From: Candidatus Heimdallarchaeota archaeon
GTDB taxonomy: Archaea; Asgardarchaeota; Heimdallarchaeia; Hodarchaeales; Hodarchaeaceae
Direction of reading: 5' to 3'
DNA length: 64,000 bases
Assembly: GCA_019057635.1 (NCBI GenBank)
Contig: DXJL01000113.1
Coordinates: 1-64,000 of the forward strand
The notes below the pieces were generated by a model, which searched no databases, had not been told where the DNA came from, and saw nothing but the letters and a program-made list of their open reading frames with translations. Below, in pieces: positions 1 to 64,000 of this stretch (positions are counted from its first letter, which is position 1; every line of letters begins with the position of its first letter). The position numbers were made by a program, and so were the translations under genes.

Positions 1-13
1 GAGGTCACGATAA

Positions 14-958
14 ATGAGTAAAAGTGAAAGTGATCAAGTCCTTCAAGTTTCAGAAGTAACGAAGATTTATGGACGATCATATCTAACAAATATTGCAGGC
101 AAGACCATTAGTCGTCGAGTAGTAGGAGCAGAGGAAGTCAGCTTTGTAGTGAACAAAGGCGAAATTTTTGGATTCCTTGGTCCGAATGGTGCAGGAAAAA
201 CTACAACTATTAGATGTATTCTTGATTACTTAAAGATGCAGAGCGGAGTGATAAATGTTTTTGGGCTAGATCATCATATTGACGCTTTAGAGATTCGAGA
301 GAGAATAGGATATATACCTGGAGACTTAGCATTATTTAAGAACTATACAGGAAATGAACTAATAAAATTCTATGGTTCTTTCCGTCCTATAGATCCAGAT
401 TTTTTAAAAGAGTTGCGATCATTATTCAGAGTGGATTTAAGTCTGAAAATCAAATCACTTTCGTCTGGAAATCGTCAACAAGTGGGAATAATACTAGCCC
501 TTGCTTCAAAACCTGAATTTCTTATCTTAGATGAACCTACTTCGGGTTTAGATCCTCTGATGACTGCTAATTTCCATCGAATCTTAAAAAAACTTAAACA
601 GGAAGGAAATACGATATTTCTTAGTTCTCATGATCTTGCTGAAGTACAATCTGTATGCGATCGTGTAGGTATTATTCGTGAGGGTCGGATGATTCTTATC
701 GAAAATGTTGAAGATCTAAGATCTAAATTCGTCCAACACATTAATATTAAGTTTGATCCATCAAAGGTCCCACAAATCTCAGATTTTCCTAGTAATTCCT
801 CCATTATATCCGTTAATCAGATTAAAAAAACTGTCTTCAACTTGACGATTAGTGAAAACATTAATTCTTTCCTTCAATGGTTAAGGAATTATCAAATCAT
901 ACGGTTGACCATAGAGGACGCCTCTTTGGAAGAAATCTTTTTACAATATTATGAATAG
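14..958 (+). CDS. ABC-2 type transporter ATP-binding subunit
   Basis: Walker A GPNGAGKTT, signature LSSGNRQQ, Walker B LILDEPT, H-loop SSH. Confidence 0.95.
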   Translation: MSKSESDQVLQVSEVTKIYGRSYLTNIAGKTISRRVVGAEEVSFVVNKGEIFGFLGPNGAGKTTTIRCILDYLKMQSGVINVFGLDHHIDALEIRERIGYIPGDLALFKNYTGNELIKFYGSFRPIDPDFLKELRSLFRVDLSLKIKSLSSGNRQQVGIILALASKPEFLILDEPTSGLDPLMTANFHRILKKLKQEGNTIFLSSHDLAEVQSVCDRVGIIREGRMILIENVEDLRSKFVQHINIKFDPSKVPQISDFPSNSSIISVNQIKKTVFNLTISENINSFLQWLRNYQIIRLTIEDASLEEIFLQYYE

Positions 959-969
959 GGGTTTTATAG

Positions 970-1782
970 ATGCTTACAGTATATAGAAAGAATTTACAGA
1001 AATATTGGTTGATTGGTATATCTTTTCCTATAGTAATAGTTCTCTTCATACCACTAATTGGTAGCTTATGGCCTGAATTACGTAATCAGATGGAATTTTT
1101 TCAAGAATTCCTAAAAAACCCTATTTATCAGGTCATGTTAGGGGAGTTGGTTGATCTTAGCACTTGGCAGGGTATGTATTTCATGTATATATTTATGATG
1201 CTAGAGTGGGTTATGATCTTTGCGACAATTTTCATCCCAGCACGCTTAATTTCTTCTGAGATGGATAATAATACTCTGGATGTTATGTTGAGTTATCCTA
1301 TTCCTCGTTGGAGATATGGCCTTGAGAAATATTGCGTGTATTTGACTTATAATCTTCTCTATCCTATCCTTATCCTTTCAACAACTTTCCTAGCAAATAA
1401 AACAATGCTCAATATAGATTTCATCTCTGCAGAGGAAGCAATAGATTTGGTTGTGGTTGGATATGCTACTATTGGATCATGGTTACTCTTTTTCGCCTTG
1501 GGGGCACTTTCTTTTCTTTGTGGGATGATTTTTCTCGAATCCAGCAAAGCAATGGCTTTCTCTGGGTTTGTTATCCTTGGTCAATATATGATGGAACGTT
1601 TCGGTGGAATAACTGAGAGTATTAATTTCCTTCAAGACTATTCTCTATTTCATTATTTGTCTGCGTCTGCAATCAATCATTCTGGAAAGCTATTGATAGG
1701 TGACCTGATTATTGTTGCATCTGTTGGTCTGGCTGCAGTGGCAGCTGCATTGTATGTTTTTCAAACAAGAGAATTAACTTAA
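970..1782 (+). CDS. ABC-2 type transporter permease
   Basis: About 6 hydrophobic segments and the ISSEMDNNTLDVMLSYPIPRW motif typical of ABC-2 permeases; 11 bp downstream of the ATPase. Confidence 0.9.
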   Translation: MLTVYRKNLQKYWLIGISFPIVIVLFIPLIGSLWPELRNQMEFFQEFLKNPIYQVMLGELVDLSTWQGMYFMYIFMMLEWVMIFATIFIPARLISSEMDNNTLDVMLSYPIPRWRYGLEKYCVYLTYNLLYPILILSTTFLANKTMLNIDFISAEEAIDLVVVGYATIGSWLLFFALGALSFLCGMIFLESSKAMAFSGFVILGQYMMERFGGITESINFLQDYSLFHYLSASAINHSGKLLIGDLIIVASVGLAAVAAALYVFQTRELT

Positions 1783-1928
1783 ACATTGCTGATTAGTCTT
1801 CATAAAGAAAGAGGAATAGAATCCTCACTATTTCTTTTTTCAAACAAAAATCAAATGAGAATTACATTTTGAGACTATTTACCATCAGCACCAAGAGAGG
1901 TCAATAGAGGAAACATCAAAAAACTTGA

Positions 1929-2351
1929 TTATTCTCCTGTAACAAGGTAAAGATAGCCAGTTATTAGTGTCGAAGCAATAAGAAAGAAGAGAGCAAACCA
2001 TTCATCGAAGATTAACCCTGTGGTTATTGTAAGTATAATAATAATTCCAACAATTTCGGAAACACCTGTTCTTCCGCCACTGTATTCTCGAATGACGGTA
2101 TAAACCATTAGTGAAGCGAAAAACACGATGCTCCAGACTACTAAATGAAATATTATCAGCAATGGGGTTGTAGTTCCACCTAAAAGAGTAAGTTCCCAAT
2201 ACAAAACTCCTAGAAATGAATTTTTTATATCAACCACAAAGAACAGAAAAATTAGTTCAAGTAAGAAACCTAAAGATAACATTAAAACGCCTAAAAAAAG
2301 AGTACGTAACTCTTTTGGTGCCCAAAGGTTTCGATAGAGGAGTTGTGCCAT
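1929..2351 (-). CDS. Hypothetical integral membrane protein (about 4 TM)
   Basis: 140 aa ORF, strongly hydrophobic, GGGGT SD-like sequence upstream. Confidence 0.7.
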   Translation of the reverse strand: MAQLLYRNLWAPKELRTLFLGVLMLSLGFLLELIFLFFVVDIKNSFLGVLYWELTLLGGTTTPLLIIFHLVVWSIVFFASLMVYTVIREYSGGRTGVSEIVGIIIILTITTGLIFDEWFALFFLIASTLITGYLYLVTGE

Positions 2352-2994
2352 TTTTTCTTTGACCCCTTATTAGTGTCTCAAGACAAAGCCAAATTTTGTG
2401 TAGTTTTTATCTATTTGTTTTTTTCTTTTTTAATCCACCCGTTAAGGACTCTTAGCATATAAAATAGCCTTAAATTTATTTAATTGGTTACGATGACTGG
2501 GAATAACAAATATTATTCTTTAATTATATATTTTTTTTATTCAACTTATCTTTCACTCACTATCCCGAATCCTGACATCAAAATTTACGATTGGTTCAGT
2601 ATATATTCTTGAATCAAATATTTATCTAAACTGGAGATGAATCAAGAAGATAAACACCAATACTGAAAAAAAATTTCCTTTCAATCCTTTACAATTTTCA
2701 AGAATAAAAATATCTGTAAATTATTATCAGAAATATTAAATCAGAGGGGCATAAGAGCGATCATTCGGATAAATCTGGCTTGGAATAGCTAATCTTTTTA
2801 AGGAGAAAATGTAGATTTTAGTAGATGCGTGAAATTAGAGTAAATATTCTCCCTTTGTTTCTCTGGAAGGAATTGAGATTTTTACTTTATTTCATTTAAT
2901 CAGTATTATAAAGAATTATCACATAATAAACCATATCAGAGCTAAGATCTATCGAAGAAGAACAATTAGGCATTTTTCAATGTGGTAATATGTC

Positions 2995-3696
2995 ATGAAA
3001 ATTGTGATCCTTGGTCCCTACAATAGTGGAAAATCTTCAACCGTTCAAAAAGTTTGTTCAGGAAAAGCAATTTCGATTGATTATGGTGGAACCACAATTG
3101 CCTTGGACCATTGTAAAACCACAATTTATGGGGTTGAAGTCTTTCTTTTCGGGACACCAGGACTACAACGATTCGAAATCATAAGAAAAATTTTAAGCAA
3201 AGGCGCTGATGGGATATTATTCGTTGTTGATTCGGTTAATGTGGCTTCGTTTGATGAAGCAAAAAAACTACTTTCAGAAATTGATGAGATTTTGCCTGGT
3301 ACACCGATAGTTTTATGTGCGAACAAGCAGGATATCTTGGGTGCAAAGAGTCCAGAAGAAGTAGCAAATACTGTTCTGGGAAGTAGAGCTTCTTCAATAT
3401 CTGTAATCGGCACATCAGCAAAAACAGGTCAAAGTTTGGAACGAGCTCTTGGGTTAATCGTATTAAACGCGGTGAAGCACTATTACCCAATTTTACAAGC
3501 GGTTAAGAAATCAACTGGAAATCTAAAGGAAATTGTAGATACGATGGGACAGGAGGAATCAGAGATTCAGTCTCAACTTCAATTTGCTTCTTGGAGACGA
3601 TTAGTGATTGTAGATTGGGATAACAAACGTTATTATCTAGCGAAAGGAGTATCTAATATAATTGATATTCTAGAATTTGGACATAAGCAGATATGA
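2995..3696 (+). CDS. Small GTPase (MglA/ATP_bind_1-like) with C-terminal extension
   Basis: G1 GPYNSGKSS, G2 TTIALD, G3 GTPG, G4 NKQD, G5 SAK; extra ~70 aa C-terminal domain. Confidence 0.88.
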   Translation: MKIVILGPYNSGKSSTVQKVCSGKAISIDYGGTTIALDHCKTTIYGVEVFLFGTPGLQRFEIIRKILSKGADGILFVVDSVNVASFDEAKKLLSEIDEILPGTPIVLCANKQDILGAKSPEEVANTVLGSRASSISVIGTSAKTGQSLERALGLIVLNAVKHYYPILQAVKKSTGNLKEIVDTMGQEESEIQSQLQFASWRRLVIVDWDNKRYYLAKGVSNIIDILEFGHKQI

Positions 3697-3900
3697 ATGG
3701 AATTAACATGGAATTGTGAGAATATGGTAGAGAAACCAGATGTATATATTTGTCAAAACAAAGAATGTGAGAACCGTTTTCAAAAAGCAGTATTTGTTAC
3801 AATTGAAGAAGAAGGTATTTACATAACTAAACCAAGTTGTCCAAAATGCGGCACTACTGACCTCATCTCTTCTGCTTGGTTACTTAGAAGTGAAGATTGA
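3697..3900 (+). CDS. Small zinc-ribbon protein
   Basis: CQNKEC and CPKC pairs; starts directly after the GTPase stop (true start may be the second Met). Confidence 0.65.
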   Translation: MELTWNCENMVEKPDVYICQNKECENRFQKAVFVTIEEEGIYITKPSCPKCGTTDLISSAWLLRSED

Positions 3901-4444
3901 CTCTCGTTTGGGACACCAGATGAGCTTCCTAATCAGCTCTCAAAGAAACAATGAACGGGATGCGCTTTCAGAAGCATTTTATGTCATTTCAGACATATTA
4001 AAATACAATGTTAAACCATTGAAGTCCAGAGTTCCAGGATTATCAATTTTGAAGCTTGTAGATGAAATTGTGAGTCCTTTTACGGTTATTCAAGATATTC
4101 GTAACTATATTACAGAAAAAGGTCCTTTAATTGCTTGTCTAAAAATTGTTCCATTAGAATATTTGATAAAAACGGATCTTCCATCGATTATCCTCCAAAC
4201 AACACACTTAGCTAAGGAAAGAATACTCCCTTCTCATTCTTGGAGAATTACTCTTAATAAGCGTCAAAGCAATTTAAGATCAGTACAGATAATCCAAGAA
4301 GTTGCCAATGAAATTAATTGGGGAATAGTCAATTTAAAGGATCCCGAAATTGAAATTAGAATTGAAATTATCCGTGATTTGACAGGTTTAAGTGTTATGG
4401 CTCCAAATTCTGATATTAGTATGGCAAAGATAATATCTGATTAA
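3890..4444 (+). CDS. THUMP-domain RNA-binding protein (Tan1-like)
   Basis: LKIVP, WRITLNKR and VNLKDPEIEIRIEII motifs typical of THUMP domains. Confidence 0.85.
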   Translation: MKIDSRLGHQMSFLISSQRNNERDALSEAFYVISDILKYNVKPLKSRVPGLSILKLVDEIVSPFTVIQDIRNYITEKGPLIACLKIVPLEYLIKTDLPSIILQTTHLAKERILPSHSWRITLNKRQSNLRSVQIIQEVANEINWGIVNLKDPEIEIRIEIIRDLTGLSVMAPNSDISMAKIISD

Positions 4445-4453
4445 AAAAGACAT

Positions 4454-5113
4454 TTACATTTCTAAAGCAAGTAAGGCAACCTTTTGAAGTTGAGCTTTCT
4501 CGATATCTGCATCGGAAAAGTTGATTGCACCTTGGTAGTTATCTTCAAGGAGTTGTTGAATGAACCATTCCCTTTTCAAAGCATATTCTTCAATTATGTT
4601 TGATTTAGGATTAAATTGGATTTTTTCTTTCAGATATTTGTATGCTATTGGTAGAACTTCACTTGTACTCGCGGCCAGTACACCAATTATTTTATTAGAA
4701 TTTTCCTTGACACCCAACAAATTTAGTGCTTTTTTTATTTGCCTACATCCAGCAAGATACAACAAGATCTCCATAGAGAAAGTTTTCGAAATCATTTTAT
4801 TCGCATTTTTTGCTTTTTCAGCATGCCATAGAGCAGAAAATATATGTTTATACCCCCATATGGGACGAAAGTCAAATAATTGTGAACCAATGAGCTTAAA
4901 TTTTTCCTCTAATCCATCTAAGGTTTCTTTGATATCAATTGATTCGCTTTGGCCTTGAAGCATTCCGCCAAAGACGAGGTATACATAGGAATCCAGTTCT
5001 TCAATGACGTATGGTTCTATTTTTTTACCGCTCCTCAAAATCTTAACTAAATATAAACCTGTAATAGGCCTTAAAATCTTTCTTTTAATAGTACACAAAT
5101 TCCTTTTTATCAA
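4454..5113 (-). CDS. cgi121: KEOPS complex subunit Cgi121
   Basis: QLFD..HIFSALWHA and SMEILLYLAGCRQIKKALNLLGV motifs; true start probably downstream of the ORF-track start. Confidence 0.88.
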   Translation of the reverse strand: MIKRNLCTIKRKILRPITGLYLVKILRSGKKIEPYVIEELDSYVYLVFGGMLQGQSESIDIKETLDGLEEKFKLIGSQLFDFRPIWGYKHIFSALWHAEKAKNANKMISKTFSMEILLYLAGCRQIKKALNLLGVKENSNKIIGVLAASTSEVLPIAYKYLKEKIQFNPKSNIIEEYALKREWFIQQLLEDNYQGAINFSDADIEKAQLQKVALLALEM

Positions 5114-5136
5114 GGATTTAACGATGTGTTTAGATT

Positions 5137-5763
5137 TTGGTGGAATTCAAGATTTTTCACTGGCATGACATTGATAGATTGGCTCGTTCTCTATTCAATC
5201 TTATAAAAAGTGATGGGTATAAACCCGATATTATACTTGGTATTAGTCGAGGAGGGTGGATTCCCGCCCGTCTTCTAAGTGATATGTTTGAAGCAAGTTA
5301 TCTCTTAGAGGGACATCAAACATCTTCGGTGCTAGCGACTATGCAAATTAGATTTTATGCAGCTATAGCTGAGACCCATACTAAACCAGTAATATCACAA
5401 GATGTCGTGGTAGATATTTTTCAAAAGAATATTCTATTAATTGATGATTTAGCAGATAGTGGGGAAAGCTTGGAATGTGCTCTTAATTACCTCAATTTAA
5501 AAGATCCTAAAACGGTGAAAATTGCTACTTTATTGTATAAACCTTGGTCTAAAGTAAAACCCGATTATTTTGCTGAAGAAGCATCTGAATGGGTGGTTTT
5601 CCCTCATGAATATTACGAATTTATGACAGAACGAACTCTATCTCAAGAATTAACGAAAACCAAGGCATGGGCAACATTTATTGAACAGGGAATACCCGAT
5701 CCTGCGATCAATTTTTTCGTTGAGACTTTTTTCAAAAAAGATAATGCTCCAGAATTGTACTAA
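5137..5763 (+). CDS. Purine phosphoribosyltransferase (type I PRTase, HPRT/Gpt-like)
   Basis: ISRGG loop, PRPP-binding LLIDDLADSGESL, WVVFPHE. Confidence 0.9.
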   Translation: MVEFKIFHWHDIDRLARSLFNLIKSDGYKPDIILGISRGGWIPARLLSDMFEASYLLEGHQTSSVLATMQIRFYAAIAETHTKPVISQDVVVDIFQKNILLIDDLADSGESLECALNYLNLKDPKTVKIATLLYKPWSKVKPDYFAEEASEWVVFPHEYYEFMTERTLSQELTKTKAWATFIEQGIPDPAINFFVETFFKKDNAPELY

Positions 5764-5800
5764 TCTCTGTGAGTAATGATTGGAAAAGCTCTTTTGAGAA

Positions 5801-7744
5801 TTGCAATTTGTCCTCTCACAACCACAAAATGCAATATTTGTGATTAATATGCAACTATTACTTGTACACTCTCACGGATTTGATTGGAAAGTAACCGATA
5901 AAGCAATTAACGAACCAGAATCATCTCAAGATGTAAAAATGAGCTTTTCCACATCAGAATCCACTTTAGTTGTTTTTGTTTCAGTTGAAACGAATGATAT
6001 ACCTGATATTTCCAATGTACTTGCAAATAGCTGCACCGAAATCATCTCCGCACTGAAGGACATCGGTGAAAGCAATTTGATTTTGTACCCCTGGGTTCAT
6101 TTAGCTAAAACTCAACCAGCTAGACCAGATGCAGCTTTATCAACATTAAAAAAGTTAGAATCAACATTACGTTCCAAAAATGCTGAATTGAACATAGTAC
6201 GGGCACCTTTCGGTTATTATAAAAGTTTCAACTTAAATTGTAAAGGACATGCGTTGGCAGAAAGATCTAAGGAAATACTCGGACAATCAGGTCAGGTTTC
6301 ACCTGAAAAAACGGCCGAGGTAATAAAGGCCCTCACTGCAGAACAAACCGCTCGTTCCACGTTCCATATTCTCTCTGTGGATGGTAAATTGGCTCCTTTC
6401 GACAAATTTAATTACAAAGGACAGAAAGAGTTCGAACTATTTGTTAAATATGAAACTGCGAAGGATAGAACTGTTAGCACCCCTCCACTGCATGTAGATG
6501 TCATGAAAAATCTTGAACTGGTGGATTATGAGGACGGTTCTGATCCTGGGAATTTTCGGATACTTCCAAGAGGCTATATTGTCAAAAGGTTAATCGAAGA
6601 CCATGTCAACAATATGGCGGCTCAATACGGAGCAATGATTGTTGAAACACCACTCATGTATTCATATGACCACCAATCTCTGAAAAAGTACCTAGAACGG
6701 TTTCCAGCAAGACAATATGTCGTACAATCAGGAAATAAGAACTATTTTTTGCGATTTGCTGCCTGCTTTGGGCAATTTCTTACACTGTCAGATGCCATCA
6801 TTAGCTACCGTCAACTTCCGTTAAAAATTTTTGAAATGGCAAAATCTTTCAGGCGTGAACAACGCGGGGAGCTTGCTGGACTACGTAGACTTAGAGCTTT
6901 CACCATGCCTGACTTACATACAGCTATAAGCGATATTAAGATGGCTAAAAAAGAGTTTGTTGAACAATTCCGTCTTGCATATCAATATATGCAAGATATT
7001 GAGGTTAATATTGAAACTGCATTCCGTATGACAACTGAATTCTTTGATGAAAATAAGGAATGGGTAATCTCTCTTATAAAATTATTAAATAAACCAGTTC
7101 TACTCGAATTGTTCGAAACAAGATATGCGTATTTCATTTTAAAGTTTGAATTTAATGTGGTTGATACACAAAAGAAAGCTGCAGCACTTTCCACAGTTCA
7201 AATTGATGTAGAAAATTCTGAACGATTTGACATTAAATATACTAGCTCGAGTGGAAAAGAAATTTATCCATTATTAATGCATTGTTCGCTTTCCGGATCC
7301 ACTGAGAGAGTCATTTATGGAATTATTGAGGAGCAAATTAAACGTTCTCAAAAAGGGTCGAAACCGCAATTTCCTTTATGGTTATCTCCTGCACAAGTAA
7401 GAATATTACCTGTATCTGAGGATTACCTTGATTTCACAAATACAATCGCAGAAGAACTGGAACAAAATGATATTAGAGTGGAAATTGATGATCGAGACTT
7501 ATCTCTTGGTAAGAAAATTAGAGCTGCGGAGAAATTATGGACTCCCATTATTATTGTAGCTGGAGAAAAGGAACTGAATGAAGGAAAAGTGAGTGTAAGA
7601 TATCGGTTCAATAATTCGCAAGAATTTCAAGCATTAGAAGAAGTCGTCGAATTTATTCAAAGTCAGACTCAGGATAAACCGACCTATTTTCGAGTTTTTC
7701 CAAAGCTGGTTTCCCATCAGCCAATATTCTCCCGAGTAGTCTAG
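5801..7744 (+). CDS. thrS: Threonyl-tRNA synthetase, archaeal type with N-terminal editing domain
   Basis: MQLLLVHS start (likely ATG at 5849), YPWVHL, RAPFGYYKSF..CKGH editing domain, LRFAACFG, FRREQRGE, RLRAFTMPDLH, anticodon-binding C-terminus. Confidence 0.97.
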   Translation: MQFVLSQPQNAIFVINMQLLLVHSHGFDWKVTDKAINEPESSQDVKMSFSTSESTLVVFVSVETNDIPDISNVLANSCTEIISALKDIGESNLILYPWVHLAKTQPARPDAALSTLKKLESTLRSKNAELNIVRAPFGYYKSFNLNCKGHALAERSKEILGQSGQVSPEKTAEVIKALTAEQTARSTFHILSVDGKLAPFDKFNYKGQKEFELFVKYETAKDRTVSTPPLHVDVMKNLELVDYEDGSDPGNFRILPRGYIVKRLIEDHVNNMAAQYGAMIVETPLMYSYDHQSLKKYLERFPARQYVVQSGNKNYFLRFAACFGQFLTLSDAIISYRQLPLKIFEMAKSFRREQRGELAGLRRLRAFTMPDLHTAISDIKMAKKEFVEQFRLAYQYMQDIEVNIETAFRMTTEFFDENKEWVISLIKLLNKPVLLELFETRYAYFILKFEFNVVDTQKKAAALSTVQIDVENSERFDIKYTSSSGKEIYPLLMHCSLSGSTERVIYGIIEEQIKRSQKGSKPQFPLWLSPAQVRILPVSEDYLDFTNTIAEELEQNDIRVEIDDRDLSLGKKIRAAEKLWTPIIIVAGEKELNEGKVSVRYRFNNSQEFQALEEVVEFIQSQTQDKPTYFRVFPKLVSHQPIFSRVV

Positions 7745-7940
7745 TAGGAGTACTTCAGAGTAATTTCGAATACAACCAATAAAATAGGTTTATTAATAAT
7801 GCACAGAACTCTTAAAACAACCGCTATAAGAAAACTGTTTATGTATTTGAAACCCTCTCTGTCGAAGAGTAGTGAGTTTCTCAATAAATTTTATCTTTAG
7901 CACTTACAGCATCTGATTCAATTGATGATTGGTTTAGAAG

Positions 7941-8489
7941 ATGCCAACTAAATTATTTGGTCGAGAAATCGAAAATCAAATAGCCTTTGTCGGTCTTGCT
8001 AATGCAGGAAAAACAACATTAGTAAAACGACTGAAAGGGCATGATGACTTAGCAACAGTCCCTACTATGGGTATGAATATAGAAACGCTAAAGATTGGTG
8101 GTATTGAAGTTATGGCTGTGGATTTAGGTGGACAGCCTACATATCCTACTAGTCTTTGGGAACCATTTGTTTCAGAAGCATCGGGAGTGGTCTTTGTTTT
8201 CGATTCAGCTGACAGAGACAAAGTTGAAACTGCAGCTAAGTGGCTTAAGAATGTTATTCAATGGGCACCAGAGGATTCTGCATTTTTATTTCTAGCAAAT
8301 AAACAAGATCTTGATGTTGCAATGTCTTTAGATAATATAATTAAAACCCTTGAACTGGAAACTGAAATGGCAAAACGCCCGCGAACATTTGGGGTTTATC
8401 CATGCTCTGCTCTCACTGGAGAAGGCGTTGATGAACCTTGGCGATGGATGAGCGAGAGATTTCAAAGTAAACTAGCACAAAGAAAGTAA
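7941..8489 (+). CDS. Arf-family small GTPase
   Basis: GLANAGKTT, PTMG, DLGGQ, NKQD, CSA. Confidence 0.93.
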   Translation: MPTKLFGREIENQIAFVGLANAGKTTLVKRLKGHDDLATVPTMGMNIETLKIGGIEVMAVDLGGQPTYPTSLWEPFVSEASGVVFVFDSADRDKVETAAKWLKNVIQWAPEDSAFLFLANKQDLDVAMSLDNIIKTLELETEMAKRPRTFGVYPCSALTGEGVDEPWRWMSERFQSKLAQRK

Positions 8490-8502
8490 AGAGGTATCTT
8501 CA

Positions 8503-9066
8503 ATGAGTTTCCTTACCAAACTACGCTCGAAGTTCGCAAGAGAACGATTAACGGTGAAAATTGCCTGGTTAGGGCTTGATCATGCAGGAAAGACAACAAT
8601 CGTCAAAAGAATTACCTCTGGTGAATTCGATGATAGTACATTTCGTACACTTGGTATGAATGTAGACGAGTTCAGCTCTGGTAATGTTAGATTTATATCT
8701 TGGGACATCGGTGGCCAAGAAGCCTTTCGTGAATCCCTCTGGGAGAGTTATATGGCAGGTTCAATGGGAATTGTTTATGTAATTGATTCAAATGACCGAC
8801 AACGTTTTGATGAAGCTCAAGCTGAATTATGGAAGTATGTCTTAAATAATGATAAGGTAGAAAACATCCCCATTCTGGTACTTGCAAACAAACAAGATCT
8901 TGAAAATGCTGCATCAGCTGGAGAAGTTGCTCGCTCCCTTAATCTTCACAAAGTAACCACTCATTCATATGCAATCGTACCTACTTCAGCTAAAACAGGC
9001 TTCAATATTGAAGAAGGATTAGAATGGCTTCGACAGCGAGTTACTGAAAAAATAGAAACTCTCTGA
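8503..9066 (+). CDS. Arf-family small GTPase with N-terminal amphipathic helix
   Basis: GLDHAGKTT, TLG, WDIGGQ, NKQD, TSAK; N-terminus MSFLTKLRSKF. Confidence 0.95.
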   Translation: MSFLTKLRSKFARERLTVKIAWLGLDHAGKTTIVKRITSGEFDDSTFRTLGMNVDEFSSGNVRFISWDIGGQEAFRESLWESYMAGSMGIVYVIDSNDRQRFDEAQAELWKYVLNNDKVENIPILVLANKQDLENAASAGEVARSLNLHKVTTHSYAIVPTSAKTGFNIEEGLEWLRQRVTEKIETL

Positions 9067-9088
9067 AAAATAAGAAAATTCTATTATA

Positions 9089-9883
9089 TTATTTTTTCAT
9101 AACTTTTTTGTCCGAGACAAGATTTACTCTTTCAGTTAACGTTATGAATAGTCGATGTAACTTTGTTAGATCTAAATTCTTATTTATTCTGGAATATATA
9201 CGAATAGAAGGATCTTCTGACGAATCGATAGAAATACGTACAACAGAATCACGAATGGCGTATATTTGCTTAAGAAGTGGTTTATCTTTGAGGAAGAAGT
9301 CGCCCATACGTTCAGATGTTGCTTTCATTAAAAAGAATTGATCTAATAATTCAGAATCAAGTATAACGTCTTTTAACTGAAAAAGTAAGTCTTGATGTTT
9401 TTTAATTTGTCCTTCTTCATGATTGGGGATAATTTGTATTTTTGTTGGTAGTTTCCCTTTTTTTGCATTTCCTTCTAACGCAATGTAGTCATTTGCTCCT
9501 GAAAACCATGAGATTATCACAGATAACATTAAATGACGCTCTTCCAACGCAAACACGACACGAAAATCTTTGAATGGAATTTTAGATGATTTTTTATATT
9601 TAGGAAATAATAGGCCACCATTGGAAGTTATTTGATCAGTTACTAAATCATCAAATTCATTAGAAAATATTTCAAGAAGAGCATCCTTTGATACATTGAT
9701 AATTTTATGATTCTTCCTCCTACCAGACCACAACAGGTAAAAAGTAAAAAATAGAACTAATCCTGGTCCTAAAAATATTACCATATAATCTAGAAGCCCG
9801 TATTGCTCAGATTGAAGAAAGAATTGTCCAATGAAAAGAAATTTTTCCATAAAAGGGTCGTATATTGCCATTTTGAATCTCAA
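9089..9883 (-). CDS. Membrane-anchored protein, CCDC47/DUF1682 (PAT complex)-like
   Basis: TM followed by GRRKNHKI..EIFSNEF and LEERHLMLSVIISWFSGANDYI, matching recalled CCDC47 motifs [14 protein letters not shown] and [22 protein letters not shown]. Confidence 0.62.
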   Translation of the reverse strand: MRFKMAIYDPFMEKFLFIGQFFLQSEQYGLLDYMVIFLGPGLVLFFTFYLLWSGRRKNHKIINVSKDALLEIFSNEFDDLVTDQITSNGGLLFPKYKKSSKIPFKDFRVVFALEERHLMLSVIISWFSGANDYIALEGNAKKGKLPTKIQIIPNHEEGQIKKHQDLLFQLKDVILDSELLDQFFLMKATSERMGDFFLKDKPLLKQIYAIRDSVVRISIDSSEDPSIRIYSRINKNLDLTKLHRLFITLTERVNLVSDKKVMKK

Positions 9884-9964
9884 AATGACCTTCTGAATCG
9901 ATGTTTAATATTATTTGCTTCGATCTGATTTCGAATTTTTTAATTTCAGATTTATTCTTAGTTC

Positions 9965-10537
9965 TCAAGATATATCTAGGTAGCTGGCTATTTCTCTATA
10001 TTGAAAAATATCACTTTGAGAATTTCCAACGACTTGAAAAAACTTATATTTGGCGATTCCATCTTCACCAACGTCATTAGGATCAACTACCAGTGCTACT
10101 GAAAGAGGTTGAACTAATTGAAAAGAGTATACATGAGTAGTAATATCAGTTTGTGATAAAAATAATCCATATCCAGGATGTGAATGCCACCAACCCACAC
10201 AGAATTCTGGACCCGATAATTGATCAAAAACTTGAAAATCCTCATCAGAAAAAGATACTGAATATTCATCTCCCTGGGTTACATAAATTCCCTTTGATAT
10301 CATTATTTCTTTTGAGCGAACTTCAATCCCGCTGAGCAAGCCAATAGCCTCTTTTGGTTTGGCTTCGATAGAATAATTGGTAATTTCTATAATTGTTTGC
10401 TGTGATATGGTAACAGAAATTGTCTCTAAACTCAATCGAGACATCTCGTTGTTGGCCTGATCTGAATGTAGGCCGTCAATTGATTGGTCTGTTTCGTCCT
10501 CATTATCAGAATTTTCAGGGGGATCTTTATTTGTCAT
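9965..10537 (-). CDS. JAB1/MPN+ (JAMM) metalloisopeptidase, Rpn11/AMSH-like
   Basis: EAIGLL glutamate plus GWWHSHPGYGLFLSQTD JAMM motif and ALVVDP. Confidence 0.95.
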   Translation of the reverse strand: MTNKDPPENSDNEDETDQSIDGLHSDQANNEMSRLSLETISVTISQQTIIEITNYSIEAKPKEAIGLLSGIEVRSKEIMISKGIYVTQGDEYSVSFSDEDFQVFDQLSGPEFCVGWWHSHPGYGLFLSQTDITTHVYSFQLVQPLSVALVVDPNDVGEDGIAKYKFFQVVGNSQSDIFQYREIASYLDIS

Positions 10538-10632
10538 TAGAATATGATTCCTTAGCTATTCAGTAATTCCAATTCCACCCAGATTCAACTTCATTAGTAA
10601 TACCCCAGCAGACCTAATTGAAACAATAGGAA

Positions 10633-11184
10633 CTAACTCGTTCCATGCTCTTTTGTCCATTTAACAGCTTTCTCCCAGAAATCATTGAAATTGGACTGCA
10701 TGGATTTTCCAGCCTCTGGATTGAATGGATCGCCAGGATCAACGAGGTATTCTGGAAATTCAGAATCTCCTGAACTCTGATAGACATCAAGCATCATTTC
10801 GATATGCTCAAATACACTAGGTAGAGTTATAGTCTTTTTCCATCCACCAAGTTCACCTATATTGTTCCAATTGATTAAACTAAGACAAACATTAGAACCC
10901 CATTTCCAACGAGTTTCACCTATAGCAATATTGGGATGCCAAATTGGTGTAATAAAATTAACAATTGGAGGTTTGAATGGATATTCAGGTGGTAAATCAA
11001 CGGTGATTTTCCATTCCCCGTTTTCATACGGAGTGCCTTCTTTCCCTTTTATTGTAGCAGAGTAGTGATGAAGATCATTATCCACTATTAGCCACTTTAT
11101 GGTAGCACTTTTTGGGGGATAAATCTTTAGCATTCGCTTAAATTCTTCCCTTAATCGTCTGGAATGTAGATCAGACATAAGCAA
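10633..11184 (-). CDS. Ubiquitin-conjugating enzyme E2
   Basis: RRLREEF, GTPYENG, PPEYPFKPP, WHPNI and catalytic VCLSLI. Confidence 0.96.
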   Translation of the reverse strand: MLMSDLHSRRLREEFKRMLKIYPPKSATIKWLIVDNDLHHYSATIKGKEGTPYENGEWKITVDLPPEYPFKPPIVNFITPIWHPNIAIGETRWKWGSNVCLSLINWNNIGELGGWKKTITLPSVFEHIEMMLDVYQSSGDSEFPEYLVDPGDPFNPEAGKSMQSNFNDFWEKAVKWTKEHGTS

Positions 11185-11499
11185 TCTCTCCTAGTTCATT
11201 AATCAGGTGGTATCCATTAACCTATAAACTTACTCCATCAATTTTATTTAAAGCTGCTGATTGTCGGGTTAGAAGGAAAGCCATTATGAGCTAGTTTTTT
11301 AAGGTCAGTTATCAGAATGAACCTGCAGTAATTCAATATTCTGGAAGAAAATAGCGAAATTTCTTGTTATATTGGAACACAAGAGGCTTAGATCATTACT
11401 AAATGTGTGATTAAAGACCTCCCTTGTGCGCTAGTGATATTTTGGAAACTCGTATGATTTATCTCTTTCAGAAAAAGTAGTTGAAAATGAGGTAGAATT

Positions 11500-12288
11500 A
11501 TGACTGATATCGAGACAGAAGTTGCCCAGTGTAATGGATGTGGTGCTCCTCTATTAGGAAACCCTTCTTCTCTTCGTCCCGTTCATTGTGAATATTGTGA
11601 TTTGACAAACTATCTCAGGAAATCACAGGGAATAGCTCCTGATGAAAGTTCAGTAAACGAGGAAGTGGAATCTGAACATTATTATCTTTTATATCAAGAA
11701 TCCCAGAAAATACTGGAAAATTTTCCTGGGGAATTAGCGGGAGAGGAAGTAGGAAAAATTCGTATTAAAATGCAAGTTGGACAGTACGCATTTCCATTAT
11801 TGATAGTGCTTGATGATTTACCAGAAAAACCCTTTATCGATGGTCCAAATGTTCTTCGAGAAGTTATCAACTGTGAGATTAATGACTTAAATACTATGAA
11901 AGATTGGATACCTGGAACAAGTTCGGTATTAGATGTCTTAGAAGAAATCTACCAGATATCTGAAAATCAACTTCCTCAAAAAATGGAAGGCCCTTCAACG
12001 ACAAGTGAGTCAAAAAGTACGATTAAAGAAAAAAATCCCCTCATACGACAGATCTTGGAAAGTTATGATGCCACGCCAACAAGAAAAGAAATTAAAATTA
12101 ACTTTTATGCACAAACAGGAGAAGTTATTCCATTCACAATCAAAAGAAAAAAGAACTATCCGATAGGTCTCGAAAGTGAAGTTCTTTCGAGGTATCCACT
12201 TATCCGCGGACCTTTAGAGGATTATGCGAAAGGTCGTATTGATCTTATTACTGTGTTGGCCGAAATTGAACGCTTATTCTATGTGTAG
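11500..12288 (+). CDS. Zinc-ribbon plus UEV/RWD-like (catalytically dead UBC fold) protein
   Basis: N-terminal CNGC..CEYC; FPLLIVLDDLPEKPFI and LNTMKDWIPGTSSVLDVLEEI resemble UEV/UBC C-terminal elements; no HPN motif. Confidence 0.55.
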   Translation: MTDIETEVAQCNGCGAPLLGNPSSLRPVHCEYCDLTNYLRKSQGIAPDESSVNEEVESEHYYLLYQESQKILENFPGELAGEEVGKIRIKMQVGQYAFPLLIVLDDLPEKPFIDGPNVLREVINCEINDLNTMKDWIPGTSSVLDVLEEIYQISENQLPQKMEGPSTTSESKSTIKEKNPLIRQILESYDATPTRKEIKINFYAQTGEVIPFTIKRKKNYPIGLESEVLSRYPLIRGPLEDYAKGRIDLITVLAEIERLFYV

Positions 12289-12310
12289 AGACAATCAGAG
12301 GTAAAAAATT

Positions 12311-12640
12311 ATGAATAATCGAAAAAAAGATGTTGTCTGGGACTCAAACGTTAATTCCCAAGGAACAACATCGGATGGTATTGAACGTATGATTAAAGTC
12401 CGTTTTAAGGACCCACAACTTCCACCAGATCAAAACATCCGTGAAAAATATATTAACATAAATGGTACAGTTTTTCAAGCAATTACAGCAGCACGTGACG
12501 CATTTAATATTCCTGAAGTTGTACCAATCGCACTACTGTTTAAAGGTCGAAGAATGAATCCATCAAACAACCTTGTTTCGTACAATATTGAAGATAACGC
12601 CCTTCTAATGATAGTACCTGATCAGATAAAAGGGGGGTAA
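12311..12640 (+). CDS. Ubiquitin-like modifier (beta-grasp) with exposed C-terminal GG
   Basis: LLFKGRRM..NLVSYNIEDNALLMIV..KGG-stop; lies directly upstream of the E1. Confidence 0.92.
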   Translation: MNNRKKDVVWDSNVNSQGTTSDGIERMIKVRFKDPQLPPDQNIREKYININGTVFQAITAARDAFNIPEVVPIALLFKGRRMNPSNNLVSYNIEDNALLMIVPDQIKGG

Positions 12641-12675
12641 TCTCCTCCTATTTCTTCTTATTAAGGGAATTATCA

Positions 12676-13914
12676 ATGAACTCACATCTCCCTTATTCAA
12701 AATTTGATCGTCAAGAGCGTCTTTCGATTTGGGACCAGAGTCTCATTGAAAAAAGTTGTGTGTTAATAATAGGAATAGGAGGAACTGGGGGAGAAGTGGC
12801 CAAGAATTTATCTTTACTTGGGGTGGGAAAATTGATTTTGGTAGATATGGATACAATCGAATTTTCAAACTTAAACCGCCAACTACTATTTTCAAAAGCA
12901 GATATTGGTAAGAATAAAGCAAAGATAGCTAAGAAAGTAATTAAAAAAAGGTATAATTCCACTTTGAAAATTGAGGCGTATAGTGATCCCATTCAATCAC
13001 TGCCTTACAGAATTTTTGAGGAAGCTGACATAATTGCTGGGTGTGTTGATAACTTTCTCGCACGACAATTTATTAATGAAATTGTTATAGAATTATGTTT
13101 ACCGTTAATCGATTCTGCAACCGATGGTTATTTTGGCCAGGTACAAAGTGTAAATCCAAGGAAAAACGCTTGTCTGGCTTGCGATTTTCCACCTCCTCCA
13201 GAAGAGACTCGCCTTCTATCTGCACCCTGTACTCTTGTTGGAACTCCAAGAATCAAAGAACATTGTGCATGGAAGGCCCTTTATGAATTTCATACTATGA
13301 ATGATCGGGAACCTGATGAAAATTCCCCCGATGATGTTCAGGAGATTACAAACCTAGCAAATAAATTCGCTACCGATCACCAATTCCCACTCTTTGATAC
13401 CAAAGAGATTATTCAACTTGTATTATACCACGTACCTAGTCTAATTACTGTTAATGCGGTAACTAGTGGAATTCAATCGCAAGAAATCATAAAAACTCTA
13501 TTTATCAACAAAATGAAGCTTTTTAAAAAAAAGGATCAGAAGGAATTCAAATCTCTTATCCGTGCACAACGATTCAGAATTCCTGATTTAACTATTTATT
13601 CTGCACTAACAGGAAATATTAGTTCTTTTAATCTTATCAATGATCCAGATTGTTTGGTGTGTGGTAATTCTTCAATTTACCACCAAACTCCAGTAACAAT
13701 AAATGTAAACCCAAAGTTGAAATGCAAAACGATTTTTACAATATTAAAGCGTAGATTCAAGAAAAATTATATAGGTTTTAGAGGAAATTTCATTATTCCA
13801 GCGGAAGCATTAATAGAAAATATTCTTCAAGACGGGGATAGAATAACCGTTAGTTCACTAGATGATGATAAAGAAAAAAGAATAAGAATTAAATTTAAAA
13901 AGAAGAAGGGTTAA
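12676..13914 (+). CDS. Ubiquitin-like activating enzyme E1 (UBA3/UBA2-like)
   Basis: GIGGTG nucleotide loop, DMDTIEFSNLNRQLLF, CVDNFLAR, CLAC, catalytic PCTLVGTPRIKEHC, CLVC zinc site. Confidence 0.95.
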   Translation: MNSHLPYSKFDRQERLSIWDQSLIEKSCVLIIGIGGTGGEVAKNLSLLGVGKLILVDMDTIEFSNLNRQLLFSKADIGKNKAKIAKKVIKKRYNSTLKIEAYSDPIQSLPYRIFEEADIIAGCVDNFLARQFINEIVIELCLPLIDSATDGYFGQVQSVNPRKNACLACDFPPPPEETRLLSAPCTLVGTPRIKEHCAWKALYEFHTMNDREPDENSPDDVQEITNLANKFATDHQFPLFDTKEIIQLVLYHVPSLITVNAVTSGIQSQEIIKTLFINKMKLFKKKDQKEFKSLIRAQRFRIPDLTIYSALTGNISSFNLINDPDCLVCGNSSIYHQTPVTINVNPKLKCKTIFTILKRRFKKNYIGFRGNFIIPAEALIENILQDGDRITVSSLDDDKEKRIRIKFKKKKG

Positions 13915-14243
13915 TCTTCATCAGTGGAAGGGTAAAAAATACGTACCTTTCTTCTAAGCTTTGGTTTTATCGGTTGAATGGATGGATTAAGATAAGGGTC
14001 TTTCAGTCCAAAATCTTGAATTTTTTCTTTCGTAAATTTGCTGTAAATTTGACTAGATATTCGATCACGAGAAGTTTGACGGGATTGGGGTTTTTTGGCA
14101 CTAAATTTTCTTGGTGAAGGTACAGTTAATCGAATGGTCGTTCGTTTTCCACATTTAGGGCAATACCACGCACCTGTGACAGGTTGTTCATTTGAACGAG
14201 GAACATATCCACAAAATTGACATTTAAATTCAGATTCTCTCAT
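13911..14243 (-). CDS. Zinc-ribbon protein with basic tail
   Basis: CQFC..CPKC; convergent with the E1, overlapping it by 4 nt. Confidence 0.6.
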   Translation of the reverse strand: MRESEFKCQFCGYVPRSNEQPVTGAWYCPKCGKRTTIRLTVPSPRKFSAKKPQSRQTSRDRISSQIYSKFTKEKIQDFGLKDPYLNPSIQPIKPKLRRKVRIFYPSTDED

Positions 14244-14393
14244 TTGGTAACATCACACAAGATAATTACGTTGAAATTGGTTAAGATTTCCTTATACATG
14301 AAATAATAGTACACGTAATAATATTTGAATTAAATATTATTAAGGTGAATAATATAAAAATGTCTCCCCTTTCATCGATTTAGCGTCTCTTGG

Positions 14394-16154
14394 TTGTGCA
14401 TCATGTTAAGACGAAAGAAGAAGAAATGGCTAGAAGCAGTTTCTACGGCACAATCACCAATACGGATAGAGGATTTTTCTTCTTCTACTGATAAAATGAA
14501 TGTTGTCGCCTTTTTATATGAAAAAATCCAACAACAACAATTGGATGGGCTTTTAGACTATAATCATATCTATTTCATTCCGAAATCACATATCTACAAA
14601 AAAATTCAACAATTTCTAGACGCACAAGGAATGGTTGATATATGTGAACTAATAGACCTAATGAATTTACCAGGTAATTTGCTTGAGCCTATTATCCATG
14701 ATTACGTGCAAGAAATAGACGGTTTTTTTGATTTAATCAAACGAAAATTCTTTACACGATCAGGAGCTATCTCATTCATTACTAAACTTCTTGGTAACAC
14801 TCCCACGCATGATCTTGAATATTTACTAAATCAGATATACTGGACAGATCACCAATTAGAAGCTGTATTAGACTTAATGGCGCAAAAAGATCTATTCAGG
14901 GGTTATATTGACCCTATCAAACAACGTTTATACAACTTCAAATCCCTTCGTTTTTCCCTTACTACTCCGAATGAAGGATCGATGAGAGCCCTATCCCGAT
15001 TCATAAATGCATCATTCCAAATTTCTTCAGAAGTTTCTTTAATAGACATTTCTCGCCTTACAACGCTACCACAGGATGATCCATTGAAATTTCTTGAACT
15101 CTTTGAGAATCGTTTGAGTTATATTAGTTCTAAGGATAGAGATTATATATACTCTACAATCGATATTGTTTCGCAAATTATATGGGATATTTATGTGTAT
15201 GAAGAGATACCTTTGGATTTCTGGGTAGCCAGGTTTGATCTTGGGTTTGAAGCCTTATCTGATCTATTATTAGTATTAAATGAAAGTTTTCGTGGTAGCT
15301 TATCAAAAAAGTTTCTAAAAGGTATTTCTTTGATTCATTGGTTCGAACAAGGAATTGATATTGAAGGATTAGCTACAAAAATAAATATAGACGTCTTGAG
15401 ATTGTTAAAAGAGATAACAACTATAGCCCTTCGTTTAGAACTTCGTTTGGTGGCAGGTGATTCAATAAATCCGTTTCTAGTGAAAGGAATCAGAGATTTA
15501 GAGATATTTTGTCAAATTGATACTTCCTCATATTCCAATCCTTCAGTATACTTTGAGTGCCAAAATTGTAGGAGGGTAATGTGCTCAAACTGCAGAAAAA
15601 TTGATAGCACCCATGAATGTCCGTTTTGTGGAAATATTTCTGCGTTTATTATCGATCTACCACGGAATTGTCCTACTTGCCAATTGACCTATGCTTATTC
15701 ATATAATCTTGAAACAACTGAGGAGTGCTATTTCTGTGAACAAGGTCCATTGAAATCTGGATGGTTTACTTCAGAGCAAAAACCCTTGAGTCTTACCGCT
15801 ACTGAAAATCAATTTGTTAATTTCATCCAGAATCATCATTCTCCAATAATTCCTTTACAACAAATTATTGATTTTGTTAGTCAATCATCAGAAGAAGTCA
15901 TAAAAATACTAGAAAAACTCATTACTCACAAAATCATTGCGGGAACAATTAGCATTCAAAAATTGCAATTGAAAATTAAAAAAGCTTATGTTTCGTTTGA
16001 GTGTGTGGTTTGTAAATGGGTTAAAACCGATAAAAAGAAGTTTATCTGTAATTTGTGTAACGGAGAAGTCTGTGAAAATTGTTATCAAGGGATGGAGTCG
16101 GTTGGAATGGTTGATTGTCCAGAATGTGGATCATCTCTTGAGTTAGTAGAATAA
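14394..16154 (+). CDS. Multi winged-helix plus multi zinc-finger (RING-like) protein, putative E3 ligase
   Basis: Repeated wHTH/PCI-like units (GMVDICELIDLMNL, GYIDPIKQRLY, GTISIQ); Cys clusters CQID..CQNC..CSNC..CPFC, CPTC..CYFC and C-terminal CVVC..CNLC..CENC..CPEC. Confidence 0.7.
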   Translation: MCIMLRRKKKKWLEAVSTAQSPIRIEDFSSSTDKMNVVAFLYEKIQQQQLDGLLDYNHIYFIPKSHIYKKIQQFLDAQGMVDICELIDLMNLPGNLLEPIIHDYVQEIDGFFDLIKRKFFTRSGAISFITKLLGNTPTHDLEYLLNQIYWTDHQLEAVLDLMAQKDLFRGYIDPIKQRLYNFKSLRFSLTTPNEGSMRALSRFINASFQISSEVSLIDISRLTTLPQDDPLKFLELFENRLSYISSKDRDYIYSTIDIVSQIIWDIYVYEEIPLDFWVARFDLGFEALSDLLLVLNESFRGSLSKKFLKGISLIHWFEQGIDIEGLATKINIDVLRLLKEITTIALRLELRLVAGDSINPFLVKGIRDLEIFCQIDTSSYSNPSVYFECQNCRRVMCSNCRKIDSTHECPFCGNISAFIIDLPRNCPTCQLTYAYSYNLETTEECYFCEQGPLKSGWFTSEQKPLSLTATENQFVNFIQNHHSPIIPLQQIIDFVSQSSEEVIKILEKLITHKIIAGTISIQKLQLKIKKAYVSFECVVCKWVKTDKKKFICNLCNGEVCENCYQGMESVGMVDCPECGSSLELVE

Positions 16155-16162
16155 ATTAGTTA

Positions 16163-17056
16163 TTATGACGATTTTTCGGCTTTTATTTTTGCGAGTTTTG
16201 ATGAATATTTATCGGCTATTTCTTTATATCGTTTTTCAGAGATTTTACCTCCTAAAAACATCTCATCAGCCTGTTCGAGCATTAATTCGAATTTTTTAAT
16301 TTTTTCTGAAACCTCATCAAATTTATTTCGCTCTTCTGCGAGTTCCTGTTGAGTTTCAATAATTTGCTTTTCAATCTCATACGTAAGTAAGGTTTCGTAC
16401 TCTTCAGGCACTTTAAATCCACCAATATCTAATCCTACTAGTTCTAGGCCCCATCGAGAGCTTTCAGGACCTAATTCAGATCTTGTTTGAATTTCTAAGC
16501 TTCTTCTGTCTTTTAATAACTCAGGTACAGTGTAACGAGTCATAACATGTTTAACAGCTGCTATCACCGTCTGTTTCACCCAATTTTTAAGCTCATTTCC
16601 ACTATAATACTGTTTATGGGAGACTACGTTCATGATAAAATTCCTTGGATTCACAATCCGCATCCGAGAAATTCCCCAACATCCCACCATAACATTGTCT
16701 GAGGTGTAAATACCAGGCGTTCCCCATTTAATGATAAATTCACGTTTTGTAACCCATATAATTTCACTTCCAGGATGCTTCGCTGTTTTTTCCAATTGAT
16801 AAATTCCACTCCCAGCAACTCCAACTAGCACCCCTGACTGTAACAACACGGCATTTTCTGGTTCTTTTACAATAAAGCCGTCAATTTTTCTAAAGTTATC
16901 ATTTTCTTCTGCTTTCACTCTATGAATTAACGATTCACCAAGTGAATCATCAAATTTTGAGCTTAGAATCGCTTTTCCCTTGAATTTCTTGGTACCTATG
17001 TGAATTGTATCCCCTATTTTACGGAATAGTCCACCAAATTTGTCTGTTTCCGCCAT
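16163..17056 (-). CDS. SPFH/band-7 domain protein with C-terminal coiled coil
   Basis: FIVKEPENAVLLQSG, KWGT, RIVNPRNF, RWGLELVGLDIGGFKVPEE; no obvious TM segment. Confidence 0.85.
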   Translation of the reverse strand: MAETDKFGGLFRKIGDTIHIGTKKFKGKAILSSKFDDSLGESLIHRVKAEENDNFRKIDGFIVKEPENAVLLQSGVLVGVAGSGIYQLEKTAKHPGSEIIWVTKREFIIKWGTPGIYTSDNVMVGCWGISRMRIVNPRNFIMNVVSHKQYYSGNELKNWVKQTVIAAVKHVMTRYTVPELLKDRRSLEIQTRSELGPESSRWGLELVGLDIGGFKVPEEYETLLTYEIEKQIIETQQELAEERNKFDEVSEKIKKFELMLEQADEMFLGGKISEKRYKEIADKYSSKLAKIKAEKSS

Positions 17057-17065
17057 CGCTTCTAC

Positions 17066-18067
17066 CTACCAATCTTCATCTCCATATAACCCTGGAAAGT
17101 AATACTGATCTCCTGAATCAAGTGATGACACTTTTCGAGCAACTTTTTGATTGACAAGACTATCTAAGACCCTCATTACTCGTTGTTGATCCCATTTAGT
17201 ATGAATCATAACTTCCTCAAATGTTACATAGCCTTTATCTATTGCTAGATTAAATATGTTCCGGGCATCTTTTCCAAGAGCTACTGGTGTAAACTCGACA
17301 ATTTTTATGCCAGATTGTTTGGAAACTCCTTCAATTAACGATTGTTTAGTTAGTTGTTTACAGGCCTTTTCTAAATCTTTCAATGAAAACTTGATATCTG
17401 GAACTTGATTTTTCAGAGAAGTATACAAGTTTGCCATTGAAATATAACCACCTGAACTTGCTCTAAGAGTTTTTCCTTGTTCAAGGATTAAATCAGCAAG
17501 ATTGTCAACAAATTTCCCTTTCCCAAATATTTTTGGCTTTTTTGTTGCATCTAACGCGGTTATTGTTAGTGTACGCCCTTCTTTTCGGAGTAACTCTCTC
17601 TCTAATTGCTGAATGCGGGAATCATATTTCTTCTGTAAATTCTTAATTCCCTCGGTTGATACTGGAGCTCCGTTAGCCAACTTATTTTGAACTTGAACTA
17701 CCTCTTCTAATCGCGTTATCTGTTCACGAAGATCTAACAACTCACTGCGGAGATCTAATTCTTTATTCCCAAATTCAAGATCATCAATTAATAGTTTAGA
17801 CCGTTCTGTTATTTGGTCACAAAGAATAGTTGCCAGTAGCTGCGCAACACGGATTTCCCCACTTTCCTTTAAATTGGCCATTTTATTATCAGAGTAGAGT
17901 ATTATATCAGGCACAGTTTCGCTTAAATACCTAATCTCTTCAAATTGTGTATAAAATTTAATTACTAGATCTGATATGTGTTTAGCTTTCATTGCAGCAG
18001 TATTACTTAATTGATTTAGCGCATTACTTGCAGTTTGAAATTTTTCTCTCAAAATAAGGGTCACCAC
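17066..18067 (-). CDS. ESCRT-II Vps22/Vps36 (EAP30)-like protein with N-terminal coiled coil
   Basis: GGYISMANLY, FSLKDLEKACKQL, GYVTFEEV..WDQQRVMRVLDSLVNQ, QYYFPGL tandem winged helices characteristic of the EAP30 family. Confidence 0.88.
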   Translation of the reverse strand: MVTLILREKFQTASNALNQLSNTAAMKAKHISDLVIKFYTQFEEIRYLSETVPDIILYSDNKMANLKESGEIRVAQLLATILCDQITERSKLLIDDLEFGNKELDLRSELLDLREQITRLEEVVQVQNKLANGAPVSTEGIKNLQKKYDSRIQQLERELLRKEGRTLTITALDATKKPKIFGKGKFVDNLADLILEQGKTLRASSGGYISMANLYTSLKNQVPDIKFSLKDLEKACKQLTKQSLIEGVSKQSGIKIVEFTPVALGKDARNIFNLAIDKGYVTFEEVMIHTKWDQQRVMRVLDSLVNQKVARKVSSLDSGDQYYFPGLYGDEDW

Positions 18068-18391
18068 ACTTATTCTTTTCTCAAATAAGAGATTAAATAT
18101 TAATACATTTGATTTCGATTACTTAAAAGTGTCAAAATCCGTTATTCACATTTGTAACGATTTTAATCCTTTTAAAGGTTTATGTTTAGGTGTGTTTAGA
18201 AAGATCTAATCGTAATTTAGAGATTACGAAATTTTCATACTTAATCTCTGAGCCTGCAAAGTATAGAGAAGGTTATGTGCAGCAAATGAACATTGACATT
18301 GCAAAGCTAATCTGTGATTCTGTCCCTCTATCCTAACATGTTTTCAATAGAATTTCACCTTGATAAAAAAAAGCAAGTTAAAAAAAACCAA

Positions 18392-18886
18392 TTATTCACT
18401 TTTCTTTACTTTCTGAGCCATTAAATATGCCCCTTCCATATCACGGTAATAATGACGCAATTCTTTAACAATTTTATAATCTAGAGACTCATACAATTTT
18501 ACGGCAGCAGTGTTTGACATCCTTACTTCGAGAAAAAGCTCGTCTGCTCCATATTCTCTCATTGCTTCAGATGAAGCATTAATTAGCTTTGTAGCAACTT
18601 TGCTTCGTCTATATTCGGGTAGAACAGCAATACTTACCGTGTGACCCTTTTTAGCCCGGTGAAAAATTGAAAAGAGACTCAGACCACTTTCAATTCGACC
18701 CATGGTGTATCCGACAATGATTCCATTTACTTCAGCCAGAGCAAATCCTTTGGGGCATTCTGAAAAAATAGTGCGGAAAAAACTTTCAGGGTAATTTTCA
18801 GGTAAACATTGACGATTTATATCTATAACTTTGTCTAGATCTCTTAGTTCGAAATAACGAATGATTATTGATGTCTGTTCGGTCAT
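18392..18886 (-). CDS. ard1: N-terminal acetyltransferase (Ard1/Naa10/RimI GNAT)
   Basis: CLPENY, GHTVSIAVLPEYRR, LEVRMSNTAA, YYRDMEGAY. Confidence 0.92.
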   Translation of the reverse strand: MTEQTSIIIRYFELRDLDKVIDINRQCLPENYPESFFRTIFSECPKGFALAEVNGIIVGYTMGRIESGLSLFSIFHRAKKGHTVSIAVLPEYRRSKVATKLINASSEAMREYGADELFLEVRMSNTAAVKLYESLDYKIVKELRHYYRDMEGAYLMAQKVKKSE

Positions 18887-19059
18887 AAAACACCCCTATC
18901 TTTAGCTTCCTGTTTCATGCGGCGACGATATTCCGCATATTTGTCGTGAGGTGAAAATTTTGGTGGATAAGTTGTTTTAAACCTGTGATTACATAAATTA
19001 CATACTTCAAGAGACTGGTCTACTGTATATCTGCATTCGCATTTTCTTAGTAAACGCAT
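18883..19059 (-). CDS. nop10: H/ACA RNP protein Nop10 (not in ORF track)
   Basis: Read by hand: MRLLRKCECRYTVDQSLEVCNLCNHRFKTTYPPKFSPHDKYAEYRRRMKQEAKDRGVL; PPKFSPHDKY motif; usual position after aIF2-alpha. Confidence 0.93.
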   Translation of the reverse strand: MRLLRKCECRYTVDQSLEVCNLCNHRFKTTYPPKFSPHDKYAEYRRRMKQEAKDRGVL

Positions 19060-19088
19060 TTGGATCCCAGAACAGTGTTACAGACGAT

Positions 19089-19874
19089 TTATTTTCTTTC
19101 AAATGAAATTTCTACTTCATTTGCCTTAAGGCTAGCTTGAACTTCCTTTTGAACATTTTTCCAAACAGTTTCAGCAGTTTTCCAATCCGCACTCTCGATA
19201 GTGCATCTATAATCAGGAGGAGAAATTACTTGCAGATACAAATCTGAACCTTTATGTTTCTTCTTGAATGATTGCGTGTATTTTTTGAAGAAATTAGAAA
19301 GGACAACGGCTCCATCTGAATCATAGCAAGTAACTGATATCTTTCCGAGTAATCGAACTGTAGGGGGTTGTAATTCCTTAACAGCTAGATCATAGAGGAC
19401 AATTGCAACCTTTTCAGGAATATCGATCTTGGTCAATATTTTCACAGATTTCTCACGTAGTAGGAGTAAAGCTTCGTAAATTGAGCCATAATTAACCATC
19501 AAGATCTTTTCAACACTTTCTGTTTCCGTTTCTGTCTTCTCACACGCAACGGCTACAATACCTCTCGCACGACTTTCCTGTTTGAGCTCCGTTAGCTTCG
19601 TACGTCGTTGAGGCTCAGACACTCTCCGAATAGACATATCTATTTCTCCCCGTGCAGAGTCTATCCTCAGTATCTTAGCTACAACTCTCTGTCCTTCACG
19701 AACCTGACTTCGGATATTCCTAACCCAAGTACGGCTAAGCTCTGAAATGTGTACAAATCCTGCTTCAGCTCCAAGGCCCTCATAATCAAAGATCTCAAAA
19801 TATGCTCCATGAGGAGTAACCTTTGAGCATGATCCAACTACCAATTCTCCAACAGTAGGAAATTTAGATTCCAT
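19089..19874 (-). CDS. eif2a: Translation initiation factor aIF2 alpha
   Basis: S1 domain FPTVGELVVG..GFVHISELSRTWVRNIR, IDMSIRRV, SPPDYR. Confidence 0.95.
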   Translation of the reverse strand: MESKFPTVGELVVGSCSKVTPHGAYFEIFDYEGLGAEAGFVHISELSRTWVRNIRSQVREGQRVVAKILRIDSARGEIDMSIRRVSEPQRRTKLTELKQESRARGIVAVACEKTETETESVEKILMVNYGSIYEALLLLREKSVKILTKIDIPEKVAIVLYDLAVKELQPPTVRLLGKISVTCYDSDGAVVLSNFFKKYTQSFKKKHKGSDLYLQVISPPDYRCTIESADWKTAETVWKNVQKEVQASLKANEVEISFERK

Positions 19875-19887
19875 ATATTATCTCCTA

Positions 19888-20082
19888 TTATTTGTTATCT
19901 AAGATTTCAATAACTTCTCCGAACAATCGAGTGATTCCAGAACGAGGTTCAGCAAGAACTTTTCCACAAACACGACAATTAATGTGTGTTGTGGCATGAG
20001 AAAAGATTTCCTGAACATTACCACATTCACAGGAGATTTTAAGGAAATTAGATCGAGGTTGAGGAATATATTTTTTCTTCAT
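19888..20082 (-). CDS. rps27e: 30S ribosomal protein S27e
   Basis: PRSNFLKISCECGN..FSHA..CRVCG..LAEP. Confidence 0.95.
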   Translation of the reverse strand: MKKKYIPQPRSNFLKISCECGNVQEIFSHATTHINCRVCGKVLAEPRSGITRLFGEVIEILDNK

Positions 20083-20705
20083 TATAATTCACCAAATTTT
20101 TTCCCATCAGGAGTTTCTATTAAACGAGCAACTCCACGTGCTACCAAAGCAGTTGCATTTTCTAAGGGAAGTTGTACGATGTCATTCTTTTCTAGTGGTC
20201 CGTAAGATACATCATCCAAACCTATGAACGCTTCAACATTATAGAGCATTCTTACAATTGAATATTCTAACATAGTAGTTTTTTTTTCACTAATCTCCTG
20301 AAAGGGGTCTAGGACTACGGTAGAATTTTCAAATTGGTCTATTTCGGGTGAAACTCTTGGAGTATCTAAAATGTTTGGTTTCTCAACGCCAATCGTTTCA
20401 ATCGAGAGTCGCAGATTATTCGCTATTTTACGCTCTCCCCAAGTTAAGCCGTTTTCATCAAAAAGAGTATGATTAATAACCAGATTTACTATCTTGATCA
20501 GTCTTAAGTGCACTAAATCTTTCCTGAGAAATATAATCCGATCTAAAACGGCATTAGCCAGAGTTATGTTCGCTAATTGTTGAGCATCTTCTGATAATTT
20601 TGCCAGTAAACTATCGAGGGAAATATACAAATCCTTGGGAATGTTACAAAGCGAAGAATTCAACTTCTCATTTTTCCATAACAGAATTAAGTCATTGTAG
20701 TCCAA
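20082..20705 (-). CDS. GINS complex subunit (Gins15/Psf1-like)
   Basis: WKNEK..LCNIPKDLY, LRLIKIV, C-terminal B domain FIGLDDVSYGPLEKNDIVQLPLENA. Confidence 0.88.
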   Translation of the reverse strand: MDYNDLILLWKNEKLNSSLCNIPKDLYISLDSLLAKLSEDAQQLANITLANAVLDRIIFLRKDLVHLRLIKIVNLVINHTLFDENGLTWGERKIANNLRLSIETIGVEKPNILDTPRVSPEIDQFENSTVVLDPFQEISEKKTTMLEYSIVRMLYNVEAFIGLDDVSYGPLEKNDIVQLPLENATALVARGVARLIETPDGKKFGEL

Positions 20706-20932
20706 AAAATCTCCTCTAAGGAATGCCTACCTTTTCACGAATGAGTCATGCTTCATAATCCCTTATAAGTAAAAATTATAAAAAGGTAAAAAATCTAGTG
20801 TGTGAAATATCTATTTGGTAAATCTCCGATTGACTCAATAATGCGATTCAAGAGAAAGGAAATTAAATTTTACATATTTCCAGTTTTAGTGCATTTTGGC
20901 ACAAAAATAGGGAAATATCAATCAAAAGATGA

Positions 20933-21099
20933 AGCCACTGGTGGGAATTTCAAATAATATTCCGAGAAATACTATTTTTTGAACCCACGACATCCTCCTG
21001 TTTGTTTCTCATCAGAACAAACCGGGAGTAATACCAAGGAGGCGCTATAACCGTGCTTTGCCGAGATGATCTAAAGAAAATCTCATAAGCCACAGTGGC
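20933..21099 (-). tRNA. tRNA-Thr(GGU) with three introns (positions 14/15, 37/38, 59/60)
   Basis: Acceptor stem GCCACTG/CAGTGGC, anticodon stem CCTCC/GGAGG around TTGGTAA, T-stem GTGGG/CCCAC, U73. Removing 21057-21085, 21000-21031 and 20947-20977 gives a 75-nt cloverleaf. Confidence 0.85.
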
Positions 21100-21465
21100 A
21101 ATTTAGTCTTCTGATTACTCTGGATTTAATTTATCCAGAATTCTATTAAAACTCCCCTGATGAGTATTTTAGAATGTTTTTACATATGTCGTAAGAAACC
21201 CAAATGACATTAACTCACTCAAACAATAGAAATTTCTTTCAATATACTGAACGAAAAGAAAAAACACCTGCTACAATGAAATCGGTTTGGATCAGACTGC
21301 GATATTGGAAAATCATTTTGAAATATTCAATTTTCAGTTGAACATTGGGTGTAAGAACAAAAAGGAAGATTTAAGAGACTGAAATCGCGGTTTCAAGATA
21401 GAACAGAGTTCTTGATATAAAGAATGTGTTTTTCTAGTATGAACTGAATAGCTGGTACACTGACA

Positions 21466-22293
21466 ATGCTGGAATCATCACTGACCCTAATTCTCTTCTC
21501 AATCGCATTCTTTCTATTATTTCTGGGAGCCTATCAAGATTGGAAAACACGAGAAATAGTGGATTGGATTTGGATAGCTATGATTGGTAGTGGATGCATA
21601 TTACATATTCTACAAATTATTTTATTACTAATGAACAACTTAGATATCCAATCTTATCTTTTTACGTGGTTAAGTAACATTTCTATTGCTTTAATTTTAG
21701 CTGCCTTTCTTACTTTTTCTGGATTAGGAGGAGAGGCTGATAGAATTGCTTTTATTGCTATTTCGTTCGTTTCACCTGTTCAGCAACCACTATTCTCCAT
21801 CACAGATCCAAAATATGATGTCATCTTTTCCATCACTCCTAAAATTTTAGGAACATTCTTCAACGCATATTTACTAGCCATATCAGTTCCAATCGCCCTC
21901 TTATGCTACAATTTAATACGAAGAAACACAATTAGAGAATTTTATATAATTTCAAACCAATCTTTCATTGTTAAGATAGTATTATTTTTCATAGGTTACC
22001 CTCGAAGTACTCAGCGTATTTCGGAGGTGATAGAAAAAAAACCGTGGCATTTTGATTTCTTAGAGACTTATGATGACGTATCTGGGTGGAAGTATATTTT
22101 CCAAATGCGCCTTGAAACTCCAGAAGCTGATCTTTCCAGAAAAAAGGAGATTGCCAAAAAAACTCAGATTCATAACAAAGAGTCAATATGGGTTCAACCC
22201 TCCTTACCCTTCATTGTATTCTTACTATTAGGCTTCTTATTAGAGACACTACTAGGTAATGTCATTTTTGTCCTTACAGCATATTTTGCATAA
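21466..22293 (+). CDS. Prepilin/prearchaellin peptidase (A24, PibD/FlaK-like)
   Basis: YQDWKTREIVD and GGEAD catalytic aspartates; C-terminal IWVQPSLPFIVFLLLG. Confidence 0.88.
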   Translation: MLESSLTLILFSIAFFLLFLGAYQDWKTREIVDWIWIAMIGSGCILHILQIILLLMNNLDIQSYLFTWLSNISIALILAAFLTFSGLGGEADRIAFIAISFVSPVQQPLFSITDPKYDVIFSITPKILGTFFNAYLLAISVPIALLCYNLIRRNTIREFYIISNQSFIVKIVLFFIGYPRSTQRISEVIEKKPWHFDFLETYDDVSGWKYIFQMRLETPEADLSRKKEIAKKTQIHNKESIWVQPSLPFIVFLLLGFLLETLLGNVIFVLTAYFA

Positions 22294-22513
22294 ATAGTAA
22301 ATGTATCTCTATGTAAATTTCAACGTATAACAATAGGTATCTTCTTTTTTTCTGTTTCAACCACTATAAACGAAATTGAAGAATTTTGGCTGTTGTTGCT
22401 TTCAATATTAACACATAAGTTTTCTTATCTTTCAAAGATTAATAAGCTAAATTTATTAAGAATTAATCTAGCATTGGTATACGGAGATAAAATTTATTTA
22501 TTTTTCTCTGAAC

Positions 22514-23038
22514 TTGGAAAAAGACAACCAGGAGATTGCTAGCTTGATAGATCCACGAAGGTTTGACAGTGTACTCAGTAAAATCATAAAAAGTGAACCC
22601 GGTATCCGAAAAATTATTCTAGTCGACCGGACTGGTCTTACGATCGCTCATGTTTCCAAGTTTAGTTATGTATCTGTTGATGTTGATGGCATTGGAGCAA
22701 TTGCTTCAGCTGTATTTATGGCATCAGCAGAACAAGGATCTAATCTGACAATTGGCGGATTGGATATTGTCACTTCAGAATTCGATACTGGTAAAATATT
22801 CGCAAGCGCTTGTGGCCGAGGAATTTTGACAATAATCTCAGATGCTGAGGTTAATATCGGAATGATCCGCTTACTCATGAGAAAGGCTAATGAGGAACTT
22901 AGCTCAATCCTTGATGAGTTTTTAGCTGGACAACCATCTCGAGCCTTCTCAGGAATTGCCTCTGAAGCACCTGAAGTTCGTACTGGGCTCGAAAAAGATG
23001 AACTTGAAGCCGCGCTACGAGAGCTTGAAAAATTCTAA
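22514..23038 (+). CDS. Roadblock/LC7 (MglB-like) protein with C-terminal extension
   Basis: ILVDRTGLTIA, IGAIASA, VNIGMIRL; directly upstream of the MglA-like GTPase. Confidence 0.9.
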   Translation: MEKDNQEIASLIDPRRFDSVLSKIIKSEPGIRKIILVDRTGLTIAHVSKFSYVSVDVDGIGAIASAVFMASAEQGSNLTIGGLDIVTSEFDTGKIFASACGRGILTIISDAEVNIGMIRLLMRKANEELSSILDEFLAGQPSRAFSGIASEAPEVRTGLEKDELEAALRELEKF

Positions 23039-23080
23039 TCTAGTTTCTTATCCTCCTAGTCAGTGAAGGAGCCAAATTGA

Positions 23081-23662
23081 TTGCGAAAAGACGCAGAAGG
23101 TCGTCATAGATTTAAAATAGTATTTTATGGTCCCTCTCTCTGTGGAAAAACAACAACTCTTGGTTGGCTTTATCATAAGGTTGATGGTTTAGAAAAGGGG
23201 AAATTTACTCAACTAGCTGATCCACATGGACGCACGCTTTTTTTTGATTTTGCACCCATGCAAGCTACTACAGGAGTGGTTTTTGACGTTTACACTACAG
23301 CAGGACAGGAAAGACATAAACACCAGCGTAAAATAGTTATTCAGGGGGTAGATGGCATCTTATTTGTTGTTGATTCTTCATCAGATCAGCTTCAAGAAAA
23401 TATTGCTTCTTTCGAGGAGCTTACAACTCATTTGGGGGAAGATTTAGGCACCACAATTCCTTTAGTTATTGCTTTGAACAAACGAGATGCTGAGGATGCA
23501 CTACCAAGATCAGAGCTAATTGAAAAATTAAAATTATCCAATTATCCAATTTATGAAACTGTGGCTACTACGGGTATTGGGATAAAGCGTGCTTTCCAAT
23601 CATTAGCCCGTGAAATATTAATGATACAATTATACGGAACTAAGACATCTCAGAATAATTAG
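23081..23662 (+). CDS. MglA-like small GTPase
   Basis: KIVFYGPSLCGKTT, RTLFFDF, YTTAGQ, GVDGILFVVDS, NKRD. Confidence 0.93.
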   Translation: MRKDAEGRHRFKIVFYGPSLCGKTTTLGWLYHKVDGLEKGKFTQLADPHGRTLFFDFAPMQATTGVVFDVYTTAGQERHKHQRKIVIQGVDGILFVVDSSSDQLQENIASFEELTTHLGEDLGTTIPLVIALNKRDAEDALPRSELIEKLKLSNYPIYETVATTGIGIKRAFQSLAREILMIQLYGTKTSQNN

Positions 23663-23934
23663 CTTTTTTTCTGAATAATTACAGTCCATCCTCTAGTTTC
23701 TATTACCTCAGAGTTATTGTTTAATATAGCTCTCAAGGCTGAAACTGCTTCTTGACGTGAATTGAAAGGAGAATTTTTTAGAAACTTTATTTTAATGGTT
23801 TTATCCTTTTTTAATCGGTTATTAAGTTCATTAAAAAAGGAATCAGATAAACCATTTTTTCCTACTTGTAAACTTGGCGACTCTGCTCTGATATTCCGTA
23901 CGTTTGGTTGATGTAACTTGGACATGTATTTCAA
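23659..23934 (-). CDS. YhbY/CRS1 (CRM-domain) RNA-binding protein
   Basis: LQVGKNGL, TIKIKFL, ETRGWTVII. Confidence 0.88.
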   Translation of the reverse strand: MKYMSKLHQPNVRNIRAESPSLQVGKNGLSDSFFNELNNRLKKDKTIKIKFLKNSPFNSRQEAVSALRAILNNNSEVIETRGWTVIIQKKS

Positions 23935-24178
23935 AACCTCTTACTTTGGAGCGTTTTGTTAAGTTAATCTTATAGTTTTGCTATCTAAACCTATAGTTCG
24001 ATCTAATTTGTTATGATACAATAGAAGGAATTTCTCCTCGTAATATCTACATATTAGGATCTTATATTACTTTGAGTAGAAAGAATGATGTAAGTAGGTT
24101 TATTCTCCTTGTACACCTTCTCATTCGGAAAAATCTCGGAATTAGAAATATATTTATAGGAGATAAGCTTAAATTCAC

Positions 24179-24631
24179 ATGTCTAAGCAAAGATATGTGC
24201 GGAAATTTGTTTACAAGGGTGTAAGAATGTACATTCCCGATACTGATGCAGATCTACAAATGCATAAAGAAATAGTCGAAGTCTTGGAAGCATTTGTTAG
24301 TAAATTGCCAGCTATAGACTTTGCTAGCGTTGTTAGTCTTGAAGGACTTCCCATTTCCTCTTGGCCTCCTAAACTTCCAGGTGATTTGGATGATGTGCGA
24401 ATAGCCGCAATGACTGCGGCAATTCTTAGTTTAGGCGAGAGAGCTGTCATGGAAACGGGGAAAGGAGAAATGACACGGATTCTTGTCGAAGGAAACGATG
24501 GTTACCTTATTTCAGTTCAATCTGGTAGTAAAGCAGTATTAACTGCTTCAGCAAACAGATCGGTGAAATTGGGCTTAATTTTTCTTGATATGAAACAGGC
24601 TGCAAAGAAAGTCGGTGAAATACTGGGTTAG
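24179..24631 (+). CDS. Roadblock/LC7 domain protein
   Basis: VVSLEGLPISS, RIAAMTAAILSLGER, KLGLIFLDMK; true start may be later. Confidence 0.92.
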   Translation: MSKQRYVRKFVYKGVRMYIPDTDADLQMHKEIVEVLEAFVSKLPAIDFASVVSLEGLPISSWPPKLPGDLDDVRIAAMTAAILSLGERAVMETGKGEMTRILVEGNDGYLISVQSGSKAVLTASANRSVKLGLIFLDMKQAAKKVGEILG

Positions 24632-24707
24632 TTCCAATCGAAACTCCAGAATTTTACTCATTTCATTCTGTAAGATAGGAAGAAGAACAATATTTGTTGT
24701 CTGTTAC

Positions 24708-25955
24708 CTAATAGAGCTTATTCCTCATTGATTGGGCCTTTTGATAATAAAAATCGTGCAAAACAGATTCATTTAACTCTTGAACAATTTCCGCTGCTCT
24801 TTCATAATAAATCAGAGCAGAGTCATAATTCTCCTTAGTAGCTTCAAAATCTCCAAATTCCCCATAAGCTATCATTAGATTATATTTGTCCCCCGATTTC
24901 TCAAAATATTCAATGGCTTCTGTCAGATAATGGGGTGCTTGCACATCACTAGAGACATCTCCCAATTTAAGATTTTGGCATAGTACTTTAGCAATGTTAA
25001 TTTGGGCAATTGCTAAGTTATGCTTATCATTGCGTTCTTCTGCATGGCCACGCGCAATATCAAAGTTTTTAAGTGAACTATCATAATTAGCTAAACGATA
25101 ATAGCATTCTCCAATATTCATATACGCATTCACAACAGCTTTGTGAAAATTAGCTTTTTGGGCTTTTTCTAATGCGTTCTCAAAGACCGAAACTGCTTCT
25201 TGAAAATTATTTTGCTCATATAATATTATTCCCTCGGTTGACAAGACGTTCTCTTCAAGCATTGGGTCACCTAATTCCTTAGAAATCCGTCTTACGTTTT
25301 CTAAGAGTTCCTGTGCCAGAGCAGAATTCTTTGCTTCAACAGCTTCCTCTAGCTGAGCAAACGCGGCATGAAATTGACCATTCAAATCGGCTAGAATTGT
25401 GAAAATTTGTTCTGCCTTTTTAAAATTTGCTTTTGCCTTTTTTGGATCAGTAGATAAAATTCTTCTGCCTGCGTCAAGCAGTCGCCACGGTTCTTCCCCA
25501 ATTATATCTGCAATCTTCCTCCACTCTTGCTTAGAGTTGCCGCAAATCACGCTTTTACTTCGCCATTTTTGTGGAAATTCAAATAATTCATTAACCAAGT
25601 CTAAAAGAAGGTTATTATCCCCCCCTGCCTGAGCTGCTACACTTTTGGGACCAACAGCACGAAGTTTGAGATCTCCCTCTGAAAATTCAAATAATACTCC
25701 GAGAGGAACAGATTTCTTCTTGTCTTCTCCCCATTTTCTGCCAACAATTAATAGAAAATTCTTTGATGGAAAATCAATATCTTCACGACTGACTGTTTTC
25801 AGTGCAAGCAACCAGTGATAGTCTGTATCAAAAAAACTCGAGATTAACCTACCCTGAAATTCGGGATCCCAATCAACCAGATCCTCAACATCGGCTAATT
25901 CGATTACCTCCTCCTGACCAGCCCCTAAAGCAAAATGAACTTTCCAAATGACCAT
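24708..25955 (-). CDS. Tetratricopeptide-repeat protein with uncharacterised N-terminal domain
   Basis: Repeats such as EGIILYEQNNFQEAVSVFENAL and AYMNIGECYYRLANYDSSL. Confidence 0.85.
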   Translation of the reverse strand: MVIWKVHFALGAGQEEVIELADVEDLVDWDPEFQGRLISSFFDTDYHWLLALKTVSREDIDFPSKNFLLIVGRKWGEDKKKSVPLGVLFEFSEGDLKLRAVGPKSVAAQAGGDNNLLLDLVNELFEFPQKWRSKSVICGNSKQEWRKIADIIGEEPWRLLDAGRRILSTDPKKAKANFKKAEQIFTILADLNGQFHAAFAQLEEAVEAKNSALAQELLENVRRISKELGDPMLEENVLSTEGIILYEQNNFQEAVSVFENALEKAQKANFHKAVVNAYMNIGECYYRLANYDSSLKNFDIARGHAEERNDKHNLAIAQINIAKVLCQNLKLGDVSSDVQAPHYLTEAIEYFEKSGDKYNLMIAYGEFGDFEATKENYDSALIYYERAAEIVQELNESVLHDFYYQKAQSMRNKLY

Positions 25956-26179
25956 TCGTTCTTCACCCTACTTTCTTAGTCACGAGACACAACATCATTA
26001 TAATTCTTACATTGATCAACTTAAATACAATTCTCAATTAATTTGAGGTGCTTTATCAGAATACATTGTGACTACTTGATTATTTTAACCGTTGGATGTA
26101 TATCTATTGAGCTCTAGTCGGTTTAAAAATTTACGAAAAATTGATTTCACAGTTTTTTTTCAGGAATACTTCTTCACTT

Positions 26180-27610
26180 TTAGAGCTCAGGATCATCTAT
26201 AGCTAGCTTGCTGGTTCGATACTTAGGATGATATTTCTGTAATAGCTTTGGAGGAATTCGTTTTAATTCCTCTTCTGGAAGATCCGATAATAAATCCCAA
26301 GCCAGTTCCAGTGTATCAAAAATTTCTCGTGATTCATAATACCCTTGACGTAGAAATTCTCTTTCAAAACGATCTGCAAATCGTAAATACTTCTTGTCGG
26401 TAGCACTTAAGCTTTCCTCACCAACAACGGCTACTAAATCCCTTAAGTTTCTTCCAAGGGAATATCCCGCAAACATTTGATCTGCAACTGGCTTATGACA
26501 CACATGAGTCCGTCCTCTTCCGATTCCTTCACGCATCAATCGACTCAGACTGGGCATTGGATCAATAGGAGGATATATTCCTCTTCGATTTAAATCTCGA
26601 TCCACAATTAGTTGGCCTTCTGTAATATACCCAGAAAGATCAGGAATTGGATGTGTTATATCATCAGAGGGCATAGAAAGGATAGGGAGCTGTGTAATCG
26701 TTCCTGAATGACCTTTTATTCTTCCTGCTCGCTCGTAAATTGTAGCAAGATCGGTGTACAGATACCCTGGATATCCACGACGGCCAGGAACTTCTTCACG
26801 TGCAGCTGAGATCTCACGTAAAGCCTCAGCATAGTTTGTCATGTCAGTTAGTATAACTAAACAATGGTAATCGTATTCAAAAGCTAGATACTCAGCTACT
26901 GAGAGTGCAATCCGCGGAGTGATCAACCTTTCTGCTGCTGGGGAATCGGCTAGATTTAGGAAAAGTATTACTCGTTCAAGAGCACCAGTTTTCTCAAAGT
27001 CGTCTCTAAAAAATCGTGCTTCTTCAGTAGTGATACCCATTGCTGCAAAAATGACCGCAAACTCTTCATCCTTCCCTAAAACAGTTGACTGACGTGCAAT
27101 TTGTGCAGCGATATTATTATGAGGTAATCCACTACCGGAGAAAATTGGCAACTTCTGACCTCTAATTAATGTGTTTAAACCATCAATGGAAGATATTCCT
27201 GTCTGAATAAATTCTCTAGGATACTCACGAGAGTAAGGATTGATGGGGGCGCCTGTAATATCTAATCGTTCTTCCGCGAAAATCTGTGGTCCAGCATCGA
27301 TAGCTTTTCCACTCCCAGAAAAAATTCGACCAAGCATGTCTTGCGATACTGCAATTTTAATCGTTTCACCCAGAAACCTAACGGAAGTTTTTCGAGTATC
27401 GAGACCTTGGGTCCCTTCAAAAACTTGCACAACTGCAATGTCTTCTGCGGCTTCTAGAACTTGACCAGTTCTTTTTTCTCCATCTGGAGTGAGAACATGC
27501 ACTATTTCACCATAGGCAACTCCTTTAATGTTCTTAACGAATAATAAAGGACCAGCTATTGAAGATACTGTGGAATATGTGATGACCGAGGAGGGAGATT
27601 CTTCAATCAT
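26180..27610 (-). CDS. atpB: A/V-type ATP synthase subunit B
   Basis: [55 protein letters not shown]. Confidence 0.97.
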
Positions 27611-27657
27611 AATCTATACACTTCGTTTCTGTTCTTATCGTCTGAAATAGTAGTTGA

Positions 27658-29229
27658 TTAAATCATTTTTGCTGCTAAATAATTATTACGTAAATTCTTT
27701 AGCTCCTCAACTAGCTTCTCAATCGGAATTCTTGTTTGTTGCATACTATCCCTGTCCCTGATAGTAATATTTTCATCCTCAAGAGTATCAAAATCGACGG
27801 TAACGCAAAAAGGAGTCCCAATTTCATCATGTCTACGATACCTTTTACCAATTGATCCACCATCATCAAAATTAACCGTAAATCCTTGTGTCCTTAAGAA
27901 TTTAAATATATCTTGTGCTTTTGCAAGAATTTGGGGCTTTCTCTGTAATGGAAAAACTGCTACATCGTAGGGGGCCAGGCTTGGGTGAATTTTCAATACC
28001 ACCCGTTTTCTGTCATTAACGGTTTCCTCTTGATATCCATCAGCAAGAATCGTTAATAAAATACGCCCAAGACCAACAGAGGGTTCTGCAACGACATATG
28101 GTACATAACGTTTTACACCTGTCTCATCAGTCTCACTAAAATGAAGTTTTGTTTTAGAATGTATTTGATGTTGCTCTAAATCATATTGAGTTCTATTTGC
28201 ACAACCCATTAATTCTTTCCAGCCAAATTTATATTGATACTCAATATCCCAAGTATCTAAAGCGTAATGACTCAATTCTGATTCTAGATGTTGTCTGAAT
28301 CGTAATTTATTACCGTTTATACCCATTTTATCCGTAAACCAGTTATTAAAAGTCGCTAACCAGTATGCTTGCCATTTATTTTTGAAAATTTGATCATCCC
28401 AAGCTTTTTGAATGCTCATTGGTACAAAATCGTCTGAGATTTTGTCCGTCTGTTCTTTTCTTGAATAAATATTCACTTGTGTTTCATTCACATCCTCAAA
28501 AACGGGACAATCGTTGGTCTTCTGGGGATCTGTAAAATATTCAAACTCCATTAATTCATATTCACGTACTCGGAATAAAAAATTACGGGGAGAAATTTCA
28601 TTTCTAAAAACTATGCCAGATTGGGCAATACCAAAAGGTATTTTTACACGTGTAGAATCAATTACATTTCTGAATCCAGAAAAGATTAACTGAGCATTCT
28701 CAGGTCGAAGATAAACAGTTGATGCTGAATCCTGAATTGGACCCACCTGTGTCTTGAACATTAAATTGAAAGTTATTGGTTTTCCCAACTTACCTCCACA
28801 TTCTGGACAGATTAATCCCTCTTTTAGAACGAGTTCCCTCATTCCTTCGAGATCTAGATGCTCAGACTGTATGTGTAATTGATCTTCAACTAAATGATCA
28901 AGTCTATGTTTTTTCTTACATTTACCTTCGCAAAAAATTAAGGGGTCCGTGAAACTTGACAGGTGTCCAGAAGCTTCCCAAACTTTTGGATGAGTAATGA
29001 TGGCACCCTCATATCCGACAATGTCATCACGGTTTCTAACGAACTCAGTCCACCATGCATCCTTAATCCGATTTTTGATCTCCACACCTATAGGCCCAAA
29101 ATCCCAGAATCCGGCCAGACCCCCGTAAATGTCACCTGTACGATAAGCGATACCAGTTTTATTCGCAAACGCCATTATTTTTTCTAGAAACTGTTTTAAA
29201 TCCTCATCTAGTTCCATTTTCTTTACCAA
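27658..29229 (-). CDS. glyS: Glycyl-tRNA synthetase (alpha2 type)
   Basis: IYGGLAGFWDFGP, YLRPENAQ, FRNEISPR, EPSVGLGR, GSIGKRYRRHDEIGTP. Confidence 0.97.
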   Translation of the reverse strand: MVKKMELDEDLKQFLEKIMAFANKTGIAYRTGDIYGGLAGFWDFGPIGVEIKNRIKDAWWTEFVRNRDDIVGYEGAIITHPKVWEASGHLSSFTDPLIFCEGKCKKKHRLDHLVEDQLHIQSEHLDLEGMRELVLKEGLICPECGGKLGKPITFNLMFKTQVGPIQDSASTVYLRPENAQLIFSGFRNVIDSTRVKIPFGIAQSGIVFRNEISPRNFLFRVREYELMEFEYFTDPQKTNDCPVFEDVNETQVNIYSRKEQTDKISDDFVPMSIQKAWDDQIFKNKWQAYWLATFNNWFTDKMGINGNKLRFRQHLESELSHYALDTWDIEYQYKFGWKELMGCANRTQYDLEQHQIHSKTKLHFSETDETGVKRYVPYVVAEPSVGLGRILLTILADGYQEETVNDRKRVVLKIHPSLAPYDVAVFPLQRKPQILAKAQDIFKFLRTQGFTVNFDDGGSIGKRYRRHDEIGTPFCVTVDFDTLEDENITIRDRDSMQQTRIPIEKLVEELKNLRNNYLAAKMI

Positions 29230-29456
29230 ACTTAATTCATTTACAGATTACTTATTTTAAGGGAAATTAATACAGATTTTCTCATTGAATATTTACGATA
29301 CCTGTTTAAACATTTGTTAAAGCGATAATAGCCCATTACACCACTTAGGAAGCAATTTCCTTTAGTAATTTAAAAATATCTTCTGCAAGATCAAGAATCG
29401 AGACAAAACTGCTTAGAAGTTTCAAATTGATTACTACAAAAATATCCAGGATATAC

Positions 29457-30311
29457 TTAGTTGGTGACTTTTTCCCAGTAAGGGACCTTACCTGCGACAA
29501 ATTCTCGCATTATAACCTTAGCAGCTTCAATATAATTCAATTTTCCACCCTTAAGTATTAATCCCCTTCTTTTAGCAATATGATCTAGTATCTCTTGATT
29601 ACTTTCTTCTCGTGAAGGGATATCATACTTCTCTATAAATCCCTTAAAGTAATGCAGTCTTATTCGATCAAGAAAAAAATTAACAGTATCAATCGGATCT
29701 GGTAATTTCCCAATTTCATAAGCTCCCAGAAAAGCTTGCAGATTGATATCAGGAATATCGAATGGTACCACTCCTGGAGAGTCATAAATCAAGATTCTGT
29801 TCGAAATTCGGACTATTTGCTTATGACGTGTCACACCTGGTTTTTGACCTGTTGGTGCAACATGTTTTCCTCGCAAAATGTTTAATAAACTACTTTTCCC
29901 CGTATTTGGAATACCTACCAAAGAAATAACGGTTTCTCTTTTCGGAGATAACCGTGAAATTTGTTGTCTTAACTTTTTGGTCCCTAACCTATTTTGAGCT
30001 GAGATGTATACTGTAGGAAATTCTTTATTCAGAATTTGTTTGTTATTTTCACAGATATTTCTTGGAACAAGATCACACTTATTGAGTACAATTATCAAGG
30101 AGCATCCTAAAGTTGATATATGTTTTTCAATAGAGGAAACTCTAGTTAGATGGGGGAATCTTCCATCTACAACTTCTAAAATAACATCACTTGTCCTTAT
30201 AAGCTCGAATACCCAGCGATTTTCTTTTCTACGTCTCATGAATCTAAGACTCATTTCTTTTGTGTCATTTAGATAAGTAACGAAGAAATATGTTTGACTT
30301 TTTATGTTCAC
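29457..30311 (-). CDS. Circularly permuted ribosome-biogenesis GTPase (RbgA/YlqF/Nog2-like)
   Basis: G4 NKCD precedes G1 GIPNTGKSS, G2 PGVTR, G3 DSPG. Confidence 0.93.
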   Translation of the reverse strand: MNIKSQTYFFVTYLNDTKEMSLRFMRRRKENRWVFELIRTSDVILEVVDGRFPHLTRVSSIEKHISTLGCSLIIVLNKCDLVPRNICENNKQILNKEFPTVYISAQNRLGTKKLRQQISRLSPKRETVISLVGIPNTGKSSLLNILRGKHVAPTGQKPGVTRHKQIVRISNRILIYDSPGVVPFDIPDINLQAFLGAYEIGKLPDPIDTVNFFLDRIRLHYFKGFIEKYDIPSREESNQEILDHIAKRRGLILKGGKLNYIEAAKVIMREFVAGKVPYWEKVTN

Positions 30312-30586
30312 GTCAGACTTGTAAGGAGATGATTACCTTTAAATTCGACGTTATTACCTGTAATCCTAGACACACTTAAGCAAAGCATATAATTTATCAA
30401 ATAAATCCATTACCTATTTCAATTCAGTATTCCAATTTCAAAATTTTCACCATTCCAAAAAAAAAATAATTCATATAATAACAAAAAAATACTCATGTCA
30501 AAAGCAATATCATCAGAAGGAATAGGGCAAAAAACATTACTAGAATCATCTTTTGTTCGAAAGATCCTTTTTCTAGTAACTAAATC

Positions 30587-31048
30587 TTGATACAAAACAT
30601 AAATCTCCCTATTTCGAGGAAAGTATTGATCTTGACAGCTGAAAAAGACTACCTTGCTAGCTTAAAACGTGCACGGGAGAACCTGCCCGCTCACGTGTTT
30701 GAAAAGTCTCGTTTTGAAATTCCACAGGGTGATATCTTTCAAGAAGGAAATAGAACGTGGATCACTGATTGGAATCGAATCCTCAAAATTTTAAATCGTG
30801 AAAATGATGCTGATCACCTATCAAAACATTTAGCAGGAGAATTCGCAACCTCTGCGACCGAGGAACGAGGCCGTTTATTTCTGCAAGGCAAATTTTCAAG
30901 AACAATGGTCAATCGCGAGTTAGCAGCGTACGTCAAAGAATTCGTCCTGTGTGAAGAATGTGGAAAACCAGATACAAAACTCGTCCGAGAAGGAAGAATT
31001 CTGATAAAAGTTTGTGAAGCTTGTGGTGCCCGTGGAGCGGTCAAGTAA
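30587..31048 (+). CDS. eif2b: Translation initiation factor aIF2 beta
   Basis: RFEIP, YVKEFVLCEECGKPDT, CEACGA. Confidence 0.95.
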   Translation: MIQNINLPISRKVLILTAEKDYLASLKRARENLPAHVFEKSRFEIPQGDIFQEGNRTWITDWNRILKILNRENDADHLSKHLAGEFATSATEERGRLFLQGKFSRTMVNRELAAYVKEFVLCEECGKPDTKLVREGRILIKVCEACGARGAVK

Positions 31049-31376
31049 ACACAGTTCTGAACGAGTGTTTTTTAAAATTCACCGTAGGGATAGAACTGAA
31101 ATTCTTGCTATCTGTGATGAAGCCCTCCTGGGAAAAGAGCTGACCAATAACACTACTAGAATGAAAGTTCCAATTGGCTTTTATAAGGGTAGAGATATCT
31201 CTCAATCAGATGCCTTAGACTTAATGCGAAGATATGCAAATATTAATGCTTTAGGATCTGTTCTTGATTTAGGTATAAAAAACGAAATCATAAACGAAGA
31301 AGCAGTGATATGGTTTAACTCCGATGATGGTAGAAGAATTCCACATTTACTTATTTTCTCATTTCCTCCTATTTAA
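31014..31376 (+). CDS. DUF424 family protein
   Basis: LAICDEALLGK, FYKG, INALG motifs; usual neighbour of aIF2-beta and NMD3. Confidence 0.85.
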   Translation: MKLVVPVERSSKHSSERVFFKIHRRDRTEILAICDEALLGKELTNNTTRMKVPIGFYKGRDISQSDALDLMRRYANINALGSVLDLGIKNEIINEEAVIWFNSDDGRRIPHLLIFSFPPI

Positions 31377-31384
31377 TTGTTTCA

Positions 31385-32488
31385 GTGATGTTTATGTCTC
31401 CACAATGCATTGCGTGTGGGGAGAATGAAGAATTCTTCCAGCATTTGTGTCAATCATGTTATTTGGAATCCAATCCAATCTTGAAAAAAAAGAAGGATTT
31501 GGAATTTGTAGTATGTATGACTTGTGGTTTGCTTGCGTCCAAAGGCCATTGGACCAAATTTTTCATGAATGACTTGAATTCATCAAAAATCTATCCGAAA
31601 CTAGCGAATTTCGTGAATCAAGAATGGAAATTCCATTATCGTCCAAGTAAAATTGAAGTAAACCATACTGAGCGGATATATAATGAAGATGATGAATTAA
31701 TTTCTGTTCACGGGATGGTTGTTATTTCTGCTAGCCCTGATCCTTTTGTTCCTTTAACAACTATTCAAGAAGATTTTGTTATTAATATTAATTGGGGGGA
31801 TTGTTCTGATTGCCAAACACGCTCAAGTGGTTTATATATTTCTAAGATACAAGTAAGGTCTCAGAATGAAACTACATCAGAAGAATTAGATAATTGGGGT
31901 AGTGAAATAGATAAAATAAGTAAAGAATTCCCCCTTTCGGATGGTAAAAATCCCCTTTTCAGATTAATTCAAATTAAAAATGGTCTTGATGCTCTTTTCC
32001 GTTCTAAATCAGCGGCTCATTCTGTGGGGAGAATTTTCGCTAGAGATAAAGGTGGCCTTATTCAAGTAACGACTGAATTTGCTGGTTTTGATAAATCTAA
32101 ATCTAAGGAATACCCGAGGAAACAGGTTGTATCGGTTGCATTACCCAAGTATCGAGAAGGAGATTACATTCTAATCGATAAACATGTATTCAAAATAGAT
32201 GGATATTCAAATTTCAAAATAGCTTGCTTAGATGTCATGAATAAAACTCTAAGAAGAATGTCTATAAAATTATTCGATGAACTAAATCCAAAATCGCTAG
32301 ATATGGATTTTGAGGAATATCAGATAATTCACTTTGAAACAGCAGAAAATTTAGCTGAAATAATGAATTTATCGAGCTATGACACTCAATTTGTCGATTC
32401 GACTGAACTACAGACCTTCTCAGAAGGAGATACCTTTTGGGGAATAGTTTATGAAGGAAGAATTATACTGAAAAATCATTCCGATTAG
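31385..32488 (+). CDS. nmd3: NMD3 family ribosome-biogenesis protein
   Basis: CIAC..CQSC, CMTC, CSDC zinc sites; IQVR and NGLD motifs. Confidence 0.88.
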   Translation: MMFMSPQCIACGENEEFFQHLCQSCYLESNPILKKKKDLEFVVCMTCGLLASKGHWTKFFMNDLNSSKIYPKLANFVNQEWKFHYRPSKIEVNHTERIYNEDDELISVHGMVVISASPDPFVPLTTIQEDFVININWGDCSDCQTRSSGLYISKIQVRSQNETTSEELDNWGSEIDKISKEFPLSDGKNPLFRLIQIKNGLDALFRSKSAAHSVGRIFARDKGGLIQVTTEFAGFDKSKSKEYPRKQVVSVALPKYREGDYILIDKHVFKIDGYSNFKIACLDVMNKTLRRMSIKLFDELNPKSLDMDFEEYQIIHFETAENLAEIMNLSSYDTQFVDSTELQTFSEGDTFWGIVYEGRIILKNHSD

Positions 32489-32509
32489 AAAAGTGGTGGG
32501 ATTCAGGCA

Positions 32510-33892
32510 TTGAAATTTGATGAGAATCTGAAACAATACATCAATAGTATTCAGGTTGCTTCAAAGATTATCTCGTTTTATGAGAAGAAGCAAGTATCGT
32601 TAAGAAATGCAATGAAGATGTATCCAAAATTCTCGAGTGATGAGGACCGCTACTCGTATTCCCAAGTACATGCATTAGTCTTTGAAACTGTTCGTTTTCA
32701 AAATATTGCGAATCGGATAATTCACCAGCAGATACAAAATCAATTCGCACAGAAGATCCCAGTAAAAGTGAGAAATATTCTGAGAATTGTCATCTACCTT
32801 GTTGTCTTAGCACCAGAAAGTCCACAAAATCAATACTGGGATCTTTCTTGTCAAGATTTATTAAAATCACTTGATTTACAATTTTCAAAACACATTTTCT
32901 CTGATTTAAGTAATTATTTAAACAAGTGGAAGTTGGAAATCCTTCTTGACACAATCAATGATAAAGAGGAGAAACTTGGTGTACAGTTCGCCCATCCGAC
33001 TTGGTTAGTTCGTGATCTACTTAACTTCTATGGATTAGAACTGACTAAAAAAATTTTGGTGGCAAATAATAAGACATTACCAGTGTATTTGAGATTGAAT
33101 CTGTTGAAATTTGAGAGAAGTACGATTATTACTCAATTATCAAATGAAGGAGTTTCTATCGAACCAGATCCTATTCTGAATGATGTTGTGAAGGTTAAAT
33201 CAACAGAAATCCCCCTACCTCGCCTACCATCCTTTAAAAACGACTTATATTATATGCAAACAAAAGGTTCTTCTTTAATATCTCATATTCTAGACCCGAA
33301 AAAAGGAGAAAAGATACTTGATGCATGTGCCGCTCCAGGAGGAAAAACTACACACTTAGCCACTCTTCAAGGTGATTTAGGATTCATAGTTGCGACGGAC
33401 AATCATCACCGAAGAATGCAAGAGTTAGTAAGAAAAATTAATGTTTACAATCTGAAAAGCATTCATCCAGTGCTATTTGATATGAGAATAGACCGAGTCT
33501 TTCGAAACACTTTCGATAAAATTCTTCTCGATGCACCATGTTCAGGTTCTGGCACATTTTCTTCTCGCCCAGATGCAAAATGGAGAATAGATAGGCATCA
33601 AGTCAAATGGCTAAGTAATCTACAGTATTCTCTTTTGAATAATGTTTCAAAAATGTTAACCAAAAATCAATCTTCATACTTAATTTATTCCACATGTTCC
33701 CTCCTTCCGATGGAAAATGAAGATGTGATTGAGCAGTTCTTAACGACATGTCCTCAATTTGAATTAAAAACACAAAATTTGACCATTGGAACCCCAAGTC
33801 CGAAATTCCCACTTGCACAACGGTTATTCCCACATATTAATGAAACTGAAGGATTTTCAATCTTTAAAATTGGTTATAAAGAATTTAACTGA
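32510..33892 (+). CDS. RsmB/NOP2/NSUN family RNA m5C methyltransferase
   Basis: DACAAPGGKT, LLDAPCSGSG, YSTCS, ENE. Confidence 0.95.
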   Translation: MKFDENLKQYINSIQVASKIISFYEKKQVSLRNAMKMYPKFSSDEDRYSYSQVHALVFETVRFQNIANRIIHQQIQNQFAQKIPVKVRNILRIVIYLVVLAPESPQNQYWDLSCQDLLKSLDLQFSKHIFSDLSNYLNKWKLEILLDTINDKEEKLGVQFAHPTWLVRDLLNFYGLELTKKILVANNKTLPVYLRLNLLKFERSTIITQLSNEGVSIEPDPILNDVVKVKSTEIPLPRLPSFKNDLYYMQTKGSSLISHILDPKKGEKILDACAAPGGKTTHLATLQGDLGFIVATDNHHRRMQELVRKINVYNLKSIHPVLFDMRIDRVFRNTFDKILLDAPCSGSGTFSSRPDAKWRIDRHQVKWLSNLQYSLLNNVSKMLTKNQSSYLIYSTCSLLPMENEDVIEQFLTTCPQFELKTQNLTIGTPSPKFPLAQRLFPHINETEGFSIFKIGYKEFN

Positions 33893-36443
33893 AAAATTCC
33901 ATTAGGTTGACCTGGCCTGTAGATAATTCCTCGAGGTCGATATCTAATGCTCCTATTAATTGTTCAAAAATAGTATCAATCATTGATCTATAAGCTTTTA
34001 TATCAATCTTGGATTTTTGGGACATAAGTTCTAAAGCGGTGACTCTATCGGAATTTTTAGTCTTTACAAATCTAATAAAGCGTCCAGATTTTATGAACTC
34101 AGCTGGTACAGATTTATTTAGAGGTTTATTATGACGCTGTTTTTGAAACATCTCCTCCAGCTGCCAGGCTGCTTTTACATGTTGTGCATTTACTGCGTAC
34201 TTATGTAAAGGTTGTGTCATTTGCATAGAAATAGCAAGATCGTCATTTGAATATTTCCCTTTTTCTAATTTTCGATACACGCCACCAATATACTCTTTAA
34301 CACGAGCTTCTGCAGCATAAAACTCAGGTTCCGATTTGACCTCTGATAACCTCTTTAATACATTTTTAAATGCTTTTTGAAGAAATTGTGGTGTATTCCG
34401 TTTTTTTCCCATTAATCCCTTTACATCAATCTCTGAATTTGGATAAACACCAAAATAATTTTTCTTGCGTTGAGAAAGAACTACATAACGATAGGTCTTT
34501 TCTACTTCAAGACCTACTCCCAGTGACTCTTGACTCCAATTTATTATCTCTTGAATTTGCTCTTGTGTTGGGGATAGAAGAAAAACGGAGTCTGTATCTC
34601 CATAAAGAACTTTAATGTTTAAACTTTGAGCTTTGGAAATTGTCCGCTCAATAGAATCTCTTCCATAGGCAGTAGTAGCATCAGCAACAGGAAGACAGTA
34701 TAAGAGAAAACGATCACTTCCTAAAACACCGTAAGATGCATTAATTAAGACTTTAAGGCTTCTTTCCAGTATTTTATAATAATCCTGCTGAATTGACTTC
34801 TTTTTTGATTCTGGTTTCAACCATTGAACTCGAACATCTTTTATGAAACCGATAGTATCAGCGATAATTCCACGTTCTTTTTGACACACCCAATAGTTAG
34901 TTTGTGGAACTTTATTTTGTTTACATTCAGAATGATTACATAAAATTGTTTCATAGCTTAAATTAAAGGCACTTATGATGGAAGGGTAAAGAGAAGCAAA
35001 ATCTAAAACAGTAACATCAAAATGAAGCCCTGGAACTGGATCAATCACTGTTGCTCCTTTGTATTTTTTTCCTTTGATAATTGCTTCAGAACTTCTAAAT
35101 ATATTTTTTTCTTTTTGAATATCCGCTGCATTGGGGATCAAGTATTGTCTACGACGATGTTCAGAATAAAAAAGGCTCTGTACCCAATTCGATACTGCTG
35201 TTCTTGTTAAATCGTCAATGGGAGTACGTGTTATACGAGAGAGTACAAATATCAATTTCAGAGGAGTTTTATTATCAAATAAGAGAAGTTCAAGTGTTAT
35301 TTTCGCATCTCTTACACAATAGTGTATTAACTCCCATTCTGTAAGTTGAGCAATCTCTTTTTGAAGTTTAATCTTTCCTACACCCAACAATGCTGATGCA
35401 ATTGCATTTAGATTGGTTTCCTGATATTTATTTCCAAAAGCATAAGTACGAATGGCCACATTCTGATAAAACCGATAAAGATCAAGATGAATCCCATTTC
35501 TTAGGGTACATTCTCTATTACGCCTATTCCAAATAATAGGGCTAAACTTATTGACCTTTAATTCTCTAGCACGCTCATTTAAGTAAGGAAAATCAAAGTT
35601 ATCCCCATTAAACGTTACACAAATTGGATAATTATCTAGGATCTCAAATGCTCTTTTCAATAAATCTGCTTCATCCTTAAATCGAACTATGTCGATTGAT
35701 TGAGAATCATTGTCAATTTCTTGACCTTTTTCTACCTCTTCTCTCTCTAAAACGAGAGCAAAAGCACCATTTGAATTATCAGAGAAACAGATGCAGGTGA
35801 TCCTATGTTTTGGATCAGACGCTTGTGGAATCTGGTTTTCAGTATATTCGGTTTCAATATCACAAGACAGAATTGGAAAATCTGGTATTTCTTGCGTGAA
35901 ATCGATGATAAAATTATTCAAGAGGCCTTCATACTTTTCTAGGTGAGTCATTACCGCTGTTGGAAGCGTTAAATCAGAGTTTTGAGTACCTGGATTGAAG
36001 AATTCCTTTTTTTCTACATTCCATCTGTATTTCCTACCTGGGACGAGTTGTTGGTCATAAAGCCAGTTACGATGATATTTTATTCTTGATTCCCAAGTTT
36101 CTCCTAATATCTCTCTTACCTTCGGAACTTCACTGGGAGTAGGCGTGAATATTTGTGTAAACGTAGAATCTACATTGTGTAGTAAATCACGTTTTTCAAT
36201 AGTAGCAAGTCGCTTAATGGTTCGTGAAGATATATTCCTTGCCTTAATATCTTGAATGGATTCACTACTTAAACAATACGGTTCATGGTCAAATGGATCT
36301 GTAATATACACTATTTTACCTTTCTTGATATCAAGAAACTTTATTCCTGCTCCGTTGCTCTTCGCATCATAGACAGTGCTTAACAATAAATAATCTTTAT
36401 TCGCTTCCAGATTAAAATTATTTCCAGGTTTAATTTTACTCAT
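33885..36443 (-). CDS. polB: Family B DNA polymerase (PolB1-like)
   Basis: Exo DIET, FNGDNFDFPYL, YCVRD; pol DFASLYPSII, KVLINASYG, YGDTDS, KKNY; C-terminal PIP box QVNLMEFF. Confidence 0.96.
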   Translation of the reverse strand: MSKIKPGNNFNLEANKDYLLLSTVYDAKSNGAGIKFLDIKKGKIVYITDPFDHEPYCLSSESIQDIKARNISSRTIKRLATIEKRDLLHNVDSTFTQIFTPTPSEVPKVREILGETWESRIKYHRNWLYDQQLVPGRKYRWNVEKKEFFNPGTQNSDLTLPTAVMTHLEKYEGLLNNFIIDFTQEIPDFPILSCDIETEYTENQIPQASDPKHRITCICFSDNSNGAFALVLEREEVEKGQEIDNDSQSIDIVRFKDEADLLKRAFEILDNYPICVTFNGDNFDFPYLNERARELKVNKFSPIIWNRRNRECTLRNGIHLDLYRFYQNVAIRTYAFGNKYQETNLNAIASALLGVGKIKLQKEIAQLTEWELIHYCVRDAKITLELLLFDNKTPLKLIFVLSRITRTPIDDLTRTAVSNWVQSLFYSEHRRRQYLIPNAADIQKEKNIFRSSEAIIKGKKYKGATVIDPVPGLHFDVTVLDFASLYPSIISAFNLSYETILCNHSECKQNKVPQTNYWVCQKERGIIADTIGFIKDVRVQWLKPESKKKSIQQDYYKILERSLKVLINASYGVLGSDRFLLYCLPVADATTAYGRDSIERTISKAQSLNIKVLYGDTDSVFLLSPTQEQIQEIINWSQESLGVGLEVEKTYRYVVLSQRKKNYFGVYPNSEIDVKGLMGKKRNTPQFLQKAFKNVLKRLSEVKSEPEFYAAEARVKEYIGGVYRKLEKGKYSNDDLAISMQMTQPLHKYAVNAQHVKAAWQLEEMFQKQRHNKPLNKSVPAEFIKSGRFIRFVKTKNSDRVTALELMSQKSKIDIKAYRSMIDTIFEQLIGALDIDLEELSTGQVNLMEFFS

Positions 36444-36664
36444 CTAGGAAACTCCTAGGTCTCTAAGACGCCATTGAATGATTGATAACCTAATAGCTTA
36501 TACTGAGATTACATAACTTTTATGTTTTTATCCTAAAAAATCATTTTTTTTCACCTAAAAAATTATTAAAAGGAAATTTTTTAATTCCTTCATATATATT
36601 CCAATCTAACACTCATAAATCAGTTTGCAGAAGCAATCATTGGTCAAGATGGAAGTGAACACAT

Positions 36665-37009
36665 TTGTCTCAAGGAGAATTAAATGCTAAAAAAATTGAA
36701 ACTTTGACCAAAGTAGCTAGACTTCTAGGTGATCAGATTCAGGCTCAGAGTAGAGCAATAAATAAGATTCAAAATGAAATTGATTGGATAAAAGAATCTC
36801 TTAAAAGAATCACTAATGAAGAATTACCTGTAAAAGCTGAAGTGTTCCAAACAGAGGATGATATAACGCCTGAAATCATACAAGCTCAGGAACCTAGCGT
36901 TATTTCTTCTTCAGAAGAAGAAATAGATAAGACTACATCAAAAACTAAAAAGCGACCTTCTGAAAAAGAAGAACTTCTACAGGCATTAAAGATCATTGAT
37001 AATCTTTAA
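36665..37009 (+). CDS. Hypothetical coiled-coil protein with acidic linker and helical C-terminal motif
   Basis: 114 aa ORF with N-terminal heptads and tail EKEELLQALKIIDNL. Confidence 0.7.
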   Translation: MSQGELNAKKIETLTKVARLLGDQIQAQSRAINKIQNEIDWIKESLKRITNEELPVKAEVFQTEDDITPEIIQAQEPSVISSSEEEIDKTTSKTKKRPSEKEELLQALKIIDNL

Positions 37010-37049
37010 AAATAACTCAGTGGACTCGTGAAGAGTCTCGAAATAAAAT

Positions 37050-38723
37050 CTAGCGTAGAATATAGCGTACAAGTTGCTTAATATCTAAGGGAATCCCTTC
37101 TTTATTCCCTAATATGGTATTAGTGTAAGATCCGATTAGATCTGACCATTCCCATCTATCCAATTGGTATAGTTCTTCTTCTGGGGATTCTATCACTTTG
37201 ATGATCCGTCTATCAACATAATCATTCAATCGTCTTTGTAAATCCAATCTCTTTTCTGCAGGAATCCCTAGGATTTGGCTAATCTTTTCCTTTGATAGTG
37301 GTTGGTTGGTTCCCAGAAGAAAGAGGATCCAATTATCAGGAGACGCTAACAACGCTTTTACCACAGGACGGAGGTCTATATCCATCCCAACTGAAACACC
37401 ACCTGCTTTCATCGTGATTTCTTTGGTAACTTTGTAGCTTAGCTCTTTACCCCCATCACCTTGCTCTTTTAAATTCACAAGGCGTTCTTTTAACAGATTA
37501 ACTTCCTCACGAAGATTTGCAATGTCAGATGTTATTACCATACTGTCAGAGCTTTCTTCTAAAATTTCAGGTGAAACTGTTCCCCCTTCTCTCAACAGAT
37601 TCTTTAATTTTTCATTTTCTTGTCTTGTATCGATTAAAATTCTTTCAAATTCTAATAATTTCTCAGATAAGTCTTCAGCGAGTCGTTCATCAATTGCCCT
37701 GGACCAAGAAAGTTTTTCGTGAGTACTTTGTGTTGTACCTACAAGCTCTACTTCCAAATCCTCTTTGATTGCTTCTAATTCCTTTATACGAGCTTCTTGG
37801 CTCAATATTTTGTCTTTCAGCCTGTTTACTATCGATGCAGTATTTAAAATGACCTTGTTATCATCCACATTTGGAATTCGATAAACGGGTACTACACTTC
37901 CCCTATCCCAAATAGATGCGGTTTCATACCTAACCCCCAACTTCTCAATCAACTTAGCAATTTCACGAGTTTCATCATTATATCTGAACATGAAAAGATT
38001 TTCCTCATCACCCTCAAACCTGTACAATCGAGAAAATTTCAACCAGATTGTGACAAAATCCAAAACATCTTGTTCATCTTTACATTTGGAGACAGAAAGG
38101 ATTATTTGGGGAAAACTAGCTTGGAATTCTCCAGTAAACGCTTTAACAACCGCAGAGCAAAGCTGCACGGGAATTTTAACATAAAAACCTCGTTGATTCT
38201 GTGCAAGTTCGCCATCAGGACACAAGTTCACATCAAAAACAGAATCAAATGTTTCGATAAAACTCTCAATTTTTCCTCTTTGATCAGTTTGGTAGGTACC
38301 GGTCTGAAATACATTCTTGGATAGTGTAAATAATCCGAGAAGCTTAGCTAAAGAATTGCTCTTAGTTTTTACGGGAAGTTTTATTGGAAGCTGGCTCTTT
38401 TTATTCCCTATACTAGTGACTGTGAAAGAGGTCATAAAAAGTTCGCGTTCATTTTCAACTAATATGCGAAGTGTTGACAGAGGAATGGTCATTTTTGGAT
38501 TTGAACGGTATCGTGACCATTGTGTTCGACTAACAACTGGACCCAACGCTTTTTGCATTCTACTATGTTGGAATACGAATCGACGCCCAGCTAATGAAAG
38601 ATTTACTCTGGCCTCGTCTGGAAAGTTCTTTAATGACAACCATTCCTCGATTTCATGATCCATATCAAGTCTTGATCGTCTCTTAAAGACTTCTTCATGT
38701 AATTCTAATTTTTCGGACTCCAA
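37050..38723 (-). CDS. HTH + degenerate LAGLIDADG-like + coiled coil + winged-helix protein
   Basis: KLPVKTKSNSLAKLLGLF and DVLDFVTIWLKF..EIAKLIEKLGV resemble the two LAGLIDADG helices without catalytic acids; long heptad region; C-terminal wHTH. Confidence 0.55.
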   Translation of the reverse strand: MESEKLELHEEVFKRRSRLDMDHEIEEWLSLKNFPDEARVNLSLAGRRFVFQHSRMQKALGPVVSRTQWSRYRSNPKMTIPLSTLRILVENERELFMTSFTVTSIGNKKSQLPIKLPVKTKSNSLAKLLGLFTLSKNVFQTGTYQTDQRGKIESFIETFDSVFDVNLCPDGELAQNQRGFYVKIPVQLCSAVVKAFTGEFQASFPQIILSVSKCKDEQDVLDFVTIWLKFSRLYRFEGDEENLFMFRYNDETREIAKLIEKLGVRYETASIWDRGSVVPVYRIPNVDDNKVILNTASIVNRLKDKILSQEARIKELEAIKEDLEVELVGTTQSTHEKLSWSRAIDERLAEDLSEKLLEFERILIDTRQENEKLKNLLREGGTVSPEILEESSDSMVITSDIANLREEVNLLKERLVNLKEQGDGGKELSYKVTKEITMKAGGVSVGMDIDLRPVVKALLASPDNWILFLLGTNQPLSKEKISQILGIPAEKRLDLQRRLNDYVDRRIIKVIESPEEELYQLDRWEWSDLIGSYTNTILGNKEGIPLDIKQLVRYILR

Positions 38724-38908
38724 ATTATTACCTCACCCTGAAGTGATCACGATATTATAATGATCTTCTAATCTTATTTATTAAGCTAACAAATTCTTTC
38801 TTGAATGATAAATGTTTCTTTTCTGAAGTGTTTATATTAACTAACTAAGACTGCACCAGTGGCACAGTCATGATTTTTATGGTTAACGAAATTTATTTGA
38901 GCTAGTTT

Positions 38909-39685
38909 ATGATGATTGATTTTTACTTGGCACTATTAGATCCCATTTTTGACTTATTCTTGCTCATCTGGATATCATTAAATGATATCCTTATCGATCT
39001 TGTTGAGACTTTTGGAGTTTGGGGGCTTATATTCGCCATGGTTTTTCAATCCGTTGTTGCTCCAATTATATCTGAAGCAGTACTGACTGCAGCAGGATTT
39101 GGGTTTTATAATGCCTATGGGAACGAAGGTTTATTTTTAGCTTTTATTGGAGGGTTTATTGGTTCTCTCCTTGGAGCAGTAATCGCATTTTATATTGCAC
39201 GGGGAGTACAATCATTATTGAGAAAGAAGATAGTTGATGTTTACGGAACTAGAAAAGAGGACTCAGATTCTGAACTTAATCAAAGGAATCCACGATTAAC
39301 ACGATTAGCCAATTTCCTTGCTCGGTTTATTGATGAAGATTCCGAATACTTTTTTGATTTAATTGAAAATCATGGTTTTCTATTTGTATTAATTGGACGC
39401 CTAGCTCCATTTATCCCCTTTGATGCTGTTTCTTATGGGGCTGGCTTTACTCGGATAAGTTTCTGGAATTATTTTATCCCAACAATTATTGGAACGATTC
39501 CCAGGGTCTTATTTTATATTTATTTGGGTGCAGAGTTAGTTTCATGGGCTGAAGAAGATTTAAATATTTTCTTTCTAATCCTTTTAGCCTTTGCCCTAAT
39601 AATATTCAGTTTATATATGATGAGTATGCGTTTCCTAAAAAATAGGATCGGAAGAAAACGGGATATTGATAAATCTCATAACTAA
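38909..39685 (+). CDS. DedA/VTT (TVP38/TMEM64, SNARE-associated Golgi) membrane protein
   Basis: QSVVAPIISE, GSLLGAVIAFYIAR, GRLAPFIPFDAVSYGAG. Confidence 0.92.
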   Translation: MMIDFYLALLDPIFDLFLLIWISLNDILIDLVETFGVWGLIFAMVFQSVVAPIISEAVLTAAGFGFYNAYGNEGLFLAFIGGFIGSLLGAVIAFYIARGVQSLLRKKIVDVYGTRKEDSDSELNQRNPRLTRLANFLARFIDEDSEYFFDLIENHGFLFVLIGRLAPFIPFDAVSYGAGFTRISFWNYFIPTIIGTIPRVLFYIYLGAELVSWAEEDLNIFFLILLAFALIIFSLYMMSMRFLKNRIGRKRDIDKSHN

Positions 39686-39792
39686 TTAAATTAGTGGAAA
39701 ATACGTCTCAAAAATAAAACATCAGGGAGTTTATGAACCCCCTCCCTTGCTTGAAAATCATATCGGCTATAAGTGAATATTTATAGACCTTT

Positions 39793-40170
39793 TCACATTA
39801 GAATAGCGTCTACGGTTCCACTTTGTCCAGGACGAGAAGTTACACGAGCTTTTCCTTTATCAGTTTGAATAATAGCTCCCTTAGTAATGATTTTTCGTCG
39901 AGCAAAGTCTCTATTTGCGGGATTAGCTTCAACATCTAGTATTTCTACTTTTTCAGATGTTTTTTTATCTGGATGAGAGAGATTTGTGTATTTATGAGCT
40001 AATAGACGAATTTTTCGATTTCCTCCACGTGTTCTTATCATCTTACTTCTTTGATCGCTAAGAACTGTGAGCGCGGGTGGGCGGGATAGATCCCGTTTTT
40101 TCTTTTTAATCGCTGTGTGATAACGTCCACCGCTGGGTTTACGAACGGACCGTTTTTGTGATCGTGCCAT
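39793..40170 (-). CDS. rps8e: 30S ribosomal protein S8e
   Basis: RKPSGGR, RTRGGNRK, IITKGAII, VTSRPGQSG. Confidence 0.97.
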   Translation of the reverse strand: MARSQKRSVRKPSGGRYHTAIKKKKRDLSRPPALTVLSDQRSKMIRTRGGNRKIRLLAHKYTNLSHPDKKTSEKVEILDVEANPANRDFARRKIITKGAIIQTDKGKARVTSRPGQSGTVDAILM

Positions 40171-40248
40171 TAATATCTCCTCTGATTGTTATACGCAAGA
40201 GTATATTAGAAAGCCATTTATGTGGGCTTCTTCAATATTTGGGCAATC

Positions 40249-40575
40249 TTAACTTCGCTTATATCTTTCCTCTCTTTGCCTCTTCTTCCTGTCAAGATAT
40301 TTTTTCGACTTCTTACGCTTTATTTTCTCATGGGTGACTATTTCATCATTTATCTGAACACGTTCGTAAGCCGCTTTGCTTGCAGATATAACAATCCATG
40401 GACTTTGAGTTGAGCCAATCGCTTCGACTACGTCTCCAAGGGATTTTGATTTCCCTTCTATATCAACATATGCTTTAGATCCTATTTTAGGTAAATTTAT
40501 TCCTTTCAATTGAACAAGTACTTTTCCTTGTGTCTTAACGGTGCATTTACCGATTCGCATGGATGAGGGTGTCAT
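40249..40575 (-). CDS. gar1: H/ACA RNP protein Gar1
   Basis: LPKIGSKAY, LGDVVEAIGSTQSPWI beta-barrel; basic tail; adjacent to rps8e. Confidence 0.8.
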   Translation of the reverse strand: MTPSSMRIGKCTVKTQGKVLVQLKGINLPKIGSKAYVDIEGKSKSLGDVVEAIGSTQSPWIVISASKAAYERVQINDEIVTHEKIKRKKSKKYLDRKKRQREERYKRS

Positions 40576-40712
40576 AAGATTTCCCAGTTAACGTGAAATT
40601 GTGAATCATCTTTCAATATTTGCCTTGCATTTGTTAATAATCTCTTATTGGTTTTTTTGTGACAAGGAAGAAAGAAGAAAAACTAAATTTATCAGTTTGT
40701 ACTTCCTAAGTA

Positions 40713-41957
40713 ATGTGGAGAAAACAAAGTATGAATTCCTATGATGTCATTATAGTTGGGGGAGGGCCAACAGGTCTTTCTACTGCCATTACAATAGCAA
40801 AAAAAAGTGATCTCAAAGTCTTAGTTTTAGAAGAGCATTCTGAAATTGGAAATCCCCTAGCTTGTGGTGAGGGAATTTCCACAGAGAAGTTATTAACATT
40901 AAAAAATATGCCTCGGGTTTCCCAAGAAACTAACGGTTCGATATTAAAATTTCAGAAAGAAGAATCCTTTATCGAACGTGAAATTATTTCACAGCGTTTT
41001 TTTTTTGGTACAACAGGTGTAGCTACCTCAAATGTGAATACAGTAACAATTAATCGTCCTTTATTTGATAAGCTCCTCGCAAAAGAAGCTGAAGAGCACG
41101 CAGCAACAATTCAATTAAAATCCCAAGTCCTAGGAATCACAAAGAAAAATCAAAATTTGGAAGTAAAAACTCAAAAAAAAACTTTTTCGGCTCCACTGGT
41201 AATTGGATGTGATGGCCCATCAGCCCACAGTGTACAGATGATGAATTTGTCACCACCAACTGAGTATGTACAAGGGATAGAATATAAGATTGAGGGTGTA
41301 TATACTGATGCATTAGATTTCTATTTTAATTTTAGAGAGTTCCCTAAAATGCATTATGGGTGGGTTTTTCCTAAAAAATCACATACAAACGTTGGGATTG
41401 TCACTGATACAGCTTCTAAACCGAAAGAAATGCTAGTAAAATTCGTAGATTATTTAAATAATTCAAATATGAAAAAAAGTGCAGTTCTAAAAGAAATTGC
41501 TGGAATTATACCTGCTAGTGGCCCTATTCCTAAAAAATATTGCGATAATTACATGGTAGCGGGAGATGCAGCAGGAATGACAAATTCTATTTTTTATGGG
41601 GGAATTGCTATTGGTATTCACGCAGGAATGCTTGCAGGAGAAACTGCAATCAAGGCGCATGAATCTCAAAGATTTGACGATGAGTTCCTCTCGAAATATC
41701 AAATACGATTGGATTCTTTTCCATATTCGGATCCAGTGATTCAAAAAGCTCATGAAATATTATATAACAAATTGTCACCTGAAGATATTGAAACATTTGG
41801 GACTCTTTTAGATGGCTGGGATATAACAACGATTTCTAGCTTTCAAAAAATAATTTTACTGTTAAAAGCGTTGAAAAAACCTTCCACGCTTAGGCACATC
41901 AATGAGGTTCGTACAGTTGCATATGGCTTTAGTAAAAGCCGAGATTGGGGATTCTAA
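40713..41957 (+). CDS. Geranylgeranyl reductase family flavoprotein
   Basis: GGGPTG, PLACGEG, GCDG, YGWVFPK, GDAAG..GGI. Confidence 0.92.
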   Translation: MWRKQSMNSYDVIIVGGGPTGLSTAITIAKKSDLKVLVLEEHSEIGNPLACGEGISTEKLLTLKNMPRVSQETNGSILKFQKEESFIEREIISQRFFFGTTGVATSNVNTVTINRPLFDKLLAKEAEEHAATIQLKSQVLGITKKNQNLEVKTQKKTFSAPLVIGCDGPSAHSVQMMNLSPPTEYVQGIEYKIEGVYTDALDFYFNFREFPKMHYGWVFPKKSHTNVGIVTDTASKPKEMLVKFVDYLNNSNMKKSAVLKEIAGIIPASGPIPKKYCDNYMVAGDAAGMTNSIFYGGIAIGIHAGMLAGETAIKAHESQRFDDEFLSKYQIRLDSFPYSDPVIQKAHEILYNKLSPEDIETFGTLLDGWDITTISSFQKIILLLKALKKPSTLRHINEVRTVAYGFSKSRDWGF

Positions 41958-42095
41958 CTAGAATTACGACCAGAATAGCACCTTTACATTGTTAAGTCAA
42001 GACTTAATAATCCCATGTCGGTCAGTGGAAAAATGTCAGAACTCGTCAGAAAAAGCCAGTAATAACTCTAATAATACATACGAGGAATCTTAGAA

Positions 42096-42242
42096 ATGAA
42101 AAGTAATGCAAAAGCCTTCATTGCCTTTAGTATGGGAATAATTCTCCTTGCTACTGCAATATCAGAGGGTCAATTTGGAGACATTGCTGATTTGATAGTA
42201 GAAATCACTTCAAGTGCAATTGCAGGTATTCCAACACCATAG
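42096..42242 (+). CDS. Small single-TM protein (48 aa, not in ORF track)
   Basis: Read by hand: MKSNAKAFIAFSMGIILLATAISEGQFGDIADLIVEITSSAIAGIPTP; GAGG upstream; ends 9 bp before the 4Fe-4S protein. Confidence 0.6.
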   Translation: MKSNAKAFIAFSMGIILLATAISEGQFGDIADLIVEITSSAIAGIPTP

Positions 42243-42251
42243 GCGATCAAA

Positions 42252-43163
42252 ATGACATGGCACAAGAAAGGCAAGGCAAATTTGACAAAACTCCGTCTTC
42301 TGAGGACTTTTGTTCAATTTATTATGTTTTTATTAATGAATTTATCCTTTTTTCTAATTGGTGCAACTTGGCTAGTTTTACCAGTAGTAATGCCCAAATC
42401 AATATTCACCACTTCAGAAGGGGCATTTGATCTCCTTCAGCGTATGCTTACTACCGCTATTATTCCATTAATTCCACTGGCGTCTTTTTTCTTGATTGGA
42501 GCCGTTTTTGGAAGGATGTTTTGCTCCTGGGGATGCCCATTCGGTTTATTTCAGGACATAATTGGTTTCTTAACCTCTAGATTCAACAAATATGAACCTA
42601 CAAAAGATACAAATGATAGTTATAGACAGATAGGGGAATTCATTGTTGGAGGAACTGTTTTGGTATCAGTTGTGATCGGTATTGGGATAGGATTGGGTGA
42701 TGCAGAACAGGTAAAAGCATCTTTTGGGGTTTTTTCTGAGCAACCTTGGACAGCTTTAAGCCCCGCGACTTTCTTGTTTACGGTGATTCCTTTACTCTTC
42801 TACTGGGGAACTATTGATACCTTTTTTAGTTGGGAGACGTTTGTTCAAATAGATATATTTTTCTGGATTCGCTTTTTAATCTTCGCAGGAGGGTTAATAC
42901 TTATCATTTACGTTCCCCGAGGTTGGTGTCGATGGTTTTGTCCTGTAGGAATTATCATGGGCCAATTAGGTAAGAATTCTATGATAGGCGTTGGTAGAAA
43001 CATCTCAAAATGTACCCATTGTGGTATATGTGAAGATGTTTGTCCAATGGGTGTTCGAGTATTATCTCATCCTCCAGAGAAAGTTCGAAGTGAGCATTGT
43101 ACAAATTGTCTAGATTGTGTTGCAGCGTGCCCTGAAGATGCTATGGAAATTAAATTCCTCTAA
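42252..43163 (+). CDS. Membrane 4Fe-4S binding protein (NapH/YccM-like)
   Basis: GRMFCSWGCPFG, RGWCRWFCPVG and two CxxCxxCxxxCP ferredoxin motifs. Confidence 0.93.
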   Translation: MTWHKKGKANLTKLRLLRTFVQFIMFLLMNLSFFLIGATWLVLPVVMPKSIFTTSEGAFDLLQRMLTTAIIPLIPLASFFLIGAVFGRMFCSWGCPFGLFQDIIGFLTSRFNKYEPTKDTNDSYRQIGEFIVGGTVLVSVVIGIGIGLGDAEQVKASFGVFSEQPWTALSPATFLFTVIPLLFYWGTIDTFFSWETFVQIDIFFWIRFLIFAGGLILIIYVPRGWCRWFCPVGIIMGQLGKNSMIGVGRNISKCTHCGICEDVCPMGVRVLSHPPEKVRSEHCTNCLDCVAACPEDAMEIKFL

Positions 43164-43204
43164 ATTAGTACACAAATGCTTTCTTTGAACGGAAAAGATT
43201 CTTC

Positions 43205-43453
43205 TTAACCCCAACGAAGGCGATCTATTTCACGATCTTTCTTCAACTTCTTCTTTATCTTTCTGTAGTGATCGCTGCATAAATGTGCTTTAGTTACTTT
43301 ATCTTTAACTGATAAATTCAGTCCAGCTTCTTTAATTGCAGCACCAGCTTTTTCTTTCGAAACAGTTTTCTTGCTCTCATTCGAGCAACCTTCTACATCG
43401 CAATTTTTCTTTCCTGGAATTTCTCTCACATCGCTCTCAAAATTCTTTTTCAT
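43205..43453 (-). CDS. Small basic zinc-binding hypothetical protein
   Basis: CDVEGC..LCSDHY; overlaps the upstream stop codon (ATGA coupling). Confidence 0.7.
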   Translation of the reverse strand: MKKNFESDVREIPGKKNCDVEGCSNESKKTVSKEKAGAAIKEAGLNLSVKDKVTKAHLCSDHYRKIKKKLKKDREIDRLRWG

Positions 43454-44205
43454 AAATAAGGGGCAAGTTCAATATGACCAGGACTAGGTTGAAAAGAGAA
43501 TTTGGCATTTTCTAACTCTGATAGTGACATTCCAGGAACCTTTATTATCTGAAGAATGTCTGTTGGAGAAGGTTCTTTGCCATCAGAAGTCTCTTTTGTT
43601 AACCTGAGCACTCCATCACAATAATGTTCCACAGCTTGTATTATACGAGGAGAATGAACATCTCTGTGAAGTGTTAGAATACTTACAATTCCCATTTCCT
43701 TATCAGTGGCTATCTTATGTTGTAAAAACGCCATTGGCGCTTTGAGACTTTCTGATACAAGTAGGATTGTTGTTAATGAATCAAGAACACCACGAACAGG
43801 TTGGGAACGAACGTGCAGTAATGCTCTTCTAATTTGATCAGTTACTTCCCTAGGTTGTGTAATATCACGAATAACATTTTCTCCTGCAGTACTCGGTCTT
43901 CCTTCAGAATAACCAAAAGGATTTGAAAAAGCGTCCAAGAAAACAAGTCGTTTTGTTTCAAATGTAACTTCAGAAATATTATAGGGAACAAATAGAGGGG
44001 AATAATGCGAGAATAGATGCTCTGTTGATAAAATATATCCATATTCACCTGTTCTTAATCCTTCAGACAAAAACTGTACAAGAATATGTTCTGTATTTAT
44101 ACCTACTTCATCTTCCACCAATATTATGGATCCACGAGGAACCCCTCCACCTAAAGCGTCATCTAAGAGCGGAATTCCAAATTTAGCGCGATCTTCCATT
44201 GACAT
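43450..44205 (-). CDS. RecA/KaiC-superfamily protein with degenerate P-loop
   Basis: FGIPLLDDALGGGVPRGSIILV, VLDSLT, VEHYCDGVLRL; Walker A replaced by EDEVGINTE. Confidence 0.85.
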   Translation of the reverse strand: MSMEDRAKFGIPLLDDALGGGVPRGSIILVEDEVGINTEHILVQFLSEGLRTGEYGYILSTEHLFSHYSPLFVPYNISEVTFETKRLVFLDAFSNPFGYSEGRPSTAGENVIRDITQPREVTDQIRRALLHVRSQPVRGVLDSLTTILLVSESLKAPMAFLQHKIATDKEMGIVSILTLHRDVHSPRIIQAVEHYCDGVLRLTKETSDGKEPSPTDILQIIKVPGMSLSELENAKFSFQPSPGHIELAPYL

Positions 44206-44534
44206 CTTCTAATCTCCACACTATTCTTTCCTGATCAAGTAATTTAAAAATCTGTAAATATCTGATAATATGTACTTTTTCTCTTTTTTCTTTGTTTGAT
44301 GCTCAGTCTTGTTCATTTTCGATGATTTAAGAACTACCTATATCGTGACCTTAAAAGACTGTCTGTTTTACTTACCAGAAAGTTGAATATATTTGGCTTA
44401 ATAAGAGGTAGATTAATTATCTGGCAATTTATAAATAAATTTAAACAATTGCTTACTTATGGTTTGTAGTAGACTCTCTGAAACACTAAAATAAGGAATG
44501 ATGCGAACTTAACAATTGTCGGAGTCAAATACGA

Positions 44535-45323
44535 ATGAAGATTGAATTTATTGGAATACAAACGAAAATCATTACTACAAATGATAGAGATATTGTCCAG
44601 TTTGTTAAAAACGCCCTGAGGGAAAATGAATGTGAACTTCAGGATAATGATTTTGTAATTATAGCTAGTAAAATAATTTCAACAGTAGAAGGGTGTCAAC
44701 ACAAAATTTCTGATATTAAGGACATTAGACAAGAATCTTATGAACTAGCACAAAAATCTCGACTCGACCCCCGATTTGTGGAATTAGTTTTTCGTGAATC
44801 TGATGAAATAGTTGGTGCAGTACCAGGTGCAGTGCTTGCATTAAAAAATGGTATTCTTCAAGCAAATGCAGGGGTAGATCAGAGTAATTCGGGTGGTAAG
44901 GAATATTACATAACTTTACCTAGAGATCCTGTTGAAACTGCTAATAAAATTCATTTACAACTTGAAAACGAGTTGTCTGTCTTAATTGGAGTTATAATCG
45001 CTGATTCGAAGACCCATCCTTTACGTAGAGGTACATCAGGTTTTGCACTGGGTGTTGCAGGATTCTCACCTATAATTGATGACCGAGGAACTATGGACCT
45101 TTTCAATCGAAAAATGAACATAACTACAAGAGCTTTGGCTGATAACCTTGTATGTGGAGCAGAAATATTAATGGGGGAATCAAATGAGCAGATCCCAATA
45201 GTTATCGCAAGAGGATATGAAAAGATACCAGCACAAGCAATAATAGATGTTTATGAAAATAATGAACTGATGAAAATGAATCCTGTTCAATGTATCTATA
45301 TAGGTCCGCTCTGGAAGAAATAA
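44535..45323 (+). CDS. cofE: CofE-family gamma-glutamyl ligase
   Basis: IASKIIS, ANAGVDQSN, GVIIADS..PLRRG, DLF, MGESNEQIP. Confidence 0.9.
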   Translation: MKIEFIGIQTKIITTNDRDIVQFVKNALRENECELQDNDFVIIASKIISTVEGCQHKISDIKDIRQESYELAQKSRLDPRFVELVFRESDEIVGAVPGAVLALKNGILQANAGVDQSNSGGKEYYITLPRDPVETANKIHLQLENELSVLIGVIIADSKTHPLRRGTSGFALGVAGFSPIIDDRGTMDLFNRKMNITTRALADNLVCGAEILMGESNEQIPIVIARGYEKIPAQAIIDVYENNELMKMNPVQCIYIGPLWKK

Positions 45324-45342
45324 TTATTGAAAGGGATTAGAA

Positions 45343-46212
45343 ATGCAAATAGTTGGTGAAATTGGAGGTATCTCTTTTGGAGATGGATATAAGACTATAA
45401 TTATGGGGGTCATGAATCTTTCACCGTCTTCTTTTTACAAAGGAAGTATTAAAAAAACTCCAAGCGACATTCAGGAGAATATCCTTGAGTTTGTAAACGA
45501 AGGGGTTGATATAATTGATGTGGGAGCAATTTCTAGTGCACCCTCATTTATCTATAATTCTGTTGAGGATGAATCGGAATCTGTGGAATTAGAAAGATTA
45601 AAGATGTTTTTTGATGTAATAAATGAAATAGGTTGCAATATTCCCATTTCTGTTGATACTCAATCCCATAAAACAGCCAATTTTGTGTTAAAATCCGGTG
45701 CATCCATGATTAATGATATTTCAGGTTTAAAATCCGATCCAATGATGGCAGACACAGTTTCTGGTTATGACGCTTCGGTTTCTGTAATGGCTTGTCAATT
45801 TCAACCAGGAGATGTATTTAAAATCCCTGATATAATAAATGAGTTGGAAAAAAGCAAAGAATTAGCAGTAAACGCTGGTATTTCACGAAAAAAGATAATA
45901 ATAGATCCTGGATTAGGAGCTTGGGTACCAAAAAGAAATACAAAAAATGATTATATGATAATTAAACAATTAGAGAAAATGAGAGTTATAGACCAGCCTA
46001 TATTGGTTGGTATTTCACGAAAATCGTTTATTGGGGCAGTAATAGAGAAAACTTCCGAAGAACGATTGTGGGGATCCTTAAGTGCTACCTCCATTGCTAT
46101 TTCAAATGGAGCTCATATTGTTCGAACACATGACGTTAGAGAAACCAAAGATGCATGTTTAGTAGCTGATTACATAAAATTCCTAGATGAAAAAGAAACT
46201 TCTTATAAATGA
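45343..46212 (+). CDS. folP: Dihydropteroate synthase
   Basis: IMGVMNLSPSSFY, ISVDT, INDISG, IIDPGLG, GISRKSF, IVRTHDV. Confidence 0.94.
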   Translation: MQIVGEIGGISFGDGYKTIIMGVMNLSPSSFYKGSIKKTPSDIQENILEFVNEGVDIIDVGAISSAPSFIYNSVEDESESVELERLKMFFDVINEIGCNIPISVDTQSHKTANFVLKSGASMINDISGLKSDPMMADTVSGYDASVSVMACQFQPGDVFKIPDIINELEKSKELAVNAGISRKKIIIDPGLGAWVPKRNTKNDYMIIKQLEKMRVIDQPILVGISRKSFIGAVIEKTSEERLWGSLSATSIAISNGAHIVRTHDVRETKDACLVADYIKFLDEKETSYK

Positions 46213-46267
46213 TTCAGAGATTGAATATATGATACATAATCTTAAAACTTCAACGTAGGTTTACACT

Positions 46268-46873
46268 TTGACCAATCTAGATGAATTCTTTGGGGATAAT
46301 CAATCCCAAAATGTTGATGCACTAATCGCAGTAACCAAAAAATTCTTTGTGTTTGTTTCACAATTAGCAGAAATTGTCGATGATCTGGAAAGAAAGTATG
46401 CTGAACTGAGTAGTAGAATTAGTCAGATTTCCCAACAACCTTCGGCTCCACCTCAGCTCTCTGCTCCAGGATTAACCTCTTCACCCCCTGATTCTCAACC
46501 AATTGCTCCATCAGTTGGTCCTTCCCCACCAACCGCGCCTCCACCAAGCTTACCCACTCCACCAGCATTTCCAACTCCTCCATCGCCAGTACAAGCTCAA
46601 CCATCAGCAGTACCTACACCCGTTTCCGCGAACGCTCCCCCACAGCCTGCTGGATCCATGCCATCACCATCTAGTCTTCCACCCTTACCTGGACAATCAC
46701 CTGCCCCTCCATCACCAGGTTTAGCGCCACCTACCGTAGGTGGACAAATGGGAGGTGCACGGCCACCTACGCCTCAGGCTCATCCATCCCCAATGAGTTT
46801 GAAAGCTCAAATGAATATGGAATTAAAGGAAGCTTTTTCTCGAATACGTAAGGGATGGGATGAAGAGAAATAG
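46268..46873 (+). CDS. Coiled-coil + polyproline protein with helical, Trp/acidic C-terminus
   Basis: N-terminal heptads, ~120 aa Pro/Ser/Ala-rich segment, tail MELKEAFSRIRKGWDEEK. Confidence 0.75.
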   Translation: MTNLDEFFGDNQSQNVDALIAVTKKFFVFVSQLAEIVDDLERKYAELSSRISQISQQPSAPPQLSAPGLTSSPPDSQPIAPSVGPSPPTAPPPSLPTPPAFPTPPSPVQAQPSAVPTPVSANAPPQPAGSMPSPSSLPPLPGQSPAPPSPGLAPPTVGGQMGGARPPTPQAHPSPMSLKAQMNMELKEAFSRIRKGWDEEK

Positions 46874-46889
46874 ACAATAATGTTTGTTA

Positions 46890-47840
46890 TTACGTTCGTA
46901 CACCATACAGCAAATTTGCCAACTCTCTTAGGTGTACAATCCCTCTTATTTCATATTCAAAAGAGGGAATTTCTTGTAAATCGAATTCATCATATAAATC
47001 TTTAATTTTGCCTAAATTCTTGAGTTGATCATTATATCTATTCTTGCAGTATGTACACTCAGGATTATCAGGTTGAAGTTGGTTAATGTATATTCGTTTA
47101 ATAGGAAAAGCAACCTCAAATAATGTACGAATTAATCGCTCAGTTTCCCAGATTGCCATGACTGTAGGAATTGTAACTGCGACAAATTCAGTCTCTTCAT
47201 GATTGCTAAGATGAGTTCTCGCAATCTCAACCTGATCTCTCAATTCCTCTAGTTTATCAAAAGCATCTTGTTCATCAAGATCTGTTCCACCACCAATAAG
47301 AGATTTAAAACCACTCATCAATCCTCCAATACGACGGCGCATTTTTATCAACCGAAATAACCAATTTTGGGTCAATTCAGGTAATTGCAAAAGTTTTAAT
47401 GTGTGTCCAGTTGGAGCAGTATCGAAAACAACGATATCGTACTCGGGGTTCTGAATGAATTCTAACAACTGGATAAACGCGACTGTTTCGTCAGTACCTG
47501 GAGGGGAGAGAGAATTAGCATCTCCATCTCCTAATAATTCACTGAAAGCACCTGTTGGATCTTGTTGGCTTATCATTTCTGAATATGTACTCATTGCCTT
47601 ATCAGTACTCAGTTCAATTGCCCATAAATTATCAACATTATTTACCTTTATATAATCGTCTCCACCTATCTGTTGATCTAAACTATCAGATACAGAATGA
47701 GCTGGGTCAGTTGAAACTAATAATGTATTGTGACCTAAATCTGCAGCTCGGATAGCTGTTGCTGCGGCCATTGTGGTCTTTCCAACACCCCCCTTCCCTC
47801 CAAAAAATAAAAAATGTTTGTTAAATATTGAATTTGACAT
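46890..47840 (-). CDS. Get3/TRC40-type ArsA-family ATPase
   Basis: GKGGVGKTT, STDPAHS, PG.DE, FDTAPTGHTL, CTYC; single ATPase domain with insert RRIGGLMSGFKSLIGGG. Confidence 0.9.
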   Translation of the reverse strand: MSNSIFNKHFLFFGGKGGVGKTTMAAATAIRAADLGHNTLLVSTDPAHSVSDSLDQQIGGDDYIKVNNVDNLWAIELSTDKAMSTYSEMISQQDPTGAFSELLGDGDANSLSPPGTDETVAFIQLLEFIQNPEYDIVVFDTAPTGHTLKLLQLPELTQNWLFRLIKMRRRIGGLMSGFKSLIGGGTDLDEQDAFDKLEELRDQVEIARTHLSNHEETEFVAVTIPTVMAIWETERLIRTLFEVAFPIKRIYINQLQPDNPECTYCKNRYNDQLKNLGKIKDLYDEFDLQEIPSFEYEIRGIVHLRELANLLYGVRT

Positions 47841-48160
47841 AAAAGGGGAGGGTAGGGAACTAAAACAAGAATCTTTTGTTGAGAACTAATTTCGAATGAG
47901 TCCTCTAGAGCTTGATCTCAGACAGGATTTTGCATCTGAGGGTGTTTCTTTTGTCTTTCAAAAGGAATTTATCTTTTCTGATCGGTCAAATATTGTGGAC
48001 TTCTTTCTTGCACACCATACCTTCTAATAATTGTTGTACTACATATTCTCATGACTGAATTTATCGGATATACGCAAAAAGATAACTTTGTTGCATCACG
48101 ATGGAGACTAGCTACAGCAATGAGCTAGTTGATGACCTCAGGTGAATACAAATGACAACA

Positions 48161-48352
48161 TTTGATAGCATTTGTAATAACCGTTCTGAAAGACTTACCC
48201 AAAGAGGACAGCTAGGAATAATTGGGAAAAAATGTTCTTAACTATCTTTGGAGCTGTTCTTCCTGATTCAGCGACGCGAGCCGGCATTAATGCCGGTCTT
48301 ACCGCCTCTCCACAGGCGTTTAAGGTCTCCGCAGAACTCTCGGCGACGGGAA
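48161..48352 (-). ncRNA. TnpB omega-RNA (reRNA)-like scaffold plus flanking guide
   Basis: GC-rich structured tract GTCGCCGAGAGTTCTGCGGAGAC..GCCTGTGGAGAGGCGGTAAGACCGGCATTAATGCCGG..GAATCAGGAAG in AT-rich context; putative guide TTATTACAAATGCTATCAAA (48161-48180). Confidence 0.6.
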
Positions 48353-48641
48353 GTACACATGACTTTCCAGATTGATTCGCAGCTTTTCTTCTTATAAACC
48401 TATTAAGCCCTGTAATCAAAACAAATTCGCTTGTTTCCCGCTATTCTAATAGCAAGACGTTACCTAGCGCGTCATTTTAGGTATAATCCCATGAGATCGG
48501 TTGAACACTCTGTTAATCATGGATTGTAATCTCTACCCCCTTCTCCTAAGATATCCTGCCTTCTATTTCTCTTCTTTCCTAAAAATCATCTTGTCCTATT
48601 TGTCCATAAATGTCCATATCTGTCACTCTATCCGACAACAG
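48181..48641 (-). mobile_element. Non-autonomous IS607-family derivative (no intact tnpA or tnpB)
   Basis: Right-end-like GTAAGTCTTTCAGAACGG at 48181; TnpB C-terminal remnant (AA-INL; PVAESSAETLNACGEAVRP); left-end-like CTGTT at 48641 followed by (G/T)GACA direct repeats at ~10 bp spacing. Confidence 0.62.
48591..48626. repeat. Four short direct repeats (TGTCC/TGTCA) at ~10 bp period
   Basis: ttgtcctatt tgtccataaa tgtccatatc tgtcac; candidate serine-transposase binding array at an IS607 left end. Confidence 0.6.
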
Positions 48642-48708
48642 TATTTAACCCTAAGATTTAACAAGACATTCAAATTGGGAATAATTATACCTATATTAGG
48701 CGATATTT

Positions 48709-49314
48709 ATGTGGGCTGTATCTAAAAGGTCTCAACTTGCTAGAAAGATAATTATCAGCTTTGTTTTTGCTATCCTCTGCTTTAATTATTTATCAGTGCA
48801 GGTTAAGGCATCTCCATCAAAAACAACAAATGTTTCTAACACATATCCTAGCTTATTTGTTACTAAAGTTGTTGATCTTACAGAAGTTACATTAAATGAT
48901 TCATTTGTTGTAACGATTACGATTAGGAATATAGGTAATAGCACGGCATATAATGTTACCTTTATTGATACTTTAAATGCTCCTTGGGTTTTTGACGTGG
49001 CTGGTTTGACAAAAATATCTTACAGCTGGATTGAACCTAATCAAACACGTATATTTAGTTATATAGTTACTGCCCTATCCTTAGGAGAGTTTCAACTTCA
49101 TTCTGCACGAGTTTACTACCATATATCAGATCAAACCGATACCGAGTTCCTAGCTTTTAGTAATTCACTGGATATTGCTGTAACTAAGGCAGAGGAAGAT
49201 CTTTCGTTGGCAGACCTCAATTCTGCTATAACCTTCTTACTTATTCTATTTATTCTCAACACAATTCTTACATTACGATTTGTAGCACCTAAGTTAAATC
49301 GAAAGAAACCTTAA
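48709..49314 (+). CDS. Translocon-associated protein beta (TRAP-beta/SSR2)-like Ig-fold membrane protein
   Basis: Signal peptide (VKA), LFVTK..ITIRNIGNSTAYNVTFID, IEPNQTRIFSYIV..GEFQLHSARVYY, C-terminal TM; generic DUF11/BatD Ig domain is the alternative. Confidence 0.68.
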   Translation: MWAVSKRSQLARKIIISFVFAILCFNYLSVQVKASPSKTTNVSNTYPSLFVTKVVDLTEVTLNDSFVVTITIRNIGNSTAYNVTFIDTLNAPWVFDVAGLTKISYSWIEPNQTRIFSYIVTALSLGEFQLHSARVYYHISDQTDTEFLAFSNSLDIAVTKAEEDLSLADLNSAITFLLILFILNTILTLRFVAPKLNRKKP

Positions 49315-49328
49315 TTTTACTTTTAAAG

Positions 49329-49898
49329 TTGTTAAATCGAGAAAGGAAAATGGATACTCCCGTCCCAGCTCTATTAGTGGATAAACATGTTATTGTTTGG
49401 AATCATGACCTTGGAAGTAAAATCTATCAATTAGGATATTTTGGATCACCAGTTGGGATAAGAAAACCAAAATCTCCGAGATTTGAACGGCCTCTTGAAC
49501 TAACTTTATTGGAAGCTGCGTTTCTATTAAAAAAAAATATAATTCGAATCTCCGAGAATAATCAAGAGATCTCTCATGATAAGTTCCTAACCATCTGTAA
49601 AGAACGTTTTGCTAAATTTGAGGATTTGTACGCGGTTTATAAGAATCTGCGGGATAAAAGATACATCGTACGCCCTGGACTTAAATTTGGAACTGATTTT
49701 TCCGTATACCGCAGGGGTCCAGGAATTGATCATGCGCCATTTCTCGTCTCTATCTTTCCAAAAGAATCGACTATCGAACCTATTGACTTAGTCAGAGCTG
49801 GAAGATTAGCCACGTCAGTTCGTAAACGCTATGTTATAGCGACCGTCTTATCAGATCAACAAATTAGATATTATGTATTTCAGTGGAATAGACCATAA
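49329..49898 (+). CDS. endA: tRNA-splicing endonuclease, catalytic subunit
   Basis: LELTLLEA, VYKNLRDKRY, GLKFGTDFSVY, PGIDHA, RLATSVRK (Tyr/His/Lys triad). Confidence 0.95.
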   Translation: MLNRERKMDTPVPALLVDKHVIVWNHDLGSKIYQLGYFGSPVGIRKPKSPRFERPLELTLLEAAFLLKKNIIRISENNQEISHDKFLTICKERFAKFEDLYAVYKNLRDKRYIVRPGLKFGTDFSVYRRGPGIDHAPFLVSIFPKESTIEPIDLVRAGRLATSVRKRYVIATVLSDQQIRYYVFQWNRP

Positions 49899-49907
49899 AC
49901 CAGCAAA

Positions 49908-50597
49908 TTACTCAAACGCGTTTGAATAAATGCCGACTTGAGGTTCAAAGAATTCACCAGACTCCAATAATTCTGTAATTGCATCATAAATTTGCGCCTC
50001 ATCAATATTTGGTAATTTTACGACAATGTTGTCCATTGTAACACCATTTCCTTGATCCAATTGTTTGACAAGCGTTTTTAATTTATTTTTTAAATCTTCT
50101 AGTGATGCAACACCAAGATCAATTCCTTCAACGACTGCAGATTTTACTTTGATCTCTGTATCAATGTGTTGGCGCTGTTGAACAGTTTTTAATTTGTGAT
50201 AAATAAACCAATTATCATCCTTGATATTTTCTACAATATCAGGAGTAATAAACACATCTACTGTATCGCCTTGTTCAGAAATTTGAATTTGCCCAAGTAT
50301 TTCGACTTTATCCCACTGAGAAATAGATTCGATACTACCATCCCAAGCTTTTACCATTGTAGCTCCACTCCCATCTTCAATTTTTAATCCAACATAATTA
50401 TTTTCTCCTCCGTATTTCTCAGTTACAACACCAACTATCCATATCCGGAACAGAGTTGATCCATCAGCAGTGATTAGACGCCAACGTTCTTCACTATCCT
50501 TTGTAACTTCTGCACTATTTATGTTCTGAATTTTGACTCGTTTATAGGGAGATCGTCTTTTCATCTGTATTCTCTCATATATTTTGAGTTTATTCAA
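49908..50597 (-). CDS. RPA32-like OB-fold protein with C-terminal winged helix
   Basis: RIWIVGVV, IEDGSG, C-terminal IYDAITELLESGEFFEP wHTH. Confidence 0.82.
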   Translation of the reverse strand: MNKLKIYERIQMKRRSPYKRVKIQNINSAEVTKDSEERWRLITADGSTLFRIWIVGVVTEKYGGENNYVGLKIEDGSGATMVKAWDGSIESISQWDKVEILGQIQISEQGDTVDVFITPDIVENIKDDNWFIYHKLKTVQQRQHIDTEIKVKSAVVEGIDLGVASLEDLKNKLKTLVKQLDQGNGVTMDNIVVKLPNIDEAQIYDAITELLESGEFFEPQVGIYSNAFE

Positions 50598-51075
50598 CCC
50601 AAGACTTGTTAATTAGATCAAATGATACGTAGTCTTCACTTTCAAATAGTACGCCTAACTCATATAGTGCCCTTTCAGGTTTATCTGACGAATGAACAAT
50701 ATTTTTTGTTAAATCAATACCAAAATCACCACGGATAGTTCCAGGTTCAGCTTCAGGTGAGTTAGTCGCTCCCGCTAATTTTCTTACGATCTTAACGCAA
50801 TTTTTTCCTTGGATTGAAATAGCAACTAAAGGACCTGAAAGAATAAAAGATTTCAGTAGTGGATAAAAACCTTTTTCAACATGAATGTCATATAATTTAT
50901 CTACATCATCCTCTGTCAATTTAATCATTTTTAAAGCATTTAACTTTAAACCCTTTCTTTCAATGCGGGAAATAATTTCTCCTATTAAGCCTCTCTGCAC
51001 TGCGTCTGGTTTAATTACCAATAATGTTTTTTCTGTCATTTTTTCACACGATTCCTCTGTCACTTCGAGATTCAT
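50590..51075 (-). CDS. ndk: Nucleoside diphosphate kinase
   Basis: EKTLLVIKPDAVQRGL, PGTIRGDF, NIVHSSD. Confidence 0.97.
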   Translation of the reverse strand: MNLEVTEESCEKMTEKTLLVIKPDAVQRGLIGEIISRIERKGLKLNALKMIKLTEDDVDKLYDIHVEKGFYPLLKSFILSGPLVAISIQGKNCVKIVRKLAGATNSPEAEPGTIRGDFGIDLTKNIVHSSDKPERALYELGVLFESEDYVSFDLINKSWVE

Positions 51076-51281
51076 TTGAAATCTTATTGAATGGGAAGAA
51101 ATGATACTGGTCTTATGAAGCTACTGTAAAGGAGAAGATGTTACCTTTTTACTGGTTATCGTTTTAAATCAAATTAAAGGTCGAACTAATTAAATAAGGT
51201 ACTTGTTTTCAACTATAATAACAAATTGGCATTTTTTGATAAATTAAATCACATATTACTTCTCGATTAAAAATCTACAAT

Positions 51282-51341
51282 AATAATAATTTCACGTAAA
51301 AAATGGAAATCAATAATAATATCACGTAAAAAATGGAAATC
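51282..51341. repeat. 30-bp tandem duplication upstream of hppA
   Basis: aataataat(t/a)tcacgtaaaaaatggaaatc twice, one mismatch. Confidence 0.9.
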
Positions 51342-51417
51342 ACTTCGATAAGACCTTATTCTCAATACAGGTCAAAGGAATTTCTAATATTTGGATTTTT
51401 GTTATTTAAAATGAAAG

Positions 51418-53865
51418 GTGGAAATAATGTTCACAACTTTTTTGGATTTAGAGCTCATTGAACAGCTAACCCTTCTTATCGTAATTGGTGTTGCCATTAT
51501 TGCGTTTATCTACTCATGGTGGCTACGCAAAGATGTTCTCAGCCATGACAAAGGGTCTGAAGAAATGCAACAGGTATGGGAAGCTATCAATGAAGGAGCA
51601 AATGCTTATCTGAAACGACAACTCAAAACAATTCTTCCTATAGTGCTAATTCTTACGATAGCGCTGTTTTTCAGTGTGTACTTAGTTGAACCCACTGAAG
51701 CAGCGAGAGATGAATTTGTTGGACTCGATCCAGTACTAATGGTTGCAATAGGACGTACTATAGCATTCATAATGGGAGCATCGTTCTCAATGATGGTAGG
51801 TCAATTTGGTATGCGTATTGCAGTTCAAGGAAATTTAAGAGTAGCTGCTACAGCATCACAGACTACTGATGAATATGGTAACCCAATAGATGTAGGACAG
51901 AGATATAGTAAAGCTCTTTCTGTTGCTTATCATGCTGGAACTGTCACAGGTATGTTAACCGATGGTTTTGGACTATTGGGTGGTACTCTCATATTTATTA
52001 TCTTTGGACAGGCAGCACCTGATGCGTTACTTGGTTTTGGGTTTGGTGGAACCATTCTAGCTCTATTCATGAGAGTTGGAGGAGGCATTTACACTAAAGC
52101 TGCTGATGTAGGAGCAGATCTCGTTGGCAAGGTCGAAAAAGATATTCCAGAGGATGATCCTCGAAATGCTGGGGTCATTGCTGATCTAGTTGGAGATAAT
52201 GTAGGCGACTGCGCTGGTATGGCTGCAGATATTTTTGAGTCGTACGAAGTAACCATTGTTTCTTCCTTAATATTAGGACTAGTGCTTTATCAAATAGATG
52301 AACGAATCGTTTGGATTATGTTTCCATTAATAGTCCGAGCTGTGGGCGTAATCAGTTCGATTGTAGGTACTTATGCAGTCGCATTATGGAAAACACCTGA
52401 TGCAGAAAAAGCTATGTTCCAATCCTATGAGATTTCTAGCGCTATCACTATTATTACGTCGCTGTTCTTGGCTACATTTTATGCTGGCGATTGGAGACTC
52501 GGTTTTCTAATTGCGGTCGGTGTTTTACTTGCAGTATCTTTCAACCCAATTACAGCACGTTTCACTGCAAAAGCTGGAGGACCAGTCGTAGAGGTATTTG
52601 AATCTACTGAAGGGGGCCCAGCGACCACAATTCTAAGTGGAATAGCATTGGGATACGAAAGCAGTGTTTGGGCTGTTGTTGCAATCTCTGTATCATTCAT
52701 TTTTGCAATCGTAACTTATGCAATTTTCCCCGATAATAATGGATTGCCTTTGATTGGCGGATTGACTAATAACATTTCTGTCGCTCCAGAAGATATACAA
52801 CATGCCATTCTATACGGAATTGCATTAATAGGTATTGGTATGCTTTCTCACACGGGAAATAATGTTGCTATGGATTCTTTTGGACCAATTAGTGACAATG
52901 CTCAAGGTATCGCTGAAATGACTGGTATGGACAAAGAATCAAGACATGTCCTCGAAGAATTAGATGCTGTAGGAAATACAACAAAAGCGATTACCAAAGG
53001 AATTGCGATTGCATCTGCCGTAATTGCATCGGTAAGTCTATTTGCATCATTTGTAACAGATGTCGGAATTGTCGCTGAAAACTTGGGAATTGAGAGTCCA
53101 CTAGCATATGGATTACGTATTGATATACCTGCAGTCTTTGTAGGTCTTCTCCTTGGTGCTGCACTTCCATGGATATTTTCAGCATTCAATATTAGAGCTG
53201 TAAATCGAGCAGCTGGCCAAACTATTCAAGAAGTTCGTCGACAATTTAGAATACCAGGGATTATGGAAGGCACAAAGAAACCTGATTATGGTAACGTTGT
53301 TGAAATAGTAACTGCTGCAGCTCAAAGAGAACTGATTAGCTTGACAATAATAGCAGTCAGTGTACCAATTTTTATGGCAATATTCTTTACAATTGCCCTT
53401 GGTGCTGTTAACATTCCTGGTTTGAATACAGCAGAATTGATCGGGTCTGGTGTTGAAGTACTAGGTGGTTTTCAGGCAGGAATAATTGTTAGTGGACAAT
53501 TACTAGCAGTTTACATGTCTAATGCTGGTGGAGCATGGGATAATGCCAAGAAAGCTATTGAAGATGAAGTAAGAGATCTAGAGAAGAATACAGGGAAAGG
53601 ATCGGAACGTCATAAAGCAAGTGTTGTTGGAGACACTGTTGGTGATCCATTGAAAGATACAGCTGGTCCAGCGTTAAATCCTATGATAAAAGTAATTAAC
53701 CTGATTAGTCTTATTATCGCTCCACTGTTAGTTCAATCTTCTCAGGATTCTACACTAACGCTTATATTAGCAGTTGTTGGTGCATTACTTTTCGTCGCTT
53801 TCATCTGGGCTTATTTGAAAAGCTCCCGAAAATCAGCAATATCTTTTAACATTGAAGATGATTAA
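51418..53865 (+). CDS. hppA: Membrane-bound H+-translocating pyrophosphatase, K+-independent type
   Basis: GGIYTKAADVGADLVGKVE, DNVGD, GNTTKA (Lys at the K+-dependence site), GDTVGDPLKDT. Confidence 0.96.
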   Translation: MEIMFTTFLDLELIEQLTLLIVIGVAIIAFIYSWWLRKDVLSHDKGSEEMQQVWEAINEGANAYLKRQLKTILPIVLILTIALFFSVYLVEPTEAARDEFVGLDPVLMVAIGRTIAFIMGASFSMMVGQFGMRIAVQGNLRVAATASQTTDEYGNPIDVGQRYSKALSVAYHAGTVTGMLTDGFGLLGGTLIFIIFGQAAPDALLGFGFGGTILALFMRVGGGIYTKAADVGADLVGKVEKDIPEDDPRNAGVIADLVGDNVGDCAGMAADIFESYEVTIVSSLILGLVLYQIDERIVWIMFPLIVRAVGVISSIVGTYAVALWKTPDAEKAMFQSYEISSAITIITSLFLATFYAGDWRLGFLIAVGVLLAVSFNPITARFTAKAGGPVVEVFESTEGGPATTILSGIALGYESSVWAVVAISVSFIFAIVTYAIFPDNNGLPLIGGLTNNISVAPEDIQHAILYGIALIGIGMLSHTGNNVAMDSFGPISDNAQGIAEMTGMDKESRHVLEELDAVGNTTKAITKGIAIASAVIASVSLFASFVTDVGIVAENLGIESPLAYGLRIDIPAVFVGLLLGAALPWIFSAFNIRAVNRAAGQTIQEVRRQFRIPGIMEGTKKPDYGNVVEIVTAAAQRELISLTIIAVSVPIFMAIFFTIALGAVNIPGLNTAELIGSGVEVLGGFQAGIIVSGQLLAVYMSNAGGAWDNAKKAIEDEVRDLEKNTGKGSERHKASVVGDTVGDPLKDTAGPALNPMIKVINLISLIIAPLLVQSSQDSTLTLILAVVGALLFVAFIWAYLKSSRKSAISFNIEDD

Positions 53866-54041
53866 ACTTCAAATTCCCCTGAAGTATTCATCCTCCCCTT
53901 TTTTTCCTTTTTTTCTTACTTTAGTCAATTCTCGAAACGAACACTTACTTGGAAAGACTCAATAGTCTAATAAATAAAGCCTTTAATGATTCTATTTTCG
54001 GTATAGCTGAAGCAAGGTCAGCGGAAAGAGGTACTGGATAA

Positions 54042-54587
54042 ATGTATTATTTGACTCAAATCCGTGAAACTATTCGAATTCCCCCCAATAGATTTGGACA
54101 ACCTCTAGAGGAGGTAATTCTTGATATCTCAAGAACGAAGAATGAAACTACAATTGGAGGAGATGTGGGAATGATTGTCGCGATTTTGTCTGTAAATGAG
54201 ATTTCACCTGGTAGGATTGTACCTGGTGACGGAGCAACTTTTCACGATGTAGAATATCAGGCGATTTCTTTTCGTCCTTTAGACGATGAAGTAACTGAAG
54301 GTGAAGTAGTTGAAACAACCAAATTTGGATTCTTCATGCGAATAGGGTGTACTGATGCTTTAGCACATATCAGTCAAATCGCTGATGAATATTTTCAAAT
54401 GTCATCCCGTTCTTCAGGTGTTTTAGTAGGAAGAGAATCAGGTAGAACTATCAGGCCTGGAGATTTGGTCCGAGGAAAAATCATTACTGCTACTGTAGAT
54501 CATGTAAGTATGAAGATCGCAGTAACCATGAAAGGCGAGGGTTTAGGTTTAAAAACTTGGATTGACGAAAAAAAAGAGGCGGTTTAA
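54042..54587 (+). CDS. rpoE1: RNA polymerase subunit Rpo7 (E')
   Basis: IRIPPNRF, PGDGA, EVTEGEV, S1 domain ALAHISQI, GLG..W. Confidence 0.96.
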   Translation: MYYLTQIRETIRIPPNRFGQPLEEVILDISRTKNETTIGGDVGMIVAILSVNEISPGRIVPGDGATFHDVEYQAISFRPLDDEVTEGEVVETTKFGFFMRIGCTDALAHISQIADEYFQMSSRSSGVLVGRESGRTIRPGDLVRGKIITATVDHVSMKIAVTMKGEGLGLKTWIDEKKEAV

Positions 54588-54782
54588 TTGGTAAAAATCA
54601 AAGCTTGTAAGAAATGTAACAGTATAGTTCAAGGAGAGGAAGTTTGTCCTATTTGTAAAACGCATAATCATTTATCAAAAAGCTTCGTAGGTATGGTCAT
54701 TATCCGATCACCCCAAGGTAGTAAGATCGCGCGAAGATTGAATATAAATCGTCCTGGAAAATATGCAATTAAAGTTCGTTGA
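54588..54782 (+). CDS. spt4: Transcription elongation factor Spt4 (RpoE'')
   Basis: KACKKC..CPIC, SKIA, PGKYAIKVR. Confidence 0.95.
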   Translation: MVKIKACKKCNSIVQGEEVCPICKTHNHLSKSFVGMVIIRSPQGSKIARRLNINRPGKYAIKVR

Positions 54783-55375
54783 GGGAACTTATTGTGGGAT
54801 ATAAACTCCCAGTTACACTTCGAAATTCATTTCGAGCCCCCATTGGAGAATTATTCATTGGAGATCATTCTATATCTGCTAAAAATGCAATAGAATATAT
54901 AAAAAAGATCAATAGGGGACTTACTATTGCTATTGGGGATGTCTGTGCAAAATCTCTTCTTAACCAAGGGTTCCATCCCAATATCATTGTTTTTGATGAA
55001 AAAACACAACGTACTAAGAAAATTTCACTTGATCTTAAACAATATTCACTAAAAGATGTATACAATCCAAAAGAATGGATCCTGGAAAGCACAATTCATG
55101 AAATAAAAAATGCAATAGCTTTTTGTACTTCCAACAAATGTCGCATAGCAGTTAGGATTGACGGTGAAGAGGACCTATTAATCATCCCAGCGATAATTTC
55201 CCTACCTCTTGGAAGTGTAGTGATTTATGGACAACCTCCTGTTACCACTGAAGAAGGCATTGTGGTAGCGTTAATAACTTCTTCCCTGAAGAACATAATC
55301 CAAGATATATTGAAAAAATTCGAATTTCATGAGGAATACATAGATGGAAATCACCATTACAGAAGAAAAACATAA
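54779..55375 (+). CDS. GTP-dependent dephospho-CoA kinase (DUF359)
   Basis: IGDV, DEKTQR, DGEEDLL, YGQP; conserved position after spt4. Confidence 0.9.
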   Translation: MRELIVGYKLPVTLRNSFRAPIGELFIGDHSISAKNAIEYIKKINRGLTIAIGDVCAKSLLNQGFHPNIIVFDEKTQRTKKISLDLKQYSLKDVYNPKEWILESTIHEIKNAIAFCTSNKCRIAVRIDGEEDLLIIPAIISLPLGSVVIYGQPPVTTEEGIVVALITSSLKNIIQDILKKFEFHEEYIDGNHHYRRKT

Positions 55376-55646
55376 TCCCCTCATTGGCCGAAATGAAATT
55401 AAGGCACTAATTACTCATCTTGGTGAGATCACACCAACCAGAGAGGCAGTACGTTCCAAAATTGCAGCACAATTAAACTTTGATCTCGATCGTGTGGTAA
55501 TTCAGAATATAATTGGTCATTTTGGTGAACCAAAATCTCAACTAATTGCTCATTGTTATGATAATTCTGAGGATGTTTATGTATTCGAACCTAAATTCCG
55601 TCTTAAGAGAAATAAAATCATCCTAAATGATCAAAAAGAGGGTTAA
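55344..55646 (+). CDS. rps24e: 30S ribosomal protein S24e
   Basis: NPLIGRNEI, TPTREAVR, FG, YD..EP. Confidence 0.95.
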   Translation: MEITITEEKHNPLIGRNEIKALITHLGEITPTREAVRSKIAAQLNFDLDRVVIQNIIGHFGEPKSQLIAHCYDNSEDVYVFEPKFRLKRNKIILNDQKEG

Positions 55647-55650
55647 CTAA

Positions 55651-55812
55651 ATGCCAGTTCGTAGAAATCCAGTCCAATCATATTATAAAGTTGATTATAA
55701 GAAAGGTACAATTAAGAGAACCAACAAGTTTTGCCCAAGATGCAAGGGATCTTTTTTGGCTAAACATAAGAATAGAGCAGCATGTGGACTGTGTGGTTAT
55801 ACGGAATTTTAA
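55651..55812 (+). CDS. rps27ae: 30S ribosomal protein S27ae (not in ORF track)
   Basis: Read by hand: [53 protein letters not shown]. Confidence 0.95.
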
Positions 55813-55833
55813 TCTTTAGATCATGAAGCTAGT

Positions 55834-56826
55834 ATGGCATCTACTGAACCTATCATTTTAGGGCTTGAAGGGACAGCTCATACAGCTGGGGTAGCTGTGA
55901 TTCAAGGACCTCAAATCCATGCAAATGAATCCGCAACATATTTTCCACCTCAAGGTGGAATTCATCCACGAGAAGCTGCTACCTACCTTACTAAGCAATT
56001 TCCCATCCTTCTTAAAAAAATATTTCAAAAATTACAATTCAAACCTGATAAAATTGATGGAATTGCATTTTCTCAGGGTCCTGGCTTAGGTCCATGTCTT
56101 AGAACTACAGCTACTGTTGCTAGAGCAATTTCCTTAAAACTCAATAAACCACTTTTAGGAGTAAATCATTGTATTGCTCATGTGGAATTAGGAAGAACCA
56201 TTACTCCAGCAAACGATCCGCTTGTTCTCTATGTAAGTGGAGGAAACACACAACTAATTACTTTCTTAAATGGGAGATATCGTGTCTTAGGAGAAACTCT
56301 AGACATTGCTATTGGAAATGCATTAGATTCATTGGGAAGAGAAATGAATTTACCCCATCCTGGGGGTCCCCACATTGAGAAACGAGCTCAACAAGGGAAG
56401 AATCTTCTATTACTCCCTTATACGATAAAGGGAATGTCTTTCTCCTTCTCAGGTATGGTAACTGCAGCAAAGAAATTGATTGCCAATCACTCAACTTCTG
56501 ACATCTGTTACTCCTTTCAGGAGTATACATTTGCTATACTGGCCGAAGCAACGGAAAGAGCCCTTTCTTGTACAAAGAAAGGTTCAGTATTATTGACAGG
56601 AGGAGTTGCTGCTAATGTCCATTTGCAAAACATCATAAAACTAGTTGCGAAAGAGCAAGAATCCTTATTTTATGTCGTTCCAAGAAATTTAGCAGGAGAC
56701 AATGGGGTTATGATTGCATTCGCAGGTACTCATCTATTAAAGACAGGAGAAATTATCCCTATTCAGAAAAGTCAAGTTAAGCCTCGTTGGAGAACTGATC
56801 AAGTTCAAGTAGGATGGATCTCATGA
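55834..56826 (+). CDS. kae1: KEOPS tRNA t6A synthase Kae1
   Basis: LGLEGTAHT, GGIHPREA, GPGLGPCL, VNHCIAHVE, YVSGGNTQ, DNGVMIA. Confidence 0.97.
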   Translation: MASTEPIILGLEGTAHTAGVAVIQGPQIHANESATYFPPQGGIHPREAATYLTKQFPILLKKIFQKLQFKPDKIDGIAFSQGPGLGPCLRTTATVARAISLKLNKPLLGVNHCIAHVELGRTITPANDPLVLYVSGGNTQLITFLNGRYRVLGETLDIAIGNALDSLGREMNLPHPGGPHIEKRAQQGKNLLLLPYTIKGMSFSFSGMVTAAKKLIANHSTSDICYSFQEYTFAILAEATERALSCTKKGSVLLTGGVAANVHLQNIIKLVAKEQESLFYVVPRNLAGDNGVMIAFAGTHLLKTGEIIPIQKSQVKPRWRTDQVQVGWIS

Positions 56827-57476
56827 AATTAATACAAGCAGAAAAGATTGCAAAAGGTGCAGAAGCAGTTATATTTAAGGGAACATTTCTTCAAAGTCCT
56901 ATTGCAATCAAACATCGCTTACCAAAATCTTATCGCCATCCAGATATTGATAATCGTATAAGACTTCACAGGTTAAGATCAGAAGCGAAAGTTATGACTA
57001 ACGCGCGAAAAATTGGAGTTAGTGTACCTAGTTTATTCGGGGTCGATATTGAGGATCATATTCTAATTATTGAATCGCTAGAAGGTAAATTGCTATTCGA
57101 GGAGATGAATTCATTACCGATAGACAAACTAGACCCAATTTTCGTCAATCTTGGGCATCAAATTGGCCTTTTACATAGTAACGATATAATTCATGGTGAC
57201 TTGACTGTATTTAATGTTCTTATTCAATTAGAAGATAAACTATCAATAATAGACTTTGGGTTAGGCAAAATTTCTAATGAATTAGAAGCAAAAGCGGATG
57301 ATCTGCTTACTTTTTATTCAACTTTAAAAGCAATTCAACCAGCGTCAAATATTCTCTTCAATACATTTTTAGAAGGGTATCTAAGTGTGTATCCCGAGGG
57401 GAAGAACACTTATGAACAAATGAAAAAAATTCAAAGTCGTGCACGATATATCGCAAGGGAAGATCGCCTTGAATAA
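56814..57476 (+). CDS. bud32: KEOPS kinase Bud32
   Basis: KGAEA, KSYRHP, HGDLT, IDFGL, RARY. Confidence 0.95.
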   Translation: MDLMKLIQAEKIAKGAEAVIFKGTFLQSPIAIKHRLPKSYRHPDIDNRIRLHRLRSEAKVMTNARKIGVSVPSLFGVDIEDHILIIESLEGKLLFEEMNSLPIDKLDPIFVNLGHQIGLLHSNDIIHGDLTVFNVLIQLEDKLSIIDFGLGKISNELEAKADDLLTFYSTLKAIQPASNILFNTFLEGYLSVYPEGKNTYEQMKKIQSRARYIAREDRLE

Positions 57477-57500
57477 TCATATAAATTAGGTGGAAAACGG

Positions 57501-58256
57501 ATGAAATTCAAGATTTTTCATGAAGATCAAAAAATATTAAATCAATGTAAGAGATTTATAGCGGGATGGCATGGATTAGGGGAAATTGGATATATTACTG
57601 TTTCTCATATAATTGAAAATCTCAAGTTAAAACGAATAGCCACTATCATGTCAAGTGGAGCTCCTCCATTTATTTCTGTTCAAAACAATCAATTGAGACT
57701 TCCTTTCGAAATATATGGAAAAGAAGAATACGATTTTGCGATTTTCATTCCTCATCTACAGCCCTATCGTCATGTACAAATTGAATTTTCTGAAAAAATG
57801 TCTGAATGGATCCTAAAACAAAAAAATTTGTCTGAAGCATATTTCATAGGAGGGGTTGATGCTCGTTTAAAATCATCAGAGAACGAAATTCAATATATTC
57901 CGACAAGAGCTTTTTTAAATTCATCAAAGCTCAATTCAAATTTCATTGAAGAAATACAGACGAATTTACTTGATCCAGGGCTATTTGTTGCAGGACCTCT
58001 AGCTATTATGCTCGGATATCTTGACATGAGTATGTTTCCCGCTGTAGGACTTTTGGCCTATGCACAGAGAGAGCGCCCCGATCCATTAGGTGCTGTTGCT
58101 ACCATTAAGAAACTTAATTATATTTTAAACATTGATATTGATACAAATGAATTAGTGCAAAATGCTCAAACAATAGAAGAGGAAATTAAACGACAATTAG
58201 CCCCTATCGAAGCAAATGATCCTGACAAACTTGCTACAAAACGGATGTATACCTAG
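57501..58256 (+). CDS. PAC2-family proteasome assembly chaperone
   Basis: AGWHGLGEIGYI, GG, PDPLGA, C-terminal MYT HbYX-like tail. Confidence 0.88.
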   Translation: MKFKIFHEDQKILNQCKRFIAGWHGLGEIGYITVSHIIENLKLKRIATIMSSGAPPFISVQNNQLRLPFEIYGKEEYDFAIFIPHLQPYRHVQIEFSEKMSEWILKQKNLSEAYFIGGVDARLKSSENEIQYIPTRAFLNSSKLNSNFIEEIQTNLLDPGLFVAGPLAIMLGYLDMSMFPAVGLLAYAQRERPDPLGAVATIKKLNYILNIDIDTNELVQNAQTIEEEIKRQLAPIEANDPDKLATKRMYT

Positions 58257-58275
58257 AATGTCTCAATTTGAGCAA

Positions 58276-59067
58276 TTAACGCCCGTGACGTCGTTTTCGA
58301 GATTGATAGGTACGAATAGCTCGCCATAAGTCGATTTTTCTAAACCCTGGAAAATATACATCTGCAAAATAAAGCTCACTATATACAGATTGCCAAGTTA
58401 GAAAACCTGACAAACGTTCTTCGCCTGATGTTCGAATAATAAGGTCAGGGTCAGGTATCCCATTGGTGTATAGATGTCGTTCAACTACTAATTCATTAAT
58501 ATCTTCTATGGCCATTTCATTGTTAGCTATTTTTTTTGCTATGGATTTCATTGCATCGATCATCTCTGCTCGACCCCCATAACCAATAGCAATGATAAGT
58601 GTTGGACCAGGTTTATCGGTTTGAGAACTTTTTTCTGCCCTATCTATTGCTTGTTGAACATTCGTCGGTAATGAATGAGTTCGTCCAATAACTTTAATTC
58701 TCACATTCCTTTTCTTGAACTCAGGATGATCAATAAGTTCCTTAAAGGTGGATTCAAATATATCCATTAACTCATTAATTTCACCCTCTGACCTCTCGAA
58801 ATTTTCTGTCGAAAAGGCATAGAGAGTTACATATTCAATTTCCAGATCCCAAAACCACTCTAAAATATTTTTGAGCTTGTCACGTCCAAGGCGGTGACCA
58901 AAAGTACTCGGGAGCCGTTTCGCACGCGCATAACGCCGATTCCCATCCATGATTAAAGCAACATGTGTAGGGTGAATGCCTTCTTCAATGCCGCCTTTAA
59001 TTTGATTCCACAATCTACGTTCATAGAGCTTATATAAAAGTGAATCAATTCGTAAATTAAATTTCAA
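58276..59067 (-). CDS. uppS: cis-prenyltransferase (UppS family)
   Basis: HVALIMDGNRRYA, YAFSTENF, YGGR, DLIIRTSGEERLSGFL. Confidence 0.96.
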   Translation of the reverse strand: MKFNLRIDSLLYKLYERRLWNQIKGGIEEGIHPTHVALIMDGNRRYARAKRLPSTFGHRLGRDKLKNILEWFWDLEIEYVTLYAFSTENFERSEGEINELMDIFESTFKELIDHPEFKKRNVRIKVIGRTHSLPTNVQQAIDRAEKSSQTDKPGPTLIIAIGYGGRAEMIDAMKSIAKKIANNEMAIEDINELVVERHLYTNGIPDPDLIIRTSGEERLSGFLTWQSVYSELYFADVYFPGFRKIDLWRAIRTYQSRKRRHGR

Positions 59068-59230
59068 AATTAAAATCCAGCTATTTAATGTATGAGGATT
59101 TCATTTCTTAAAACATTCATTCAATAATATATATTTCTTGGATCCAAAGTTCCGCAAGTTTATCAAAGGATCCAGTTTTTTTCATTTTTAATATTTGAAA
59201 AATTAAGTAATCAAAAGAGAACATCATAAA

Positions 59231-59318
59231 TGGTGCGGGGGGTGAGATTTGAACTCACGAACGCCTACACGACTAGGACCTCAACCTAGCTCCTTTGACC
59301 TGGCTGGGAAACCCCCGC
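59231..59318 (-). tRNA. tRNA-Leu(GAG), intron-less, CCA encoded
   Basis: GCGGGGG/CCCCCGC acceptor stem, CTAGG-TTGAGGT-CCTAG anticodon arm, long variable arm, GTTCAAATC T-loop, ACCA end. Confidence 0.95.
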
Positions 59319-59330
59319 GTGTTTGCTCTA

Positions 59331-59696
59331 TTACCGTACAATGATCATATACTCTTTAAAGGGGGATTTGAATTCTGGCAGAACTTTTCCTGAAAATAAA
59401 CGAAATGTTAGCCCACCAGAGGAAAAGGAATAAATCTTTTCTTTTCCAACTGGCTTTGTCCTATAGCTAGTGGCATTTAAAGCTACTTTAGCATCTTTAA
59501 ATGATAGTTTCTTTTTCTTAGCCGCGGAAATAACTTCGATCTGGAGATTCTTTACATCGTGCAAATCGGCTATTTTTGAAGGAATTTCAATTTTTCCTCT
59601 GAGACCCAACTTCTCATCTCTAAAATCTATTAGCCACAGATTATTATCTAAATCTTCCTCTAGCTGAAATACTTCCGCATTTATTATCATGTTCAT
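59331..59696 (-). CDS. rpoG: RNA polymerase subunit Rpo8 (RpoG/Rpb8)-like
   Basis: OB-fold pattern with SFSSGGLTFRL; directly downstream of the Lsm gene. Confidence 0.72.
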   Translation of the reverse strand: MNMIINAEVFQLEEDLDNNLWLIDFRDEKLGLRGKIEIPSKIADLHDVKNLQIEVISAAKKKKLSFKDAKVALNATSYRTKPVGKEKIYSFSSGGLTFRLFSGKVLPEFKSPFKEYMIIVR

Positions 59697-59698
59697 TC

Positions 59699-60142
59699 CT
59701 ACTCTTCTGAAGCTTGATCGCTTGCATATCGGTTAAAAATTGCCCGAACTCGATCTGCAACTGGTCCTGTTCCTTCAACACCCGTTTCAGAAACTTTCAC
59801 TCTTTCAAGAACTACTATTAATCCGGCTTCATCATAGACTTTCACGTCCCCAGGACGACGAAAGATTTGTTCCAGTTCATCTTTCAACCCCGAAAGATCA
59901 AATGGGGCTTCTTCTAAATAAATCTCTGCTATTTGGTCACCATTTAAGCAAATACGATGAATTTCGTTACTATCATCATCACGCTTGGCTTTTATTAGTA
60001 CACAGGTTAGAGTCTCTGGTGATAATCCCTTAAGTTCTCCAACGAATTTTTTCCCATTCTTGAGAATTACTGCTACTCTTTTATTGTTAAATGCAGTGAT
60101 TTCTTTTTGAAAAGTTCTTTTGGCTTGACCGACCATGGACAT
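59699..60142 (-). CDS. Sm/Lsm protein with C-terminal domain (SmAP3-like)
   Basis: VAVILKNGKKFVGEL, LNGDQIAEI, C-terminal VKVSETGVEGTGPVADRV. Confidence 0.9.
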   Translation of the reverse strand: MSMVGQAKRTFQKEITAFNNKRVAVILKNGKKFVGELKGLSPETLTCVLIKAKRDDDSNEIHRICLNGDQIAEIYLEEAPFDLSGLKDELEQIFRRPGDVKVYDEAGLIVVLERVKVSETGVEGTGPVADRVRAIFNRYASDQASEE

Positions 60143-60396
60143 GTAAAAGCCTCCTTACAAAACAAGCAGACATCGTTATTAGTAAATCCTTTAGATATTC
60201 ATCCAAAATTTGCTTCGTAACGGTAATCTGGCTGGTTAAATGTGCAATTATCTTGTATATATATTTTTTCTGAAGTCCTGTTGAGAATATATGGAATATA
60301 AGAATTCATTTTAAGGAAAACCAACATTTTTAATTGATAAACGCCTTTCTGAGTCTAAAAAGTAAGTATCAAGATCTTTGCCAACGAACAAGCTAC

Positions 60397-60705
60397 TTAC
60401 ATCTGTTCAACAGTTCTAGCCTCTATAAGAAGGGACCAATCAAGATTTAGTTTGATAAGTTTTTCTAATTTCAGATCTAGTTCATCTTTTTGTCCAAAAG
60501 CTAAGGCTATATCTCCCGTCTTTATATCTACAAAAGTATCCTCACTGAAAGTAAACTTATATTCAGAATTATCGTCAGATAGGATTACATAAGCATCTAC
60601 TTTCTCTTTTACCTTGCAAAAGAATTGAAATTTTGTTGTAGCAGCAATATTGGCAAGAGACAAAATAGTTATCTCCTCATAGGGTCTAATTGAAGTTCTT
60701 TTCAT
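60397..60705 (-). CDS. Small OB-fold protein, RPA14/Rpa3-like
   Basis: RPYEEITI, ILSD, GDIALAFG, LDWSL pattern of a single OB fold with C-terminal helix. Confidence 0.55.
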   Translation of the reverse strand: MKRTSIRPYEEITILSLANIAATTKFQFFCKVKEKVDAYVILSDDNSEYKFTFSEDTFVDIKTGDIALAFGQKDELDLKLEKLIKLNLDWSLLIEARTVEQM

Positions 60706-60881
60706 CGTAATCCTCTCTTGTTAGCTAATTCCAGTTTTATGATTGAAATAATTAATATTCCTCATTCCTAACAAATCAATCTTTTTGGGGTCATCCTTTC
60801 TTAATAGAAAAAACTCAGCTTCTTTAAAACTTTAGGAGATTTCTGCTTACACTGAGCCCAAAATGACTGGAGTTAATTTTA

Positions 60882-61226
60882 ATGGAATTTTGTGAATGTG
60901 GAGCCCTTCTTGTCCCTGATAAGGAGACGGATGGAACCATTGTAATGAAATGCAATTCATGTGGGAAAACGATACCTGCTGACTCTAAGTCTAATTCAAA
61001 AGCTTTCGAGATTAAACAAACCATAAGACACTCAGATTTAGAAAAAACAGTCATTATTGATGATGAAAATGAAGTGCAAACTATGCCCACAGCAACTGCA
61101 AGCTGTGAAAAATGTGGACATCATGAAGCTGTATACTGGCAGCTTCAAACTCGGAGTGCGGATGAAGCTTCCACTACATTTTATCGGTGTACGAAATGCA
61201 AATTTACATGGCGTGATTATGGCTAA
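60882..61226 (+). CDS. tfs: Transcription factor S (TFS/RpoM)
   Basis: MEFCECGALL, CNSC, CEKC, QLQTRSADE, FYRCTKC. Confidence 0.96.
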   Translation: MEFCECGALLVPDKETDGTIVMKCNSCGKTIPADSKSNSKAFEIKQTIRHSDLEKTVIIDDENEVQTMPTATASCEKCGHHEAVYWQLQTRSADEASTTFYRCTKCKFTWRDYG

Positions 61227-61241
61227 AAATAATAAATGAGG

Positions 61242-61922
61242 TCATGCTTTTTTTATGATCATAATTGCATGCTTCTTCTCAAAAGCGTCAATAGTTGAAT
61301 TTTCGAGTACTTGTAATCCAAAATCGTCTTCTAATACTTTCATCTGATTGGAAAACACCTCTTCTGGTTCAAGAGAAACATCAATACTTTGAGATTTTAT
61401 GGCTATGACACCTACTCCCCCTGGCTTCAGGTACTCTTGTGCATTTCTACCAAAAATTGTTGCTTGCTCAGGCTGGGAAACATCTTGATATATAAGATCG
61501 AGATTGAAAACATAGGAGGAATACTCTTCTGGCCTTCTAGCATCAGCAAGAATTGGAATCAGATTTGGACGTTGTTCTGCAAGGCGATAAAACTTTCTCA
61601 TGACTTTTGGAGAGAATTCGACTCCATATATGAACCCATCATCTAAAATATCAGAGAAATGAGAAGGAGTTGTGCCTGTAGAGACCCCCAAGTAAAGGAT
61701 ATTTTTTCCTTTCAGTTGTGGAAGAAGTTTCATTCCCGATAAGTAAGCTGCAGCAAATTTTGATCGAAACGGATCCCAAAGTCTATACTCCTCGTTGTCA
61801 ACCTTGATTAATCTCTCGCCGTACACAGAAGTCCCAGGAACTTTGTTTTTAGTGGCGAGACGATTTTTTTGATCAATTTTTAACTGATACATTCCCTGAA
61901 TCATTGTTTCTTTTACTTGCAT
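61242..61922 (-). CDS. flpA: Fibrillarin rRNA 2'-O-methyltransferase
   Basis: VYGE, WDPFRSK, LYLG..GTTPSH, NLIPILADAR, QDVSQ. Confidence 0.97.
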   Translation of the reverse strand: MQVKETMIQGMYQLKIDQKNRLATKNKVPGTSVYGERLIKVDNEEYRLWDPFRSKFAAAYLSGMKLLPQLKGKNILYLGVSTGTTPSHFSDILDDGFIYGVEFSPKVMRKFYRLAEQRPNLIPILADARRPEEYSSYVFNLDLIYQDVSQPEQATIFGRNAQEYLKPGGVGVIAIKSQSIDVSLEPEEVFSNQMKVLEDDFGLQVLENSTIDAFEKKHAIMIIKKA

Positions 61923-61949
61923 TTTTTCACCTTGAGATTACTATAATTA

Positions 61950-63263
61950 TCAATCTTTTTTCGTATACCGTCGTTTTTTATGTTTTGAGTCTTTTCTTGG
62001 CCCAGATTTCTTTGATCCTTTTTGATACAGTTTTCCGCGCTTTCCTCTAGGTTTATAGTCTTTTTTCTTCTGCTTTCTTGTTCTCTGCTTCTCTGAAGGC
62101 TCGGGGAAGGATTCCTTTATCTCGTCTATTCTTTTCTCAAGATCTTTTAATAACGTTGGAGCAATAAACTCGCCACTGAAAAAGTCAACTCGTGCAGCAA
62201 TACTCAATTTTCCCGCTAATGCCCTAGCAATCTTCCCTCTCTGATGCATTTTTGCAGAATGAATGAATTGAGATTGAAAGATGACACCATGTTTCGGAGG
62301 ATCTTCTCCTGATCTTAAATGCCTGAATAATGCTTTTTCTGCACCTAGGACTTGAATTGTTCCTGAAGATTTTTTTGCTAGATTCTCCAAACTCCCTACA
62401 AGGGAGATGAGACGAGCTCCAAGCAAACTTCCTACAAGTAATTGTAAGTTAGGAGCTACTTCCTTCATGCTTTCTTCAATGTATTTTTCTAAGGTTTCTT
62501 TAGTGTTAAGGATTTCCACCCCAAAGGATGCCAAATTGGATATCGGATTCATATCATATGTTGAAATTTCAGCACCAAGAGATTTTTCTGCAGCTTCGTG
62601 AATTAGTTCTTGTCTTCGTTCAGATAGTGAAACAATTTCATCGGTTGCTATTTCTGACCGAAGCTTTCCCTGCATTTTTGATACAAGTCTTATGTATTGA
62701 TTATTATCTCTCACCAATTCTTGTAATTCTGGAAAATGAATCCCATACCATTCTGATAAGCGAGCAAAAATCAAGTTTATAATTGAATTAATATCATCAA
62801 TACTATTAATTGCTTGAGCAAGATATTTATCCCTAGCTTCTACGTTCTCCCGTAAGAGAGTCTGAGTATGAACAAGAGATTTCTTGCGCATTAAAGAGAT
62901 AAGATCTGTTGGACTTGCTAGATTTAATTTTTCGACAAGATATTCATTTATATTGGTTCTAAATGTGGAAAATTCTCCTGTACTTGCAAAACGAACCTGA
63001 TCATATCCAATCTCCCGTAAATGGTCAACTACCATTGCATTATCAGAAACAATTTCTTCTGTTATGTCTGGTAAGGCCTTTCGTATTTCTTCCTCATGCT
63101 CGTGAAGAAAAACTTGGAACTCATCAGTTAAAATTGTTTCAGTGTTTGTAAACATAACGGAATCAAATATCTTTGTCGATTCAGAAGTCATCTCTCCAAA
63201 GATAACCCCTGCTGCTGATACTAGTACGCCTTTCAATTTTACACACCCGATTATATAATTCAT
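61950..63263 (-). CDS. nop5: C/D box RNP protein Nop5 (Nop56/58)
   Basis: EWYGIHFPEL, APNL, TIQVLGAEKALFRHL, PPKHG, RGKIARALA; basic tail. Confidence 0.96.
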   Translation of the reverse strand: MNYIIGCVKLKGVLVSAAGVIFGEMTSESTKIFDSVMFTNTETILTDEFQVFLHEHEEEIRKALPDITEEIVSDNAMVVDHLREIGYDQVRFASTGEFSTFRTNINEYLVEKLNLASPTDLISLMRKKSLVHTQTLLRENVEARDKYLAQAINSIDDINSIINLIFARLSEWYGIHFPELQELVRDNNQYIRLVSKMQGKLRSEIATDEIVSLSERRQELIHEAAEKSLGAEISTYDMNPISNLASFGVEILNTKETLEKYIEESMKEVAPNLQLLVGSLLGARLISLVGSLENLAKKSSGTIQVLGAEKALFRHLRSGEDPPKHGVIFQSQFIHSAKMHQRGKIARALAGKLSIAARVDFFSGEFIAPTLLKDLEKRIDEIKESFPEPSEKQRTRKQKKKDYKPRGKRGKLYQKGSKKSGPRKDSKHKKRRYTKKD

Positions 63264-63438
63264 GCAAACCTATTCCCAGATATAATTCTTTCTTTCAAAA
63301 TCATTAGTTGCTATAAATCAATCTGAGGAGGAAGAACGATCTCTACTCTGTTCTAATGTAAACTTTGGTTAGAAGATACTTTTTTTATAATGGGTAAAAC
63401 CTATATTGAAATGCTTAAAGCGAAAACTGGAATAGAAA

Positions 63439-63624
63439 ATGATGCGACAAAAACCCATAAGTATCAAAATTCCTGATCAAATACTCATTCTCATCGATAA
63501 CTTCGTACGCCTTGGCCAATATGAATCAAGATCCCATTTTTTGCGTATGGCTATTGAGGAGTTGCTTAAACAGGAAAGGGAAACTTGGGATAAATTAGTG
63601 GATCAGATTTCACAGAAAGAATAA
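63439..63624 (+). CDS. Ribbon-helix-helix (CopG/Arc) transcriptional regulator
   Basis: ISIKIP..IDNFV..GQYESRSHFLRMAIEELL. Confidence 0.88.
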   Translation: MMRQKPISIKIPDQILILIDNFVRLGQYESRSHFLRMAIEELLKQERETWDKLVDQISQKE

Positions 63625-63636
63625 CTTGGATGAATT

Positions 63637-64000
63637 ATGTATTCATTTTCTCAGGAGGAAAAGCAGCAACTTCTTTTTGCATGTATTATTTTTGTAATAG
63701 TCGAACTCTCAATACTTATAAATTTTTTAAACCTTCTAGAGCTATTAATCACTGGCGTTTTAATTCTCCCACTATTCGCATTACACGAATTAGCCCATAA
63801 ATATACAGCTGTGAGATATGGATTTCCTGCAAAATTTCATTTAGATCAAAGTATGGCTGTACTTTCACTAATGACGGTATTATTTCCTTTTAAAATAATC
63901 GCGCCTGGTGCAATTATTTGGTATGGTAATCCTTCTAGCAGAATTAGAGCCAATGTCTCAATAATGGGACCTTTAGTCAATATCTTTTTAGGAGGATTTT
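63637..64000 (+). CDS. M50-like membrane zinc metalloprotease (partial, runs off window)
   Basis: Read by hand: MYSFSQEEKQQL..LHELAHK..APGA..GPLVN. Confidence 0.85.
   Translation, partial: MYSFSQEEKQQLLFACIIFVIVELSILINFLNLLELLITGVLILPLFALHELAHKYTAVRYGFPAKFHLDQSMAVLSLMTVLFPFKIIAPGAIIWYGNPSSRIRANVSIMGPLVNIFLGGF

Follow-up and report, generated by a model that had tools for sequence, protein, structure and literature searches.

A Hodarchaeales protein that joins a UFL1-like winged-helix array to two RING-like fingers beside ubiquitin-type genes

UFL1 is odd among ubiquitin-like ligases in being a scaffold that has no RING, HECT or RBR domain, and is not known to contain a zinc finger. The window analysed here, a stretch of 64,000 nucleotides from Candidatus Heimdallarchaeota archaeon (contig DXJL01000113.1), comes from the Hodarchaeales, an archaeal order often placed nearest to eukaryotes. 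It contains a gene that raises the question of whether a UFL1-like scaffold with zinc fingers of its own serves the ubiquitin-type genes beside it. Upstream lie genes for a JAB protein (9965-10537, minus strand; Pfam JAB, 8.4e-10), an E2 (10633-11184, minus; UQ_con, 2.3e-24), a zinc-ribbon double pseudo-E2 protein (11500-12288, plus), a ubiquitin-like protein (Ubl) ending in GG (12311-12640, plus; Rad60-SLD, 1.6e-5) and an E1 (12676-13914, plus; ThiF, 7.7e-50). Downstream lie an SPFH/Band 7 gene (16163-17056, minus; Band_7, 1.6e-16) and an ESCRT-II Vps22-like (EAP30) gene (17066-18067, minus; EAP30, 1.4e-10). The product of the gene between them is probably a ligase or adaptor for the adjoining ubiquitin-type tagging genes.

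The gene and the order of its modules

The longest open reading frame covers 14394..16154 on the plus strand, with a TTG start at 14394, 586 codons for amino acids and a stop codon at 16152-16154. Because the homologues all begin at an ATG three codons downstream of this TTG, translation probably begins at 14403 and yields 583 amino acids. The whole gene, encoding a UFL1-like winged-helix and RING-like-finger protein, was therefore placed at 14403..16154 (plus) from the reading frame, the homologue starts, 62 relatives and the structure model. The reading frame proposed in the initial annotation is real, and the string quoted from it, LDGLLDYNHIYFIPKSH...LLEPII, is present in the translation. 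The 62 database relatives were found at E<=0.001. The protein is conserved in Hodarchaeales and its family is confined to that one order; a full-length copy is present in each of the 20 genomes sampled from the source family. A search of the ESM Atlas gave no usable match. A promoter and terminator scan gave fewer sites than shuffled sequences, its consensus being bacterial and uninformative for an archaeon.

The chain opens with an N-terminal helix and continues with winged helices, six in tandem. Next come a C-x2-D/C6 finger and a C4 zinc ribbon; a PCI-type winged helix and, last of all, a C4C4 finger complete it. The AlphaFold2 model of the whole protein has a mean pLDDT of 88.0 and a pTM of 0.77. 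In it, helix-helix-helix-hairpin units repeat over residues 28 to 363. Past this array lie zinc modules rich in beta structure; a single further winged helix (466-525) precedes a beta-beta-alpha finger (546-582). The homologue alignment and the model agree with the order after the array that had been read from the letters, namely C/D finger, zinc ribbon, winged helix and C4C4 finger.

The winged-helix array and its relation to UFL1

The N-terminal helix (residues 1-20; 14403..14462, plus) was assigned from conservation and from the model, where it spans residues 2-14; its Trp9 and Pro19 are nearly invariant. UFL1 starts at the same N-terminal position, query residue 21 aligning with UFL1 residue 19 in the profile alignment. 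The six tandem winged-helix units (residues 21-363; 14463..15491, plus) were delimited using Pfam, a PDB profile search, Foldseek, VIA and hhalign. UFL1 (PF09743; PDB 8ohd, 8qfc, 8c0d, 8b9x) is built alike, its N-terminal helix leading into winged helices in tandem. A further likeness noted is that the window protein carries a PCI/DDRGK1-type winged helix in the same chain.

The initial annotation had likened the N-terminal winged helix to that of UFL1 and had named generic PCI repeats as the alternative. The likeness is borne out, as the profile aligns query residues 31-103 with the very UFL1 stretch that had been named there. When the PDB was searched with the family profile, human UFL1 supplied the top four matches (E 1.7e-6 to 1.1e-5), and PCI proteins were absent among the matches to the N-terminal array region. 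Foldseek with the full model placed UFL1 chain 8ohd_A first, at E 2.8e-10 over 371 columns, and ranks 1-5 were all UFL1 (8ohd_A, 8qfc_B, 9gy4_E and 8b9x_A/B; E 2.8e-10 to 8.6e-8). The next match after the UFL1 chains, SelB, was six orders of magnitude weaker (E 2.9e-4). VIA returned long multi-domain alignments to UFL1 only, covering 130-283 residues at Z 9.7-10.0. An hhalign comparison with an Asgard protein scoring 75 bits against PF09743, above the cut-off, gave 94% probability, residues 18-177 aligning with 271-432. The array is thus specifically UFL1-like: it shares distant homology with that of UFL1 and is not a generic PCI repeat.

The E3_UFM1_ligase profile (PF09743), suggested as a check, gave a divided result. 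Of 37 family members, 17 match it at E<=0.01, the best at 3e-6, but the window protein itself scores 19.1 bits (E 0.0011), under the Pfam gathering cut-off of 23.2. In a six-frame search of the source genome the window protein scored 11.6 bits and no PF09743 match was better, which was counted in favour of a ligase. The array alone does not imply ligase function, because PF09743-type winged-helix proteins of another Heimdall family adjoin KaiC, Roadblock, FIST and Ras-type GTPase genes and not ubiquitin genes.

Beyond the array the two proteins differ. The UFL1 structures matched in Foldseek stop within the array, short of the zinc modules; the window protein adds two RING-like fingers and a ribbon, invariant in its family. 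The long C-terminal part of UFL1 is missing (583 compared with 794 amino acids), and the window gene, unlike that of UFL1, adjoins ubiquitin-type E1, E2 and Ubl genes. The source genome, 91.6% complete, was searched for the DDRGK1, UFC1 and UFM1 families: PF09756 and PF08694 each gave 0 matches, and PF03671 gave just two, at chance level (E 0.38 and 0.43) and short of the cut-off.

Zinc modules and the C-terminal winged helix

Finger 1 (residues 364-415; 15492..15647, plus), which is RING/ZZ/p44-like, was defined by its invariant ligands, its column identity and its register with finger 2. Its ligands, C370-x2-D373-x12-C386-x2-C389-x4-C394-x2-C397-x8-C406-x2-C409, are invariant in 37 aligned homologues, and distant members have C-x2-C in place of the C-x2-D found here. 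The C4 zinc ribbon (residues 416-450; 15648..15752, plus) was placed from invariant cysteines and from beta strands at 416-430 in the model; C423-x2-C426-x15-C442-x2-C445 is unchanged in the same 37 sequences. Within the protein, conservation is highest in finger 1 (column identity 0.85), which together with the ribbon (0.81) forms the most constrained stretch. Finger 2 (residues 527-583; 15981..16151, plus), a C4C4 RING-like module, was defined by its ligands, profile matches, Foldseek and secondary structure. It has the ligands C534-x2-C537-x11-C549-x2-C552-x4-C557-x2-C560-x11-C572-x2-C575, again invariant in the 37 homologues, and beta-beta-alpha secondary structure at pLDDT 87-92 in the model of the C-terminal half. 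This conserved cysteine pattern is far beyond chance. The fingers align in ligand register, Asp373 taking the place of ligand 2, and by their sequences they are homologous to each other.

Eight ligands with RING-type spacing are found in finger 2 and likewise in finger 1, where Asp takes the second ligand position and the loops are x12 and x8; we take the spacing of both to fit the RING consensus. By sequence, finger 2 is the more RING-like. Its profile matches are the MAT1 RING (E 0.0032), UHRF1 (0.0046), TRIM32 (0.012), BRE1 (0.029) and NOT4 (0.045), and the predominance of RING-domain proteins among its matches at E 0.003-0.05 speaks for a ligase. The finger 1 profile found nothing significant in the PDB, the best match being the TFIIH p44 finger at E 0.22, which counts against one. 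When residues 363-583 were folded alone, finger 1 and the ribbon fell below pLDDT 50, and fold matches were therefore not searchable for these two modules. Foldseek with the C-terminal half gave no RING fold match at E<=0.001, a further point against a ligase; the Bre1 RING appeared at E 0.047 (54 columns, rmsd 3.0) and the p300 ZZ domain at E 0.077. The VIA rows for the half model cover its residues 97-167 only, which is the winged helix.

Across the profile, Foldseek and Pfam searches the finger matches (RING, B-box, ZZ and C1) were all sub-threshold. In the Pfam searches of 23 members, none of the RING families reaches its cut-off and none matches the window protein's own sequence. RING-type matches were to zf-RING_5 (5 members), zf-UDP (5), zf-RING_4 (2) and zf-RING_2 (1), with best E values of 0.0029-0.0078. 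Non-RING matches were commoner, to C1_2 (13), Siva (11) and a B-box family (10), and weigh against the ligase reading.

In RINGs, the residues ahead of ligand 2 and after ligand 7 make contact with the E2. Val or Ile stands ahead of ligand 2 in 23 of 23 sequences for finger 1 and 22 of 23 for finger 2, and ligand 7 is followed by Pro in 22 and 19 of the 23, respectively; both patterns favour a ligase, as does the invariance of the HPN motif and catalytic Cys of the E2. In many active RINGs, Arg or Lys follows ligand 8. Both fingers have Gly there and no basic residue, which argues against a ligase, as does the column identity of finger 2, 0.55 compared with 73-78% identity for the E2 across the same genomes. 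The same finger ends five other proteins of the source genome, a WD40 protein included. Its presence on such varied proteins suggests that it is modular, as in RING E3s, and is a point for a ligase. Both fingers may adopt a cross-brace fold, to judge from the RING-type ligand spacing and the weak RING matches.

The PCI/DDRGK1-type winged helix (residues 464-526; 15792..15980, plus) was assigned from Pfam PCI, VIA and a profile match. Pfam PCI matches 24 of the 37 members, with a best value of 1e-6, and the window protein at E 0.047, under the cut-off. In VIA, residues 460-529 align with the winged helices of CSN and proteasome-lid PCI proteins at Z 9.6-11.7. DDRGK1 was matched by VIA at Z 8.3 (rmsd 1.5) and by profile at E 0.042; a DDRGK1-specific reading was rejected, since the CSN and proteasome-lid winged helices score equally well or better. 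PCI subunits carry a helical-repeat part ahead of the winged helix, and this part is absent in the window protein.

Neighbours, explanations and known systems

Among 22 related loci, 19 have the E1 gene upstream of the gene and three end at a contig edge before it; the SPFH and EAP30 genes lie downstream in 21 of the 22. The order of the E1, E2, Ubl-GG and JAB genes is fixed within one family, the source family. There the syntenic block runs to 16 genes, including those for eIF2-alpha, S27e and Nop10, and since this span includes translation genes, the synteny is partly plain conservation of order. In a sister family the homologue is found with the SPFH and ESCRT-II genes and the E2 orthologue lies on a different contig; at one of its loci (L047) EAP30, SPFH and the homologue are co-directional with gaps of 7 and 0 bases. 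The SPFH and Vps22-like genes are the only neighbours common to both families. The tie to the neighbouring Ubl that the initial annotation proposed is weakened by the sister family, which keeps only the SPFH/ESCRT-II part and has its E2 elsewhere. A gene on the opposite strand also separates the UFL1-like gene from the Ubl-E1 pair, which speaks against a ligase; that Pfam annotation names no other candidate E3 in the cluster speaks for one.

The chances are about even that the product serves a Hodarchaeales ubiquitin-like system as a multidomain ligase of E3 type or as a ligase scaffold. The winged-helix array would be a platform holding a partner or substrate, and the RING-like zinc modules would recruit the neighbouring, catalytically intact UBC-type E2 charged with the GG-ended Ubl. 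For this candidate ligase we infer E2 binding, ligase activity and a target. Action at a membrane would be its most likely setting, because its most persistent neighbours encode SPFH and ESCRT-II Vps22-like proteins.

The same neighbours fit a non-catalytic adaptor or receptor. Its array and zinc modules would have the Ubl, ubiquitylated cargo or the ESCRT-II/SPFH proteins as binding partners and would couple tagging to membrane remodelling, and no E2 would be activated. Such a role, which we consider possible and clearly less probable than a ligase, agrees with the SPFH and Vps22-like genes being the sole neighbours kept in both families, co-directional with the homologue in L047, and with the missing basic residue after ligand 8 in both fingers. 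The tandem winged helices of ESCRT-II and Vps25 are also among the Foldseek matches (E 0.02-0.03), and the Asgard UFL1-type proteins in the literature carry a fused Vps28 domain. However, the best sequence matches of finger 2 are mostly ligase RING domains and not ubiquitin-binding fingers, the finger recurs on WD40 and other proteins as a RING E3 module would, and the cluster is otherwise without an E3.

It is unlikely that the protein acts on nucleic acids, as a transcription-factor-type protein (TFIIH-, TFIIE- or RNA polymerase III subunit-like) or an RNA-binding one like SelB, with its ubiquitin neighbours coincidental. The best finger matches include those of MAT1 and TFIIH p44, the winged-helix arrays of SelB, TFIIIC and Pol III RPC62 appear in Foldseek (2.9e-4 to 0.09), and the 16-gene synteny takes in eIF2-alpha, S27e and Nop10. 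UFL1 is nevertheless ahead of these matches in Foldseek by at least six orders of magnitude, the sequence profile search matched the array to UFL1 alone, and the SPFH/ESCRT-II linkage is kept where the remaining order changes. Far less probable still is that the protein belongs to an SMC-type complex as an Nse1-like kite-plus-RING subunit. Nse1 of SMC5/6 shares with the last 120 residues of the window protein the order winged helix, then RING, and 7dg2_A is the top Foldseek match of the C-terminal half (E 3e-3, 150 columns), with 5hvq_C also present. This match is weak, its E value exceeding 0.001; among the 16 syntenic neighbours no gene is annotated as SMC or kleisin, and the N-terminal array matches UFL1 and not kite proteins.

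Asgard UFL1-type 'E3' genes are already published. We take IPR018611 to be the UFL1 entry. The available text of Hatano et al. 2022 (PMC9192718) catalogues an Asgard 'E3' of ubiquitin-ESCRT clusters through IPR018611, in the same kind of locus as here (Ub, E1, E2, JAB, ESCRT-II), and the record name of a 97%-identical homologue (L005) is that of a genome in its Fig. 1C legend. That text gives no domain anatomy of the E3, and "RING" occurs in its reference list only. A DDRGK-UFL1-Vps28 fusion architecture is described for Asgard archaea in the accessible part of Liu et al. 2020 (10.1101/2020.10.19.343400). An Asgard origin of UFL1 and DDRGK1 is stated in the accessible text of Picchianti et al. 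2023 (PMC10183829), whose readable supplementary spreadsheet contains no Asgard terms.

Asgard fusions of about 790 amino acids have a winged-helix array homologous to that of the window protein, and both lie within Asgard ubiquitin/ESCRT-related gene sets. The fusions differ in passing PF09743 (62-75 bits) and PF09756, in ending in a Vps28 domain and in giving no RING finger match. They are present in 62 of 68 genomes of another family of the phylum; the source family gives weak matches only, in 5 of 20 genomes. No description of a RING fusion of a UFL1-type scaffold was found in the text-searchable literature.

If the ligase reading is true, it supplies the E3 so far missing from a gene cluster described in several publications. 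A UFL1-like scaffold joined to RING-like fingers beside a ubiquitin-type E1, E2 and Ubl is a concrete, expressible test protein. It opens the questions of whether UFL1-type scaffolds were RING ligases at their origin and of what the Asgard ubiquitin system tags. A rather unlikely extension is that the Hodarchaeales protein is an early UFL1-type ligase, a scaffold with its own RING fingers and an ordinary ubiquitin-type E2, acting at a membrane alongside SPFH and ESCRT-II, a CCDC47-like protein being a possible further partner; the loss of the RINGs on the way to eukaryotic UFL1 would then postdate the recruitment of UFC1 and UFM1.

In a similar setting, beside Ub, E1, E2 and Rpn11/JAB genes, the ubiquitin operon of Caldiarchaeum subterraneum encodes a candidate E3 of RING type, the small RING finger protein srfp, which stimulates the E2 according to the available text of Hennell James et al. 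2017 (PMC5654768). Compared by description, srfp is small with a single RING, whereas the window protein, at 583 amino acids, has a UFL1-like scaffold and two fingers.

Gene, family range and the winged-helix array

The open reading frame reported in the initial annotation, 14394..16154 on the forward strand, is present in the window, and the peptide quoted from it was found exactly in the translation. The window is low in GC (about 35%), and the names of database relatives place it in Hodarchaeales, an order of the Heimdall group (Asgard archaea). All 37 aligned homologues begin at the Met three codons downstream of the ORF start; the start was therefore taken as 14403, and the 583-aa product is numbered from there. 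Among 5.8 billion proteins, a word-indexed search returned 62 relatives at E<=0.001, mostly 582-591 aa long; those with names are annotated as hypothetical or, in two cases, as 'DC1 domain-containing'. With HMMER, exhaustive searching of 1.84 billion cluster representatives found no more than 23 matches at E<=0.001, which marks the family as narrow. Among 301 sampled genomes of the phylum, the window's genome and all 20 others of its family carry the protein at full length; one of two sister-family genomes has a diverged copy, and no full-length protein was found elsewhere. Family members can be as little as 41-47% identical to one another, as compared to 73-78% for the neighbouring E2 and 75-87% for the ubiquitin-like protein (Ubl).

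An AlphaFold2 model built from the 37-sequence alignment is confident (mean pLDDT 88.0, pTM 0.77). It displays a helix (residues 2-14), six helix-helix-helix-hairpin units (28 to 363), a beta-rich zinc region (364 to 450), one further winged helix (466-525) and a beta-beta-alpha finger (546-582).

The array had been described as UFL1-like, and this resemblance proved specific to UFL1. In Pfam, E3_UFM1_ligase matches the window protein alone at E 0.0011 (19.1 bits, under the 23.2-bit cut-off); when all members were scanned, it matched 17 of 37 (best 3e-6) and PCI matched 24 of 37, the PCI match in the window protein lying in the C-terminal winged helix (residues 498-520). The top four PDB sequences for the family profile are all UFL1 (8b9x_A, 1.7e-6; 8c0d_A, 9.7e-6; 8ohd_A and 8qfc_B, 1.1e-5). 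The UFL1 matches cover residues 21-168, a region for which no PCI subunit appears among the 46 PDB sequences listed at E<=10. With the model as query, Foldseek ranks 1-5 are all UFL1 chains (2.8e-10 to 8.6e-8, up to 371 columns), followed by the SelB winged-helix array (2.9e-4), with PCI subunits of the CSN and proteasome lid at 0.02-0.07. VIA-align produced long alignments to UFL1 alone (232 residues, Z 10.0; 130 residues, Z 9.8, rmsd 4.4; 283 residues, Z 9.7), and its PCI rows are single domains of 60-68 residues matching the C-terminal winged helix. The family profile also aligns, at 94% probability, with an Asgard protein that exceeds the PF09743 cut-off at 75 bits. We take the array to be genuinely, though distantly, related to that of UFL1. 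The high rmsd of the long UFL1 alignments (8.8-12.4) indicates that the domain arrangement either differs from that of UFL1 or is flexible, and the register is ambiguous because the array is a repeat. DDRGK1 (Z 8.3, E 0.042) scores no better than PCI subunits against the C-terminal winged helix, which is therefore probably a generic PCI/DDRGK1-type unit.

Zinc modules and the RING question

Invariant ligands in the 37-homologue alignment define three zinc modules: finger 1 (C370-x2-D373-x12-C386-x2-C389-x4-C394-x2-C397-x8-C406-x2-C409), a C4 ribbon (C423, C426, C442, C445) and finger 2 (C534-x2-C537-x11-C549-x2-C552-x4-C557-x2-C560-x11-C572-x2-C575). In a profile-profile comparison the two fingers align ligand for ligand over 44 columns (probability 52.5%, E 1.4e-4), with Asp373 opposite ligand 2 of finger 2; the diverged relatives P0067, P0080 and P0083 have C-x2-C in place of the finger 1 C-x2-D. 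Together with the model, these patterns bear out the module order first proposed, namely a C/D-C4-type finger, a Zn ribbon, another winged helix and a terminal C4C4 finger. Conservation is highest in finger 1 and the ribbon (column identity 0.85 and 0.81), followed by the array (0.57-0.67), finger 2 (0.55) and the last winged helix (0.53). The observation of a UFL1-like array with RING-like fingers is confirmed, and this reading of the domains was right.

The evidence that the fingers are RINGs is suggestive only. The claim of two RING-like fingers held best for finger 2, whose best-scoring sequence hits are predominantly RING domains (MAT1 0.0032, UHRF1 0.0046, TRIM32 0.012, BRE1 0.029, NOT4 0.045); the MAT1 match recurs with the single sequence at 0.012. 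No Foldseek match of the C-terminal half reaches 0.001, those listed including Nse1, a winged helix plus RING (3e-3), the Bre1 RING (0.047), p300 ZZ (0.077) and a RING/U-box entry (0.087). Finger 1 alone matches nothing in the PDB significantly (best, the TFIIH p44 finger, 0.22), and its model confidence dropped once it was folded without the array. Pfam matches per member are sub-threshold and spread over mixed cross-brace families: C1_2 in 13 of 23, Siva in 11, a B-box family in 10, zf-UDP and zf-RING_5 in 5 each, and ZZ in 2. In both fingers Val/Ile precedes ligand 2 and Pro follows ligand 7, which are common E2-contact positions in RINGs. After ligand 8, where many active RINGs carry Arg or Lys, both have Gly.

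The finger is modular: in the window's genome, the finger 2 profile finds six more copies in five other reading frames. These include a 778-aa WD40 protein (L039:1486-3819, +, contig C58) and a 577-aa double-zinc-ribbon protein (L041:1291-3021, +, contig C72), both ending in the same finger, and a 367-aa protein with two winged-helix-plus-finger repeats (L040:1273-2373, +, contig C203). Together these proteins resemble a small, modular finger-protein family.

Ligase or adaptor

The gene is not part of a UFM1 system. In the window's genome (91.6% complete), DDRGK and UFC1 families have no match, Ufm1 matches are at chance level, and no PF09743 match is better than that of the gene itself. The neighbours are of ubiquitin type: a ThiF E1 (7.7e-50), a UQ_con E2 (2.3e-24; HPN and Cys invariant), a Rad60-SLD/ubiquitin-like protein ending in GG, and a JAB protease.

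Gene order was read in 22 related loci of named public genomes; twelve further loci, duplicates of the same genomes, were left out. The order is Arf GTPase, an unknown membrane-type protein, JAB, E2, zinc-ribbon protein, Ubl, E1, small zinc ribbon, the UFL1-like RING-finger gene, SPFH, EAP30/Vps22-like, acetyltransferase, Nop10, eIF2-alpha, S27e and a GINS-like gene. It is complete in 15 of the 22 loci and interrupted in the rest by contig ends alone; E1 lies upstream in 19, and SPFH and EAP30 lie downstream in 21. One counted locus, L005, shares 97-99% identity with the window and carries no weight of its own. With all 16 genes frozen in order, the synteny is less informative than it looks.

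More can be learned from the sister family. Its homologue (588 aa, 25% identical) follows EAP30 and SPFH on one strand, the genes being 7 and 0 bases apart (L047:2970-8130), and the orthologous E2 is on another contig (E 9.4e-86). The persistent partners are therefore SPFH and ESCRT-II, not the Ubl cascade. A ligase for the neighbouring Ubl, as originally predicted, is a reasonable inference, with roughly equal chances of being right or wrong; the main rival explanation is an adaptor role towards ESCRT-II and SPFH without catalysis.

Three further proteins of the locus were noted. A 110-aa C4 zinc-ribbon protein (13911-14243, -) lies between E1 and the UFL1-like RING-finger gene in 21 of 22 loci, its stop codon end overlapping the E1 stop by 4 bases. 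A 264-aa protein (9089-9883, -) has neither a Pfam match of its own nor a PDB sequence match; weak matches to PF07946 (CCDC47, PAT complex subunit; best E 3.4e-4) were seen in 9 of 15 orthologues. A 262-aa protein (11500-12288, +) has an N-terminal CxxC...CxxC motif and no Pfam match.

Related Asgard architectures and published record

PF09743 is common elsewhere in the phylum, exceeding the cut-off in 102 of 301 genomes, but with different architectures. Fusions of about 790 aa joining zinc-ribbon, DDRGK, UFL1, PCI and Vps28 domains occur in 62 of 68 genomes of one family, as at L042:2453-4822 (-; weak N-terminal zinc-ribbon match), L043:2180-4558 (+) and L044:1090-3450 (-). In eukaryotes DDRGK1 and UFL1 are separate, whereas here both are fused in one chain. 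Proteins of about 260 aa form a separate architecture.

Published accounts state an Asgard origin of UFL1/DDRGK1 (Picchianti et al. 2023, PMC10183829) and Ufm1 homologues in nine Asgard clades (Kostlbacher et al. 2026, PMC12962969). Liu et al. 2020 (10.1101/2020.10.19.343400) described Vps28/adaptin/E3-UFM1-ligase fusions in a main text without the word RING. Hatano et al. 2022 (PMC9192718) used IPR018611 to diagnose the Asgard E3 of ubiquitin-ESCRT clusters; RING occurs in one reference only of their text, and the Fig. 1C legend lists the genome whose name L005 bears. For the Caldiarchaeum operon, a small RING protein was shown to act as the E3 (Hennell James et al. 2017, PMC5654768). A text search of the literature found no description of the UFL1-plus-RING architecture. 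Asgard UFL1-type fusions and 'E3' genes of ubiquitin-ESCRT clusters are already in print.

The neighbours of the about 260-aa proteins were annotated in one locus of another Heimdall family (L052:8378-12816), where KaiC-like, Roadblock, FIST and Ras-type GTPase genes accompany the gene for a 252-aa winged-helix protein that is positive for PF09743. In the sister-family locus, an Arf-like GTPase and then a Roadblock/LC7 gene follow the homologue. Taken with the window's Arf genes, these arrangements hint that UFL1-type winged-helix proteins may be repeatedly associated with small-GTPase modules. Finally, the 915-aa relative P0080 has winged-helix repeats, two copies of the finger-1-plus-ribbon module and an N-terminal third that is hydrophobic as judged by eye. 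Similar 920-aa frames are found on G136:C27 and G238:C194, and these long relatives may be a membrane-anchored sister form.
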